Below are positions 1 to 64,000 of a DNA stretch of 64,000 bases, piece after piece. Made by a program: the position numbers and the translations under genes. This DNA is from Alphaproteobacteria bacterium (GTDB lineage: Bacteria > Pseudomonadota > Alphaproteobacteria > MPNO01), in contig CBDFLJ010000001.1 in NCBI GenBank assembly GCA_965248835.1, positions 448,001-512,000 of the forward strand, written 5' to 3'. Numbering within the stretch: position 1 is the stretch's first letter; each line of letters starts with the position of its first letter. A model generated the notes under the pieces. That model was not told where the DNA came from. It saw only the letters and a list, made by a program, of their open reading frames with translations, and did not search any database.

Positions 1-139
1 TCTCGCGCGAGAGCACCAGGCTGAAGTTGTCAGGGCTCATCGGCTCGCCGTCGAGCAGATACTTGAAGGCGATCTGGCCGACGCGGTGGGGCAGCGGGTT
101 CTCGTCATAGCTCAGGTCGTCGACGTGGCTGATTTGCAT
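1..139 (-). CDS. N-terminal part of a hypothetical protein (possibly cupin-like), runs off the window edge
   Basis: ATG at 139 with upstream GAGGAG; open frame MQISHVDDLSYDENPLPHRVGQIAFKYLLDGEPMSPDNFSLVLSRE; divergent from the GMC gene. Confidence 0.6.
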   Translation of the reverse strand, partial: MQISHVDDLSYDENPLPHRVGQIAFKYLLDGEPMSPDNFSLVLSRE

Positions 140-216
140 CCCGGTCGCTCCTCGCGGCATCTTCGGCCCGCATGATAGTAGGGCCGCCGTCGGATAGGTA
201 GTGGGATGGGCATGGA

Positions 217-1851
217 ATGAAGGACGGGAAGACATACGACTACATCATCGTGGGTGCGGGCTCGGCCGGGTGCGTGCTGGCGGGGCGGCTGGGCGAGGAC
301 CCCGATCTCCGCATCCTGCTGCTGGAAGCAGGCCCGCGCGACACCGACCCCTTGATCCACATCCCGATCGGCATCGGCCGGTTGCACGCCGAGCGCCGGC
401 ACGACTGGGGCTTCGACACCGAGCCCGAGGAAGCGCTGGGCGGGCGGGTGATCGAGGCCATGCGCGGCAAGGTGCTTGGCGGTTCCTCGTCGATCAACGT
501 GATGGCCTATGTCCGGGGCAACCGGGGCGATTACGACCGCTGGGCCCAGAAGGGCTGCATCGGCTGGTCCTACGCCGACATCCTGCCCTATTTCCGCCGG
601 TCCGAGACCTGGGAGAAGGGGGCGGACGCCTACCGCGGCGGCGCGGGACCGCTAGGGGTGGTGCCCTCGCGCACTCGGGACCCGCTGTTCTCCGACTGGA
701 TCGAGGCCGGAAAATCCGCCGGCTTCGGGTTCACCGAGGACTATAACGGCGCCAAGCAGGAGGGGATGGGCCGCAGCCAGTGGACGATCCGCAACGGCCG
801 GCGGTGCAGCGCCGCGGTGGCCTTCCTGCGCCCCGCGCTGCGGCGCGGCAACCTCACCGTCGAGACCGGAGCGCTGGTCCACCGGGTGATCATGGACGGC
901 ACCCGGGCCGGCGGCGTGATCTATTCCCACAACGGAAGCGAGGTCCGCGCCCACGCCGATCGCGAGGTGATCCTGGCCGGCGGTGCGTTCAACTCACCCC
1001 AACTCCTGATGCTCTCGGGCATCGGCCCGGCCGATCATCTGCGCGAGCACGGAATCGCGGTCACGCTCGACCTGCCGGGAGTCGGCGCCAACCTCCAGGA
1101 CCACCTTGCGGTGATGGTCTCGGTCGAGCGCACCGCGCCGGGCCATTTCCACGCCAGCATGCGCTACGACAAGCTGGCGGTGAACCTGCCGCGCGCCTAT
1201 GTCGCTGGGACCGGCCCGGCGACCTGGCTTCCCAACGGGCTGCACGGATTCGTCAAGACGCGGCCAGAACTTGCCGTGCCCGACATCCAGTTCATCACCC
1301 GCGGCACCGCAGCCGATGCCCACCCCTGGTTCCCCGGGATCAGGCCGCCCTATGCCGACAGCTTCGGGATGCGGCCGGTGCTGCTCCACCCCGACAGCCG
1401 CGGGACGATCCGTCTGGGCTCGGCCGATCCGCGTGCGCCGATGCGGATCGGCCAGAACTTCTTTTCCGTCAAGGAGGATTTGGAGACCCTGCGCGGCGGC
1501 TTCAAAGCGGTCCGCGAAGTGCTCTCCCGGTCGCCTCTCGCCCACCACACCAAGGCCGAGATCCAGCCGGGTCCCGGCGTCAGGACCGACGACGAGATCG
1601 ATGACTGGATCCGCCGGACTGCGATCACGGCACACCACCCGGCGGGATCCTGCCGAATGGGCATCGATGAAGGCGCGGTGCTTGATACCGAACTCCGCGT
1701 GCGCGGCGCCGAATCCCTGCGCGTGGTCGATGCTTCGGCCATGCCCGACCTTGTTTCGGGCAACATCAATGCCTGCGTCCTGATGATGGCCGAGAAGGCC
1801 GCCGACATGATCGCCGGGCGGGTGCCGCCGACGCGGGCAATCGAGGCCTGA
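217..1851 (+). CDS. GMC-family oxidoreductase (choline dehydrogenase-like)
   Basis: YDYIIVGAGSAGCVLA FAD motif, RGKVLGGSSSIN, GANLQDH, HHPAGSCRMG, LRVVDASAMP. Confidence 0.95.
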   Translation: MKDGKTYDYIIVGAGSAGCVLAGRLGEDPDLRILLLEAGPRDTDPLIHIPIGIGRLHAERRHDWGFDTEPEEALGGRVIEAMRGKVLGGSSSINVMAYVRGNRGDYDRWAQKGCIGWSYADILPYFRRSETWEKGADAYRGGAGPLGVVPSRTRDPLFSDWIEAGKSAGFGFTEDYNGAKQEGMGRSQWTIRNGRRCSAAVAFLRPALRRGNLTVETGALVHRVIMDGTRAGGVIYSHNGSEVRAHADREVILAGGAFNSPQLLMLSGIGPADHLREHGIAVTLDLPGVGANLQDHLAVMVSVERTAPGHFHASMRYDKLAVNLPRAYVAGTGPATWLPNGLHGFVKTRPELAVPDIQFITRGTAADAHPWFPGIRPPYADSFGMRPVLLHPDSRGTIRLGSADPRAPMRIGQNFFSVKEDLETLRGGFKAVREVLSRSPLAHHTKAEIQPGPGVRTDDEIDDWIRRTAITAHHPAGSCRMGIDEGAVLDTELRVRGAESLRVVDASAMPDLVSGNINACVLMMAEKAADMIAGRVPPTRAIEA

Positions 1852-3462
1852 ATGACCGCGCAGACCGAGGTGATGATTGCCGGCGGCGGACCGGTCGGGC
1901 TCACGCTCGGCCTGGCGCTGGCCCATTACGGCATCGACTGCCAAATCGCCGAGCGCAACCCGAGCCCCACCCATGTCCCGAAGATGGACGTAACCAACTG
2001 TCGCTCGATGGAGCTGTTCCGCATGTTGGGGGTGGCCGAGCGCCTGCGCACGGCGGGCGTGCCCGAACGGAACAATATGGACGTGGCATGGATCACATCG
2101 ATGTCGGGCCACGAGCTCCACCGCTTCTGCTACCCATGTGTCCCCGAGGCGCGGCGGCGGATCCGGGCGTGCAACGACGGCACCCAGCCGCTCGAGCCCA
2201 ACATGCGGATTTCCCAGGTCGTGCTCGAGCCGGTGTTGCGCGACATCCTGCGCGAGCGCCGCGGCGTCCGGCTCGATTACGGCCATACGGTCGAGGATTT
2301 CGTCGAGGAGGAGGATGGCGTAAGGACCACCGTGCGAGCCGATGACGGCACGGTGCGCGAGGTCCGCTCACGCTATCTGGTCGGCTGCGACGGCGGCGGC
2401 AGCCTGGTGCGCCGGAGGCTCGGGATCGGGCTCGAAGGCGAGGCCGCGGCGCGAACCCGCTACATGGTGCATTTCCGCTCCCACGACAGGGCCGTTCTGC
2501 AGCGCTGGGGTGTGGCCTGGCACTATCAGTCGCCGCGCTACGGCACGGTGATCTGCCAGGACGACCATGAGATCTGGACATTGCAGGCCATCGTCCCGGA
2601 CGGCGTCGCGCCCGAGGACGCCGACCCGCGCACGCTTCTGGCCCGCTTCCTGGGCACCGAGATCGATTGCGAGATCCTGCAAGCCAACGACTGGCTCGGC
2701 CACCTGCTGGTGGCCAAAGCCTATGGCGCCGGCCGGGTGTTCGTGGCCGGCGATGCGGCGCACCAGTACATTCCGACCGGCGGGTACGGCATGAACACCG
2801 GCGTGGGCGATGCGATCGACCTGGCCTGGAAGTTCGCCGCGGTTATCCGCGGCTGGGGCGGCGCGCGGCTGCTGGAGAGCTACGAGGCAGAACGCCGGCC
2901 GGTCGGGTTGCGAAACAGCGCCGCATCGGCCGAACATACCCGGACCCGGCAGAGCATCGGCGCCTTGTGGAGCGCGGCGCTCGAAGACCCCGGACCCGAC
3001 GGCGACCGCGTTCGCGCCGACGCCGCGACCGAGATCGCCGCGATCGGCAACGCCGAGAACGAGAGCCTGGGCATCGAGATCGGCTATCGCTACGACGGAT
3101 CACCGGTGATCGCACCGGAGCCCGGCACGCCGCCGCCGCTCGATCCGCTGGTCCATCACGGCGGAACCTGGCCCGGCGCCCGCGCGCCCAGCGTCTTCCT
3201 TGCCGACGGGCGCGCAATCTTCGACCTGTTCGGACAGGGGTTCACGCTGGTCGCCTTCACCGAGGCGGGCGCGACCGGCCTTGCCGATGCGGCACGGCGG
3301 GTCGGCCTGCCGCTCAACCACCTCCGGCTCAGTGATCCAGCCGCACGCTCGGCCTGGGAGCGCGACCTCGTGCTGGTCCGCCCCGACCAGCACGTCGCCT
3401 GGCGCGGCGATGCACCGCCCGCGGACCCGGCGGCAATCGTCGATCTCGTACGCGGGGCATGA
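1852..3462 (+). CDS. FAD-dependent monooxygenase (PheA/TfdB/TcmG-type aromatic hydroxylase)
   Basis: GGGPVG, LVGCDGGGS, AGDAAH...GGYGMNTG, C-terminal LVRPDQHVAWR domain. Confidence 0.92.
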   Translation: MTAQTEVMIAGGGPVGLTLGLALAHYGIDCQIAERNPSPTHVPKMDVTNCRSMELFRMLGVAERLRTAGVPERNNMDVAWITSMSGHELHRFCYPCVPEARRRIRACNDGTQPLEPNMRISQVVLEPVLRDILRERRGVRLDYGHTVEDFVEEEDGVRTTVRADDGTVREVRSRYLVGCDGGGSLVRRRLGIGLEGEAAARTRYMVHFRSHDRAVLQRWGVAWHYQSPRYGTVICQDDHEIWTLQAIVPDGVAPEDADPRTLLARFLGTEIDCEILQANDWLGHLLVAKAYGAGRVFVAGDAAHQYIPTGGYGMNTGVGDAIDLAWKFAAVIRGWGGARLLESYEAERRPVGLRNSAASAEHTRTRQSIGALWSAALEDPGPDGDRVRADAATEIAAIGNAENESLGIEIGYRYDGSPVIAPEPGTPPPLDPLVHHGGTWPGARAPSVFLADGRAIFDLFGQGFTLVAFTEAGATGLADAARRVGLPLNHLRLSDPAARSAWERDLVLVRPDQHVAWRGDAPPADPAAIVDLVRGA

Positions 3463-3504
3463 ACCGAACTAGGATAGGCCCGGCAGAACCGAACGGGGCG
3501 AGCG

Positions 3505-4383
3505 GTGGATACGATGGCGATCTATCTCGATTACGACGACGCGGACGCTCTCGAGCGGGCCTATGATGTCACCATCGGCGTCGCCGATGTCGAGGGCCTC
3601 CAGGAAGGATACCGGCAGGCCTCCGAGGCGGTCGTCGGCACCGGGCGCGGCCGGCTCGATCTCGCCTATGGCGCCGATCCGCTGCAGCGGCTCGATGTCT
3701 TCGCGCCGGACCGGGCGGACGCCGCGCCGATCATGGTCTATATCCACGGCGGCTACTGGAAGGGCGGCGAGAAGTCCGGCCGGCGGTTCCCGGCACCGTT
3801 GTTCAACGAGGCCGGCATCGCCTGGATCCCGATCAACTACCGACTGGCTCCGGCCGTCGCTATGGATTCCATCGTCGCTGATGCGCGCGCCGCGCTTGCC
3901 TGGATCCACGCCAACGCCCGCGCCCACGGCTGCGATCCCGGGAAGATCTGCATCTCGGGGAGCTCGGCCGGCGGGCATCTCGTCGGCATGTTGCTCGCGC
4001 CCGGCTGGCACCGCGACCACGGCGTGCCGACGGACATCGTCAAGGGGGCGTGCGCAATGAGCGGGATTTTCGATCTCGAGCCGCTGCGTCATATCCCGAT
4101 CGGCGCACACCTCGCGCTCGACCAGGCCGATGCGCGGCGCAACAGCCCGATCGGCCACATCCCCGAGACGCCGTGCCCGACGGTCATCGCCTGGGGCGTC
4201 AAGGAGACCGACGAGTTCTGCCGCCAATCGGAGGTCTACGCCGATGCCCTTCGCGCACGCGGCCACACGGTCGAGACCATCGCTGCCGAGGGCCACGATC
4301 ACTTCTCGCTGATGGGCGAGATGGGGCGCGGGGGGAGCCCGATCGCCGAAGCCATGCTGGCGCTGGCCCGCAGTCCTTCGTAG
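3505..4383 (+). CDS. Alpha/beta hydrolase, arylformamidase (kynurenine formamidase)-like
   Basis: YIHGGYW oxyanion motif, GSSAGGHL nucleophile elbow, C-terminal DHF. Confidence 0.88.
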   Translation: MDTMAIYLDYDDADALERAYDVTIGVADVEGLQEGYRQASEAVVGTGRGRLDLAYGADPLQRLDVFAPDRADAAPIMVYIHGGYWKGGEKSGRRFPAPLFNEAGIAWIPINYRLAPAVAMDSIVADARAALAWIHANARAHGCDPGKICISGSSAGGHLVGMLLAPGWHRDHGVPTDIVKGACAMSGIFDLEPLRHIPIGAHLALDQADARRNSPIGHIPETPCPTVIAWGVKETDEFCRQSEVYADALRARGHTVETIAAEGHDHFSLMGEMGRGGSPIAEAMLALARSPS

Positions 4384-4516
4384 GGCGTGTGCAGGGCCGA
4401 GAACGAATAGCTCGCCAGGCGGGCGAAGCGCGAGGAAAGCGCGAAGGTCTGAGCGCCTTGCCGCCGGACGGCCGCCCGGCGAGGATGGGCGGCCCGACGA
4501 CGACTGGACCCTGGCC

Positions 4517-6124
4517 ATGACCTATCCCGACCTGCGCGCCTATCTCGAGGAGCTCGACCGGCGCGCGCTGTTGCACGTTGTCGACGTGCCGGTCAACAAG
4601 GATACCGAGCTGGTCCCGCTGGTCCGGCTCCAGTTCCGCGGCCTGGCGGAGCCCGACCGCAAGGCGTTCTGGTTCCGCAACGTCACCGATGCGCGGGGCC
4701 GCAGCTTCGACGGCTCGGTCGTGCTTGGCGCGCTCGGCAGCTCGCGGACGATCTATGGCGCCGCCCTCGGGATCGCACCGAAAGAGATCGGACAGACCTG
4801 GGCCGCGGCCCACGGCAACCACCTCAGCCCGGTGCGGGTGCCGCGCGCGGCGGCCCCCGTGAAGGAGGTCACGGTTTCCGCGCCGAATCTCGGCCAGGGC
4901 GTCGACCGCTTCCCGCATCTGATCTCGACGCCGGGCTTCGATCCGGCGCCGTTCATCACCGCGGGCGTCTGGGTGACCCGCGACCCGGAGACCGGCACGG
5001 CCAATCTGGGTATCTATCGCGGGATGATCAAGGCGCCCGACCGGGTCGGCTGCGCGACCGACGTGTCGACCCAGCATCTTGCGATCCAGTGGGAGAAGGC
5101 CAGACGGCTGGGCCGGCACCTCGAGGTCGCGGTGTTCATCGGCGGCCCGCCGGCCTTGTTGCTGGCCGCGGCCTCCAAGGTGCCGTACGGCGTCGACGAG
5201 TACGGCCTCGCCGGCGCGCTCAACCGCGCCGCAATCGAGGTCACCGAAGCGGAGACCGTCGACCTCTTGGTCCCAGCCGCGGCCGAGATTGTCCTGGAGG
5301 GCCGCGTCCGCACCGATATTCTGGAGCCGGAGGCACCGTTCGGCGAGGCGAGCGGATATCTCGGCCCGCGCAAGATGGAGAAGGTCTTCGAGGTCGGCGC
5401 CATCACCCACCGCCGGGCGCCGATCTACCAGGGGATCATCAGCGAGTTCCCGCCGTCGGAGAGCACCGTGATCCGCAAGGCGGCCTTCGATGCGGTCTAT
5501 CTGCGCCATCTCAAGGAGGCCTGCAACATCCCATCGGTCAGCAAGGTCGCCTGCCACGAAATGGCGAGCTGCAACATGCTGTTCGTCATCCAGCTCGACC
5601 GGCCCGAGCTCGGCCAGCCATGGCAGGCCCTGCGGGCGGCGGCGGCCTTCGATGCCTCGCTCGGCAAGATGTTCATCGCCGTCGATGCCGATGTCGACCC
5701 CGACTCGATGGACGCGGTCCTGTGGGCGCTGTCCTACAGCATGCAGCCGCACCGCGACGCCGAGATCATTCGCGGCAAGGTGCCCCGGCTCGACCCGTCG
5801 ATCACGCCCTCGGACGATGCCCGCCAGTTTGCCTATCCGGATGGCTCGGGCGCATCCGCGATCCTGATCAACGCCTGCCGCGAACACCCCTATCTGCCGG
5901 TCTCGCTGCCGCGGCAGGATTTCATGGAAGCGGCCAAGGCGCGCTGGGAGGCGCTCGGGCTGCCAGCGCTGGACCTTGGCGCGCCGTGGTACGGTTATCC
6001 GCTGAGCGCGTGGACTGAGGAAAACGCCGACGAAGCCGAGCGCGCGGTCACCGGACGATATTTCGAGACGGGCGAAAAGCTTGCGGGCCGACGCCAAAGC
6101 ACCGACTCAACAGCGTCGGAATGA
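4517..6124 (+). CDS. UbiD-family prenylated-FMN decarboxylase
   Basis: YPDLRAYLEEL start, NLGIYRG, AEIVLEG, EAPFGEASGY, AVDADVDP. Confidence 0.92.
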   Translation: MTYPDLRAYLEELDRRALLHVVDVPVNKDTELVPLVRLQFRGLAEPDRKAFWFRNVTDARGRSFDGSVVLGALGSSRTIYGAALGIAPKEIGQTWAAAHGNHLSPVRVPRAAAPVKEVTVSAPNLGQGVDRFPHLISTPGFDPAPFITAGVWVTRDPETGTANLGIYRGMIKAPDRVGCATDVSTQHLAIQWEKARRLGRHLEVAVFIGGPPALLLAAASKVPYGVDEYGLAGALNRAAIEVTEAETVDLLVPAAAEIVLEGRVRTDILEPEAPFGEASGYLGPRKMEKVFEVGAITHRRAPIYQGIISEFPPSESTVIRKAAFDAVYLRHLKEACNIPSVSKVACHEMASCNMLFVIQLDRPELGQPWQALRAAAAFDASLGKMFIAVDADVDPDSMDAVLWALSYSMQPHRDAEIIRGKVPRLDPSITPSDDARQFAYPDGSGASAILINACREHPYLPVSLPRQDFMEAAKARWEALGLPALDLGAPWYGYPLSAWTEENADEAERAVTGRYFETGEKLAGRRQSTDSTASE

Positions 6125-6135
6125 AAGGCGCAAAA

Positions 6136-6209
6136 GAATCCACAGATTATCCACAGAAAAGAATGCAATGAGGTAAAATATTCAGAGAATATCCACATAA
6201 ATGTCCACA
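6136..6209 (+). promoter_or_regulatory. Cluster of four co-oriented DnaA-box-like 9-mers in an AT-rich patch
   Basis: GAATCCACA 6136-6144, perfect TTATCCACA 6147-6155, ATATCCACA 6189-6197, ATGTCCACA 6201-6209. Confidence 0.6.
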
Positions 6210-6269
6210 ATAAATTTTTCTCCGGCGCATTTTTTCTTGGCGGACTAGCGGAAATGTAAGAGTATTCAA

Positions 6270-6469
6270 TCGTGGAAACGCGGTCTTCGGATCGGGTGAC
6301 CATAGGCCCCGGAAGGGACGGGGTTCCTGGAAGCGGCGGTGAGCGGTCTTCGGAGCGCGCGCCAAAGGGACCGGAAGCCTCGGGTCGGAAAGGGTCTGGA
6401 GACGTCAGGAGCGTTCTTCGGAGCGCGTTGCGAGGGCCCCGCGTCCAAGCACCTGGCGTCTCTTTTATT
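6270..6469 (+). ncRNA. Candidate structured sRNA with three GCG(G/T)TCTTCGGA modules and an intrinsic terminator
   Basis: Modules at 6280-6291, 6343-6354, 6411-6422; closing stem GAGACGTCAGG (6399-6409) / CCTGGCGTCTC (6452-6462) followed by TTTTATT; no credible ORF; 5' end approximate. Confidence 0.55.
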
Positions 6470-6552
6470 GTGCCGGGCGCATGTCCCGGACAAGCCGGAG
6501 CGGTCCGCCGCCCCCGGCGACCCCGCCTCGAGATATCCCGCATCCACCACTG

Positions 6553-6584
6553 AAAAGGCCCGGCACCCCTGGCACCGAGCCTTT
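6553..6584 (-). terminator. Intrinsic terminator
   Basis: Minus strand AAAGGCTCGGTGCC-AGG-GGTGCCGGGCCTTTT. Confidence 0.7.
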
Positions 6585-6621
6585 CCGGTCAGTATCGGAC
6601 CCGCGTCCATCGCACTTGGCG
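6553..6621 (-). ncRNA. Candidate ~70-nt sRNA, partly complementary to the neighbouring plus-strand RNA
   Basis: Sigma70-like promoter immediately upstream; terminator hairpin at 6553-6584 with G-U pairs that form only on the minus strand. Confidence 0.55.
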
Positions 6622-6626
6622 GGCTC

Positions 6627-6655
6627 TGCATACCAGACACGCCGAATCGGGTCAA
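6627..6655 (-). promoter_or_regulatory. Sigma70-type promoter
   Basis: Minus strand TTGACC-17 nt-TATGCA. Confidence 0.6.
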
Positions 6656-6700
6656 CCATATGTTGGGGTACATCAAACAATAACCTGCCAAATGTTGTAA
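6653..6700. promoter_or_regulatory. Tandem NrdR-like boxes
   Basis: Minus strand CCCCAACATATGGTTG (6653-6668) and TTACAACATTTGGCAG (6685-6700), 32 bp apart; resemble the consensus acaCwAtATaTwGtg and its usual 31-32 bp tandem spacing. Confidence 0.65.
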
Positions 6701-6921
6701 GGCTCAGGGACCTCCCAAAGCGGCCTTGCTCGATCAGGCGGCGGGCACCGCGCGCGGTCGGATCGTTGCCGGGCGCACCCGGTCGGGCCTTCGCCCACGT
6801 TCTCTCCGCTGGGGGCGATCACCGCGCCATTGGACGGGCCGGTCCGTTACCGCCAAAATGGCGCATGCTCCGGCGGTACGGCAATCGCCTGCCGCCGGGA
6901 GCTCAATTGCCGGAGGGGCCG

Positions 6922-7392
6922 ATGGCCGAAAAACTGGGTATCGGGGATTCGTTCCCAAAGCTCCAGCTCTCCCTGGTCGGCGGTGGAACGCTCGACCTGC
7001 CGGATGGGCTGGACTCGCGCTACAAGGTGATCCTGTTCTACAGGGGCCACTGGTGACCCTTTTGCCGCCGGCAGTTGGCCGGCTTCGCAGAACACAAAGC
7101 CGCACTTGAGAAACTGGGGATCAAGGTGGTCGCGGCCAGCATCGATGCGCCCGACAAGGCCAAGGAGTTCGCCGAGGAGGTGCCCTTCCCCGTCGGCCAC
7201 AGCGTAAGCCGGCAGACGGCCGATGCGCTGGGCTCGTTCTGGGAAGACCGGCGCGGGCTGATCCAGCCGTCGGAGTTCATCCTGGACAGCGAGAACAAGG
7301 TCGTCGCCTCCTCCTACAGCGACGGCCCACTCGGGCGAATCGAAGGAGCCGATGTCGTCAAGCTGGTGAACTTCTACGACTCTCGAAAGTAG
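6922..7392 (+). CDS. AhpC/TSA (peroxiredoxin-like redoxin) selenoprotein with in-frame UGA at 7054-7056
   Basis: GGAGG RBS; the two track ORFs (ending 7056, starting 7075) share a frame and join as ...VILFYRGHW-U-PFCRRQL..., where the family has WCPxC; hairpin directly 3' of the UGA. Confidence 0.88.
7057..7092 (+). promoter_or_regulatory. Bacterial SECIS-like hairpin
   Basis: GCCGGC (7067-7072) loop AGTTG GCCGGC (7078-7083); lower stem TTTTGC/GCAGAA; loop starts 16 nt after the UGA with G in second position. Confidence 0.7.
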
Positions 7393-7413
7393 TCAAGGCG
7401 GGACGGCTGGCCG

Positions 7414-7443
7414 GCAGCCGGTCGGGGCAGACCGGCCGGCTGC
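7414..7443. terminator. Hairpin between convergent genes
   Basis: GCAGCCGGTCGG-GGCAGA-CCGGCCGGCTGC inverted repeat, no U-tract. Confidence 0.4.
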
Positions 7444-7464
7444 ATGGCCTTCGTCCGATCCGCC

Positions 7465-8319
7465 TCACCCCGCAGCGCCCCTGATCTCCTCCAGGATCGG
7501 CAGCAGGTGGGTCCTGAACAGCTCCGGGTTCTCGGACATCGGGAAATGGCCGAGCCCGGGCATGATCTGCAACCGGGCGCCGGGGATGGCGCTGGCCGTG
7601 CGCACCGAGTCCTCGGGCGTGCACGAATAGTCGTATTCCCCGGTCAGCAGGTAGAGCGGGCAGCGCGCGGTATCGATCCGGCCGGTCCGGTCGCGGTAGT
7701 CGGAATCCTCGCGGTAGAAATGCAGGTCGCCCTTGAACACGCCGGGGCCGGACTGGAGATAGGCCCATAGGGTCTCCCAGCGATACCGGTCCGGGGCTTG
7801 CGGCGCGATGAGACCGGAGATCATCGCCGCACAGATCTCGCCGCCATGGACATCGGGCCGGTTGAGCCACGCGGTGTCGTACCATGGCGTCTGGTGGTCG
7901 GCGCATTCGATGCCGATCAGGGCGCGAAACCGGTCCGGGTGGTTGGCGGCGATGTTGAGCACGACCCGCCCGCCGATCGAGCAGCCCATCAGCACCGGCC
8001 TGTCGAGCTCCAGCGCGTCGGCGACCGCGAGGATCGCCTCGGTATAGAATTCCGTCGTCAGGCGGTAGTCCTCGACCTCGTAGCCCGGCGGCGGAAACGA
8101 CTTGCCGTGCCAGGGCATGTCGAAGGCGATGACCCGGAAACACTCGCTCACCTGCGGGTCGACCATCAGATGGCGGTACTGCCGGGAATCCGCGCCGGCG
8201 GTGTGAAGGCACAACAGCGGAATTCCGCTGCCCGCCTCTTCGAAGAACATCCGACAGGAACGGCCGCCCAACTCCAGGCTCGCGTAGCGACCGAGGATCG
8301 GCTCGAACTCAACGGCCAT
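7465..8319 (-). CDS. Alpha/beta fold hydrolase
   Basis: LHTAGADS, FDMPWHGKS, GCSIGG, GHFPMSENP; AGGAG RBS before MAVEFEP. Confidence 0.85.
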   Translation of the reverse strand: MAVEFEPILGRYASLELGGRSCRMFFEEAGSGIPLLCLHTAGADSRQYRHLMVDPQVSECFRVIAFDMPWHGKSFPPPGYEVEDYRLTTEFYTEAILAVADALELDRPVLMGCSIGGRVVLNIAANHPDRFRALIGIECADHQTPWYDTAWLNRPDVHGGEICAAMISGLIAPQAPDRYRWETLWAYLQSGPGVFKGDLHFYREDSDYRDRTGRIDTARCPLYLLTGEYDYSCTPEDSVRTASAIPGARLQIMPGLGHFPMSENPELFRTHLLPILEEIRGAAG

Positions 8320-8728
8320 GGCGGTCTCCTGCTTCGGGCCGGCCGAGGCCTGCACGCCGCGGGGCCTCGAGCATCTCCTTGATGTAGCGCAAGTTGGCCA
8401 TCACCGGTTGGAGATCGCCTTCGATGGAGGCGTTGCCGAACCGGGTCATCGCCAACAGGTCGTGGTAGCCGGGCGCGGGTACCGGCTGCCAGAATTTCCG
8501 CCAGGCCTCCGCGCCGGCACGGATCGCAAACCGCCAGGGCCGCATCAGGGCCGGGCCGCGCGCGGTGCCGATGATCACTCCTTCGCGAATCCGCAGCAGA
8601 ACCGGCAGTTCCGGACAGCCGACCTCGATGTCGCAGCTCATGTAGCGGCCCCTGCGGACCAGATCCGCGTCGGCGTTGACGATCCCCGGCAGGCGCTCGA
8701 ACACCTCGGCGACATCATCCTCGGTCAT
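8309..8728 (-). CDS. Hypothetical protein (possibly SCP2-like), overlaps the hydrolase start
   Basis: 139-aa ORF with plausible RBS; IEGDLQPVMANLRY tail; overlaps the downstream start. Confidence 0.7.
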   Translation of the reverse strand: MTEDDVAEVFERLPGIVNADADLVRRGRYMSCDIEVGCPELPVLLRIREGVIIGTARGPALMRPWRFAIRAGAEAWRKFWQPVPAPGYHDLLAMTRFGNASIEGDLQPVMANLRYIKEMLEAPRRAGLGRPEAGDRHGR

Positions 8729-8799
8729 CGCGACTCCATCCCTGTCACCGTGCCGATTCTACTATCATCTGGAGCGGTCAAGTGATTCGCCGGGGAAAG

Positions 8800-9717
8800 A
8801 TGAAGATCGCGGTTATGGGAACCGGTGGCGTCGGCGGTTATTTCGGCGGCCATCTGGCGCGTGCGCACGAGGTGGCGTTCATCGCCCGCGGCGCGCATCT
8901 GCGGGCGATGCGAGCGGGCGGGCTCAAGATCACCGGGGAGCGCGGCGACATCGCGCTGCCCGCGGTGACGGCCACCGACGACCCGGCGAACATCGGCCCC
9001 GTCGATGTCGTGCTGTTCTGCGTCAAGCTCTACGACACCGAGGCCGCGGCCGAGGCGATCCGGTCAATGGTGGGGCCGGACACCCGCGTGCTGTGCCTGC
9101 AGAACGGGATCGACGGGCCGGAGACGCTCGCCGCGCGGTTCGGTGAGGACCGTGTCCTGGCCGGGGCGGCCTATGTCGCGGCGTCCATCGTCGCGCCGGG
9201 TGTGATCGGCTACACCTCCGACATGTCGCGGATCGTCTTCGGCCCGATGCGGGGCGCCCCGGACGGCTTTGCGGCCGCCTTCGCCGCGCGGTGCCGGGAG
9301 GCCGGCTTCGAGGCTGAGGCATCGCCGGAGATCGCCGTTGTCCTGTGGACCAAGCTGATGCTGCTTGCGGCAAATGCCGGGCTGTCCAGCGTATCGCGCG
9401 TGCCGCCGCGGGCGATCTATGACGACCCGCTGTCTCGCGCGGTCGCCCTGGAGGCGATGGCCGAAGTCCGCGCCGTCGCCGCCGCACGCGGGGTCGAGAT
9501 CGAGCCATGCGCGGAGGACGCGCTAGCCGCGTTGTGCGACACCTATCCGATGGATCTGTACCCGTCGATGTACAGCGACCTGATCGGCGGCCGGCGACTC
9601 GAACTCGACGGGCTTGCCGGGCTGATCGTCCGGCTCGGCGCGGAGGCCGGCGTGCCGACCCCGGTCAACCGCACGCTCCATGCCGCGCTCAAGCCCTACA
9701 AGGACGGCCGGGCCTAG
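8800..9717 (+). CDS. panE: 2-dehydropantoate 2-reductase (ApbA/PanE family)
   Basis: MKIAVMGTGGVGG, FCVKLYD, LQNG, WTKL, SMYSDL..GRRLELD. Confidence 0.88.
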   Translation: MKIAVMGTGGVGGYFGGHLARAHEVAFIARGAHLRAMRAGGLKITGERGDIALPAVTATDDPANIGPVDVVLFCVKLYDTEAAAEAIRSMVGPDTRVLCLQNGIDGPETLAARFGEDRVLAGAAYVAASIVAPGVIGYTSDMSRIVFGPMRGAPDGFAAAFAARCREAGFEAEASPEIAVVLWTKLMLLAANAGLSSVSRVPPRAIYDDPLSRAVALEAMAEVRAVAAARGVEIEPCAEDALAALCDTYPMDLYPSMYSDLIGGRRLELDGLAGLIVRLGAEAGVPTPVNRTLHAALKPYKDGRA

Positions 9718-10109
9718 GATGCGATCGCGACGCACTCGATCTCGATGTCGAACGGCGCGGGCCAGGATCCGACAGTCACGAACGTGCGCGCCGGCGGGGC
9801 ATCACCGAAATACTCGCGATAGATTGCATTGATCTGCCCGAAATAGGCGGCGTTCGCACAGAACACGGTCGTCTTGACCACCTTGTCGAGACCCGAGCCG
9901 GAAGCCTCGAGGACGGTCTTGAGGTTATCCAGGACCTTACGGGTCTGCGCCTCGATATCGCCCTTGATCATCGCGCCGGCGGCGTAGTCCTTGGGCGGCA
10001 TGCCGGAGACGAATACGAAGTCGCCCGCGCGCACCGCGGCGGACAGCGGCGGATCGCCGGGGCCGGCGGTGTCGCTGATCCCGGGGACGTGCATGATTTC
10101 CTTTTCCAT
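9714..10109 (-). CDS. RidA/YjgF family protein
   Basis: AVRAGDFVFVSG, VVKTTVF, PPARTFV, IEIECVA. Confidence 0.9.
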   Translation of the reverse strand: MEKEIMHVPGISDTAGPGDPPLSAAVRAGDFVFVSGMPPKDYAAGAMIKGDIEAQTRKVLDNLKTVLEASGSGLDKVVKTTVFCANAAYFGQINAIYREYFGDAPPARTFVTVGSWPAPFDIEIECVAIAS

Positions 10110-10123
10110 AGCCTTCTCCCTTC

Positions 10124-13926
<3,803 letters not shown>

Positions 13927-13931
13927 GAGCC

Positions 13932-14768
13932 CTAGAACATCCAGTCGAAGGCGCGCGCGAAGAACCCGCGGTCGTCCGGCGGACGCGTGTCCCGACCGCT
14001 CGCGAGCGCGTAGCTGTCGCCGTACCACTGGCTGCCGGGATAGTTGTGTCCCAGGACGGAGGCGGCTTTCCGGGCCTCTTCCTGCAACCCCAGCGCAGTG
14101 TGGGCCTCGACCAGCCGGTGCAGGGCTTCGGGCACGTGCGAAGTGGTCTGAAAGTCGTCGACAACGATGCGGAAGCGGTTGATCGCGGCCAGGTAATGCC
14201 CGCGCCTGAGATAGAACCGGCCGACCTCCATCTCCTTGCCCGCAAGATGATCCCTGGTCAGGTCGATCTTGAGCTTGGCATCACGGGCGAAGGCCGTCTC
14301 CGGGAACCGCCTGATGACCTCCTGCAGCGCAGTGAAGGCCTTCTGGGTATTGAGCTGGTCGCGCGAGACGTCGGAGATCTGTTCGTAGTGGCACAGCGCA
14401 CGCAGATAGTAGGCGTAGGCGATGTCGCGGTTTCCCGGATGGAGCTGGATGAACCGGCCGAGCGCGATCAGGGCTTCATCGTAGAGCTTGGCCTGATAGC
14501 TGGCGAAGGCTGCCATGAGCTGGGCCTTGGACGCCCAGACCGAATAGGGGTGCTGACGCTCGACATCGTCGAACAGTTTCGCCGCGGCCAGGTAATCCTC
14601 GCTCTGCAGCGTGTCGACCGCCTGGTTGTAGATCTCGTGGACCGGCCGCTCGACATAGCGCTCGGTGTCTTCGGACTCGCTCGAACCGCAGGCCGCAAGC
14701 AGCAGGATCGATGCGATCAACCCGCATCGACCGCAGAACCGGACCGGCACACTCGACGGTGACGCCAT
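13932..14768 (-). CDS. bamD: Outer membrane protein assembly lipoprotein BamD
   Basis: LLLAAC lipobox, TPR repeats, ERQHPYSVWA, HLAGKEMEVGRFY. Confidence 0.96.
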   Translation of the reverse strand: MASPSSVPVRFCGRCGLIASILLLAACGSSESEDTERYVERPVHEIYNQAVDTLQSEDYLAAAKLFDDVERQHPYSVWASKAQLMAAFASYQAKLYDEALIALGRFIQLHPGNRDIAYAYYLRALCHYEQISDVSRDQLNTQKAFTALQEVIRRFPETAFARDAKLKIDLTRDHLAGKEMEVGRFYLRRGHYLAAINRFRIVVDDFQTTSHVPEALHRLVEAHTALGLQEEARKAASVLGHNYPGSQWYGDSYALASGRDTRPPDDRGFFARAFDWMF

Positions 14769-14948
14769 CCATACCTCGATGTCTCGCGCGCACGGCCGGC
14801 GTGCGCGGCAGCGAGTATACCATGGCGACGGTTCGAGCTTAAGCCGCCCGGGCCGGGCTGGCCCGGCGTTTCATGCCGCTGCGCCGACCGGCACGGCGGC
14901 ATGCAGGCCGCACCCCGCCTCGCCGGTCGACGAGGCGGGGTGCTCCGG

Positions 14949-16553
14949 TCAGTTCGCCTGGCGCCGAAGGAAGGCCGGGATGTCCAGAAGGTCGTCCTCG
15001 CTGCCGGCGCTGGGCGCGGTATCCTCGGGGACGAACTCATCGAACGTCGGCTGAGCCGGCGCGGTGGCCCGTGCGGTCGCGGCGTCCGGTTCCAGCTTCG
15101 GCTCCGGTGGTAGCAGCGGCGGCGCGGACGCCGGGGCGCGGGGCTCCAGGACCGGGCTGATCGGCGCGATTGCCGGCTCGTCCTCGGCGACCTCGCGTCG
15201 GCGCCGTGTCTTGCTGCCCCCCGTCATGCGCTCGAGCAGGCTCGGGCTGCGCCGCTGCTGATGTTCCGGCTCGTCCTCTTTCACGGTCGCGGAAAATTCG
15301 AGCCAAGCACTTCCGATCTCCCGGGAACCGATGTCGAGGTCGATGGCCAGCTCCTCGTCCAACACCTCGTCCAGCGGCGGATGCCCGACCGGATCGGCCG
15401 GCTCGTCGAAGGACGCCACAATAGCAGGCTCCGGATCGTCTTGCGGCTCCGGCGCCGGTTCGTCGATTGCCAGCATCGGCCGCATCGCGGCAGCGGGCGG
15501 CGGGGTGGCGGCCGGCGGCGGCACGGCAGCGGCTTTCTTCGCCTCGGTCACCACCTTGAGCACCGGCTTGGCCGGCATGCCGGCCTCGACCTCGATGCCG
15601 GTCGCAACGACGGAGACCCGCATGCGCTCCCCGAGGTTGGGGTCCAAGGTCGAGCCGAAGATGATGTTGGCTTCCGGGTCGACTTCCTGACCGATCCGGT
15701 TGGCTGCCTCGTCGACCTCGAACAGGGTCATTTCGGGGCCGCCGGTGATGTTGATCAGCACCCCGCGTGCGCCCTTCATCGACACCTCGTCGAGCAGCGG
15801 GTTGGAAATCGCCGCCTCGGCGGCCACGGTCGCGCGCTGCTCGCCCTCGGCCTCGCCGGTGCCCATCATGGCCTTGCCCATCTCGCCCATCACCGTGCGG
15901 ATGTCGGCGAAGTCGAGGTTGATCAGGCCGGGCACGACCATCAGATCGGTGATGCCGCGCACGCCGGAATGGAGAACCTGGTCGGCCATCGCGAAGGCAT
16001 CGGCGAATGTCGTCTTCTCGTTGGCCACCCTGAACAGGTTCTGGTTCGGGATCACGATCAGGGTGTCGACATATTGCTGCATCTCCTGGATGCCGGCGTC
16101 GGCAATGCGCGCGCGGTTGACGCCTTCGAAGTTGAAGGGCTTGGTGACCACACCGAGGGTGAGGATGCCATGCTCGCGGGCGAGCCGCGCGATGACCGGC
16201 GCCGCGCCGGTGCCGGTGCCGCCGCCCATGCCGCCGGTGACGAACACCATGTTGGTGCCGGACAGGTGGTCGGCCAGCTCCTCTATCGCCTCTTCGGCCG
16301 CGGCGCGCCCGATCTCCGGACGGGCCCCGGCGCCCAGGCCGTGGGTGATGTTCTGGCCGAGTTGGATCTTGCGCTCGGCCAGAGACTGGACCAGCGATTG
16401 GGCATCGGTGTTGGCAACGAGGAAATCGACCCCCTCGAGCTTGGCGTTGATCATGTTGTTGACCGCGTTGCCGCCCGCGCCACCCACGCCGATCACTGTG
16501 ATTCTCGGTTTCAATGCACTCTCCTGCTGCGGGACCGAAAGGTTGATGGTCAT
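14949..16553 (-). CDS. ftsZ: Cell division GTPase FtsZ
   Basis: GGGTGTG tubulin signature; C-terminal [12 protein letters not shown]; long alphaproteobacterial linker. Confidence 0.99.
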
Positions 16554-16584
16554 CAGCGTCTCCTCGCTCTAAGGATTGGTGTGT

Positions 16585-17829
16585 TCATTGGATGCTCTCG
16601 CGTAGCCATTGACCCAGCCGGCCGAGCTTGCCGTTGGGGTCTGCGGTGCCGCGCACCGCGAAATCGGGCTGGCCGTGGCGCTCCAGGGCGAACCTCAGCA
16701 GTCCCGCCACGGTCGAGAACGCAGGACCGCTGACCGCCTCGGCCAACCCGTTCATGCGCATCGGCCGACCGAGCCGGACCTGCTTTCCGAGCATCAGGGT
16801 TGCAAGCTCTCGCACGCCGGCAAGCTGGCTCGCCCCGCCGGTCAGAACCATCCGCCTGCCCGCGAACCGGGCCATGCCGTTGGCCTCCAGCCGGTCGCGG
16901 ACGAGCTCGAAGATCTCCTCCACCCGGGGCCGGATGATGCCGACCAGCAGTGAGCGCGGAACGTGGTTGGGCTGGTTGCGGTCCTCCTCGCCGACCAACG
17001 GGACGTCGATCAGCTCCTGCTCATCGGACGGCGAGGGCAGCACGCTGCCATAGAGCACCTTCATCCGCTCAGCATGGACCAGCGGCGTCGACAGCCCGCG
17101 GGCAATGTCCTTGGTGACGTGCCCACCGCCCAGCGGAACCACGTCGGTCAGGACCACATGGCCGTCGTAGAAGACCGCTAGCGACGTCGTCCCGCCGCCC
17201 AGGTCGACCACCGTGGTCCCAAGGTCGATTTCGTCCTCGACCAGGCAGGCCAGACCCGCCGCATAGGGCGATACCACGACCTCCTCGATATCGAGGTGGC
17301 AGCGCGAGACGCAGGTCGTGAGGTTCTTCAGCGCGCCGGACTCCGCGCTGACAAGGTGCATGTCCACGCCCAGGCGCTGGCCGTACATGCCGCGCGGGTC
17401 GTGAATACCCCGGTTGCCGTCGATGTTGTAGGCGATGGGGATGCAGTGGATCAGCGAGCGGTTGTCGCCGCCGTTGCGTGTCAGACCGTGCCCGTAGACC
17501 CGGCGAAGATCCGCATCGCCCACCTCGTGGCCGTCGATCTGCACCTCCACGCCGAACATCCGCGAGGACGGCCGGCCGGCGGAAATGTTGGTGATCACCG
17601 AGCGCAGCCGCTCCCCGGCGAGCTCCTCGGCCGCGCTGACCGCGGTCAGGATCGCGGTCTCGGCCGCCTGCATGTCGACAATCGCGCCGGCGCGCACGCC
17701 GCGCGCGGCATGATGACCGATGCCGCTTACCCGCATGCCGCCTTCGGGCCGCAAGGAGGCGATCAGGCAGGCGATCTTGGAGCTGCCGATGTCGAGTGCG
17801 GCAAGCACGCCGTTGCGCGGCTTGGCCAT
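16585..17829 (-). CDS. ftsA: Cell division protein FtsA
   Basis: ALDIGSSKIAC, VDLGGGTTS, LTGGASQL; synteny. Confidence 0.97.
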   Translation of the reverse strand: MAKPRNGVLAALDIGSSKIACLIASLRPEGGMRVSGIGHHAARGVRAGAIVDMQAAETAILTAVSAAEELAGERLRSVITNISAGRPSSRMFGVEVQIDGHEVGDADLRRVYGHGLTRNGGDNRSLIHCIPIAYNIDGNRGIHDPRGMYGQRLGVDMHLVSAESGALKNLTTCVSRCHLDIEEVVVSPYAAGLACLVEDEIDLGTTVVDLGGGTTSLAVFYDGHVVLTDVVPLGGGHVTKDIARGLSTPLVHAERMKVLYGSVLPSPSDEQELIDVPLVGEEDRNQPNHVPRSLLVGIIRPRVEEIFELVRDRLEANGMARFAGRRMVLTGGASQLAGVRELATLMLGKQVRLGRPMRMNGLAEAVSGPAFSTVAGLLRFALERHGQPDFAVRGTADPNGKLGRLGQWLRESIQ

Positions 17830-18650
17830 CAGCGTTGTCCTCCCGGCTGCGGTCCGGGCGCATCGCTGCGGGTGACGACGATGCGGTCGGAAATCCTGAG
17901 ATCGATCGCCGAGATTTGGCGCGCGAGCAGCGCATGGCGCCGCTCGAGCCGCGCAAGCATGCGCCAGGCCGCTTCCTCGCCCGCCTCGGGCAGCCGCACA
18001 TCGATGCCGTTGTCGAGCCGCAGGTCCCAGCGCCGCTCGCCGACCCGGATGACCGCCTCGACCCGGCTGCCGAGATCGGGTTCGGTGGAGAGCGTCGCGA
18101 AAAGTTGCTTGGCGGCCTGGGGCGTGCGCGTGCCGACGATCAGCGGCAATCCGGCGAAGCGATGGAGGTCGCGCTCGGCGAGCACGATCCCCGCCTCGTC
18201 GATCAGGAACAGGCTGCCGCCGCGCTGCCACAGCGCGAAGGGCCGGCGTTCGACGATCTCGATCACCGCGGTGCCGGGCAGGAGGCGGGAGACGACCGCC
18301 CGCTCGATCCACGCCATGCGCTCCAGGCGGGTGCGGATCGCCGCCGGGTCGAAGGCGAGGATCGGCGCGCCGAGCCGCAACTCCGATTCGCCCAGGACCG
18401 CCTCGCGTGTGATGTGGCCGTTGCCGGTGATGCGAATCTCGCGGATGTATAGGCCGAGATCGGCTGAAGCCGCGACTGCCGCCTTGCGGGCGTGGGCGGC
18501 GTAACCCGGCGCGAGGCCGGATTGCCAGAGCCAGGCCGGTCCCCCGAGGGTGAGCACGACGAAAACCGCGGCCAGCGACAGGGCCGTCACCCTGCGCGCG
18601 CGCGCGAGGTGTGCCCTCAAGACTTCGCGGCGCGGCCCAGTCCGGTTCAT
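17829..18650 (-). CDS. ftsQ: Cell division protein FtsQ
   Basis: Single TM, POTRA domain, ERRPFALWQ, RRWDL, IDLRISDR; lies between ddl and ftsA; start may be the GTG at 18659. Confidence 0.92.
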   Translation of the reverse strand: MNRTGPRREVLRAHLARARRVTALSLAAVFVVLTLGGPAWLWQSGLAPGYAAHARKAAVAASADLGLYIREIRITGNGHITREAVLGESELRLGAPILAFDPAAIRTRLERMAWIERAVVSRLLPGTAVIEIVERRPFALWQRGGSLFLIDEAGIVLAERDLHRFAGLPLIVGTRTPQAAKQLFATLSTEPDLGSRVEAVIRVGERRWDLRLDNGIDVRLPEAGEEAAWRMLARLERRHALLARQISAIDLRISDRIVVTRSDAPGPQPGGQR

Positions 18651-19567
18651 CCGTCGCACCGTGCTTGCTCCACCATCCAGCTCACCAGGGTTGCGAAGTC
18701 GACGCCGGCATGGGCCGCGAGCTCCGGCACCAGCGACAGCGGGGTCATGCCGGGCTGGGTGTTGACCTCGAGCAGATAGACCGCCTCCGGCCCGCCAGCG
18801 GTATCGTCGTAGCGCAGGTCGGCTCGCGACACGCCGCGGCAGCCAAGCGCCTTGTGGGCGGCGAGCGAGACGCTCATGGCCTTCGCGTAGACGGTCTCGG
18901 GCAGCGGCGCGGGGATCAGGTGCTCCGCCACCCCTTCGGTATATTTTGCCGTGTAGTCGTAGAACCCGACCTTGGGGCGGATCTCGGTCACGCCCAGCGC
19001 ACGCTCGCCCATCACCGCAACGGTGATCTCCCGACCCGGCACATAGCGCTCGACCATCACGGTCTCGCCGAACGGCCAGTCGTCTTCGATGAACGGCGCA
19101 TCTTCGGCGTCTTCGGTGACGATGCGCACGCCGAGGCTGGAGCCCTCGTTGAGCGGCTTGATCACGTAGGGCCGTTCCATCGGCTCGCCCACAATCACCG
19201 CTTCGCGGGAGGCGATGATGTGCTCGGAACAACGGATCCCGGCATCGCGGTAGAGCCGCTTCGCCATCGGCTTGTCCATCGCCAGCGCGGATGCCAGCAC
19301 ACCGGAATGGGTGTAGGGAATTCCCAGAATCTCCAGCAGGCCCTGGACCCGCCCGTCCTCGCCGTAACGGCCGTGCAACGCGTTGAAGACCACGTCCGGC
19401 GCCGGGTCGAGCGCCGGCGCAATCGCAGCGATATCCCGGCCGACATCGAGCGTGGCGGCATCGTAGCCGGCCTGCCGCAACGCCTCGGCGACCGCATTGC
19501 CGCTGACCAGAGAAACCTCGCGCTCGCGCGAGATACCGCCCATCAGGACCATGACCGACTTAGCCAT
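18647..19567 (-). CDS. ddl: D-alanine--D-alanine ligase
   Basis: GGISREREVSL, LHGRYGEDG, EGSS, LEVNTQPGMT. Confidence 0.97.
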   Translation of the reverse strand: MAKSVMVLMGGISREREVSLVSGNAVAEALRQAGYDAATLDVGRDIAAIAPALDPAPDVVFNALHGRYGEDGRVQGLLEILGIPYTHSGVLASALAMDKPMAKRLYRDAGIRCSEHIIASREAVIVGEPMERPYVIKPLNEGSSLGVRIVTEDAEDAPFIEDDWPFGETVMVERYVPGREITVAVMGERALGVTEIRPKVGFYDYTAKYTEGVAEHLIPAPLPETVYAKAMSVSLAAHKALGCRGVSRADLRYDDTAGGPEAVYLLEVNTQPGMTPLSLVPELAAHAGVDFATLVSWMVEQARCDG

Positions 19568-20495
19568 CGCCGCCTCGCCCGGCCGCTTGGCCAAGACGTT
19601 CGATCTCCCACTCGAGCACAGCGCCGGTGCGCTCCTCGACCCGGCGGCGCACCTCCTCGCCCAGCGATTCCAGCTCACCCGCACTCGCACCACCGGTGTT
19701 GATCAGAAAGTTCGCGTGCTGGTCGGAGACCTGCGCGGCCCCGACGCGCAGGCCTCGGCACCCGGCCTGATCGATCAGCGCCCAGGCCGCACCGCCCGGC
19801 GGGTTCTTGAAGGTGCTGCCACCGGTGCGCGAGCGTACCGGTTGGGTTTCCCGGCGCGAGGCCGCGATCTGCTCCATCCTGGCCGATATCGCCGCGCGCG
19901 AATCTCCGGCCCCGCGCAGGTGCGCGGCAACGAAGATCCACCGGGGCGGGACCGCACACGACCGGTAGCCGTAGCCCAACGCATCGCCGTCCAGGTGATG
20001 GCTCGTTCCTGCGGGATCGAGCGCCGTGGCGCTGACGATCACGTCCTTGATCTCGCCGCCGTAGGCACCTGCGTTCATCCGCAAGGCGCCGCCGATCGTG
20101 CCCGGGATGCCGCACAGGAATTCGAGGTCGCCGATGCCGGCATCGCGGCAGGCGCGCGCGACGGTGACGTCCATCGCACCGGCGCCGACGCGGACGTCCA
20201 CACCGGAACAGGCGATCTCCGCGAACGGGCGGCCCAGGCGGACAACGACGCCTGCGATCCCGCCGTCGCGCACGAGCACGTTCGAGCCGACGCCGAGGAC
20301 GGTGACCGGCACTTCGCGGGGCCGCGCGCGCAGGAACGCGGCGAGGTCGGCGGCGTCGGCCGGCTCGAACAGGATCTCCGCCGGCCCGCCGACGCGGAAC
20401 CACATGGTGTCGGCGAGCCGGGCCTGCGTAGTGATGCGGCCGCGCACCGGCGGCAGCCGATCGACCAGGCGGGGCTCCAGCGACGCCGCCATCAT
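19560..20495 (-). CDS. murB: UDP-N-acetylmuramate dehydrogenase
   Basis: [39 protein letters not shown]. Confidence 0.97.
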
Positions 20496-21934
20496 GATCC
20501 GATCTCCCGGCCGGCCGCGGACGGCGCCTCGAACAGCGCGTCGAGCCGTTGCGGTAAGGCGTTGGCCCAGGCGGTGATGCTGCCGGCACCGAGGCAGACG
20601 ACCAGATCGCCGGGCCCGCACAAATCGGCGATCACCTCGGCCAGCGTCTCCGGGTCCTCCAGCGCCAGCACGCTGCGGTGGCCGCGCGCGCGCAGGCCCG
20701 CGACCAGCCGATCGCGGTCATAACCCTCGATCGGCGCCTCGCCGGCGGGATAGACCTCGGCGACGATCACCATGTCGGCGTCGTTGAAGCAGGTGCAGAA
20801 ATCCTCGAACAGGTTGGCGAGCCGGCTGTAGCGATGGGGCTGGACGACCGCGACCACCGCACGCTGGCAACTTGCCCGGGCAGCGGCCAGGACCGCGGCA
20901 ATCTCTACCGGGTGGTGGCCGTAATCGTCGATGACGGTGATGCCGCCGGCCTCGCCGGTCCGGGTGAACCGCCGCTTGACGCCGCTGAAGCCGGCGAGCC
21001 CGCGCCTGATCGTCTCCTCGGCGATGCCCATCTCGGTGGCTATCGCGATCGCCGCCAGCGCATTCTGGACATTGTGGTTTCCAGCCATCGGCAGCACGAG
21101 CCCGCAAAGCGTCCTGGTCTGGCCAGTGTTTCGTTCGGCGATCACCACATCGAAACGCGACCCGGTGGCCAGGGTCGCGACATTGACCGCCCGGAAATCG
21201 GCCTGAGGACTCATCCCGTAGGTCAGCAACCGCCGATCGGAGACCTTGTGGATCAGCCCCTGCACCTCGGGGTGGTCGATGCACAAGGCGGCGAACCCGT
21301 AGAACGGGATGTTGGCGACGAAGGAGACGAATGCCCGCCGCAGGTCGGCGAAGGAGCCGTAGAAATCCAGATGCTCCGGGTTGATGTTGGTGACCACCGC
21401 GACGGTCGCCGGCAGCTTGACGAACGAGCCGTCGGACTCGTCGGCCTCGACGACGATCCACTCGCCGTCGCCGCGCCGCGCGTTGGTGCCGTAGGCGTTG
21501 ATTATCCCGCCGTTGATCACCGTCGGATCGAGGTCGGCGGCCTCCAGCAGGGCGGCGACGATCGAGGTGGTGGTGGTCTTGCCGTGGGTGCCGCCGACTG
21601 CGATCGACCATTTGAGGCGCATGATCTCGGCAAGCATCTCGGCGCGGCGGACGATCGGGATCAGCCGGGTCCGGGCATCGACGACCTCGGGGTTCCCGGA
21701 CGTGATCGCCGAGCTGGTCACGACGACCGTCGCATCGCCGAGATTGGCCGCGTCGTGGCCGACATGGACCGTGATCCCGAGGTCGCGCAGCCTGACGACG
21801 TTGGCGCTTTCGGCGACGTCGCTGCCTTGGACGCGGTAGCCGAGATTGTGCAGCACCTCGGCGATGCCGCTCATGCCGATGCCGCCGATGCCGACGAAAT
21901 GGATGGTGCCGACCGAAAGGGGCAGAGGTCTCAT
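20492..21934 (-). CDS. murC: UDP-N-acetylmuramate--L-alanine ligase
   Basis: [39 protein letters not shown]. Confidence 0.98.
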
Positions 21935-23052
21935 GCCGCCCTGCTCCGTGAAGCGGGGCCCTCGCGCCGGACGATGCGCTCGACCTGGTCGGCAAGCAGC
22001 GCAGCAGCGTCGGGCATCGCCATCGCGCGGATGGCGGCGGCGGCATGGGCGAGCGCGGCGTCATCGCACAGCAGTCCCGCCAGCCGGTCGGCCAGAGCCT
22101 GGGCGGTGAATTCGGTCTCGGGCATCACCCAGGCGGCACCCTGGGCCTCCAGCGCCCGCGCGTTGGCGAGCTGGTGGTCGTCGGCGGCAAGGCGGTAAGG
22201 GACCAGGATCGCCGGGCGGGCAATTGTCATCAGCTCGGTGATCGACGAAGCCCCGGCGCGGGTGACAACCACGCTCGCCTGCCCCATCCGGTCGGGGAGG
22301 TCGTCGAAAAAGGCCTTCACCTCGGCGTCAGCCGCGATCTCGCGGTAGGCCGCCGCAACGCGGTCGCAATCCTCCGGGCGGGCCTGCTGGACGATGCGCA
22401 AGCCCGCCCGTGCCGGCTCCGGCAGAAGCGCGACCGCCGCGGGCACCACGTCGCTCAGGATCCGCGCGCCCTGGCTGCCGCCGATGATCAGGACCATGTC
22501 GGGTTGGGGCCTCGAATAGGGCAAGCCGCCGCGCGCGGCCGCGGCCGCGCGCACCGGGTTGCCGGTGTGCACGGTCTTGCGCGCGTCGTTCGGGCGCAGG
22601 CCGGCAACGGCGGCGAAGCCGGTCGCGATGACATCCACCCGCGGCGCAAGCACCGCGTTGGCCCGGCCGAGCACGGCGTTCTGTTCGTGGATCATCGTCG
22701 GCAGCGCGGCTCTTGTGGCGGCGAACACCGTCGGCACCGAGGGGTAGCCGCCGAAGCCGACGACGGCCGCGGGCCCGATGCGGGCGAGCAGGCGGCGGGC
22801 CTGGAGCCAGCCGCGGCACAGCGACGCGGCACCCCGCGCCTTGCCGCCGATGCCGCCGGTCGGCGAGCGCGCGGCGATGCGGTGGACCGGTGTGGCGGCC
22901 GCCCCGCCGCCGAACCCCGCCCCCCGGGCGTCGCTGATCAGCACCGTCGCCCGGCCGCGGTCGCGGAGCGCGCCGGCCAGCGCCTCGGCAGGGAACATAT
23001 GGCCGCCGGTGCCGCCGGCGGCCAGGACGACGGGGCGTGCCGCGGCGTTCAT
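21931..23052 (-). CDS. murG: Undecaprenyl-PP-MurNAc-pentapeptide GlcNAc transferase
   Basis: [34 protein letters not shown]. Confidence 0.97.
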
Positions 23053-24170
23053 AGCGGCTCTCCGCCGACCCGGCGCCGGGTCAGAGCCAGCACCATGCCG
23101 ATCGCCAACGCCACCGCGATCATCGACGAGCCGCCATAGGAGATGAACGGCAGCGTCATTCCCTTGGTCGGGATCAGCCGCAGCGTGGAGCCCATGTGAA
23201 CCGCCGCTTGCAGGCCGAACTGGACCAAGAGTCCGGTGAGCGCGATCATCACGTAGAGGCTGGTCTCCTGAAGTGCATGGAACAGGCCGCGCAGAACGAC
23301 GACGGCGAACAGGCCGAGGATGGCAAGGCAGGCGATCAGGCCGAACTCCTCGCCGGCGACCGCGAAGATGAAGTCGGCGTGGGCATCGGGCAGGCTCTCC
23401 TTGACCGTGCCTTCGCCCGGGCCGCGGCCCAGCAAGCCGCCGTTCATGAAGGCCTGCAACGACCTGTCGACCTGGAAGCTGTCGCCCGACCCGGGATCGA
23501 GGAAGAGGTCGATGCGGTTGGCGACATGGGGCAGCAGCAGATAGGCGCCGATCATCGATCCGAGGGCGCCTGCGGCAAGCCCGACCGCCCAGGACAGCGC
23601 GAGCCCGGCCAGCAGGAACTGCGCGAACCAGGCCGCGGTGACGACGCAGGCCATGCCGATATCGGGCTGCAGGATCAGCAGCCCGACCACCAGAACGAAC
23701 AGCCCGACGGCGGCGGTCCGTCCCTCCGACCGGCCCGCTTCGCGGTACTGGGCAAAGCCCCAGGCGGCGACGATGGCCAAGGATGGCTTGATGAACTCGG
23801 AAGGTTGGACCGACAGCGGGCCGAGATCGAGCCAACGCCGCGCGCCGTTGATCTGCTCGCCGGCGAAAAAGGTCACAGCGATCCCGGACAGCGCCAGGCC
23901 GAAGACGGCGAACGCCAGTCGGCGCACCGCCCTGGGCGACAGCAGCGAGACGCCGATCATGATCGCGCAGGCCAGCGGCATATAGGCGACCTGGCGCCAC
24001 GCCAAATGGTAGGGGTCCAGCCGCAGGCGCTCCGCAACCGACGGGCTCGCCGCCAGCACCAGCAGGACGCCGCAGGCCAGCAGAAGCGCGACCGCGGCCA
24101 GGGTCCACCGGTCGATCGTCCACCACCAGCGCCCGAGGACCGATGTGTCGGTGCGGGTGAACGCGCTCAT
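23049..24170 (-). CDS. ftsW: SEDS peptidoglycan polymerase FtsW
   Basis: GARRW, QPSEFIK, LQPDIG, AHADFIF, PTKGMTLPFISYGGSS. Confidence 0.97.
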   Translation of the reverse strand: MSAFTRTDTSVLGRWWWTIDRWTLAAVALLLACGVLLVLAASPSVAERLRLDPYHLAWRQVAYMPLACAIMIGVSLLSPRAVRRLAFAVFGLALSGIAVTFFAGEQINGARRWLDLGPLSVQPSEFIKPSLAIVAAWGFAQYREAGRSEGRTAAVGLFVLVVGLLILQPDIGMACVVTAAWFAQFLLAGLALSWAVGLAAGALGSMIGAYLLLPHVANRIDLFLDPGSGDSFQVDRSLQAFMNGGLLGRGPGEGTVKESLPDAHADFIFAVAGEEFGLIACLAILGLFAVVVLRGLFHALQETSLYVMIALTGLLVQFGLQAAVHMGSTLRLIPTKGMTLPFISYGGSSMIAVALAIGMVLALTRRRVGGEPL

Positions 24171-25558
24171 CCGGCGCCCTCCCTGGAGCCGGCGAGCGTG
24201 CGCACCCGGTCGCGGAACGCATCGCCGCGCGCACCGAAGGACGGCCATTGGTCGAACGAGGCGCACGCCGGTGATAGCAGCACGATGCCGCCGGGTTCGC
24301 CGTCGGTCTGGGCGCCCGCATGCGCGGCCTCGAGCGCCCGGTCCAGCGCGCCGCAGCGCGTGGTCGGGATGCGATCGCCGATCTCGGCGGCGAAGCGGTC
24401 CTCGGCCTCGCCAATCAGATAGGCATGCCGGACCCGGTGAAGCTCCGGCAGCACGGCCTCCAGCCCATCGGCCTTGGCGAGCCCGCCGGCGATCCAGTAG
24501 ATCCGGTCATAGCTGCGGATCGCCCGCAGCGCCGCCTCGCCGTTGGTCGCCTTGGAGTCGTTGACGTAGGCGACGTCGCCGATGCGCGCGACCATCTCCT
24601 GGCGGTGCGGCAGGCCCGGATAGCTCGCCAACGCCTCCGCGATGACGGCGGCATCCACCCCGAGCGCGCTGGCGGCTGCGAACGCGGCGGCGGCATTCTG
24701 GTGGTTGTGCGATCCGGGCAGGGTCTGGATGCCGCGCAGGTCGGCTACCGGGATATCGGGGGAGGCGGACGCGCCGTCGAACAGCCGACCGCCGATCACG
24801 TAGACCCCACGGTCGGCGATTTTATCGACGGCGATGGGAATGGTGCGCCAGTCAGGGTCGCGGGCAATTTCGATGCCGAGGCGGTTGGATATCTCGTCAT
24901 CGAGGCCGATGACCGCGGTCTGCCCGGGGCCGCCGGCGCGCTTGCGGAAGATGCGCCGCTTGGCCGCAACGTACCCGTCCATGCCGCCGTGCCGGTCGAG
25001 GTGATCGGCGGTGATATTGAGCAGGACCGCGATGTCGAAGCGGGTCTGCACGATCAGGTCGAGCTGGTAGGACGACAGCTCCAGCACGTAGATCCCCTCG
25101 TCCCCCAGTGCCGGCAGGCCGAGCGCCGGCGGGCCGAGATTGCCGCCGACGGCGACCGGCAGGCCGGCGCGCACCAGGACGTGGCCGAGCAGCGCGGTGG
25201 TGGTCGACTTGCCGTTGGTGCCGGTAATGCCGACGAGCGTGGCGCCGCTGACCGTCTCGCCCAACAGCTCGATATCGCCGATCACCGGGCATCCCGCCGT
25301 GCGCGCCCGGGCCACGACGGGATGCGGCGCGGGATGGGTCAGCGGGACGCCGGGGCTCGGGACCAACGCCGAGACCGCCCGCCAGTCCCAGCCGCCCGGA
25401 TCGCTGAGCGCGATCCGGGCGGCCGCGCGGGCATCGGCGGAATCATCCCAGGCGAGCACCTGCGCGCCGCCTTCGATCAGCGCCGATGCGGTCGCGGTCC
25501 CGGAGCTGCCGAGCCCGAGGACGGCAAGGGTCTGGTCTTTGCGGCTCGCCACGCGCAT
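24167..25558 (-). CDS. murD: UDP-MurNAc-L-Ala--D-glutamate ligase
   Basis: ITGTNGKSTTT, ELSSYQL, NDSKATN, LSPACASFDQ. Confidence 0.97.
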   Translation of the reverse strand: MRVASRKDQTLAVLGLGSSGTATASALIEGGAQVLAWDDSADARAAARIALSDPGGWDWRAVSALVPSPGVPLTHPAPHPVVARARTAGCPVIGDIELLGETVSGATLVGITGTNGKSTTTALLGHVLVRAGLPVAVGGNLGPPALGLPALGDEGIYVLELSSYQLDLIVQTRFDIAVLLNITADHLDRHGGMDGYVAAKRRIFRKRAGGPGQTAVIGLDDEISNRLGIEIARDPDWRTIPIAVDKIADRGVYVIGGRLFDGASASPDIPVADLRGIQTLPGSHNHQNAAAAFAAASALGVDAAVIAEALASYPGLPHRQEMVARIGDVAYVNDSKATNGEAALRAIRSYDRIYWIAGGLAKADGLEAVLPELHRVRHAYLIGEAEDRFAAEIGDRIPTTRCGALDRALEAAHAGAQTDGEPGGIVLLSPACASFDQWPSFGARGDAFRDRVRTLAGSREGAG

Positions 25559-25562
25559 CGCT

Positions 25563-26651
25563 TTAGCGCAGCTTCAGCGTCGACAGGCCGGCCAGCGCCA
25601 GCACGGTCGCGATGATCCAGAACCGGATCACGATGGTCGATTCGGCCCAGCCCTTGTGCTCGAAATGGTGGTGCAGCGGCGCCATGCGGAAGATCCGCCG
25701 GCCGGTCAGCTTGAAGGATACGACCTGGACGATCACCGAGATCGTCTCCAGGACGAACAGCCCGCCGATGATCGCCAGCACCAGCTCGTGCTTGGTGATC
25801 AGGCTGACCGCGCCCAGCGCCCCGCCGACGGAAAGCGAGCCGGTATCGCCCATGAACACCATCGCCGGGGGTGCGTTGAACCACAGGAACCCCAGACCGG
25901 CGCCGACGAGAGCGCCGCAGAACACCGCAAGCTCGCCCGCGCCGCGGACGTGATGGATCTGCAGGTAGCTGGAAAACACCGCGTTGCCCGCCAGATAGGC
26001 GATGATCGCGAAACAACCTGCGGCGATCAGGGCCGGCATGATCGCCAGCCCATCAAGCCCGTCGGTCAGGTTGACCGCGTTCGAGGCGCCGACCATCACC
26101 AGCACCGCCCACGGCACGAAGAACCAGCCGAGCGGCACCAGCACGTCCTTGAAGAAGGGAACCGTCAGGCCGTCGGCAAGCGGACCCAGCGTCACCGCGC
26201 CCATCCAGAACGCCGCGGCCACGCCGATGACCACCTGTCCGAGGATCTTGGACCAGCCGGACAGGCCTCGGCTCGACCGGCTGCTCAGTTTCATATAGTC
26301 GTCGATGAGCCCGATCGCGCCGAAGGACATCGTCACCAGGAGCGCGATCCAGACATACTGGTTGGTCAGATCCGCCCACAGCACGGTGGCGATGAGGATC
26401 GAGAACAGGATCAGCACCCCGCCCATCGTCGGCGTTCCCTTCTTGGTCAGCAGGTGCGATTGCGGCCCGTCCTCACGGATCGGCTGGCCCGCGCCCTGCT
26501 GCAGCTTGAGCCAACGAATGATCGACGGCCCGAAGATCAGGGTCAGGAACAGGGCCGTCATCGCTGCCCCGCCGGTCCTGAGCGTGATGTAGCGGAACAG
26601 GTTGAAAATGCCGACCTCGTCGGCGAACGGGAAAAGCGCGTTATAGAACAT
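25563..26651 (-). CDS. mraY: Phospho-N-acetylmuramoyl-pentapeptide transferase
   Basis: [39 protein letters not shown]. Confidence 0.98.
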
Positions 26652-28059
26652 GGCTTGGCTGCGCTTCCTGCGCGGCGGACAACAGATGCTCCACCACCGC
26701 TGCCATGCGGCTTGCGTTTGACCCCTTCACCATCACGACGTCGCCGGCCCCGACCGCCGCGGCCACCAAGCCCGCCAGCACCTGCCCGCTGTCCGCGCTC
26801 GCGCCGCGCATCGCCGCCGGCAGGCGGTCCAGCGCAAGCCGCATGTCGCCGGCCGCATGCACCAGATCGATCCCGTTGGCGATCAGCGGGCCGGCAAGCC
26901 CGGCATGCAGCGCGTCGGAGTCGGAGCCGAGCTCGCGCATGGAACCCAAAACCGCGATCCGCCGACCGCCAGGGGCCGGTGCGATCCGGCCGAGCGTCTC
27001 GATCGCGGCCCGCACCGAGGCCGGATTGGCGTTGTAGCTGTCATCGATCAGCGTGAACGTCCCGCCGCTGCAAGCCACGACATGGCTGCGCCCGCGTCCG
27101 TCGAGCGCCGGCAGATCGGCGAGTGCGGCGGCCGCGCGTTCCAGATCGGCGCCCAGCGCGTCGGCCGCGGCCAGCGCCGCCAGCGCGTTCAGCACCCAGT
27201 GCCGCCCCGGCAAGGCGGTCCGAAAGCCGATGCGCCGGCCGGCGAGGTCTGCCTCGACCGTGCTGCCGTCGGGCGCGAGCGCGATGTCGCAAGCGCGGTA
27301 GTCGGCCTCGCCCGTGCCGAAGCTCACGATCCTCGCCCCGGGCCGTTGCGATGCCGCGCTGCGCAACCGCTCGAAGAATGGGTTGTCGCGGTTGAGGATG
27401 CAGGTGCCGCCTGTCTCGAGCCCTTCGAAGATCTCCGCCTTCGCGTCGGCGATGCCTTCCAAGGAGTCGAAGAAGGCGGTGTGCGCCGCCTCGACATTGG
27501 TGATGACCGCGACATGCGGGCGGACGAGCCGCGATAACGGTGCGATCTCGCCGGGATGGTTCATGCCGATCTCGAAGATTCCGAAGGCGGAACTACGCGG
27601 CATCCGCGCGAGCGACAGCGGCACGCCCCAGCAGTTGTTGTAGCTCGCCGCGCTGACCGCGGTCGGGGCCTGGCCGCCGAGCACATGGCCCAGCGCCTCC
27701 TTGGTGCTGGTCTTGCCGACGCTTCCCGTGACCGCGGCGATCCGCGCGCCTGTTCGGTCGCGCGCCGCGGCGCCGAGCGCGCCGAGCGCGGCCAGGGTGT
27801 CGGTGACTTCGAGCAGCGGCGCATCGGGGCCGATCTCCGGCGGCCTGCGATGCACCACCGCCGCAACCGCGCCGGCGCCAAGGGCCTGGGATACGAAGGC
27901 GTGGCCATCGTTCTGCGGCCCTTCTATGGCGACAAACAGATCGCCCGGCGCGGTCGTGCGGCTGTCGATCGAGACACCCTCCGCCCGCCAGGTGCCGAGA
28001 TCGAGGGCACCGGTCGCGCGCGCCGCCTCCACGGCGGTCCAAAGGGGCGCGCCGCTCAC
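26641..28059 (-). CDS. murF: UDP-MurNAc-tripeptide--D-Ala-D-Ala ligase
   Basis: [30 protein letters not shown]. Confidence 0.96.
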
Positions 28060-29528
28060 GCGGCAATGCCCCCGAGCGCGCGTGCGGCCTCGCGGGCTAT
28101 CTCGACATCGTCGAACGGGTGCACGCAATCGCCGATGATCTGGCCGGTCTCGTGACCCTTGCCGCTGATGACCAGGACGTCGCCCTGGCGAAGCTCGGCG
28201 ATAGCGACCCGGATGGCCTCGGCCCGATCGCCGATCTCCCGCGCCCCGGGGCAAGCCGCGATCACCGCGTGCCGGATCGCGGCGGGGTCCTCGCTACGCG
28301 GGTTGTCATCGGTCACGATCACCCGGTCGGCAAGCCGCGCCGCGGTCTCGCCCATCTGCGGCCGCTTGCCGGGATCGCGGTCCCCGCCGCATCCGAAGAC
28401 CACCGCAAGCTGGGCTTCGGCATGCTGTTTGAGTGCGGCAAGCGCATGCGAGAGCGCATCCGGCGTGTGGGCGTAGTCGACATAGACCGGCGCGCCGCCG
28501 GGGCCGCGCGCGGCAAGCTGGAGCCGGCCGGGCGGTGCCCGGAGGGTCTCGAACGCTTCGATCGCGGCCTGCCAGTCATCGCCCGCGCCGGCGATCAGGC
28601 CAACCGCGCACAGCGCGTTGGCGACCTGGAATCCGCCCGCCAGCCCGAGCCGGACCTGGCATGCCTGCCCGAATGCGACCAGTTCGACCACCTGGCCGTC
28701 GGCGTCGGGCACGCAGTCGAGGACCCGCAGCTCGCCGGCAGCGAGCCCGTAATCGATCACCGGGCAGCCCCGTTCGATGCAAGAGCTGGCGAACGCGCCG
28801 AACTCGGGGCTGTCGGCATTCAGCACCGCGGTGGCGCCGGGCGGCAGCATTTCGTCGAACAGCCGCCGCTTGGCGGTGCGGTAATCCTCGAACGAGACGT
28901 GGTAGTCCAGGTGATCGCGCGACAGGTTGGTGAACCCGGCCGCGGCGATCCGCACGCCGTCGAGGCGATGCTGCGCAAGACCATGGCTCGATGCCTCCAG
29001 CGCCGTTCGCTCGGTTCCCGCACGGGCAAGCGAGGCGAGCTCGCGGTGCAGCGTGACCGGATCCGGCGTGGTCAGCGCGCCGGATCGCCGCGCCGAGGTA
29101 TGATCGATCCCCAGCGTGCCGATGCTCGCCGCATCCCGGCCCATCGCCGTCCAGATCTGGCGCGCGAACATCGCCACCGACGTCTTACCGTTGGTTCCGG
29201 TAACTGCAACGACGATCTCGGGCTGCGGCTGGTGGAATCGGGCCGCCAGCAAGGCGAGGCGGCGGCGCGGGTTGTCATCGGTGAGAATGCAGATCCGTTT
29301 CTCGGCGTCCTTGAAAACGGCGTCCGGCGGCGCGAGCAACGCCACGGCGCCCTTCGCCAGCGCTTCGGCGATGAAATGCCGTCCGTCCGTGGCGATGCCG
29401 GGCAGGGCGGCGAACAGGAAGCCGGGCTCGACCTCGCGGGAGTCCGCAGTGATGCCGGTGATCTCGACGTCTGCGGCACCCGCACCGGTCACCGTGACAT
29501 CGGCGTCGAGAAGATCAATGAGCCGCAA
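28056..29528 (-). CDS. murE: UDP-MurNAc-dipeptide--meso-DAP ligase
   Basis: TGTNGKTS, EASSHG, DYAHTPDA, DDNPR (DAP-specific), GKGHE; TTG start. Confidence 0.96.
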   Translation of the reverse strand: MRLIDLLDADVTVTGAGAADVEITGITADSREVEPGFLFAALPGIATDGRHFIAEALAKGAVALLAPPDAVFKDAEKRICILTDDNPRRRLALLAARFHQPQPEIVVAVTGTNGKTSVAMFARQIWTAMGRDAASIGTLGIDHTSARRSGALTTPDPVTLHRELASLARAGTERTALEASSHGLAQHRLDGVRIAAAGFTNLSRDHLDYHVSFEDYRTAKRRLFDEMLPPGATAVLNADSPEFGAFASSCIERGCPVIDYGLAAGELRVLDCVPDADGQVVELVAFGQACQVRLGLAGGFQVANALCAVGLIAGAGDDWQAAIEAFETLRAPPGRLQLAARGPGGAPVYVDYAHTPDALSHALAALKQHAEAQLAVVFGCGGDRDPGKRPQMGETAARLADRVIVTDDNPRSEDPAAIRHAVIAACPGAREIGDRAEAIRVAIAELRQGDVLVISGKGHETGQIIGDCVHPFDDVEIAREAARALGGIAA

Positions 29529-31233
29529 GGCGCATGCTCCCGCCCGGTGCCTTGACCGCGTCAACGCGTATGCGCGGCTCGATATCGTCGGAGCGCTCCT
29601 CGACCGGCTCGATGCCGAGCAGCGGGCCGATGCGGGCGATGATCCGCCCGACGACGGGCGCCGCGACCCAGCCGCCGGTCGCAAAACCTTTGGTCTCGGC
29701 CGTGCCCTGGGGGTCTTCGAACATGGCCAGCACCACGTATCGAGGCCGGTGTATCGGAAAGGCCGCCACAAAGGAGGCAAGCAGCCGCTTGCGGTCATAG
29801 CCGCCGCTGCCGGCCTGTTCGGCGGTGCCGGTCTTGCCGCCGACCAGATAGCCGGCCGCCACGGCGCGCTTTCCGGTTCCCTTGACGACCGCAAGCCGCA
29901 ACAGCCGGCGCATTTTCTCCGAGGTGGCCGGCGAGAGCACGCGGCGCGGCTTGGCGTTGCCGCGGGTTCCCTCGCGCAGCAGCGTCGGGCGGTGCATCAG
30001 CCCGCCATTGACCACCGCCGCCACGCCGACGGCGAGCTGCAGGGGCGAGACCGCCAGACCATGTCCGTAGCCGATCGTCATCGTGTTGATGTCTCCCCAC
30101 CGGCGCGGGTAGAGCGGCCGGCCGACCTCGCCGATCTCGACCGCGACCGGCCGCAACAGACCGAGCTTGTCGAGGAAGGCGCGCTGGCGATGGCCGCCCA
30201 CGGCAAGCGCCATCTTCGCCGAGCCGATATTCGAGGAATGGATGAAGATTTCAGGGATCGTCAGCCACCGCGCCTGCGGATGAAAATCGCGGATCCAGTA
30301 GCGTGCTACGCGGATCGGCCGGGTCGCGTCGAACCCGTCCGACAGGGTCACCGTGCCGGCTTCGAGCGCGAGCGCGGTGGTGAAGATCTTGAAGGTCGAG
30401 CCCATCTCGTAGATGCCGAGCGTGGCTCGGTTGAAACGCTGCGCGGCAGAGGCCCGCGCCGCCCGGTGGGGATCGAAATCGGGCAGCGAGCCGATCGCCA
30501 CCAGCTCCCCGGTCGCGACGTCGAGGACCAGACCCGCGGCGCCGACCGCGCGGTGGGCGCGCATCGCCTCGGCCAGCGCGGTGCGGAGAACATGCTGGAC
30601 CCGGATGTCGAGCGACAGCACCAGCGGCGCCCCGCGCACCCGGAGATCGCCGTCGAACCGGTGCTCGATCCCGGCAAGCCCCTTTCCGTCGGGATCGGAG
30701 AACCCGACGGCATGGGCGGTCAGCGGACCGGCCGGATAGACCCGCCGCTGATCGCGGCGGAATTGGAGCCCCGGGATGCCGAGACGGTTGATCGCATACT
30801 GCTCCTTGGGCGTCAGATGCCGGCGCAGCACGATGAAACGCCGTCCCGCCCGGAGCTTGGCGGCGGTTGCCGCGAGATCGAGGTCGGGCAGAATCCGGTG
30901 TAGGGCCGCGGCGGTGCGGCCCGGCTCGGGGACGCGCCACGAATCGGCGAGCAACGTCGCGGTCGCCAGGCTGGCGGCGAGCACAACGCCGTTGCGGTCG
31001 GTAATCTCGGCACGCGCCGCCGCGCCGCGGGACAGCGCCGTGCTCGGCGCATCGCGCGGCTCGATCCCGGCCTGCAGCACCGTAACGTCGACCAGGCGCG
31101 CGGCGATCACCATGAAGATCGCGGTCAGCACGGCACCGGACATCAGCAGCCGGCTGCGGCCGACCTCGACAGCCTGCTTGCGCTGACCGTCCAGCCTGAT
31201 CGCGCCGCCGGTGAACCGGGACGGGACGGTCAT
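29515..31233 (-). CDS. ftsI: Division transpeptidase PBP3
   Basis: GSTFK (SxxK), SSN (SxN), GKTGT (KTG); synteny. Confidence 0.96.
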   Translation of the reverse strand: MTVPSRFTGGAIRLDGQRKQAVEVGRSRLLMSGAVLTAIFMVIAARLVDVTVLQAGIEPRDAPSTALSRGAAARAEITDRNGVVLAASLATATLLADSWRVPEPGRTAAALHRILPDLDLAATAAKLRAGRRFIVLRRHLTPKEQYAINRLGIPGLQFRRDQRRVYPAGPLTAHAVGFSDPDGKGLAGIEHRFDGDLRVRGAPLVLSLDIRVQHVLRTALAEAMRAHRAVGAAGLVLDVATGELVAIGSLPDFDPHRAARASAAQRFNRATLGIYEMGSTFKIFTTALALEAGTVTLSDGFDATRPIRVARYWIRDFHPQARWLTIPEIFIHSSNIGSAKMALAVGGHRQRAFLDKLGLLRPVAVEIGEVGRPLYPRRWGDINTMTIGYGHGLAVSPLQLAVGVAAVVNGGLMHRPTLLREGTRGNAKPRRVLSPATSEKMRRLLRLAVVKGTGKRAVAAGYLVGGKTGTAEQAGSGGYDRKRLLASFVAAFPIHRPRYVVLAMFEDPQGTAETKGFATGGWVAAPVVGRIIARIGPLLGIEPVEERSDDIEPRIRVDAVKAPGGSMRLAAH

Positions 31234-31607
31234 TGCCGCCTCCCTTCGGCCGCCATCGAAGCCGGCCCTTCGATCTTGACGAACGGAGCCGACGGGCGCC
31301 GGGCGGGCATCGATTCCGACGCATCGGGCCGCTCGGCGAATGGCAGGTCGGAAATCCTCATCACCTGATCGGGCATCGGCATCCGCAGATCCAGGTGGCG
31401 GCGCGCCAGGTCTTCCAACCGGGCCGGCCGGTTGACGTAGCTCCACTCCGCGCGCAACACGTTGATCGCCTCGATCTGGTCGGCGATGTCGCTGTTTATC
31501 CGGTCGAGCCGGCCTTCCTGCTCCTGGACCTCGGTGTTCACGACGATCGAGAACGCGCCGACGATCACGGCGAGGAGCCCACAGGCGACGGTCGAACGCC
31601 GGCTCAC
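31230..31607 (-). CDS. ftsL: Cell division protein FtsL
   Basis: N-terminal TM, coiled coil, LRAEWSYVNRPARL; between rsmH and ftsI. Confidence 0.85.
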   Translation of the reverse strand: MSRRSTVACGLLAVIVGAFSIVVNTEVQEQEGRLDRINSDIADQIEAINVLRAEWSYVNRPARLEDLARRHLDLRMPMPDQVMRISDLPFAERPDASESMPARRPSAPFVKIEGPASMAAEGRRQ

Positions 31608-32572
31608 GACGCCGTCCCCCGGGCCGGCGCGTGGGTCCGCTCGGCCGCGCGCAGCTTCGCCGAGCGGGCCCGCGGATTGGCCTCGATCTCGGCGTCTGAA
31701 GGCCTGCGGGGGCGGCGGTGCAGCGGCTTGAAGGTCTCGCCGCGGCGGGTCTCGGCGGGCTCCGGCCGATGGCGCGAGGGCCGCGCCCGCAACGACGAGC
31801 GATCGAGAAGGAACTGCTTGACCGTCCGGTCCTCCAGCGAGTGGAAGGTAACCACCGCAAGCCGGCCGCCCGGGCGCAGCAGCGATTCGGCCGCGGCGAG
31901 GCCGCGGCCAAGCTCGCCGATCTCGTCGTTCACATGGATGCGGATCGCCTGGAAGGTGCGGGTCGCCGGGTCGATCGCGTCCTGGCGGGACCTGCGGCCC
32001 GGCCCGGCCGCTTCGCGCACGATCGCGGCCAGCTCGCTCGTCCGCGTGATCGGGCTGCGGCCGCGCGCCCGAACGATCGCACGCGCGATGCGGCGCGCCC
32101 GGCGGTCCTCGCCGAGACGGCCGATGATATCGGCCAAGACGGCCTCGGGCTCCTCGTTGACCACGTCGGCCGCCGACCGGCCTGCGCCCGACATGCGCAT
32201 GTCCAGCGGCCCGTCGCTGCGGAAGGAGAACCCGCGCTCGGGCCGGTCGATCTGCATCGAAGACACCCCGACATCGAGTGCGATGCCATCGACTGCCGCG
32301 ATCCCGCGTTCGGCCAGCAGCGCGTCCATGCGTCCGAAACAGCCCTCGATCAGGGTAAAGCGGTCGCCGTGCGCCGCGCGCAGGCCCACGGCCGCCGCCG
32401 CGGCCGCCGGGTCGCGGTCGATGCCGCAGACCGTGCATCGGGCGGCTTCGAGGAACGCGCGGCTGTAGCCGCCGGCGCCGAAGGTGCCGTCGACATAGAT
32501 CGCGCCGTCGCGCGGGGCGATCGCGGCGATCACGTCGGCCAGCATCACCGAGACATGGGCGGGCGGGCTCAT
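31604..32572 (-). CDS. rsmH: 16S rRNA m4C1402 methyltransferase
   Basis: DGTFGAGGYS, DVGVSSMQID, FHSLEDR, NPRARSAKLR. Confidence 0.98.
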   Translation of the reverse strand: MSPPAHVSVMLADVIAAIAPRDGAIYVDGTFGAGGYSRAFLEAARCTVCGIDRDPAAAAAAVGLRAAHGDRFTLIEGCFGRMDALLAERGIAAVDGIALDVGVSSMQIDRPERGFSFRSDGPLDMRMSGAGRSAADVVNEEPEAVLADIIGRLGEDRRARRIARAIVRARGRSPITRTSELAAIVREAAGPGRRSRQDAIDPATRTFQAIRIHVNDEIGELGRGLAAAESLLRPGGRLAVVTFHSLEDRTVKQFLLDRSSLRARPSRHRPEPAETRRGETFKPLHRRPRRPSDAEIEANPRARSAKLRAAERTHAPARGTAS

Positions 32573-33054
32573 TGGCCGTCCTCCGGCCGCCCGGTGGCTT
32601 GGGCGATGCGGTCGCGCAGGCCGGCGATGGTTTGCTGCTGATGGGCCTCGAAGGCAGACGGCGCCCAGATCTGGAACCGGTTGCCGCGCCCGACGAAGGC
32701 CGCCTGGTCCTCGATCCCGGCATGGGCGACAAGCGCCGCCGGGAGGATGATTCGGCCCTCCCCGTCAAAGGGAAGCTCGCGGATGATCGGCATCACCGCC
32801 TCGACCAGCGGATCGCCGCCGCCCAGAAGGACCTGCTCGAAGTCGCCGCCCTCCAGCGACTGACTGATCCGGCGCGCGTTGAGCTCGTCGAGGACTTCAC
32901 GGCCGAATACTTCCACCGCCGGCTGGCGCAGCGACGGATAAGCGATAAGTCCCGGGAAGCTCGATCCCGACAACACGGCGCGAAACGGCGCCGGCACCGA
33001 AACACGGCCCTTGCGGTCGACTTTGTTCACGTAGGTCGACAGAAACGCGGTCAA
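32569..33054 (-). CDS. mraZ: Division/cell wall cluster transcriptional repressor MraZ
   Basis: DRKGRVSVP and DGEGRIILP repeats; TTG start after GGAGGGGGAAGG. Confidence 0.93.
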   Translation of the reverse strand: MTAFLSTYVNKVDRKGRVSVPAPFRAVLSGSSFPGLIAYPSLRQPAVEVFGREVLDELNARRISQSLEGGDFEQVLLGGGDPLVEAVMPIIRELPFDGEGRIILPAALVAHAGIEDQAAFVGRGNRFQIWAPSAFEAHQQQTIAGLRDRIAQATGRPEDGQ

Positions 33055-33127
33055 CCTTCCCCCTCCAAGACGCATTCACGTCCGCCGGACCTGAGACCGA
33101 CGGTGCCACGTCCCTCGCCAGCCCGAA

Positions 33128-33171
33128 TGGGACTGGACGGTTTATCATGGGAAAATATGGGCGTCAATGGG
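33128..33171 (-). promoter_or_regulatory. mraZ promoter overlapped by 10-bp-phased TGGG direct repeats (probable MraZ operator)
   Basis: TGGG on the plus strand at 33128, 33148, 33158, 33168; minus strand TTGACG(33167-33162)-17 nt-TAAACC(33144-33139). Confidence 0.7.
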
Positions 33172-33307
33172 CATTATAGTAAATTCGAAGCATAAACAGG
33201 GGCTTTCCAGACCCTCTAAACATTTCGCTTCACCGTCGTCCTGACTGCCGGAAGTCCGCGCCGGCGCAACGGTGTTTAATAATCGCCGGCAATTACGGCA
33301 AATTTAT

Positions 33308-33322
33308 GTTCACTTAATGTTC
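33308..33322. promoter_or_regulatory. Alphaproteobacterial LexA (SOS) box
   Basis: GTTC-ACTTAAT-GTTC, exact GTTC-N7-GTTC in an AT-rich intergenic patch. Confidence 0.65.
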
Positions 33323-33391
33323 TCTTGACGGCAAGCCGGGATATCCAAGTAGAGAAGCGGCGCTATTAGGCGTCAGACCGGGAGGGGCAGA

Positions 33392-33775
<384 letters not shown>

Positions 33776-33805
33776 GAGTAAAGGTGGTCGCGCCGGCGCG
33801 GTTCG

Positions 33806-34492
33806 TCAACGCGGCTGGTCGGCGACCGCCGCCAGCAGGCTCATGGTCTGGTGGTCCGGCCGACCGTCGCAGCACGCAGGGCGGAACCTGCGCTGAAAGG
33901 CGATCAGGGCGGCGGCCAGGGAGTCCGCCCCGACCTCGAGCCCGTAGCCGCATCGTTCAAGCAGCGTCCGCACCGCCGCCGGCTCCGGCGGAACCGGCGC
34001 GGCAGCCTGCCGAGGCCAGAAGGCGAGGCCTTGGCGGGCCAGGCGCTGCCAGTCGAAGAGTTCGCCGGGATCCTGCTTGCGCATCGGCGCCACGTCGGAA
34101 TGGCCGACCACCCGTCGGGGGGAAATGCCGTGGCGGGTGAGGATCCCTCCCAACAGCGCTTCGAGTGCGGCCATCTGGGCTTCGGGGAACGGCCGGTAGC
34201 CGAACGCATGGCCGGGGTTGACGAGCTCGATACCGATCGAGCGGTCGTTGACGTCGCTCGCTCCCATCCAGGACGCGACGCCGGCATGCCAGGCACGCCG
34301 CGCCTCCTCGACCAGGCGATGGACCGCGCCGGCCTCCTCGATCAGGTAGTGGGCACTGACCGCCGTTGCCGGATCGCACAGCCGCTCGAGCGCGGCCTGC
34401 GCGCTCGGCATGCCGGTATAGTGGAGAACGACCAGATCGATCGGCCCGGAACCCGGCCGCGCGTCATGGTTCGGCGACGGCGTCTTGATCAC
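33806..34492 (-). CDS. N-acetylmuramoyl-L-alanine amidase (Amidase_2, AmpD/AmiD-like) with C-terminal PG-binding domain
   Basis: VVLHYTGM, VSAHY, RAWHAG, SIGIELVN, GHSDVAP.RK.DPG, AFQRRFRP. Confidence 0.93.
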   Translation of the reverse strand: MIKTPSPNHDARPGSGPIDLVVLHYTGMPSAQAALERLCDPATAVSAHYLIEEAGAVHRLVEEARRAWHAGVASWMGASDVNDRSIGIELVNPGHAFGYRPFPEAQMAALEALLGGILTRHGISPRRVVGHSDVAPMRKQDPGELFDWQRLARQGLAFWPRQAAAPVPPEPAAVRTLLERCGYGLEVGADSLAAALIAFQRRFRPACCDGRPDHQTMSLLAAVADQPR

Positions 34493-34610
34493 CGTGCCGC
34501 CCCCTGTCCCGGCAGAGGGACCGCAACCCGGCATCGCCGCAATCCGCGCGCGCCAGCGGGCGCGGAGATCGCGGGGTCGGCTGGTGTCCGGCTTGGTTGG
34601 TGGCGCGGCC

Positions 34611-34835
34611 TCAGGCGGCGCTGCGCCGGTGCTGGGACGAGCGATCGCGCCGGCTCTCCGGCTCGCGATAGGCCATCTTCACATGATCGGCGCAATACGA
34701 GAAGGTATCGAAGGTCTTCCTGCCGCAAAAGCGAAAGCCATCTTTGCCGGGTTCGCCGTAGGGCCACTGACACGTCCGGAACGGGGACGCTTTGCTCACC
34801 CTCAATAGTGAGACGAGTTCCGATTTGGTCGACAT
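34611..34835 (-). CDS. Small GcrA-family protein consisting only of the C-terminal Cys/His domain
   Basis: TCQWPYGEPG..GFRFCG......SYCADH..MAY matches the GcrA C-terminal pattern; GGAAAAGA RBS. Confidence 0.8.
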   Translation of the reverse strand: MSTKSELVSLLRVSKASPFRTCQWPYGEPGKDGFRFCGRKTFDTFSYCADHVKMAYREPESRRDRSSQHRRSAA

Positions 34836-34866
34836 TGTGTTCTTTTCCAAGAATTGGGATGCGAGT

Positions 34867-34900
34867 TAAATATTGCGGACCGGATGAGGGGTCAAGGTTA
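34867..34900 (-). promoter_or_regulatory. Sigma70-type promoter of the GcrA-like gene, flanked by TTAA CtrA-like half-sites
   Basis: Minus strand TTAACC directly before TTGACC-17 nt-TATTTA. Confidence 0.45.
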
Positions 34901-34972
34901 AAAGGCCCGGAATATCAATTTGGTGCGGCAAAATGTTACAGCACCGCCTCGGGCCGCGCCGGCGGCGGGTCT

Positions 34973-35707
34973 TCAGCGCAGCCCGCGCTGCTTGCGGACC
35001 ATGTCCCAGGCGGCGTTGATCGTGGCCATCCGCTCGGTCGCGATTTCGATGAAATCGTCGGGCATGCCTTGCGCGATCAGCCGGTCGGGATGGTTCTCCC
35101 GGGTCAGTCGCAGCCAGGCCTCGCGAACCTCCGAATCCTCGGCGCGCGCATCGACGCCGAGGATCGCGTAGGGGTCGATCTCGCCCGCGCCGGCGTGGCC
35201 GGCATGGATCCGGTTGAAGGTCGCCTCGTCGAACCCGAACAGCCCGGCCACCCGCACCAGGTAGTCGCGCTCGGCCGGGTGGATCACCCCGTCCGCCTTT
35301 GCGATGTAGAACAGCGCATTCAGGAGCTCTTCCAGCACCGCCGGGTTGGAGGCGAACATGCGCGCGACCTGGCGCGCGTAGGGCTCGAAGCCGCGCGCAT
35401 CCTTGCGGGCCAGGTCGAACACGCGGCCGACGTTCTTGATCTCCTCGGGCGGGACGTGGACCAGCCGGCGAAAGGCGGCGATCTCGTCGCGGGTGACCTG
35501 GCCGTCGGCCTTGGCCATCTTGGCGCTGAGCACGATGACGGCGATGGTGAACGCCGTCTCGCGCGTGGAGTCCACCTCGTCCCCGGCCGCCCCGCCGCGC
35601 AGCTTGTCGACGGCGTGGCCGGCGACCGCGCCGATCAGCGCGCCCAGCGGTCCGCCGAGGGCGAGCCCCGCCGCACCGCCGATGATCTTGCCCCAGATGC
35701 CGGCCAT
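34973..35707 (-). CDS. djlA: DjlA-type co-chaperone (TM-TerB-J domain)
   Basis: Gly-rich N-terminal TM, AKMAKADG, C-terminal J-domain with HPD. Confidence 0.9.
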   Translation of the reverse strand: MAGIWGKIIGGAAGLALGGPLGALIGAVAGHAVDKLRGGAAGDEVDSTRETAFTIAVIVLSAKMAKADGQVTRDEIAAFRRLVHVPPEEIKNVGRVFDLARKDARGFEPYARQVARMFASNPAVLEELLNALFYIAKADGVIHPAERDYLVRVAGLFGFDEATFNRIHAGHAGAGEIDPYAILGVDARAEDSEVREAWLRLTRENHPDRLIAQGMPDDFIEIATERMATINAAWDMVRKQRGLR

Positions 35708-35906
35708 TGATCCCCGTTCCTGTCCGCGCAACCCTCAGCCGGCGCCCCGGGAGCGAAACCGGCGCTTCCGGGCGGCAGGGCCGGGCGGTCAGACGGAGCG
35801 CACTCTATCACCATCGCATCGGCCCTGGTCGAGGTTTGTCAATGCCCGCGGGCGGCGTATAACCGTTACCAGCCGCGCGAGCGGGCGGCGGCAGCGAGAG
35901 GCCGCA

Positions 35907-36704
35907 ATGACGATCGAGAAAATCCCCAGCGTCGCCGATCCGGCCGCGTTCCGCCGGCTGTGCCGCGAGGACGGCTTCGCCGGCCCGAGCTCGGGCCACG
36001 CGCCGGGCTACGTCCAGGCCAACATGGTGATCCTGCCGGCCGAAGAGGCTGCGGATTTTGCCGTGTTCTGCGAGCGCAACCCCGGGCCGTGCCCAATCCT
36101 GGAGGTGCTGGAGCCGGGCGATCCCGAGCCCCGTCGGACCGCGCCGGGCGCGGACGTGCGCACGGACTTGCCGCGCTACCGGGTCTTCCGCGACGGCGAG
36201 CTGGTGGCCGAGCCGACCGCGATCACCGATCTGTGGCGCGAGGATCTGGTGACGTTCCTGCTCGGCTGCTCGTTCATCGCCGAGGAAGCGCTGCAGCGCG
36301 CGGGGCTGTTGATCCAGCACATCGCCGAGACCGGCTACGTCTCGATGTACCGAACCACCCGCCAGACCGTGCCGGCCGGGCCCTTCCACGGCCCGATGGT
36401 GGTCTCGATGCGCCCGTTCACGCCCGAGGAGGCAAGGCGCGCCGCCGAGGTGACCGGCCGCTACCCGATGGCCCACGGCGCGCCGATCCACGCCGGTGAT
36501 CCGTCCGAACTGGGCATCGCCGACATCGCTGCGCCCGAATACGGCCGCCCGGTGACCATCGAGGATGGCAAGATCCCCGTCTTCTGGGCCTGCGGCGTCA
36601 CCCCGCAGGAGGCGATCCTCAACGCCAGGCCGAGCCTTGCGGTCACCCACATGCCGGGCTGCATGTTCGTCGGCGACAGGACCGCCGAATCGACGCGTAT
36701 TTGA
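35907..36704 (+). CDS. Putative hydro-lyase, DUF1445/YcsI (D-glutamate cyclase-like)
   Basis: GYVQAN, RNPGPCP, RTDLPRY, LGCSF, VSMRP, FWACGVTPQ. Confidence 0.9.
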   Translation: MTIEKIPSVADPAAFRRLCREDGFAGPSSGHAPGYVQANMVILPAEEAADFAVFCERNPGPCPILEVLEPGDPEPRRTAPGADVRTDLPRYRVFRDGELVAEPTAITDLWREDLVTFLLGCSFIAEEALQRAGLLIQHIAETGYVSMYRTTRQTVPAGPFHGPMVVSMRPFTPEEARRAAEVTGRYPMAHGAPIHAGDPSELGIADIAAPEYGRPVTIEDGKIPVFWACGVTPQEAILNARPSLAVTHMPGCMFVGDRTAESTRI

Positions 36705-36718
36705 TCGACGCGTATTTG
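36689..36718 (+). repeat. Perfect 15-bp tandem duplication spanning the stop codon
   Basis: ATCGACGCGTATTTG occurs twice in tandem. Confidence 0.85.
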
Positions 36719-36734
36719 ACTGGGAGGCCGGCGC

Positions 36735-38117
36735 ATGGACGGAAGCATTCGCAATTGCGGTATCCTCGAGGATCTGCGCGCCCTCCTGGGCGAGCGGGTG
36801 AGCACCAACCCGACGGTGTGCGACCGCCACGGCCGCGACGAATCCCACCACAGGGGTCATCCGCCGGACGCGGTGGTCTTCCCCGAGACCGCCGAGGAAG
36901 TGGTGGCCATCGTCAAGGCGTGCGCGGCGAAGGCGGTGCCGATGATCCCGTTTGGTGTCGGCACCTCGCTCGAGGGCCATGTGGCGGCGCTGCGCGGCGG
37001 CGTCTCGATCGACCTTTCGAGCATGAACAGGGTGATCGAGGTCAACGACGCCGACCTCGACGTCCGGGTCGAGCCGGGCGTCACCAGGAAGCAGCTCAAC
37101 GAATACTTGCGCGACACCGGCCTGTTCTTCCCGATCGACCCGGGCGCGGATGCGACCATCGGCGGCATGGCGGCCACCCGGGCGTCGGGCACCAACGCGG
37201 TGCGCTACGGCACCATGCGCGGGAACGTGCTCGGACTGACGGTAGTGCTGGCCGACGGCAGGGTGATCAGGACCGGCGGGCGGGCGCGAAAATCATCGGC
37301 CGGCTACGACCTCACCGGGCTGTTCGTCGGCTCGGAAGGCACGCTCGGCGTGATCGTCGAGGTCACGCTGCGGCTATACGGCATTCCGGAGGCGATCTCG
37401 GCCGCCGTCTGCCCGTTCCCGAGCGTCGATGAGGCGGTCGCGACCTGCATCGAGACCATCCAGTCCGGCATCCCCGTCGCCCGCATCGAGCTCGCCGACG
37501 AGGCCCAGATCTCCGCCATCAACAAATGGGCGAAGACGGACCTTCCCGACAGCCCGGTCCTGTTCTTCGAGTTCCACGGCAGCGAGGCGTCCGTCGCCGA
37601 GCAAGCCGAGTCCGTCCAGGCGCTCGCGGCCGCACACGGGGGCGCGGAATTCCGCTGGACCAACCGGCAGGAGGAGCGAACGAAACTCTGGCAGGCCCGC
37701 CACGATGCCCACTACGCCAACATGGCGCTCGCCCCGGGCAAGCGGGCCTGGCCGACCGACGTGTGCGTGCCGATCTCGCGTCTGGCCGAATGCATTGCCG
37801 AGACCCGCGCCGACATCGCCCGGACGGACCTGCTGGCCCCCATCGTCGGCCATGTCGGCGACGGCAACTTCCACGTCGATTTCGTGCTCGACCCCGACGA
37901 CGAAACCGAACTCGCCGCCGCCGCGGACCTCAACGACCGCCTCATCGCCCGCGCGCTCGCCATGGGCGGCACCTCGACCGGCGAGCACGGCATAGGCTAC
38001 GGCAAACGCAAGTATCTGGAGGCCGAGCACGGCGAGGCGGTCACGGTGATGCGGGCGCTGAAGGCGACGCTGGATCCGAACGGCCTGATGAACCCGGGGA
38101 AGATCGTCGACGGGTAG
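36735..38117 (+). CDS. FAD-linked oxidase, D-lactate dehydrogenase (cytochrome)/GlcD family
   Basis: GTSLEGH, DPGADATIGGM, GSEGTLG, GHVGDGNFH, GEHGIG, MNPGK. Confidence 0.93.
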   Translation: MDGSIRNCGILEDLRALLGERVSTNPTVCDRHGRDESHHRGHPPDAVVFPETAEEVVAIVKACAAKAVPMIPFGVGTSLEGHVAALRGGVSIDLSSMNRVIEVNDADLDVRVEPGVTRKQLNEYLRDTGLFFPIDPGADATIGGMAATRASGTNAVRYGTMRGNVLGLTVVLADGRVIRTGGRARKSSAGYDLTGLFVGSEGTLGVIVEVTLRLYGIPEAISAAVCPFPSVDEAVATCIETIQSGIPVARIELADEAQISAINKWAKTDLPDSPVLFFEFHGSEASVAEQAESVQALAAAHGGAEFRWTNRQEERTKLWQARHDAHYANMALAPGKRAWPTDVCVPISRLAECIAETRADIARTDLLAPIVGHVGDGNFHVDFVLDPDDETELAAAADLNDRLIARALAMGGTSTGEHGIGYGKRKYLEAEHGEAVTVMRALKATLDPNGLMNPGKIVDG

Positions 38118-38408
38118 GGTCTTCCGAGATTTAAGAATTTGTTTATCCGAAGGGTTTTGATTCGGGCATCCGCAACGAGAGGTGTCCAAATGACCTGGGT
38201 GTCAACGGCGGCGTAAAAGTTTGCCGACCGGCGTCCCTCGGCCGCTCGTGGATCGCCGCTACGTTCTTCAACGAGCGGCTGATGCGGTCCCGCGATGCCG
38301 GGCGAGACGCAACAGGCCGAGGAGCCCGGGCCGGCGCATGGTCGCGCCGGTGACCGCGGCGTCCGAAAGCACCATCGCCGCGTCCGCCGGCCTGCGTTTT
38401 GTGGCTGC

Positions 38409-38629
38409 AACTTCGAGCTGGTGCATGGTGAGACCGAAATATTGCCCGGCATCTCGATGTTTCCAACGCCAGGCCATGCGCCGGGCCACATGTCCGTCAC
38501 GGTCAAGGTCCCCGAGAGCGATATCGTGCTCGCCGGAGACGCTGTCTTCCAGGCGCGGAACCTGGAACCCAAAGAAGATGAAAAATGGCGCTACCGGGTG
38601 CCGCCGCGGTTTGTGAACGCGATCGAAGG
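38409..38629 (+). pseudogene. Internal fragment of a metallo-beta-lactamase-fold (AHL-lactonase-like) hydrolase
   Basis: FELVHGETEILPGISMFPTPGHAPGHMSV...VLAGDA present; HxHxDH N-terminus and C-terminal His absent. Confidence 0.65.
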
Positions 38630-38787
38630 ATGCGGTTGGCGGGATGGACGTGAATCGTGGTCCATAGCTGATGGCCGGTATCGATGAACTGAAGGACCTG
38701 CCGTCCGGCATCCCCGACCTCGGAGACCATCCGCGCGGCCGGGTGGGCCCGGCAGAAATGCATCATGGCCTTCTTGAAGTGCTGCCC
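38627..38787 (-). pseudogene. Possible fragment of a secretion/pilus traffic ATPase (GspE/PilB-like Walker B and His box)
   Basis: RAHPAARMVSEVGD...FIDTGHQLWTTIH resembles RxxPDxIxVGEIRD...TGHxVxxTxH. Confidence 0.4.
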
Positions 38788-38930
38788 CCCGCCTCGCCGG
38801 CGCCGGGGTTCGGATACGCGGCCGGAACCCGCAGCGTCTCCGGCGGCGCGTTCGAGAGCGTATGGGGCTGGAGGATATACGGACTCGTGGCTGACCCGTA
38901 TCGGCAATGCCCACCCCGCTTCTTTCCGCC

Positions 38931-39776
38931 TTATTTGGCTCCCGACTGCCAGACGACCGGGAATATCTTGTCATTGGCCGGCAGAACACCGACCTGCAGG
39001 TTCTCCTCCTCGGCGCCGGGGATATTGAACCGGGTGCGGGCGCCATACCAGGCGATGTCGCCGCCAAAAAAACGACATGAAAGCGCGACTCTGCGGATTG
39101 TGGTGGAGGCGTTGCCGCCCGCGCCATGCACCGCCAACGGATGGTGGACGATGCAGTCGCCGGGCTCCATGTCCCAGGAAAGAAATCGATACCGGGGATT
39201 GTCGAATTCCTTGTGAAACATCGGGCAATCCTCGAAACCGTCGGCCTCGGCGAGCGCAAAGCCTTCGCGAGGTACCGCCGGGATCGGACGATACATCTTG
39301 TCCCATCTGTGCGATCCCGCCACGTAGACCAGCCCGCTCGTTTCCTGAGTCACCGGCGTCAGCGTCAACCACACAGAGGCCACATGATTTCCCGCCAACG
39401 GCCAAAAAGGCAGATCATGATGCCAGGCGGTGGGCAGAAGCGTGCCGGGGTCCTTGATAAAAAGTTGATCATAGAAAAACCGCACCTCGTCGAGCCCCAG
39501 AAGGCGCGCCGCGATTTCCCGCGCCGGTGAGTTCTTCACGAAATCCATGAATGCGGGATTGCTGCGTGCCATGTGAGAATTGGCGACGACCTTGCCGGGT
39601 TCGTCATCTCCGCTGACCAGCACGTTGCCGACGGGGTTTTCCAGATTGGCTTCGATCACGGCCAGCATATGATCGATCCATTCCTGGTCGAATTGCCCGC
39701 GGATGCAGACGGCGCCATCCTCCGCATAGGCGCGAATCTCTTCGTCCGTGATGGGATTGAGCGGTTCTCGATTCAT
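38931..39776 (-). CDS. Phytanoyl-CoA dioxygenase (PhyH) family Fe/2-oxoglutarate oxygenase
   Basis: TAWHHD (HxD), AGSH, MEPGDCIVHH, VHGAGGN, RRVA; visibly lower GC than the core genes. Confidence 0.9.
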   Translation of the reverse strand: MNREPLNPITDEEIRAYAEDGAVCIRGQFDQEWIDHMLAVIEANLENPVGNVLVSGDDEPGKVVANSHMARSNPAFMDFVKNSPAREIAARLLGLDEVRFFYDQLFIKDPGTLLPTAWHHDLPFWPLAGNHVASVWLTLTPVTQETSGLVYVAGSHRWDKMYRPIPAVPREGFALAEADGFEDCPMFHKEFDNPRYRFLSWDMEPGDCIVHHPLAVHGAGGNASTTIRRVALSCRFFGGDIAWYGARTRFNIPGAEEENLQVGVLPANDKIFPVVWQSGAK

Positions 39777-40169
39777 CCCGATAACGGCCCCTATACCCGC
39801 TTCCGCTGCACCGACCGGCTTCACCGTATCACGAGCGCGGTCGAATTTTGAAGGACCGCCCATGTGATCAGGACCGCACCGAAAACAGGCTGGTTTTCAA
39901 CCAATCCTTACTCGCGATCTACCGGCCGAGACGGCGGTCGCAAACACCCTCCGCGCCGTCTGCGTCGCAGCACTCGCGCTGGAACCGGAGACCCGACCAT
40001 TGCGGGAGCGCTGACGGCAACCGCGCGCAACACCCGACGGAGCGGGCGTTACCCGGGCGTCGGTCTCAGGTGCAGGTTCTGAACGGCCTTTACGGCCCGG
40101 GCGGCGAAAAGGCGGAATCGCTGACCAGGACCCACGCGCCGAGGCACACCGGGATTTAATGGAAGCGGT

Positions 40170-40691
40170 TCAGGCGCGGTCTGCCGGGAGGTGCCAATCG
40201 CTGTAGCGCAGCGCGTCGATATCGATGGTGGTGCCGTGACCGCGCGCGGGGCCGCGCGGCAGGTCGGACGCACCCTCGAATCCCTCATGGCAGAACAGCT
40301 CGATCACGTTGCCCGAGGGGTCGCGGAAGAACATCAGCGTCTCGACCCCCTTGCGCGTCCAGAAACCGGAGGTCGGCACGCCGCAGGCCGTGAGCCAGTC
40401 CTTCATCCGGACCAGGGCATCAGCGCCAGCGTCGAAGGCGATGTGGGGATACTCCGCACCCTCGCCGAGGAACGAGGCCCCGGCCGATCCGATCCCGATC
40501 CGGGTGCCGGCGATCCGAAACAGGGCGAAAGCGGCCTCCTGGACCACGAACTCGCCGCCCATCACATCGCGGTAAAAGCTGATGCCCTCCTCGAGGTCGC
40601 GGCAGGGCAGGCTGGCATGATCGAAGCCGTTGAACTGGGGCGGGCCCGACAGGCCGGGCCTTGGCTTCGCGGCGCTCTCGATGGTCGCCAT
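40170..40691 (-). CDS. VOC (glyoxalase/extradiol dioxygenase) family protein
   Basis: FDHASLPCRDL, YPHIAF, FFRDPSGNVIEL. Confidence 0.88.
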   Translation of the reverse strand: MATIESAAKPRPGLSGPPQFNGFDHASLPCRDLEEGISFYRDVMGGEFVVQEAAFALFRIAGTRIGIGSAGASFLGEGAEYPHIAFDAGADALVRMKDWLTACGVPTSGFWTRKGVETLMFFRDPSGNVIELFCHEGFEGASDLPRGPARGHGTTIDIDALRYSDWHLPADRA

Positions 40692-40835
40692 CGCATTCTC
40701 CCTTCCGGTGCAGCGCCCGGGCGATCCGCCAAACCGGGCCGTTACCGCCCGACGATAAGAGCGCAGAACCGGCGGCAAGGCAATCGCGAACCCTTGCGGC
40801 GAGGACAAGGAAAGGCGCCGTTTGTGGAGCGTGCT

Positions 40836-42020
40836 TCAGACGCGCGCGCCGGGATCGAGCCCGAGCAACGCCATGCCGGCATGCTCGAAGTTCGATGGCG
40901 CGGCCTGGATCTGCTGGGCCACGGCGTGCATGTCGCGGAACCGCCGCTCGAACGGGTTGCGCCGAAGGATCGCCCCGGCGCCGGCGGCGTGATAGGTGTA
41001 ATCGACCACCTTGCGGGCACGCTCGCTGGCATATGTGCAGGCGATCCTGAGCCGGGCCCGCTGGGCGAGCGAGAGTTCCGCCTCCCGGCAGACGGTGTCC
41101 CACAGCTCGGACATCATCTCGACCAGGAATGCCCGCCCGGCGCCGAGATGGCCCTCGCAGCGGGCGACCTGGAGCTGGACCGCGGCATTGTCCTGCAAGG
41201 TCGTCGCAGTGTAGGAAGGTGTCTTCTCGGCAGCCAGCGCGATAAAGGAATCCAGGCTCGCGCGGCCGATGCCCAGCGCGACCCCGGCAAAGGCCATGCC
41301 GTAGAACGAGGTCTGCGCGATCCGGTGCAGCGGGCCGGGGCCGTGCCGGTCGCGCGCGATGTCGCGGGTGTAGGTGTAGGCCTCGGGCACGAACAGATCC
41401 TCGACCCCATAGTCGTCGCTGCCGGTGCCGCGCAGCCCGATCACGTCCCAGACCGGCATGATCTCGGCGCTGGCCGCGGGAAAGAGCGTCGTCCTGAGGA
41501 CGGGCCGGCCGTCGGCGGTCAGAAGCGGCGCGCCGTCCGGCTCGTAGACCCGAGCATGCCCGCCGAGCCAGGTCGCGTTGCGGATGCCGCTGGCGTAGCT
41601 CCACCTGCCGGTCACCCGCCAGCCGCCCTCGACCGGGACCGCGCGGGAGTGCGCGTTCGGCGGCCCCCAGGCGAGCACCGCATCGGCCGGCCCGAAGATC
41701 TCCCGGGCGATCCCGGGTGCGACGAACCCGGCGGCGAGCGAGCAGCCGAGCGCCTGGCCGAGGCACCAGGCGGTGCTCGCGTCTGCAGCGGCCACCGTCT
41801 GCAGCACGGCGATGATGGTCATCGGCGAGGCTTCCGCGCCGTCGAGTGCGCGCGGCAGGCAGAGCCGGAACAGCCCGACCTCGTGCAGCGCCGCCATCAC
41901 CTCGGTCGCCACCTTGCCCGCATGCTCGGTCCGCTCGGCCGCCGCTGCGATCTTCGGCGACAACGCCGATGCGCGCGCTACCCAATCGTGCCCGGCCCCG
42001 TGCGCGGTACAATCCGCCAT
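40836..42020 (-). CDS. Acyl-CoA dehydrogenase-fold flavin monooxygenase (HsaA/HpaH-like oxygenase component)
   Basis: DASTAW, GRWSYASG, WDVIGLRGTGSDD, ERRFRDMHA. Confidence 0.9.
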   Translation of the reverse strand: MADCTAHGAGHDWVARASALSPKIAAAAERTEHAGKVATEVMAALHEVGLFRLCLPRALDGAEASPMTIIAVLQTVAAADASTAWCLGQALGCSLAAGFVAPGIAREIFGPADAVLAWGPPNAHSRAVPVEGGWRVTGRWSYASGIRNATWLGGHARVYEPDGAPLLTADGRPVLRTTLFPAASAEIMPVWDVIGLRGTGSDDYGVEDLFVPEAYTYTRDIARDRHGPGPLHRIAQTSFYGMAFAGVALGIGRASLDSFIALAAEKTPSYTATTLQDNAAVQLQVARCEGHLGAGRAFLVEMMSELWDTVCREAELSLAQRARLRIACTYASERARKVVDYTYHAAGAGAILRRNPFERRFRDMHAVAQQIQAAPSNFEHAGMALLGLDPGARV

Positions 42021-42111
42021 CGATCACTCTCCACAGACCGATGCCATCGTAGGATGGCGCAGGCCTTGGGGCTATAGTGTCGGGCCCCGGCAAGAGAGGG
42101 AAGGCGAAGCG

Positions 42112-43101
42112 ATGGACGTGACGGCCTATGCCGCCTCGGTCGGACACTCGACATGGTTCAGCCACGACCGCGGCGAGACTTGGAACCGTGCGCATACGAC
42201 CTCGGGCGGGATCTACAACGAATCGCGCTGCTGGTGCTTGTCGGTCCACCCCGACCGGCCGGGCGAGGTGCTCTCGGGCACCGACCTCGGGGTCTATCGC
42301 TGGGACCAGGCGGCCGCGCGCTGGAACCACATCCCCTCGCCGATGGACGGGCTGCATATCCTGCAGATGGCCCAGGCGCCGCACGATGCCGATATCATCT
42401 TCGTCGGCACCCGGCCGGCGGAGATCTTCCGGACACTCGACGGCGGGGCCACCTGGCAGCGCTGCCGGCTCGGCAACGGCACCGAGTGCTGGTTCATCAA
42501 CACGCCCCGGGTCACCTCGATCCAGTTCGACCCGATCGATCCCAAGACGGTCTGGGTGTCGATCGAGATCGAGGGGATCTTCCGCACCACGGACCTCGGC
42601 GAGACCTGGGAGAAGCGCAACGAGGGGCTGATCTCGGTCGATACCCACAACATGGTCTTCTTCGACGATGCCGACGGCGGGCGCGAGATCCTGTGCTCGA
42701 CCGAGGAGGGGCTGCACAAGAGCACCGACAACGCCGCGCATTGGCGGCATATCGAGGTGCCCCAGGCGCCGTTCGTCTACATGCGCTGCATGGAGCGCCG
42801 GGCCGACGATTCCGAGATCGTCTTCCTGTCGGTCGGCGATCGGCCCTCGGGCGAGACCGGCATGCTGCTCAGGAGCCGCGACCGGGGCGAGAGCTGGGAG
42901 AATGTCGACCTGCCGGGCCACGTCAACAGCACCATCTGGTGGATCGGCACGAACCCGGCCGATCCCGGGCTGATCTTTTGCTGCACGATCATGGGCCAGA
43001 TCTGGCGCTCCACCGACGGCGGGGAGAGCTGGCGGAAGATGCGGCGCGAGCTGGGAGAGCTGCGCATGATCACCTGGCAACCGAGCGTGTCCGGCCGATG
43101 A
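42112..43101 (+). CDS. Asp-box (BNR) beta-propeller protein without signal peptide
   Basis: Repeated S/T-x-D-x-G-x-T/S-W motifs (SHDRGETW, TLDGGATW, TTDLGETW, SRDRGESW, STDGGESW). Confidence 0.85.
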   Translation: MDVTAYAASVGHSTWFSHDRGETWNRAHTTSGGIYNESRCWCLSVHPDRPGEVLSGTDLGVYRWDQAAARWNHIPSPMDGLHILQMAQAPHDADIIFVGTRPAEIFRTLDGGATWQRCRLGNGTECWFINTPRVTSIQFDPIDPKTVWVSIEIEGIFRTTDLGETWEKRNEGLISVDTHNMVFFDDADGGREILCSTEEGLHKSTDNAAHWRHIEVPQAPFVYMRCMERRADDSEIVFLSVGDRPSGETGMLLRSRDRGESWENVDLPGHVNSTIWWIGTNPADPGLIFCCTIMGQIWRSTDGGESWRKMRRELGELRMITWQPSVSGR

Positions 43102-43697
43102 CGACGAGCTTCGTCTTCCGGCCCCATGTGCACGAGACCGAGATCGTCGCCACCCCCGACCTGCTGATCGACACGCTGGAGGTCGCCCGCGGCAACGCAA
43201 GAAGCCCGGTTCCCGTCGACCGGCTGAGCACGGCGTCCGGGTTCCAGGTGGTCGGGGCCGGAACCGTGGCCGATGCCGCCGTGGCCCTGATCGGCGCCGG
43301 TGGCGGCATGCTGATCGGCGCCGCCTCGGATCATCGGCGCCCCGAAGAGCCATCGGGCGGCCTTGCCTGCGCCAAGCCGGTCTGCCGCGAGGTGTGGCGC
43401 TTTGCCGACATCGCCGATCACGCCGACGCGCTCGTCCTGACCAGTTCGGCCCGGCAGCCGGACGGCACGATGAAAATTCTCCAGCGCGGAGCGGTGGGCG
43501 GGCTGCTGGCGGAAACCGACCTTCCTCTCGGCCGGGCGGTGTTGTGCACGGGGCTCGAATCGAGCGGCGATGCGGGCTCGGATGCATACGAAATCACGCT
43601 CGAGGACCCGATCCTCGGGCGAGCAATCACGCTGCGCTACGGCATTACCGAGCTGGCGGCGGAAAAAGGCGGCGGAGTCCATTCTTCAAATTCATGA
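43098..43697 (+). CDS. DUF2848-like protein (divergent)
   Basis: GAASDH, CAKPVCREVWRFADIADH, LEDPILGRAI; ATGA coupling to the upstream gene. Confidence 0.6.
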   Translation: MTTSFVFRPHVHETEIVATPDLLIDTLEVARGNARSPVPVDRLSTASGFQVVGAGTVADAAVALIGAGGGMLIGAASDHRRPEEPSGGLACAKPVCREVWRFADIADHADALVLTSSARQPDGTMKILQRGAVGGLLAETDLPLGRAVLCTGLESSGDAGSDAYEITLEDPILGRAITLRYGITELAAEKGGGVHSSNS

Positions 43698-43807
43698 TGG
43701 TGCCGCAGAAACGGATTCCGAGCCCTTTCCAGCGGGTTCCACCGGGGGAAATCGACTCCGCCCCCTTTGTCGCAACCCCATTTTCCCGCATCCGTCCGGC
43801 GCGCCCA

Positions 43808-44189
43808 GGACGGCACGCTGTTTGCCGCGGGTTTCTTCTACGACTTCAATGACCAATCTCGGGCGTTCTCCAAGAAGTTCGACGTCGGCGTCAAAAAGCG
43901 CGGCATCAAGCGGCCGTTCCCGCATCACGTCGATGCCCAGGCATACGACATCGTCTATCTGTTCAAGCAGGCTATGGAAAAGGCCGGCGTGACCGGCGAT
44001 CCGGCAAAGCTCAAGGAAGAGCGCACGGCGGTCCGCGATGCGCTCAAGGGCATCGTTTTCACCGGCATCACCGGCAAGAACGTCTGCTTCGATGCCAACG
44101 GCGGCGCCGAGCTGCCCGGCTATATCATCGAAATGAAAGGCGGCAAGTGGACACTGTTCGACCAGCATCCGGCGGATAAGTGCGGTTGA
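43808..44189 (+). pseudogene. C-terminal fragment of a LivJ-type ABC substrate-binding protein
   Basis: AQAYDIVYL, VRDALKG..FTGITG..CFDANG; only ~125 aa, no signal peptide or N-terminal lobe. Confidence 0.65.
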
Positions 44190-44277
44190 ACAAATCGCGG
44201 TAACCAGGCGGAACGATTTCCGCACCGACCACGGGTGAGAAAATCTCTCGGCCGGACGATTCCCGCAGCCGGACCGC

Positions 44278-45582
44278 TCAAAGCGCGCAGGTGCGGAATC
44301 CGGCGAACACGTCGCGGCGCTCGGGCCCGAAATAGTTGCGGTAGGTCGGGCTCGCCATCCGCGCACGCGTCGTCCAGGCGCCGCCGCGCAGCACCTTGGT
44401 GTCGCCGAACAGGGGCTCGGAATATTCCCGGTAATCGTCCGGCGAAAAGCCCGGAAAGGGGCCGAACGTGTCCGAGGTCCATTCCCATAGGTTGCCCAGC
44501 ATCTGGCGGCAGCCCCAGAAGCTGTCGCCGTCGGCATGGGCTGCGACATCGACCGGGCCGAGCGCGAAACCGTCGAGATTGGCATGGCGCGGCTTCGGCG
44601 GCTCTTGCCCCCACGGATAGCGCGCCTTGAAAGCGCCGCGGCCGGGCGTCTCTCGCATCGTGGCGGCGAACTCCCACTCGGCCTCGGTCGGCAGCCTGCG
44701 GCCGGCCCAGCGGCACCAGGCGCTGGCCTCGTGCCAGTTGACGTGGATGACCGGCTCGTCCGGCGGCAGGTCGAGCCATTGGTCGAACCGGCGGATCTGC
44801 CAGCCCGCGGCGGAGTCGGGCCGCCAGAACACCGGGTGGCGGGCTCCGGTCTCGGTCCGCCAAAGCCAGCCGTCGGCACCCCAATAGTCCTGCCGCTCAT
44901 AACCGCCGTCGGCGATGAAGGCGGCGAATTCCGCGTTGGTGACCGGGGCGCGGGACATCCGGAAGGACGCGATCCAGGAATCGTGCGCCCACTTTTCGTT
45001 GTCGAACAGGAAATCAGCATCCGGCGGCGAGCCGAGCGGGAACCATCCGCCCGGGATCTCGGCATCGCCCGCGAGGCCGCCGCACACCGGAACGACGGCC
45101 TCGCGCGGCGTGTCCGGGCGCAGCATCGGGGCGTGGTAGCCATGGGTCTGGCGGGCCCACAGAAACGCCTCGTCGTGCATGTCCTCGTGGAAGGTGGTGA
45201 ACTGGTACAAGAAGCTTTCGCGCGGGTCGGCCATGCCCTCGCCCAATCGGCCGATCAGGGTCTCAAGGACCTGGGCCATATAGGCGCGCATCGCATCCAG
45301 CGGATAGATCGGCAGGTCCCAGCGGGTCTCGTGCGCAATCGCGATCGAATCGTAGAGTATATCGCCGCGTTCGAGCAGCGGTTCGTGGTCATAGGCGCGC
45401 CGCAGGATGAAATATTCGTGGAACCAGGCGACATGGCCCACTTCCCACAAGAGCGGGTTGACGGTCGGAAGCTTGGGCCCGATAAGCTGCTCGGCCGAAA
45501 GCCCGTCGAGCATCTCCATCGAGCGCTGGTGCGCGCTCCGCATCATCGCGGCAAGGCGCTCGGTCGGCACGGCGGCGGTCAT
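44278..45582 (-). CDS. senA: Selenoneine synthase SenA-like (EgtB family, DinB plus FGE-sulfatase domains)
   Basis: [22 protein letters not shown] iron-binding His motif, [23 protein letters not shown]; adjacent to senB and selD. Confidence 0.85.
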
Positions 45583-45608
45583 TGGGGGTCCACTGGTATC
45601 GAACGGCC

Positions 45609-46565
45609 GTGAATATTAGCCTCGTCACGCCGGCCGGAAAACGCTCACGTGCGGGAAATCGCACCACCGCGGTGCGCTGGGCGCGGATCCTGCGCAGGCT
45701 CGGACACAGGGTGACGATCGCCGAGGCCGATGCGCGCTGCGACGCCGACATGATGGTCGCGGTTCATGCCTGGCGCAGCGCCGCCTCGATCACCCGCTTC
45801 GCCGAGGCTCGTCCCGACAGGCCGCTGGTGGTGTGCCTGGCCGGGACCGACATCTACCGGTTCCTGCACAGCCACGCGGCGGAGACGCTGGCCTCGATGG
45901 ACCGGGCGAGCGCGCTGGTCTGCCTGCACGGCCTGGTCCACCGGGCGTTGCCGCGGCGATTCCACGACAAGCTGCGGGTCATCCACCAGTCGGCGGCACC
46001 GCTCGCCGGTGCGCGGCGGCCCAGCGTGCGGACCTTCGACGTCTGCGTGATCGGCCATCTGCGCGAAGAGAAGGATTCGCTGCGCAGCGCCTATGCGGCG
46101 CGCCTGGTGCCTGAGGGCTCGCGGCTCAGGATCATCCAGCTCGGCAAGGCGCACGACCAGGGCTGGGCCGACACGGCCGCCCGGGAGATGGCGAGCAACG
46201 AGCGCTTCGTCTGGCAGGGCGAGGTTTCCGGCGCTGCGGTCCGGCGCCAGTTCCAGCGCAGCCACGCGATGGTGATCAGCTCGGTGATGGAAGGCGGCGC
46301 CAACGTGGTCTCCGAGGCGATCGTCGGCGGCGTGCCGGTCATCGCCTCGAACATCGAGGGGAATACCGGCCTGCTCGGCGAAGATTATGCCGGCACCTAT
46401 CCGGTGGGCGATACCGAGGCGCTGGCCGCAATGCTCTGGAAGTCCGAGACCGAGACCCGGTTTCTCGCTCGCTTGCAAGCTCAATGCCGCAAGCGTGCGC
46501 CGTTGTTCCATCCCGACCGCGAGCAAGCGGCGTGGCGGGCGCTGCTGGCGGATCTCGGCGGATAA
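45609..46565 (+). CDS. senB: Selenosugar synthase SenB-like glycosyltransferase (TIGR04348-type)
   Basis: VTPA...[38 protein letters not shown]; GTG start at 45609. Confidence 0.87.
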
Positions 46566-46569
46566 GACC

Positions 46570-48834
46570 TCACAGGCGGATGGTGATCGGCTCGAGCTGA
46601 TTGCCCTGCGGCAGGACCCGCCCGATCTCCGCCGCCCGGAGGTAGCCGAGCCCGCGCAGCGCGGCTACGCACGCCGCCGCGCGCTCGGACGGCACGCCGG
46701 CCAGCAGCCCGCCCGATGTCTGCGGGTCGAACAGCAGCGGATAGCGCGGATCCTTGCCGGCCTCTTCCAGGTTGGCAATCGCCCGGCGCAGCCGAACGTT
46801 CTGAGGCTGCAGCGAGCTCAATATGCCCGCTCGCACAGTCTCTTCCGCGCCTTCCAGGAACGGGATGTCGCCGAGGTCGAGCTCGACATCGACCGCAGAG
46901 GCCCGGATCATCTCCACCAGGTGGCCGAGGAGGCCGAACCCGGTCACGTCGGTGCACGCATGCGCGTCATGTTGCAGCAGGCATTCGGCGCCGGCCCGGT
47001 TGGACTGGGTCATCGAGTCCAGGGCGGCGGTGATCCAGCGGCCCTTGGACTTGTGACGCATGTCGGCGGCGAACAGCGTCCCGGTGCCGACCGGTTTGGT
47101 CAGCACGATCGTGTCGCCGGGGATCAGCCCGCCCTTGCGCATCACGTTATCGCGGTCGATCAGCCCGTTGATCGAGAACCCGAGCGACAGCTCCGCGCCC
47201 TCGCTGGTGTGCCCGCCGACCAGCGCCGCTCCGGCATCGTCGAGCACCTCCGCCGCGCCTGCCATCATCTGGGTCAGCGTATCCTCGACCTTGGTCTCGA
47301 TCCCGAACGGCACGGTGGCGACGGCGAGCGCGGTCTGCGGCTCGCCGCCCATGGCATAGATGTCGCCCAGGCTGTGGTTGGCGGCAATCTTTCCGAACAC
47401 ATAGGGGTCGTCGATCATCGCCCGGAAGGAATCGATGGTCTGGACGACCGCCTTGCCCGGCGGCACCGCGACGACGGCCGCGTCGTCGGGTTCGTGCAGG
47501 CCGATCAGCACATCCTCGCGCGGCACCGGCTTCAGGCCGCTGATCGCACGGCCCAGGACGGTCGCGCCGACCTTGGCGCCGCAGCCGCCGCAGCGCATGG
47601 CGATCGCCGAGATTTCCTTGACCACATCGGCGCCGGCGAGCCCGGCCGGTACGTCGGGCGCCTCGTCGTCCTCCATCTCGGGCAGGTCGTTGAACTTGTC
47701 CATGAAACGCCGGTCGATCCAGTCCTTCCAGGTCCAGACGGCGCGGCCCTGGAACGCCCACCATCCGCGCGAGGCGACGGCGTACTTGTCTCCGGTCGAG
47801 ATCAGGCTCAGGAACCGCTTTTGCGGCGCGAACGGACGCGGGGCGCGGCCCAGCAGCATGCGCCGCAGGTTGCGCGCCAGGGGCTTTCCCTGGCGGACGG
47901 CGAAGACGCCGGACTTGGGCCGCCAATGGTTGACCATGCTGGCCAGATCGCCGGCCGCGAACACATCGGGGTGCGAGACCGACTGCAGCGTGTCGCGGAC
48001 CTTGACGAAACCCTGTTCATCGACCTCCAGCCCGGCCTCGCCCAGCCATGGCGGAGCGCCGGCCGCGGTCACCCACAGGATCTCGTCGGCCTCGACCGCC
48101 TCGCCCGCCGCGTTGCACAGCCGTCCGGGCCGGACCTCGACCACAGGCGAGCCGCCATGCAGGCCCACGCCGCGGCGCGCAAGGACCTCGCCGAACGCGC
48201 GGATGACCTTCGCGGGATAGGTCGGCAGGATATCGGGCGTGTCGTAGAGCAGGTGATAGGCGATCTCGCCGTTGCGGCCGGCTTCGGCACGCAGCTTCGC
48301 CAGCCGGTACTGGATCGCCAGCAGGATCTCCACGCCCCCGGCACCGGCACCGACCACGGCGATGCTCATCGGCCCGTCGCGGCTCGCCGCCCGCCTCGCC
48401 AGGGCCTCCCAGCGATCGAGAAAGAGGTTGATCGGTTTCACCGGCACCGCTGTCTCGGTGGCACCCCTCACATCGGCGGTGCGCGGCGTCGAGCCGGTGT
48501 TGAGCGACAGCAGATCGAACGGCACCGCCGGCCGGTTGTCGCAAATGACCCGCTTTTGGGACAGGTCGAGCCCGGTGACCTCGCTGTGGAAGAACCTTGC
48601 ATTGGCGAATCGGGCCAGCGCGCCGAGATCGATATGGACGTCATCGAAGCTGTAGTGGCCAGCCACGTAGCCTGGCAGCATCCCCGAATAGGGCGTATGG
48701 ACGTCGCGGCAGATCACCGTCAGCCGGACGCCCGGGATCGGCTTCATCCCGAACCGCCTAAGGACCGCGACGTGGCTGTGCCCGCCGCCGATGAGCACCA
48801 GGTCCTTGATGACCGGGATGTCTGAACGCTTCAT
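46570..48834 (-). CDS. selD: Selenophosphate synthetase fused to an N-terminal FAD-dependent pyridine nucleotide-disulfide oxidoreductase domain (SenC role)
   Basis: LIGGGHSH and GAGAGGVE Rossmann motifs; MRCGGCGAKVG, DDAA, DIYAMG, GGHT, TDVTGFGLLGH, DPQTSGGLL. Confidence 0.93.
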   Translation of the reverse strand: MKRSDIPVIKDLVLIGGGHSHVAVLRRFGMKPIPGVRLTVICRDVHTPYSGMLPGYVAGHYSFDDVHIDLGALARFANARFFHSEVTGLDLSQKRVICDNRPAVPFDLLSLNTGSTPRTADVRGATETAVPVKPINLFLDRWEALARRAASRDGPMSIAVVGAGAGGVEILLAIQYRLAKLRAEAGRNGEIAYHLLYDTPDILPTYPAKVIRAFGEVLARRGVGLHGGSPVVEVRPGRLCNAAGEAVEADEILWVTAAGAPPWLGEAGLEVDEQGFVKVRDTLQSVSHPDVFAAGDLASMVNHWRPKSGVFAVRQGKPLARNLRRMLLGRAPRPFAPQKRFLSLISTGDKYAVASRGWWAFQGRAVWTWKDWIDRRFMDKFNDLPEMEDDEAPDVPAGLAGADVVKEISAIAMRCGGCGAKVGATVLGRAISGLKPVPREDVLIGLHEPDDAAVVAVPPGKAVVQTIDSFRAMIDDPYVFGKIAANHSLGDIYAMGGEPQTALAVATVPFGIETKVEDTLTQMMAGAAEVLDDAGAALVGGHTSEGAELSLGFSINGLIDRDNVMRKGGLIPGDTIVLTKPVGTGTLFAADMRHKSKGRWITAALDSMTQSNRAGAECLLQHDAHACTDVTGFGLLGHLVEMIRASAVDVELDLGDIPFLEGAEETVRAGILSSLQPQNVRLRRAIANLEEAGKDPRYPLLFDPQTSGGLLAGVPSERAAACVAALRGLGYLRAAEIGRVLPQGNQLEPITIRL

Positions 48835-48977
48835 CGCCTCTCCCGGCTGGCCTTCTGGACGGCCAGCGACGATGGATATGCGCGGCTTACCGACAAAAAG
48901 GCAACAGGCGCGGTAAGCGCAGCGATGCCGCGGCGGTTGGAATCGATTCGTTTTGCCAGTCTTGCGGCGTCCGGCCG

Positions 48978-49526
48978 CTACGCGCGCCCGCGCCCGGTCC
49001 AGGGGGTGTGATAGTTCTGCTCGTCATGCTCGATGGTGTTGATGAAGCCGAGTGCTACGGGCCGACCGGCCGCCAGCTCCTCGACCAGGCCGATCAGGTC
49101 GACGCGGCGGCAGAACCGGCGATAGCCGGCCGCCTCATAGGCGGGCCGCTCGGGCAGCGATGTCCCGTAGACGATCACGCCGGAGCCGGGGCGCAGCGCC
49201 TCGGGCACCGAAAGGGCCAAGGGCAGACCCTGGCCGGCGTTATTGCCGAGCGCGAGGAGATCGATGCCCCGGTCCAGTGCCGCCAGCGAGGCGATCAGCA
49301 GGTCCGGCGAGACCCGGTCCCAGTTGCGCTCCTCCCGGTCGGCCTCGGCCGGGGTCAACCGGCCGGGGTAGCCGGCACCGACGCGGTAGACTCCATCGGC
49401 GGCGGTCAGCCGCGCCCAGGGCAAAGGCGGGTCGGCGACGAAAGCGTCGACCGTGACCTCGTTGTCGAGGATCAGCACTCGAAACCGATCGGGAAAGGTT
49501 CGTCGAAGCGCGCGGCCCAGGCTCAT
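48978..49526 (-). CDS. Hypothetical protein
   Basis: 182-aa ORF starting 2 bp after the isochorismatase stop; LGNNAGQGL, FINTIEH; no family recognised. Confidence 0.7.
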   Translation of the reverse strand: MSLGRALRRTFPDRFRVLILDNEVTVDAFVADPPLPWARLTAADGVYRVGAGYPGRLTPAEADREERNWDRVSPDLLIASLAALDRGIDLLALGNNAGQGLPLALSVPEALRPGSGVIVYGTSLPERPAYEAAGYRRFCRRVDLIGLVEELAAGRPVALGFINTIEHDEQNYHTPWTGRGRA

Positions 49527-49528
49527 CG

Positions 49529-50230
49529 CTACGCCGCGGCGGCCGAGCCGGCCTCGGGCGCCAGCAGCTCGTCGATGCATTCATCGACCGTGCGCACGTC
49601 GCCGAAGCTCTGCCAAATGGTGGTCAGCCCGACCAGGTGGTCTTCGTCGTAGCGCGCGGCGTTGGCGTCCGATGCCATCACCACCCGATAGCCGATCATC
49701 ATCGCATCGCGCGCGCTGGTCTCGCAGCAGAAATTGGTCGCCGTGCCGGCGATGATCATGTTCTCGATGCCGCGCGCGGCGAGCCGTTCGTGCAGGTCGG
49801 AAGAGCCCTGGATGAAGGTGCTGAACCGCGACTTGCGAGCGATCAGGTCTTCGGCGCGAACCTCGAGCGCGTCGTAGAGCCTGTGGCCTTCGCTGCCTTC
49901 GGACAGGCCGTCCTTGTGGGCCTTCATCTTCTCCGGAGTGAAGAAGTAATCGTGATAGATCGGCCACTTGCTTTCACCGCCCGGCTCGTCGGCCACCGTC
50001 AGCAGCACCCAGGCGACCACGCCGCCGCGCGCCCGCACCGCATCGGCCAGCCGGTTTATGTTGGGGCAGATGCTGCGCGCGGTCTCGACCTCGGCGACGA
50101 AGAAGTTCTGCATGTCGATGACCACCAGCGCCGTCTTGGCCGGATCGAAGCGGTCGAAGACGTTGAGCTTGCCGCGCTTGGCGATAATCCGTTCGATCAC
50201 ATAGTCGGGAATCTTCAGATCGTGCGGCAT
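49529..50230 (-). CDS. Isochorismatase-family cysteine hydrolase
   Basis: ALVVIDMQN, KSRFSTF, TNFCCETSARDA (D-K-C triad). Confidence 0.92.
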   Translation of the reverse strand: MPHDLKIPDYVIERIIAKRGKLNVFDRFDPAKTALVVIDMQNFFVAEVETARSICPNINRLADAVRARGGVVAWVLLTVADEPGGESKWPIYHDYFFTPEKMKAHKDGLSEGSEGHRLYDALEVRAEDLIARKSRFSTFIQGSSDLHERLAARGIENMIIAGTATNFCCETSARDAMMIGYRVVMASDANAARYDEDHLVGLTTIWQSFGDVRTVDECIDELLAPEAGSAAAA

Positions 50231-50252
50231 CGGCGATGTCCTCGCTTGTGGT

Positions 50253-51389
50253 CTAACCCCAGACCTTATCGGCGACCTCGACCAGCCGGGCGAGCTTTTT
50301 CTTCTCGTCATCGATGGTGAAATGCGTGCCGAAGACGTTGGTCGAGAACCCGCATTGCGGGCAGAGGCCGAGCTGGTCGTGGGCGAGGTGCCTGCCGGCC
50401 TCGTCGATCCGCCGCTCAAGGTCCTCCGCCGATTCGACCGCGGTCTGCTTCGTCGACATCAGCCCGAGCAGCACCGTCTTGCCCTTGGGCACGTGCCGCA
50501 GCGGCGTGAAATCGCCGGCCCGCGGCGTGTCGTATTCCAGCAGGTAGCCGTCGACGTCGATGCGGTTGAACATCGCATCGGCGGCGGGCTCGTAGCCGCC
50601 CTCCGCGCCCCAGTAGGCGTTGAGGTTGCCGCGGCACATGTGAATCGTCGCCACGACGCCGTCCGGGCGCGGGTTGAGGATGTCGTTGTCGACCCTGGCG
50701 TAGCGCTCGATCAGGTCGTCGGGGTCCTCGCCGCGGGCGCGCACCATCTGGCGGTGGCGCTCGTCGCACAGGAAGGCCAGCATGACCTCGTCAAGCTGGA
50801 TGTGCCGGCATCCCGCCTCGACGAGCGCCGCCACTTCGCCACGGAAGGCGCCGACCACGTCGGCCCAGAATTCCTCGGGGTCGGGGTAGACCGCATCGAA
50901 GACCGCGACGTTGCGCAGGAAATGGAGCATCGTCGGCGAGGGCAGGCAGACCTTGGGCGTGACGGTGGCCGCGTCCTTGAGAAATACGAAGGGTGCGGTG
51001 TTGACGCTGCCGCGCGATGCGACCTTGCCGTCGATCCGGGTGGACGGCATCGGGCGCAGGTCGCCTTCGGCGTTGATGAACTTGACCTCCGAACGTCCGT
51101 CATAGCTCACCCCCGTCCCGGTCAGGCTCAGATAGACGTCCGACCACCAACTCCGGCGGCGGAACTCGCCGTCGGTAACGACGTTCAGCCCGGCCTGTTC
51201 CTGCAACTTCACGACATCGCGGATATGGCGGTCCTCGATCTCGCGCAGCGCCGCGTCGTCATGGGCGCCGAGATTGGTGTTCGCATCCTGGGCGCCCAGG
51301 ATGCGGTCGCGGGCCGCGCGCAAGGCTGCCGGCCGCAGCAGGCTGCCGACGTGATCGACGTGAACTCCAAGTCCCTGTTGGCTTGCCAT
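50253..51389 (-). CDS. Cobalamin-independent methionine synthase II family zinc enzyme (MetE C-terminal-domain-like)
   Basis: DHVGSLLRP, TDGEFRR, HMCRGN, LEYD, PQCGF. Confidence 0.9.
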   Translation of the reverse strand: MASQQGLGVHVDHVGSLLRPAALRAARDRILGAQDANTNLGAHDDAALREIEDRHIRDVVKLQEQAGLNVVTDGEFRRRSWWSDVYLSLTGTGVSYDGRSEVKFINAEGDLRPMPSTRIDGKVASRGSVNTAPFVFLKDAATVTPKVCLPSPTMLHFLRNVAVFDAVYPDPEEFWADVVGAFRGEVAALVEAGCRHIQLDEVMLAFLCDERHRQMVRARGEDPDDLIERYARVDNDILNPRPDGVVATIHMCRGNLNAYWGAEGGYEPAADAMFNRIDVDGYLLEYDTPRAGDFTPLRHVPKGKTVLLGLMSTKQTAVESAEDLERRIDEAGRHLAHDQLGLCPQCGFSTNVFGTHFTIDDEKKKLARLVEVADKVWG

Positions 51390-51409
51390 CGGCGGTCTCC
51401 CAGGGAGTC

Positions 51410-52585
51410 TCAGGCGGCGTGTCCCCACAGCGCCCGACCGGCGATCCGCGCGCCCTCGGCCAGGGCCTCGAACTTCGCCCAGACGATGCTCGGATGGACT
51501 TCGGGCGTGGCGCTGGCCTGGGTGCCGAAGCCGCAATCGCCGCCGGCGATGACGTTCTCGCGCCCGACCAGGTTGGCGAAGCGCTGGATGCGCTCGGCGA
51601 TAAGCTCGGGATGCTCGACCAGCACCGAGGAGTGGGTGATCACGCCCGGGATCAGGATCCTGCCGTCGGGCAGCCGAGTGTCTTTCCAGAGCTGCCATTC
51701 ATGCTCGTGGCGCGGGTTCGCGGCTTCGAACGAATAGGCGCCGGCGTTGATCCTGAGCACGATGTCCAGGATCCAGCCGAGCTCGACCTCATGCACCCTG
51801 GGGCCCATGTTGATGCCGTAGCAGGTGTGGTAGCGCGTCCGGTCCTCGGGCACGCCGTCGAGCGCGTAGTTGATCGCCTCGACTTGAGCTTCGACCCACT
51901 TGCGGTAATCGGCCATCTCCAGGCCGGGCGATTTGACGTAATGGGTCACCAGATGCGGGTCGTCGATCTGCAGGATGAACCCGGCATCGGTAATCGCGCG
52001 GTATTCCTGATTCATCGCATCGGCGATCGCGTAGAGGAAGGCTTCCTGCGAGGGGTAATGCTCGTTCTTCTGGTTACCCGCAACGTCGACCGGCGAGATC
52101 GCCGGCACGAACGCCTCCTCCACCCCGCTGGCATCGACCGCCGCACGCAGGTTGGCGAGGTCGCGCGCGAGCTGCGTCTGACCCTTGTATGAGACCGGCC
52201 CGGTGCAGACCAGCTCGTCCACCTGGGGGACCGCGCCCGCGCCGTGCGGCCTCGCCGATTCGTAGAAGGCGGGAAACGCCAGCGCCTCGCGCGTGCCGCC
52301 CCAAGGGATCCCGCGCGGCTTTGGCCTGGCCTCGTAGCCGGCCAGGCGTTCGTTGGCATAGACGCTGAAACCGCGCTTGGAGAACTCGCCGTCATCGACG
52401 ACATCGATGCCGAGCGAAGCCTGCTTGGCGACGACCGCAGCGACCGCTTCCTTCAGCGTCGCCTCGTACGCCGCGCGGTCGATCGCCACCCCGCGGTCCT
52501 CGGCAACGATCGCATCGATCAACGCCGGCGGGCGAGGCAGGCTCCCGACATGGGTGGTGAGGATCCTGTCCGTGCTGCGTCTCAT
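51410..52585 (-). CDS. Second cobalamin-independent methionine synthase II family zinc enzyme
   Basis: THVGSLPRP, DDGEFSK, HTCYG, FEAANPRHEHE, GDCGFG. Confidence 0.9.
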   Translation of the reverse strand: MRRSTDRILTTHVGSLPRPPALIDAIVAEDRGVAIDRAAYEATLKEAVAAVVAKQASLGIDVVDDGEFSKRGFSVYANERLAGYEARPKPRGIPWGGTREALAFPAFYESARPHGAGAVPQVDELVCTGPVSYKGQTQLARDLANLRAAVDASGVEEAFVPAISPVDVAGNQKNEHYPSQEAFLYAIADAMNQEYRAITDAGFILQIDDPHLVTHYVKSPGLEMADYRKWVEAQVEAINYALDGVPEDRTRYHTCYGINMGPRVHEVELGWILDIVLRINAGAYSFEAANPRHEHEWQLWKDTRLPDGRILIPGVITHSSVLVEHPELIAERIQRFANLVGRENVIAGGDCGFGTQASATPEVHPSIVWAKFEALAEGARIAGRALWGHAA

Positions 52586-53496
52586 TGGTCGTCCTCCCCT
52601 CTGGTCGATCTTAGAGCATGTTCCAGGCGAATCGAGTCGGCCCGGAAGATTGAGTAGGTCGCCCCGCAGATGATCGCAGCGCCCGGCCAGATCCAGATGT
52701 CGGGAATCTCGCTGAAGGCGAGGTAGCCGATCAGCGCAACGAAGGGGAGCTGGAGATAGTAGGCCGGCATCACCACCGCCGTCGGCGCTGCAACGAACGA
52801 TCGGGTCATGCCTTGCTGGGCGCCGGTACTGGCCAGGCCCAGCATGACCAGCCACGAAATGTCGCTCGCCGCCGGGGTCTGCCAGAGCAGCGCGGTGGGC
52901 ACGGCGGCGAGGATCGCCATCAGCCCGAACATGTAGAGCACCACGGCGTTGGTTTCCTGGGTGCCGGCGAAGAACCGTGTGGCGGCGTTTACCGCGCCGA
53001 AAGCGAGCCCGACGAACAGCATCGCCAGCGCCGGCCAAGCATTCTCCTGGAACCCCGGCCGGATAATGACCATAGCGCCGCAGAAGCCGATGACGACCGC
53101 AGCGGCCCGGCGGTAGCCCAGAGGTTCGCCGAGGAACAGCGCGGCCAGCACGACCGTGAACAGGGCCGCCGTGAACAGGAGTGCCGAAACGTCGGCGGCG
53201 TTCATGTGCCGCAGCGCATAGTACATCGCCACCATGCCGGCCGCGGCGGCGGCGCTGCGCGCCCAGTGGACCGGCATGTTGGCGGCCTTCATCGCGCCCG
53301 GCGCGGCGCGGATCAGCCAGGGCAGCATGCAGACCGTCGTGCCGGCGGCCTGGAAAAAGACGATCTCGATTCCGGGCAGGTGGGAGACCCGGCGCGCCGA
53401 GATCACGATCATCGCATGGAACAGCGACGCGAAGGTCATCCACGAGATGCCGCGCACGACGCCTGCGCGCGGGCCGGGGCTGGCGGGACGGCCCAC
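52582..53496 (-). CDS. DMT/EamA family transporter
   Basis: ~10 hydrophobic segments, LFLGE, IIRPG. Confidence 0.88.
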   Translation of the reverse strand: MGRPASPGPRAGVVRGISWMTFASLFHAMIVISARRVSHLPGIEIVFFQAAGTTVCMLPWLIRAAPGAMKAANMPVHWARSAAAAAGMVAMYYALRHMNAADVSALLFTAALFTVVLAALFLGEPLGYRRAAAVVIGFCGAMVIIRPGFQENAWPALAMLFVGLAFGAVNAATRFFAGTQETNAVVLYMFGLMAILAAVPTALLWQTPAASDISWLVMLGLASTGAQQGMTRSFVAAPTAVVMPAYYLQLPFVALIGYLAFSEIPDIWIWPGAAIICGATYSIFRADSIRLEHALRSTRGEDDQ

Positions 53497-53505
53497 CGCT
53501 CGGTT

Positions 53506-54411
53506 CTATCGCGTCGGGACCGGGTGGTCGCCCGAATAGTCGTAGAAGCCGCGACCGGTCTTGCGGCCGAGCCAGCCGGCCTCGACATATTTGACCAGCA
53601 GCGGGCAGGGCCGGTACTTGCTATCGGCAAGCCCCTCATAGAGCACCTGCATGACGGACAGGCAGGTATCCAGCCCGATGAAGTCGGCGAGCTCGAACGG
53701 ACCCATCGGGTGATTGGCGCCCATCCGCATCGCGGTGTCGATCGATTCCACCGAGCCGACGCCCTCGTGCAGCGTGTAGACCGCTTCGTTCAGCATCGGC
53801 AGGAGAATGCGGTTGACGATGAATGCGGGGAAATCCTCCGCGTTCACCGGCGTCTTGCCGAGCGCGAGGGTCAGCGCCCGGATGGTCTCGAAGGTCGGCT
53901 TGTCGGTGGCGATGCCGGGGATCAGCTCGACAAGCTGCATCGCGGGCACCGGGTTCATGAAATGCATGCCCATGAACTTCGCCGGCCGATCGGTCGCCGC
54001 GCCCAGCCGGGTGATCGAGATCGAGGAGGTGTTCGAGGCGATCAGCGCATCTTCGCGGATCTCGGCGACAAGCCGCTTGTAGATCTCGCGCTTGGTCTCC
54101 TCCTTCTCGGTCGCCGCCTCGATGACCAGATCGCAATCGGCGAAGATGCCGTATTCGGTCCCGGTCCGGATCCGGCCGAGCGCCGCGTCCTTCTCCTCGG
54201 CGGTCATCCGGCTGCGGCCGATCTGGCGGTCGAAATTGCGCCCGATGGAGCCAAGCGCGTCCGCGACCAGGGCGTGCGAGATGTCGCCCAGCACCACGTC
54301 GAAGCCATTGGCGGCGCAGACGTTGGCGATGCCGGTGCCCATCTGCCCCGCGCCGACGACCCCGATTGTCCGGATCGGGCCGTCCGGGCCGCTAACGGCT
54401 GGATCGTTCAT
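53506..54411 (-). CDS. hbd: 3-hydroxybutyryl-CoA dehydrogenase
   Basis: [37 protein letters not shown]; follows etfA. Confidence 0.93.
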
Positions 54412-54459
54412 CGCACCACCATCCTTCAGAAAGTCGGCGAGAAGCGGCCGAAGACGACC

Positions 54460-55410
54460 TCACCGCGGTTTGATGCCGGTCTTGTCGAGCTCCTCGACGA
54501 GCGCCGGCAGCGCCTTGAACAGGTCCTCCACCAGGCCGTAGTCGGCGATCTGGAACATCGGCGCGTCCTCGTCCTTGTTGATCGCGACGATGACCTTGCT
54601 GTCCTTCATCCCGGCAAGATGCTGGATCGCACCGGAAATGCCCACCGCGACATAAAGCTCCGGTGCCACCACCTTGCCGGTCTGGCCGACCTGGAAGTCG
54701 TTCGGCCGGTAGCCGGCATCGACGGCAGCGCGCGAGGCGCCGACCGCGGCCCCGAGCCGGTCGGCGACCGCCTCGACCAGGGCGAAGTTCTCCGAGGACT
54801 GCATGCCGCGTCCGCCGGAGACGATGACCCGGGCGCTGGTGAGCTCCGGTCGTTCGGACTTCGACAGCGCCTGGCGCAGGAAGCGCGACTGGCCGGAGCC
54901 CTGTTCGCCGGCGACAGGCTCGATCGCCGCGCTGCCGTCCTGGCCGGCGGCGGGAAAGGCGGTGCCGCGCACGGTGATCACCTTGATCGGATCGCTGGAC
55001 TGGACGGTCGCCATCGCGTTTCCGGCATAGATCGGACGCACGAAAGTATCAGCCGATACGATCTCCATCATGTCCGAGATCTGGGCGACATCGAGGAGGG
55101 CTGCGACGCGCGGGGCGAGGTTCTTGCCGGTGGTGTTGGCCGGGAACAGGACCGCCTCGTAGTCGGGTGCGAGCGAGACCACGAGCGGGGCCACGGCTTC
55201 GGCCAGCAGATGGCCGTAGGCCTCGTTCTCGGCCAGGCGGACCCGGCCAACGCCGGCGATACAAGCCGCCGCCTCGGCGACCGCGCGGCAGGATTCGCCT
55301 GCGACCAGCACGTCGACGGCGGGGCCCAGCGCCGCCGCCGCGCTGACGGTGTTCAGCGTCGCGGGCGCAAGCTCGGTGCCGTCGTGATCGGCAACGACCA
55401 GGGCCGCCAT
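54460..55410 (-). CDS. etfA: Electron transfer flavoprotein alpha subunit
   Basis: [34 protein letters not shown]. Confidence 0.98.
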
Positions 55411-56159
55411 CAGATCACCCCCGCTTCGTTCTTCAGCTTGTCGACCAGTTCGGCAACGTCGGCGACCTTGGCACCGCCCTCGCGCTTGGGCGGGTCCTCG
55501 ACCTTCAACGTCATGAGCCGCGGCGCCACGTCGACGCCCAGATCGTCGACCGGGATCTGGTCGATCGGCTTTTTCTTCGCCTTCATGATGTTGGGCAGCG
55601 AGGCATAGCGCGGCTCGTTGAGCCGGAGGTCGGTGGTCATCACCGCCGGCAGGTCGAGCGCAAGCGTCTCAAGCCCGCCGTCGACTTCACGGGTCACTTC
55701 GGCGGCGCCGTCGGCGAAGACGATCTCGGAGGCGAAGGTGCCTTGCGGCCATCCCAGGAGCGCGGCCAGCATCTGGCCGGTCTGGTTGCTGTCGTCATCG
55801 ATCGCCTGCTTGCCAAGGATCACCAGGTCCGGGCGCTCGCGCTCGACCAACGCCTTCAGCAGCTTGGCCACCGCCAGCGGCTGGAGCTCCTGGTCGGTCA
55901 GGACGTGGATGCCGCGGTCCGCGCCCATGGCCAGCGCGGTTCGGATCGTCTCCTGGCACTGCTGGACGCCCATCGAGACGGCGATGATCTCCTCGGCCTT
56001 TCCGGCCTCCTTCATGCGGATCGCTTCCTCGACGGCGATCTCGTCGAAAGGGTTCATCGACATCTTGACGTTGGTCGTCTCGACGCCGCTCTGGTCGGCC
56101 TTGACGCGGACCTTGACGTTGTAGTCGACGACCCGCTTGACAGCGACGAATACCTTCAT
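55410..56159 (-). CDS. etfB: Electron transfer flavoprotein beta subunit
   Basis: [40 protein letters not shown]. Confidence 0.98.
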
Positions 56160-56337
56160 CGAAAGGTTTCCCCGGATCTCTTGACGAATACGTTCAGCAA
56201 TTGGAGGCGGGCTGGGACACGGCCTTCAGGGTCGCGGCATGCTGCCGGCTTATGAAAACCGCGTTGCACATTATGTCTGCGCCCATGGGCTGTCAACGCG
56301 CTGTCCTGGACCGCGCCCGACCGGGAAGGCGATCGCG

Positions 56338-56502
56338 ATGAGCCGCGAGCGGTTCGACGCGGTGATCGTCGGTGGCGCCGCAATGGGCAGCGCGGTTGTC
56401 GAACTGATCGTCCATGGCGGGTTTCGCACCCTCGACCTTGCGGCGCTGGACTATGATCGCGTCGAACGCCGGGCGCCGCTCCGGGAAGCGAACGTGGTCT
56501 GG
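56338..56502 (+). pseudogene. Internally deleted FAD-dependent oxidoreductase (DAO/sarcosine oxidase-like) retaining only its N- and C-termini
   Basis: MSRERFDAVIVGGAAMGSAV joined directly to VELIVHGGFRTLDLAALDYDRV...LREANVV, then TGG where a stop is expected. Confidence 0.7.
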
Positions 56503-56521
56503 CTGCCGCCGAGGGACTTCG

Positions 56522-57367
56522 ATGAGCTATCTCGACCGCATCGCCGAATGCAACGCGCACGACCTGTCGGGGTTCATACCCTTCGAGGTCTCAGGTGTCC
56601 GGGTCGGCTGGCTGCGGCCGGCATTCGCCCGCCACCTCGCGCCCCATGGCGAGGTCTTCGCGCTCGACGCCGATGCGGTCCGGCTCGCCCCCGGACTCGC
56701 CGGTCCGGCCGCGCGCAGCGAAGCGGTCGCGCCGGTGCTGCGCCGGTTCGCCGAAGACGGGCTGATCGGCGGCTGGCGCAACGAGATCTATCCCGTCGGC
56801 ACGCGCTTTGCCGATCCGCCGCTGATGCAAATCGAGCGCGCGGCGGTGCCGTTCTTCGGCATCCGGGCCTATGGCATTCACGTCAACGGCTTCGTCCGCG
56901 ACGGCGATCGGCTGTCGATGTGGGTCGGCCGCCGGGCGCGTGACAAGCCGACCTATCCCGGCATGCTCGACAACTTCGTCGCCGGCGGCCAGCCGGTCGG
57001 CATCAGCCTGATGGACAATTTGATCAAGGAGGCCGGCGAGGAGGCGGGCGTGCCGCCGGAGCTTGCCCGGCGGGCGCGTGCCGTTAGCGCGATCTCCTAT
57101 TGCCAGGAGACCGAAGACGGGCTGAAGCCGGACGTCATGTTCTGCTACGACCTGGAGCTTCCGGCGGATTTCCGGCCACGCAACACCGACGGCGAGCTCG
57201 AGGACTTTTATCTCTGGCCGGTCGAGCAGGTCATGGAGACGGTCTCGCAGACCCGCGCGTTCAAGTTCAATTGCAATTTGGTGTGCACCGACTTCTTCGT
57301 CCGCCATGGGCTGCTTTCGCCCGACCGGACGGACTATGTCGAAATCGTCAAGCGCCTGCGGTCATAG
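56522..57367 (+). CDS. DUF4743/NUDIX hydrolase (thiamine pyrophosphokinase-related)
   Basis: GWRNEIY, IERAA..FG, YGIHVNG, LDNFVAGG...KEAGEEAG Nudix box, FKFNC. Confidence 0.88.
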   Translation: MSYLDRIAECNAHDLSGFIPFEVSGVRVGWLRPAFARHLAPHGEVFALDADAVRLAPGLAGPAARSEAVAPVLRRFAEDGLIGGWRNEIYPVGTRFADPPLMQIERAAVPFFGIRAYGIHVNGFVRDGDRLSMWVGRRARDKPTYPGMLDNFVAGGQPVGISLMDNLIKEAGEEAGVPPELARRARAVSAISYCQETEDGLKPDVMFCYDLELPADFRPRNTDGELEDFYLWPVEQVMETVSQTRAFKFNCNLVCTDFFVRHGLLSPDRTDYVEIVKRLRS

Positions 57368-58225
57368 GCTGGCGAAGCCGGCCATCACGCGGACCTCCTC
57401 GGGTGTGCGGCCGCTGGCGCGCAGGCTTGCGATGCTGAGGCTGTCATGGCGCTTGGCAAGCCGGCGGCCGGCGTCATCGGTCAGCAGGCGGTGGTGCTGA
57501 TATTGCGGGGTGTCGTAGCCGAGAAGCGCCTGCAGCAGCCGGTGGACATGGGTTGCTGCCAGGAGATCGGCGCCGCGGCTGACGATGCTTACCCCCTGCA
57601 GGTGGTCGTCGACCGTGACCGCGAGGTGGTAGCTGGTCGGCGCGTCCTTGCGCGCGAGCACGATGTCTCCGAACGTCTCCGGGCGCGCGTTCAGCGTGCC
57701 GTGTGTGCGATCGCACCACGAGATCGGACCGATCATTGCCGCCGCGCGGGCCATGTCCAGCCGCAGCGCGTAGGGCTCGCCGGCCTCGATCCGTTGCCGG
57801 GCGCGTTCACCGGGCAGATTGCGGCAGATACCGGGATAGACCGGGCCGTCGGGGCCGTGCGGTGCCTGGCCCGACCGCGCGATCTCGGCCTTGATGTCCT
57901 TGCGGGTGCAAAAGCAGGGATAGACAAGACCTGTGCCGTCGAGCGTCTCGAGCGCGGCGCTGTAATCGTCGAGATGGTCGGACTGCCGGCGGACATCTCC
58001 GTCCCAGCACAGCCCGAGCCATTCGAGATCGCGATAGATCGCGGCCTCGAATTCCGGCCGGCAGCGGCCGGAGTCGATGTCCTCGATACGCAGGATGAAG
58101 CGGCCCTGCGGGCCCCGGGCGAGGGCTTGGGCGGTAAGAGCCGAATAGGCGTGACCGAGATGGAGCAGGCCTGTGGGACTCGGCGCAAAGCGCGAGACTG
58201 CCTCCGGCACGGAGCGTTTTGCCAT
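57362..58225 (-). CDS. gluQ: tRNA glutamyl-Q(34) synthetase GluQRS
   Basis: RFAPSPTGLLHLGH, RIEDID, CFCTR, RLAKR; no anticodon-binding domain. Confidence 0.92.
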   Translation of the reverse strand: MAKRSVPEAVSRFAPSPTGLLHLGHAYSALTAQALARGPQGRFILRIEDIDSGRCRPEFEAAIYRDLEWLGLCWDGDVRRQSDHLDDYSAALETLDGTGLVYPCFCTRKDIKAEIARSGQAPHGPDGPVYPGICRNLPGERARQRIEAGEPYALRLDMARAAAMIGPISWCDRTHGTLNARPETFGDIVLARKDAPTSYHLAVTVDDHLQGVSIVSRGADLLAATHVHRLLQALLGYDTPQYQHHRLLTDDAGRRLAKRHDSLSIASLRASGRTPEEVRVMAGFASL

Positions 58226-58291
58226 GTCCCGGCATCTATGCCATAGAGCGTTGATGAAAAATATAGCCGTTCCGACGCGGCGGCGAACCCG

Positions 58292-58951
58292 ATGACACGC
58301 GCCATGACAGCGGCCGATTTCGGCCGGGCGCTTGCCGATTTGGCCGCTTGCGATCCCGCGCTGGGCCGGATCGCCGATGCTTTCGGCCCGCCGCCCCGCC
58401 GGCGGCGCGATCAGGGGTTCGCGACTATCGTCCTGCTCATCCTGGAGCAGCAGGTCTCGCTCGCCTCGGCCGAGGCGAGTTTCGCCCGCCTGGCCGAGGC
58501 GGCCGGCGGCGTCGAGCCCGCGCGCGTGCTGGCGCTCGGCGATGACGGGCTCAGGCGCGCCGGGCTGTCGCGCCAGAAGGCCGGCTACGTCCTGGGGCTG
58601 GCCGATGCGGTCGCGACGGGGGCGCTCGACTTCCGCCGCATCGCGCGCGCCGACGATGACAGCGCCCGCGAGACGCTGGTCGCGCTCAAAGGGATCGGCA
58701 CCTGGACGGCGGACATCTACCTGTTGAGCGCGCTGCAGCGGCCGGACGTGTGGCCGGCGCGCGATCTCGCGCTGCAGGTCGCCGCGCAGGAGATCAAGGC
58801 GCTGGACGCCCGGCCCGACGAGCCCGCGCTTGCCGCGATCGGCGAGGCGTGGCGGCCCTGGCGGTCGGTTGCCGCGCGGTTGCTGTGGCACTATTACCTC
58901 AACACCAAGCGCCCGGGCCGCGCGAACAAGACCGACACAACGGAGGCGTGA
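58292..58951 (+). CDS. alkA: DNA-3-methyladenine glycosylase II (AlkA-like, HhH-GPD)
   Basis: ILEQQVS, GLSRQK, LKGIGTWTA, WRPWRSVAA. Confidence 0.88.
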   Translation: MTRAMTAADFGRALADLAACDPALGRIADAFGPPPRRRRDQGFATIVLLILEQQVSLASAEASFARLAEAAGGVEPARVLALGDDGLRRAGLSRQKAGYVLGLADAVATGALDFRRIARADDDSARETLVALKGIGTWTADIYLLSALQRPDVWPARDLALQVAAQEIKALDARPDEPALAAIGEAWRPWRSVAARLLWHYYLNTKRPGRANKTDTTEA

Positions 58952-59616
58952 TGGCCGATCAAGTCCCGCTTACCGGTCCCGCCTTCGGGCCTGCCGCAGG
59001 CGGGCCGGCGGCTTCGCTGGTCATTCTGCTGCACGGGCTCGGCGCCGACGGCAATGACCTGATCGGGCTTGCGCCTTATTTCGCGCGCACCCTGCCCGAT
59101 GCCGCGTTCATCGCGCCCGACGCCCCCCACGCCTGCGACATGGCGCCGATGGGCTATCAGTGGTTCAGCATCCAGACCCAGGATACCGCCCAACGGGTGG
59201 AGGAGATCCGCCAGAGCGCGCGCATCATCGATGGCTTCATCGACGACCAGCTCGCCGTCCATGGCCTCGGCGAGGAGCGTCTTGCCCTGGTGGGGTTCAG
59301 CCAGGGAACCATGATGTCGCTGTTCGTCGCCCCGCGGCGGGCCGCCGCCTGCGCGGGCGTCCTCGGCTATTCGGGCCGCCTGGAGGGCAGAAACCTTCTG
59401 GCCGCGGAGACGGTCTCGCGCCCCCCGGTGGTGCTGATCCACGGCGATTCGGACGAGCTGCTGCCGATCGACCGGCTGGAGCATGCCCGTGCCGGGCTGG
59501 AGGAGAACGGGTTTTCGGTAAAGACCCACGTCCGTCCCGGGCTGGGCCACGGCATCGACGAGGCCGGGATCGAGATCGGGGCGCGTTTCCTGGCCGCGCG
59601 GCTGGGCGAGACATAA
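58951..59616 (+). CDS. Phospholipase/carboxylesterase
   Basis: LHGLGADG, GFSQG, HGDSD, GHGID. Confidence 0.92.
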   Translation: MADQVPLTGPAFGPAAGGPAASLVILLHGLGADGNDLIGLAPYFARTLPDAAFIAPDAPHACDMAPMGYQWFSIQTQDTAQRVEEIRQSARIIDGFIDDQLAVHGLGEERLALVGFSQGTMMSLFVAPRRAAACAGVLGYSGRLEGRNLLAAETVSRPPVVLIHGDSDELLPIDRLEHARAGLEENGFSVKTHVRPGLGHGIDEAGIEIGARFLAARLGET

Positions 59617-59708
59617 GGCGCCGCCTGATCGGTTGCCGATCGGCCTGATCGCGTGTAAGGTGTTGATATGGTTGGTGTGCGGTTGATCGCCGGTTTGTAG
59701 TCGGGGCG

Positions 59709-60275
59709 GTGTCGGTGGTCGCCTTCAACGATTGTCCTGCCTTGGTCCTGAACGCGGATTTTCGTCCGCTGAGCTATTTTCCGCTTTCGCTCTGGTGTTG
59801 GCAGGACACGGTCAAGGCTGTCTTCCTGGACCGTGTCAACATCGTCTCGGAATACGATCAGATCGTCCGCTCGCCGGGGTCAGCGATGCGCCTGCCCTCG
59901 GTGATCGCGCTGAAAACCTATATCCCGATGGCTCGGCGGCCGGCGTTCACGCGCTTCAACGTCTTTTTGCGCGATCGGTTCGAGTGCCAGTATTGCGGGG
60001 CCAGGCCGGGGACGCCCGAGCTTACCTTCGATCATGTCGTGCCGCGCTCGCGCGGCGGGCGGACCACCTGGGTGAACGTGGTCAGCGCCTGCACCTCGTG
60101 CAACCTGCGCAAGTCCGACCGGTTGCCGCGCGAATGCGGGCTGCGTCCCAGGCGCGAGCCGGTCGCGCCGTCGAACCACCAGCTCCAGGCCAACGGCCGC
60201 GCCTTTCCGCCCAACTTCCTGCACGATAGCTGGCGCGATTTCCTGTACTGGGATTCCGAGCTCGAGTCCGGCTGA
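59709..60275 (+). CDS. HNH endonuclease (conserved alphaproteobacterial type)
   Basis: ALVLNAD, RDRFECQYCG, TFDHVVPRSRGG, NVVSAC..CN..K. Confidence 0.92.
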   Translation: MSVVAFNDCPALVLNADFRPLSYFPLSLWCWQDTVKAVFLDRVNIVSEYDQIVRSPGSAMRLPSVIALKTYIPMARRPAFTRFNVFLRDRFECQYCGARPGTPELTFDHVVPRSRGGRTTWVNVVSACTSCNLRKSDRLPRECGLRPRREPVAPSNHQLQANGRAFPPNFLHDSWRDFLYWDSELESG

Positions 60276-60331
60276 GCCGGGGCTTGGTTCGCGGTCCCGA
60301 CCGGAGGTCCCGGGCGGCGCGGGGCCCGCCG

Positions 60332-61198
60332 TCAGGGCCAGCTCACGGCCGGCGGCAGCGACATCAGGATGGCCTCGGTATTGCCGCCGGTCTCCAGCCC
60401 GAACCTTGTGCCGCGGTCATAGAGCAGGTTGAACTCGACGTAACGCCCGCGCCGGACGAGTTGGTGAGCGCGCTGGTCCTCGGTCCATGTCCGGTTCATC
60501 CGCGCGCGCACGATCGTTGCGTAGACCGCCAGCACGGCGCGGCCGATGTCCCGGGTGAAGGCGAAATCGGCCTCCCAGTCCCCGCTCGCCAGACCGTCGT
60601 AGAAGATGCCGCCCGCACCCCGGACCTCGGCGCGGTGCGGCAGATAGAAATATTCGTCGCAAGCCTGCTTGAACTTCGGGTAGTAGGCCGGGTCGTGGGC
60701 AGCGCAGGCATCGGCGAGCGCGCGGTGGAACGCCTGTGCCGCGTCCTCGTCGGGGTAGATCGGGGTCAGGTCGGCGCCGCCGCCGAACCACGCCCTGGTG
60801 GTGACGATGAACCGCGTGTTCATGTGCATCGCCGGCACCAGCGGCGAGCGCATGTGCGCGACCAGCGAAATTCCGCTGGCCCAGAACCGCGGGTCGTCCT
60901 CGGCACCGGGGATCTGCTTGCCGAACGCCGGCGAGAACGCGCCATGGACGGTGGAGACGTTGACCCCGACCTTCTCGAAGACCCGGCCCTTCATGATCGA
61001 CATCTCGCCGCCGCCGCCGTCCGAACCGTCATCGGTCGGCCTTTGCCAGGTCTTGCGGCCGAACCGTCCCGGCGGCGGCGCGCCTCCCGGGCCGTCCGGG
61101 AGCGCGTCCTCGATCGCCTCGAAGGACGCGCAGAACGAATCGCGCAGCGCGCCGAACCAGGCCCGCACCCTGTCCTTCCTGGCCTCCAGCGCGGTCAC
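60332..61198 (-). CDS. hemF: Oxygen-dependent coproporphyrinogen III oxidase
   Basis: [45 protein letters not shown]. Confidence 0.97.
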
Positions 61199-61488
61199 GG
61201 CACCGACTCCCGCGACCGGGTGGACCCGATGCCCGGACACGCCGCCGGCCGCCGGACCGCGCCGGCGTCCTGCGGGATGTCGAATCGCCAAACAGCCAGC
61301 CACATCAGCCTGGGGTCCGGGTCTCGTTGACTATCGCTCGAATTCGATTATACCCCTGCGCGAGGTTTGGTTCATGCGCGCGGCCGTCCGGCCGCGTCGG
61401 TAAGCCGCATCCGCGATGTCCGCGTGGCCATCTGCGCTCGGCCCGCGCGCGGTCCGCGTTGTCCCCACTGCCGCCGGGAGAATGTTCA

Positions 61489-62040
61489 ATGGCGAACTCC
61501 GAAGTCGCGACGCCGACGCCGGGCGACGGTCAGACCCGGCGCGACTTCCTGACCATTGCCACCGGCGCGCTCGCCACCGTCGGCAGCGTGGTTGCGATCT
61601 GGCCGCTGATCCAACAGATGAACCCGGCCGCGGACACGCTTGCGCTTGCGACCACCGAGGTCGACCTGTCGCCGGTGGAGCCCGGGCAGTCGATCACCGT
61701 GGTCTGGCAGGGTAAGCCGGTCTTCATCCGTCGGCGCACGCCGCAGGAGATCGAAGCGGCCGAGTCGGTCGACCAGAGCATTCTTCCCGACCCGCAGACC
61801 GATGACCAGCGCACGCAGAAGCCCGAATGGCTGATCGTCGTCGGCGTATGCACCCATCTCGGCTGCATCCCGAAAGGACAGAGCACCGGCGATGCCAAGG
61901 GCGAGTATGGCGGCTGGTTCTGTCCTTGCCACGGCTCGCACTACGACACCTCAGGCCGCATAAGGAAGGGGCCGGCACCGGCCAATTTGCCGGTGCCCGC
62001 CTACAAGTTCACCTCGGAAAACGTCGTCCTGATCGGCTAG
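61489..62040 (+). CDS. petA: Cytochrome bc1 Rieske Fe-S subunit
   Basis: TRRDFL Tat motif, CTHLGC, CPCHGS. Confidence 0.98.
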
Positions 62041-62056
62041 CGGGGAGCGAAACGGC

Positions 62057-63337
62057 ATGCCTCAGCCTTGGATGCAGTATCGGTTGGTCAAATGGATCGA
62101 CTACCGCCTGCCGATGTTCACTTTCATGGAAAAGGAGCTCCTGGATTATCCGACGCCCAGGAACCTCAGCTACTGGTGGAACTTCGGCTCGCTGGCCGGG
62201 ATCGTGCTGGTCATCATGATTGTGACCGGCATCGTTCTGGCGATGCACTACACCCCGCATGTCGATCACGCCTTCGGCAGCGTCGAGCGCATCATGCGCG
62301 ATGTGAACTATGGCTGGCTGCTGCGCTACATTCATGCCAACGGCGGGTCGGCGTTCTTCGCGATCGTCTACATCCACATCTTCCGCGGGCTGTATTACGG
62401 CTCCTACAAGGCACCGCGCGAGCTGTTGTGGATCCTCGGCGTGGCGATCCTGCTGTCGATGATGGCCACCGCCTTCATGGGCTACGTTCTGCCGTGGGGC
62501 CAGATGAGCTTCTGGGCCGCAACGGTCATCACCAACCTGTTCTCGGCCATCCCGTTGGTCGGCGATACCATCGTGACCTGGCTGTGGGGCGGCTTCACGG
62601 TCGACAACCCGACGCTCAACCGGTTCTACAGCCTGCACTATCTGATGCCCTTCGTGATCGTCGGGCTCGTCATGCTGCATCTGGTGGCGTTGCACCAGCA
62701 CGGCTCGAACAATCCGCTCGGCATCGATGCCAAGGGGCCGCAGGACAAGATCCCGTTCCATCCCTACTACACCATCAAGGACATGTTCGGTCTGTCGGCG
62801 TTCCTGACGATCTTCGCGGCCTTCGTCTTTTTCGCACCCAACTTCTTTGGCGAGCCCGAGAACTACATCCCGGCGAATCCGTTGCAGACGCCTACCCATA
62901 TCGTGCCCGAATGGTACTTCCTGCCCTATTACGCGATCCTGCGCTCGATCACCTTCGACGTCTGGTTCCTGTCGGCGAAACTGATCGGCGTGATCATGAT
63001 GTTCGGCTCGGTCCTGGTTTTGTTCATCGTGCCATGGCTCGACCGCTCTGCGGTGCGCAGCGCGCGCTACCGGCCGATCTACCGCCAGCTCTTCTGGGTC
63101 CTGTTGGTCGATTGCGTCGTGCTGGGCTGGGTCGGCGGCAATCCGCCGGAGGGCATGTTCGTGGTCATCGGACAGATCGCGACGGCCTACTACTTCGCCC
63201 ATTTCCTGATCCTGATGCCGCTGATACCCAGGTTCGAAAAGACGCGGCCGCTGCCCGCCAGCATCGGCGAGCCGGTCCTGCCCGGCGGTGGGGGTCCCGC
63301 CACGCAAGCGGCCGCCAACCCGATGGAGAAGGCGTGA
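62057..63337 (+). CDS. petB: Cytochrome b
   Basis: [22 protein letters not shown]. Confidence 0.99.
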
Positions 63338-64000
63338 TGAGGGCCGTATTCGGTGCCGCAGTGCTGGCGCTCGGTGCGCTGGCAGGCCAGCCCGCACTCG
63401 CGGCCGGCAACGCTGAGCCGCCGCCGTCGATCAACTGGTCGTTCGACGGCCTGTTCGGCGCCTTCGACCGCGCCGCCCTGCAGCGCGGCTTCCAGGTGTA
63501 TTCGGAGGTCTGCGCGAGCTGTCACGCGCTGAGCCTGCTGCATTACCGCAACCTGGCTGGAATCGGGTTCAACGAGGCGCGGATCAAGGAGATCGCCGCC
63601 GAGGTCGAGGTCACCGACGGCCCCGATGCGGAAGGCGAGATGTTCGACCGCCCCGGCCGCGCAAGCGACCGCTTCGTTGCCCCCTTCCCCAACGCGAACG
63701 CGGCGCGCGCGGCCAACAACGGCGCCTTTCCGCCCGACCTTTCGCTGATGACCAAGGCCCGTGCCGGCGGCGCGGACTATCTGCACGCGCTGCTGATCGG
63801 CTATGTCGATCCGCCGCAGGGCGTCGAGCTGTCGGAGGGCATGGCCTACAACACATACTTCCCCGGCCACCAGATCGCCATGCCGGTGCCGCTGGACGAC
63901 GACATGGTCGAGTACGACGACGGCACCAAGGCGACGGTGGCGCAGATGGCCACGGACGTGACCACCTTCCTCGCCTGGGCCGCCGAACCCGAGCTCGAGG
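63337..64000 (+). CDS. petC: Cytochrome c1, truncated by the window end
   Basis: Signal peptide, LQRGFQVYSEVCASCH heme motif, PPDLSL, IAMP, FLAWAAEP. Confidence 0.97.
   Translation, partial: MRAVFGAAVLALGALAGQPALAAGNAEPPPSINWSFDGLFGAFDRAALQRGFQVYSEVCASCHALSLLHYRNLAGIGFNEARIKEIAAEVEVTDGPDAEGEMFDRPGRASDRFVAPFPNANAARAANNGAFPPDLSLMTKARAGGADYLHALLIGYVDPPQGVELSEGMAYNTYFPGHQIAMPVPLDDDMVEYDDGTKATVAQMATDVTTFLAWAAEPELE

Follow-up and report, generated by a model that had tools for sequence, protein, structure and literature searches.

A convergent pair of putative small RNAs with conserved mutual complementarity between DnaA-like and NrdR-like boxes in Alphaproteobacteria

In an alphaproteobacterial genome, the intergenic region between a UbiD-family gene (4517-6124, plus strand) and an AhpC/TSA-like gene (from 6922, plus strand) appears to hold two small RNA genes that face each other, with DnaA-box-like motifs on one side and NrdR-like boxes on the other. 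This raises the question of whether the two RNAs work on one another, and which signals would drive them. NrdR is a repressor dedicated to ribonucleotide-reductase genes, and DnaA is both the replication initiator and a transcription factor. An initial annotation, made from the letters of the window (the whole stretch of 64,000 nucleotides that was analyzed, to which the coordinates below refer unless a contig is named), had proposed that the small RNA pairs with the large one and thereby opens, destabilizes or anti-terminates it. The parts of that account which could be tested held up, and it had missed a second helix, the modular architecture of the large RNA and the spread of the locus beyond one family. 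Taken together, our comparison of relatives suggests that two convergent, non-overlapping small RNAs most likely act on each other by base-pairing.

Layout of the locus and its regulatory boxes

Sequence reading confirmed both units of the initial annotation at the coordinates it had given, namely a plus-strand structured element (about 6270-6469) that ends in a stem plus T-tract, and a minus-strand unit with the promoter TTGACC-N17-TATGCA, a start near 6621 and its own terminator (Table 1). The near-identical segment that the two units were said to share (6435-6458 versus 6597-6621) was also present as described. The two genes are convergent and their transcripts do not overlap, which leaves a gap of 82 nt between the 3' ends (6469 versus 6552). 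A consensus promoter/terminator scan of the locus flagged neither the promoter nor the terminator of either unit.

Table 1 Coordinates of the predicted features of the locus
Feature	Coordinates in the window	Strand	Remarks
Four DnaA-box-like 9-mers	6136-6144, 6147-6155, 6189-6197, 6201-6209	+	One orientation, AT-rich; upstream of the large RNA promoter
Large RNA putative promoter	-35 TTGGCG 6237-6242; 17-nt spacer; -10 GAGTAT 6260-6265	+	From sequence reading; position kept in the alignment
Large modular RNA, about 198 nt	about 6272-6469	+	5' UUCG-hairpin modules, then a conserved 3' domain
Large RNA UUCG loops	6286-6289, 6349-6352, 6417-6420	+	
Large RNA 3' domain	6398-6469	+	From RNAalifold and pair counts, 22 sequences
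Outer (terminator) stem of the 3' domain	6398-6409 with 6452-6462	+	T-/U-tract 6463-6469 follows
Hairpins of the 3' domain	H1 6411-6426; H2 6434-6446, loop 6438-6442	+	
Helix A site, large RNA	6438-6458	+	H2 loop, H2 3' arm and part of the outer-stem 3' arm
Helix B site, large RNA	6404-6408	+	Outer-stem 5' arm
Small RNA, about 70 nt	about 6621-6552	-	Own promoter and terminator; 5' region conserved
Small RNA parts	Helix A partner 6621-6597; helix B partner 6592-6588; terminator 6586-6553	-	
Small RNA promoter	-35 TTGACC 6655-6650; 17-nt spacer; -10 TATGCA 6632-6627	-	TTGAC conserved among aligned promoters
Tandem NrdR-like boxes	6653-6668 and 6685-6700		Proximal box overlaps the small RNA -35

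Genome-wide counting gave 834 DnaA-box-like motifs in 4.9 Mb, and the only cluster of at least three of them within 120 bp was the one at this locus, where the four boxes span 74 bp. Clusters were also visible upstream of homologous large RNAs in distant lineages. With a strict pattern, at least two boxes were found upstream in 14 of 40 unique loci and at least three in 4 of the 40, several of these loci being incomplete at their ends, while the background was 0.045 boxes per 150 nt. The datA and DARS elements of E. coli are intergenic DnaA-box clusters away from the origin as well, but unlike them, the cluster here lies directly upstream of the putative promoter of a conserved structured RNA. 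As a replication origin the locus was rejected, because it adjoins neither dnaA nor hemE: in three complete relatives, the distance is 90-945 kb to dnaA and 350-670 kb to hemE, and in G150 the locus is again far from both. GC skew was uninformative in this respect.

On the other side of the pair, the genome has an NrdR gene (TIGR00244, 176.3 bits against a cut-off of 124.65, at C2:1164938), and one of its two ribonucleotide-reductase large-subunit genes (C2:34685) carries tandem boxes upstream. We trained an NrdR matrix solely on ribonucleotide-reductase upstream regions of 19 genomes of the family and scanned both strands of the genome with it. The reductase promoter came out on top among tandem sites (score 42.7), followed by a site at C1:441831-441876 (26.3) and, in third place, by the small-RNA promoter (25.7). 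Among homologous small-RNA promoters, 20 of 22 scored above the 99.9th percentile and all 22 above the 99th percentile of 5000 random 120-nt windows, a background that favors AT-rich promoters because the genome it was drawn from is GC-rich. Thus, the DnaA-like and NrdR-like motifs that the initial annotation had pointed out are both statistically outstanding, one as the only box cluster and the other as the third-ranked tandem site. According to the accessible part of the published work on the NrdR regulon, its promoters have paired 16-bp boxes that overlap the promoter and are usually separated by a spacer of 15-16 bp, which puts about three helical turns between the box centers, and NrdR binds DNA when it is loaded with ATP plus dATP (PMC12051234). 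The predicted site at the small-RNA promoter has the same layout, with a start-to-start distance of 32 bp, a spacer of 16 bp and the proximal box lying over the -35 element. We infer that NrdR and DnaA bind these boxes.

Structure, expression and distribution of the two RNAs

As a single sequence, the large RNA did not fold better than shuffled sequences (z -1.15). In an alignment of 22 diverse sequences, 98.7% of the cells of the 3' domain were paired, and 31 cells had changed on both sides, compared with 9.3 +/- 4.6 in shuffles, none of which reached this number in 500 trials. When the partner columns were slid by 1-3 positions as a control, only 34-55% of the cells could pair. This 3' domain is the constant part of the RNA and consists of a 12-bp outer stem followed by the U-tract, the hairpin H1, and a short stem that encloses H2 with its C-rich loop. 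Most of the covariation sits in H1, and the outer stem alternates between A-U and G-U and between G-C and A-U pairs, the G-U pairs being compatible with the plus strand only. The comparison across relatives therefore supports the predicted structure of the large RNA despite its unremarkable single fold.

The 5' part of the large RNA is modular, and each unit combines an outer stem with a purine-rich internal loop and a short UUCG-capped stem. By a strict count, the number of modules ranges from 0 to 10 per RNA, and the RNA of this genome has three UUCG loops. The large RNA sequence is also GGA-rich. As a guess, the job of the modules could be the titration of some factor. The small RNA differs in that its single fold was better than that of shuffled sequences (z -2.85). 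Across relatives, it has an invariant 5' region and a terminator that varies with compensation, and the G-U pairs of this terminator are compatible with the minus strand only.

Five sequencing runs were listed, one of which was an RNA library; X1-X3 probably represent the source DNA sample and are not independent. From the RNA library, a contig of 157 nt (3 differences, depth 3.4) lay wholly inside the large RNA, at 6279-6435, and this single library gave no contig on the flanks or on the small RNA. The contig is a weak hint of transcription, because contigs show neither ends nor strand and carry-over of DNA is possible. The small RNA is presumably expressed.

To follow the two RNAs across genomes, we used a DNA search, a covariance model of the small RNA (R1), a model of the 3' domain of the large RNA (R2) and a broader model of the small RNA (R3). 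Among 40 relatives, the DNA search located the region in 16 of the 19 that belong to the family of this genome and in none of the 21 from other families of the order, and one of the 16 (G005) matched only in a repeat-like stretch of the gap between the RNAs and has neither RNA. R1 also matched 16 of the 19 family genomes, but the match in G010 was weak and proved to be a bare terminator without the seed, which left 15. R2 matched the same 15 genomes that have a true small RNA. In the family, 15 genomes thus carry both RNAs, 4 carry neither and none carries a single one, and this joint presence or absence agrees with the earlier proposal of a pair. Completeness is 97-100% in the four genomes that lack both, among them one from the genus of the window itself and one from genus g6.

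At the level of the order, R2 matched in 20 of 77 other genomes, and in an even sample of the class it matched in 10 of 150 other families. The large RNA is hence not a curiosity of one organism, the sampled families that have it being mostly uncultured lineages. R3 gave 14 matches among the 150 families of the class, five of which had the seed and the boxes, each adjacent and convergent to a large RNA; the nine matched by R3 only were plain terminators without the seed and were rejected as small RNAs. A scan of named genomes with the exact pattern found 24 loci, and 22 of them were real, coming from Defluviicoccus, Rhodospirillales, Kiloniellales and unclassified alphaproteobacterial MAGs. 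The matches in Sphingomonas and Reyranella lay inside reading frames and had no U-tract, and they were set aside as chance. Metagenomes added 25 more loci, and metagenome matches without a T-rich tail (L080, L087, L093 and others) were dropped as chance too.

The arrangement of the two genes is not the same everywhere. In genus g3, they lie 1.1-2.3 kb apart with one gene between them, and the two copies still match each other. Other loci have the large RNA only, and 11 of 12 such loci had no NrdR site within 300 nt, which indicates that the large RNA can work without the small RNA and also has its own role. In the remaining locus (L106), a tandem NrdR site with a score of 22.1 faces the 3' end of the large RNA, i.e. 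a directly antisense layout, which points to the same regulatory logic.

Complementarity between the two RNAs

This genome contains the site pattern CCGCGTCC-N1-4-GCACYTGG at exactly two places, which are the sites in the two units. Among the 16 family genomes that have the pattern, it was found exactly twice in 10, once in 3, and three or four times in 3; the matches common to the family genomes are those in the two units, and extra matches are not shared between genomes. A further candidate site was noted within a coding region at C2:1840184.

We anchored the 24 unique cognate pairs of the two RNAs on the invariant core and then extended them without gaps. In the first helix (helix A), the 5' end of the small RNA can pair with H2 (loop and 3' arm) and with part of the 3' arm of the outer stem, and the nine positions of its core were paired in 22-24 of the 24 pairs. 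Changes from C-G to U-A were found at offset -2 (5 pairs), at offset -1 (L105) and at offset +6 (L104), and offset +3 is a G-U pair in three lineages. The helix is broken by an A-A mismatch in L045 and a G-A mismatch in L112, and L105 shows a shift of register. In the second helix (helix B), a box of the small RNA between seed and terminator is complementary to the 5' arm of the outer stem. It spans 5 bp here, against 6-9 bp in relatives, and its 6-bp core was paired in 21-24 of the 24 pairs. Compensatory changes were seen at offset -1 (L045/L099), at offset +3 (L046/L095 and L112) and at offset -4 (L112), and the +3 change is also present in L105 when judged by eye, since L105 was mis-anchored in the table. 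Covariation between the complementary segments, which the initial annotation had named as a check together with the keeping of complementarity in homologues, was accordingly found as compensatory changes in both helices. Its claim that the first 25 nt or so of the small RNA can pair with the loop and the 3' arm of the terminal stem is borne out by a complementarity that was kept in 24 of 24 pairs.

The energies pointed the same way. Cognate duplexes were computed at -31 to -53 kcal/mol in all 24 unique pairs, and in a first set of 17 pairs the z scores against shuffled seeds were -3.7 to -8.3. In these 17 close pairs, cognate and non-cognate duplexes were equal (p = 0.23). With the 24 pairs that included distant lineages, cognate pairs were better, at -44.5 against -41.6 for non-cognate combinations, and 5 of 100,000 permutations were as low (p = 5e-5), a value which is to be read as an indication and not as a probability, because sequences of kin are not independent. 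For the pair of this genome, the dimer gained -14.1 kcal/mol over the separate folds, compared with -5.1 +/- 2.3 for shuffled heads of the small RNA (0 of 200 as good), and in the computed dimer the outer stem was gone. Since helices A and B cover both arms of the terminator stem, pairing would open that stem. The small RNA can be described as an imperfect antisense copy of the 3' domain of the large RNA in which H1 is skipped, and, judged by comparison of sequences, the two RNAs have co-evolved to base-pair with each other.

Relation to known systems, mechanism and meaning

The initial annotation did not recognize the pair as a described family, and the Rfam searches agree with it. With the covariance models of Rfam 15, the region 6136-6700 had no match at the gathering score, nor up to E = 10, and 13 homologous loci gave none either, while the sole Rfam match in the window was RNase P (33390-33773). 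A literature search, which covered material other than supplementary sRNA lists, found no paper on an sRNA driven by NrdR or by DnaA boxes.

Several known systems resemble the pair in part. Protein-sequestering RNAs of the CsrB/RsmZ type have a variable number of hairpin modules and are GGA-rich, and the large RNA shares both features, but their GGA lies in the loops and its loops are UUCG. A Csr-like sponge was rejected for this reason and because a search for PF02599 (CsrA) came up empty in the genome, whose completeness by markers is 100%. A Caulobacter sponge and the RosA/RoxS pair reportedly work by an RNA with a target-mimicking site that titrates its partner sRNA. To our knowledge, sRNA sponges are generally not encoded beside their sRNA, and we know of no NrdR or DnaA boxes reported for the Caulobacter sponge or for RosA/RoxS. 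As far as the accessible part of the report on Rhodobacter sphaeroides goes, the sRNA StsR binds UpsM, an abundant terminated sRNA, and alters its conformation and fate, UpsM being a product of a 5' UTR formed by partial termination and StsR being driven by RpoHI/HII (PMC8266604). The likeness, within the same part of that report, is that an alphaproteobacterial sRNA acts on a terminated sRNA and that growth control is linked to an environmental signal (PMC8266604). In contrast to StsR/UpsM as described there, the genes here stand alone, side by side and facing each other, DnaA-like and NrdR-like boxes would provide the inputs, and both arms of the stem would be clamped; no sequence or Rfam relation to StsR/UpsM was found. 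CJnc180 and CJnc190 of Campylobacter jejuni are, in the accessible part of their report, neighboring sRNAs, one of which antagonizes the other by extended complementarity, with RNase III acting on the duplex (PMC8687705). Those genes overlap and are cis-encoded according to the same text (PMC8687705), whereas the genes here do not overlap and keep an imperfect copy by selection, and only L106 looks cis-antisense. In its working principle, the pair is closest to StsR/UpsM, CJnc180/190 and sRNA sponges, and it is a member of none of these groups. Its distinguishing points are that neither RNA belongs to a described family, that the regulatory inputs are unusual and that a terminator would be clamped by two helices.

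We propose the following mechanism. The large RNA would be transcribed from the promoter behind the four DnaA boxes and would carry a DnaA-linked signal. The -35 element of the small RNA lies inside the tandem NrdR operator, so transcription is expected when NrdR is off the DNA, and the small RNA would be made once NrdR leaves its operator, i.e. when dATP is scarce. Its 5' end would then take the H2 loop, the H2 3' arm and the 3' arm of the outer stem (helix A), and its second box would take the 5' arm (helix B); with a helix on each arm, the pairing would unzip the terminator domain. The large RNA may thereby be inactivated or destabilized, for example because its 3' end is exposed or a substrate for a double-strand RNase is formed, and a low dNTP supply would override the DnaA-linked RNA signal. 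That an NrdR-derepressed small RNA clamps the arms of the terminator domain of a DnaA-linked modular RNA, and so inactivates or destabilizes it, is the reading we prefer and hold to be somewhat on the probable side. The outcome of the pairing may be decay, antitermination or sponging.

The direction of control could also be the reverse of this, with the small RNA regulating mRNAs in trans by means of its 5' seed and the large RNA serving as a decoy (sponge) that sets a DnaA-dependent threshold for the NrdR-controlled response. The small RNA is indeed built like a seed-type sRNA, in that its 5' region is invariant and its terminator varies, and the large RNA has only one site, however many modules it contains. 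In this genome, a class II-like reductase gene also offers the seed an uninterrupted match of 13 bases, immediately before its start codon. But this site was not kept in the three other sRNA-bearing genomes that have the gene, the gene itself was not found in genus g6 (0 of 12 genomes), and as a target the 13-bp site was rejected because it is not conserved. The reductase and dnaA leaders were no better than background as targets of the small RNA, and a duplex-energy scan for mRNA targets was uninformative against the GC-rich background, with the large-RNA site itself outside the top 40. A decoy reading also has to accommodate that 10 of the 16 pattern-bearing genomes of the family have the site at the two units only, with unshared extras in three others, and that the copy in the small RNA extends to both arms of the terminator stem, more than would be needed for a decoy site; we regard this reading as unlikely. 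Another possibility is that the small RNA acts co-transcriptionally, binding the nascent 5' arm and H2 and blocking the terminator, so that read-through across the small-RNA gene would yield a long antisense transcript and interference, and hence a feedback switch. This would fit the two helices, which together cover both arms of the sole terminator stem, the convergent genes with their 82-nt gap and the NrdR-controlled promoter that is directly antisense in L106. Yet to compete with a GC-rich stem of 12 bp, a trans-acting RNA would have to bind quickly and be present in large amounts, and the spacing in g3 (1.1-2.3 kb with an intervening gene) makes interference by read-through unlikely there. 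Such a switch seems quite improbable to us.

It could further be argued that there is no interaction between RNAs at all, and that a local DNA duplication is kept by gene conversion or that the copies are sites for one DNA-binding protein, the locus titrating DnaA and its transcripts being incidental. The segments are direct repeats about 160 bp apart, the genome's only DnaA-box cluster lies at this locus, far from dnaA and hemE, and most helix positions never vary, which means that much of the pairing is simply conservation. What speaks against this is that the copies differ stably at internal-loop positions while paired positions change together, that a G/A difference between the DNA copies in three lineages reads as a G-U pair in RNA, and that helix B covaries although it lies outside the repeat first noticed. 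The g3 copies still match at a distance of 1-2 kb, and the stems carry strand-specific G-U pairs, so we consider an account without RNA pairing very improbable. Lastly, adjacent, non-overlapping antitoxin RNAs exist in type I systems, and the layout here is similar, so the large RNA might encode a small toxic peptide and the small RNA might be its adjacent, partly complementary antitoxin. A mechanical ORF (6272-6553) can be drawn, but its frame passes through the terminator, it has no conserved start codon with a ribosome-binding site, module numbers run from 0 to 10 by a strict count and the indels involved do not come in triplets, and the variation tracks base-pair covariation and not codons. 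With an 82-nt gap and no conserved frame, the pair shows the marks of neither a cis-antisense nor a type I toxin-antitoxin system, and a toxin-antitoxin function has next to nothing in its favor.

Returning to the preferred reading, in which the small RNA clamps the terminator domain of the large one, the locus suggests that RNA connects the initiation of replication with the provision of DNA building blocks in a way so far undescribed. A bolder version, which we put forward as possible but doubtful, is a riboregulatory replication checkpoint: the modules of the DnaA-activated RNA (UUCG/GA-loop) would hold a factor that is needed for, or restrains, the progress of replication or of the cell cycle, and the NrdR-derepressed anti-RNA would dismantle the large RNA at dNTP shortage. 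If this were true, one locus would compute "ready to initiate AND enough building blocks", and for the DnaA and NrdR regulons alike it would be the first output in the form of an sRNA. The double clamp on the terminator stem and the variable number of modules offer testable handles for the mechanism. An RNA pair wired to NrdR and DnaA would add a layer to the coupling of replication initiation to dNTP supply.

Copies, modules and arrangement of the large RNA

The 3' domain of the large RNA was found in three copies in one compared genome, G127 (loci L103, L113 and a copy on contig C198), and the small RNA adjoins only the L113 copy. The hairpin H2 of L103 carries a compensated A-U change. In some lineages (loci L063/L065, L104, L101 and L077), the large RNA shows a striking expansion of its module: units of about 40 nt, nearly identical to one another, follow in tandem 6-10 times, against only two or three copies in the large RNA of the source genome. 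At another homologous locus, L106 (genome G078, contig C2, downstream of 124286), both a promoter-like sequence and a tandem NrdR-like site point straight at the large RNA's 3' end, and a separate small-RNA gene is absent. The arrangement resembles a cis-antisense form of the large/small RNA pair.

NrdR-like sites and ribonucleotide-reductase genes

The tandem NrdR-like site ranked second in the source genome lies approximately 6 kb ahead of the window start and approximately 12 kb from the RNA locus. In genus g6, a genus of the same family, the NrdR-controlled reductase gene and the RNA locus are 25-43 kb apart in six genomes (G007, G009, G011, G012, G015 and G018), which is a loose synteny. 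Elsewhere in the source genome, a class II-like ribonucleotide-reductase gene has, just 5' of its start codon, 13 contiguous bases complementary to the small RNA seed. This site was not kept in the three other small-RNA-bearing genomes that have the gene, and a search for the class II-like gene in genus g6 did not find it.

Other features of the window, including the AhpC/TSA-family gene, and of a relative's genome

The segment between the large and small RNA resembles three other places in the genome (91-93% over 27-33 bases) and is apparently a small dispersed repeat. Across the whole genome of a relative, G014, the model of the DnaA ATPase gave about 60 identical weak matches, in frames of 339 aa. 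They suggest an insertion sequence that has multiplied greatly and has an IstB-like ATPase. Beside the RNA locus, the AhpC/TSA-family gene has an in-frame TGA at the expected position of the active-site Cys (context HW-TGA-PFC), with a GC-rich hairpin a few bases 3' of it, and the source genome has both tRNA-Sec and SelA. This gene is probably a selenoprotein peroxiredoxin and not a broken gene.

Positions of features in the window and in the compared genomes
Feature	Position	Strand	Score
Segment between large and small RNA	window 6471-6511
Places resembling this segment	C1:1652157, C1:697295, C1:1628893
AhpC/TSA-family gene	window 6922-7392	+	77.5 bits
In-frame TGA	window 7054-7056
Bacterial RNase P RNA class A	window 33390-33773	-	289 bits
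Tandem NrdR-like site	G000 (source genome):C1:441831-441876		26.3
Seed-complementary site	G000:C1:836045-836080
SelA	C1:1179081
tRNA-Sec	C1:1184331
Third 3'-domain copy, G127	C198:2637-2727
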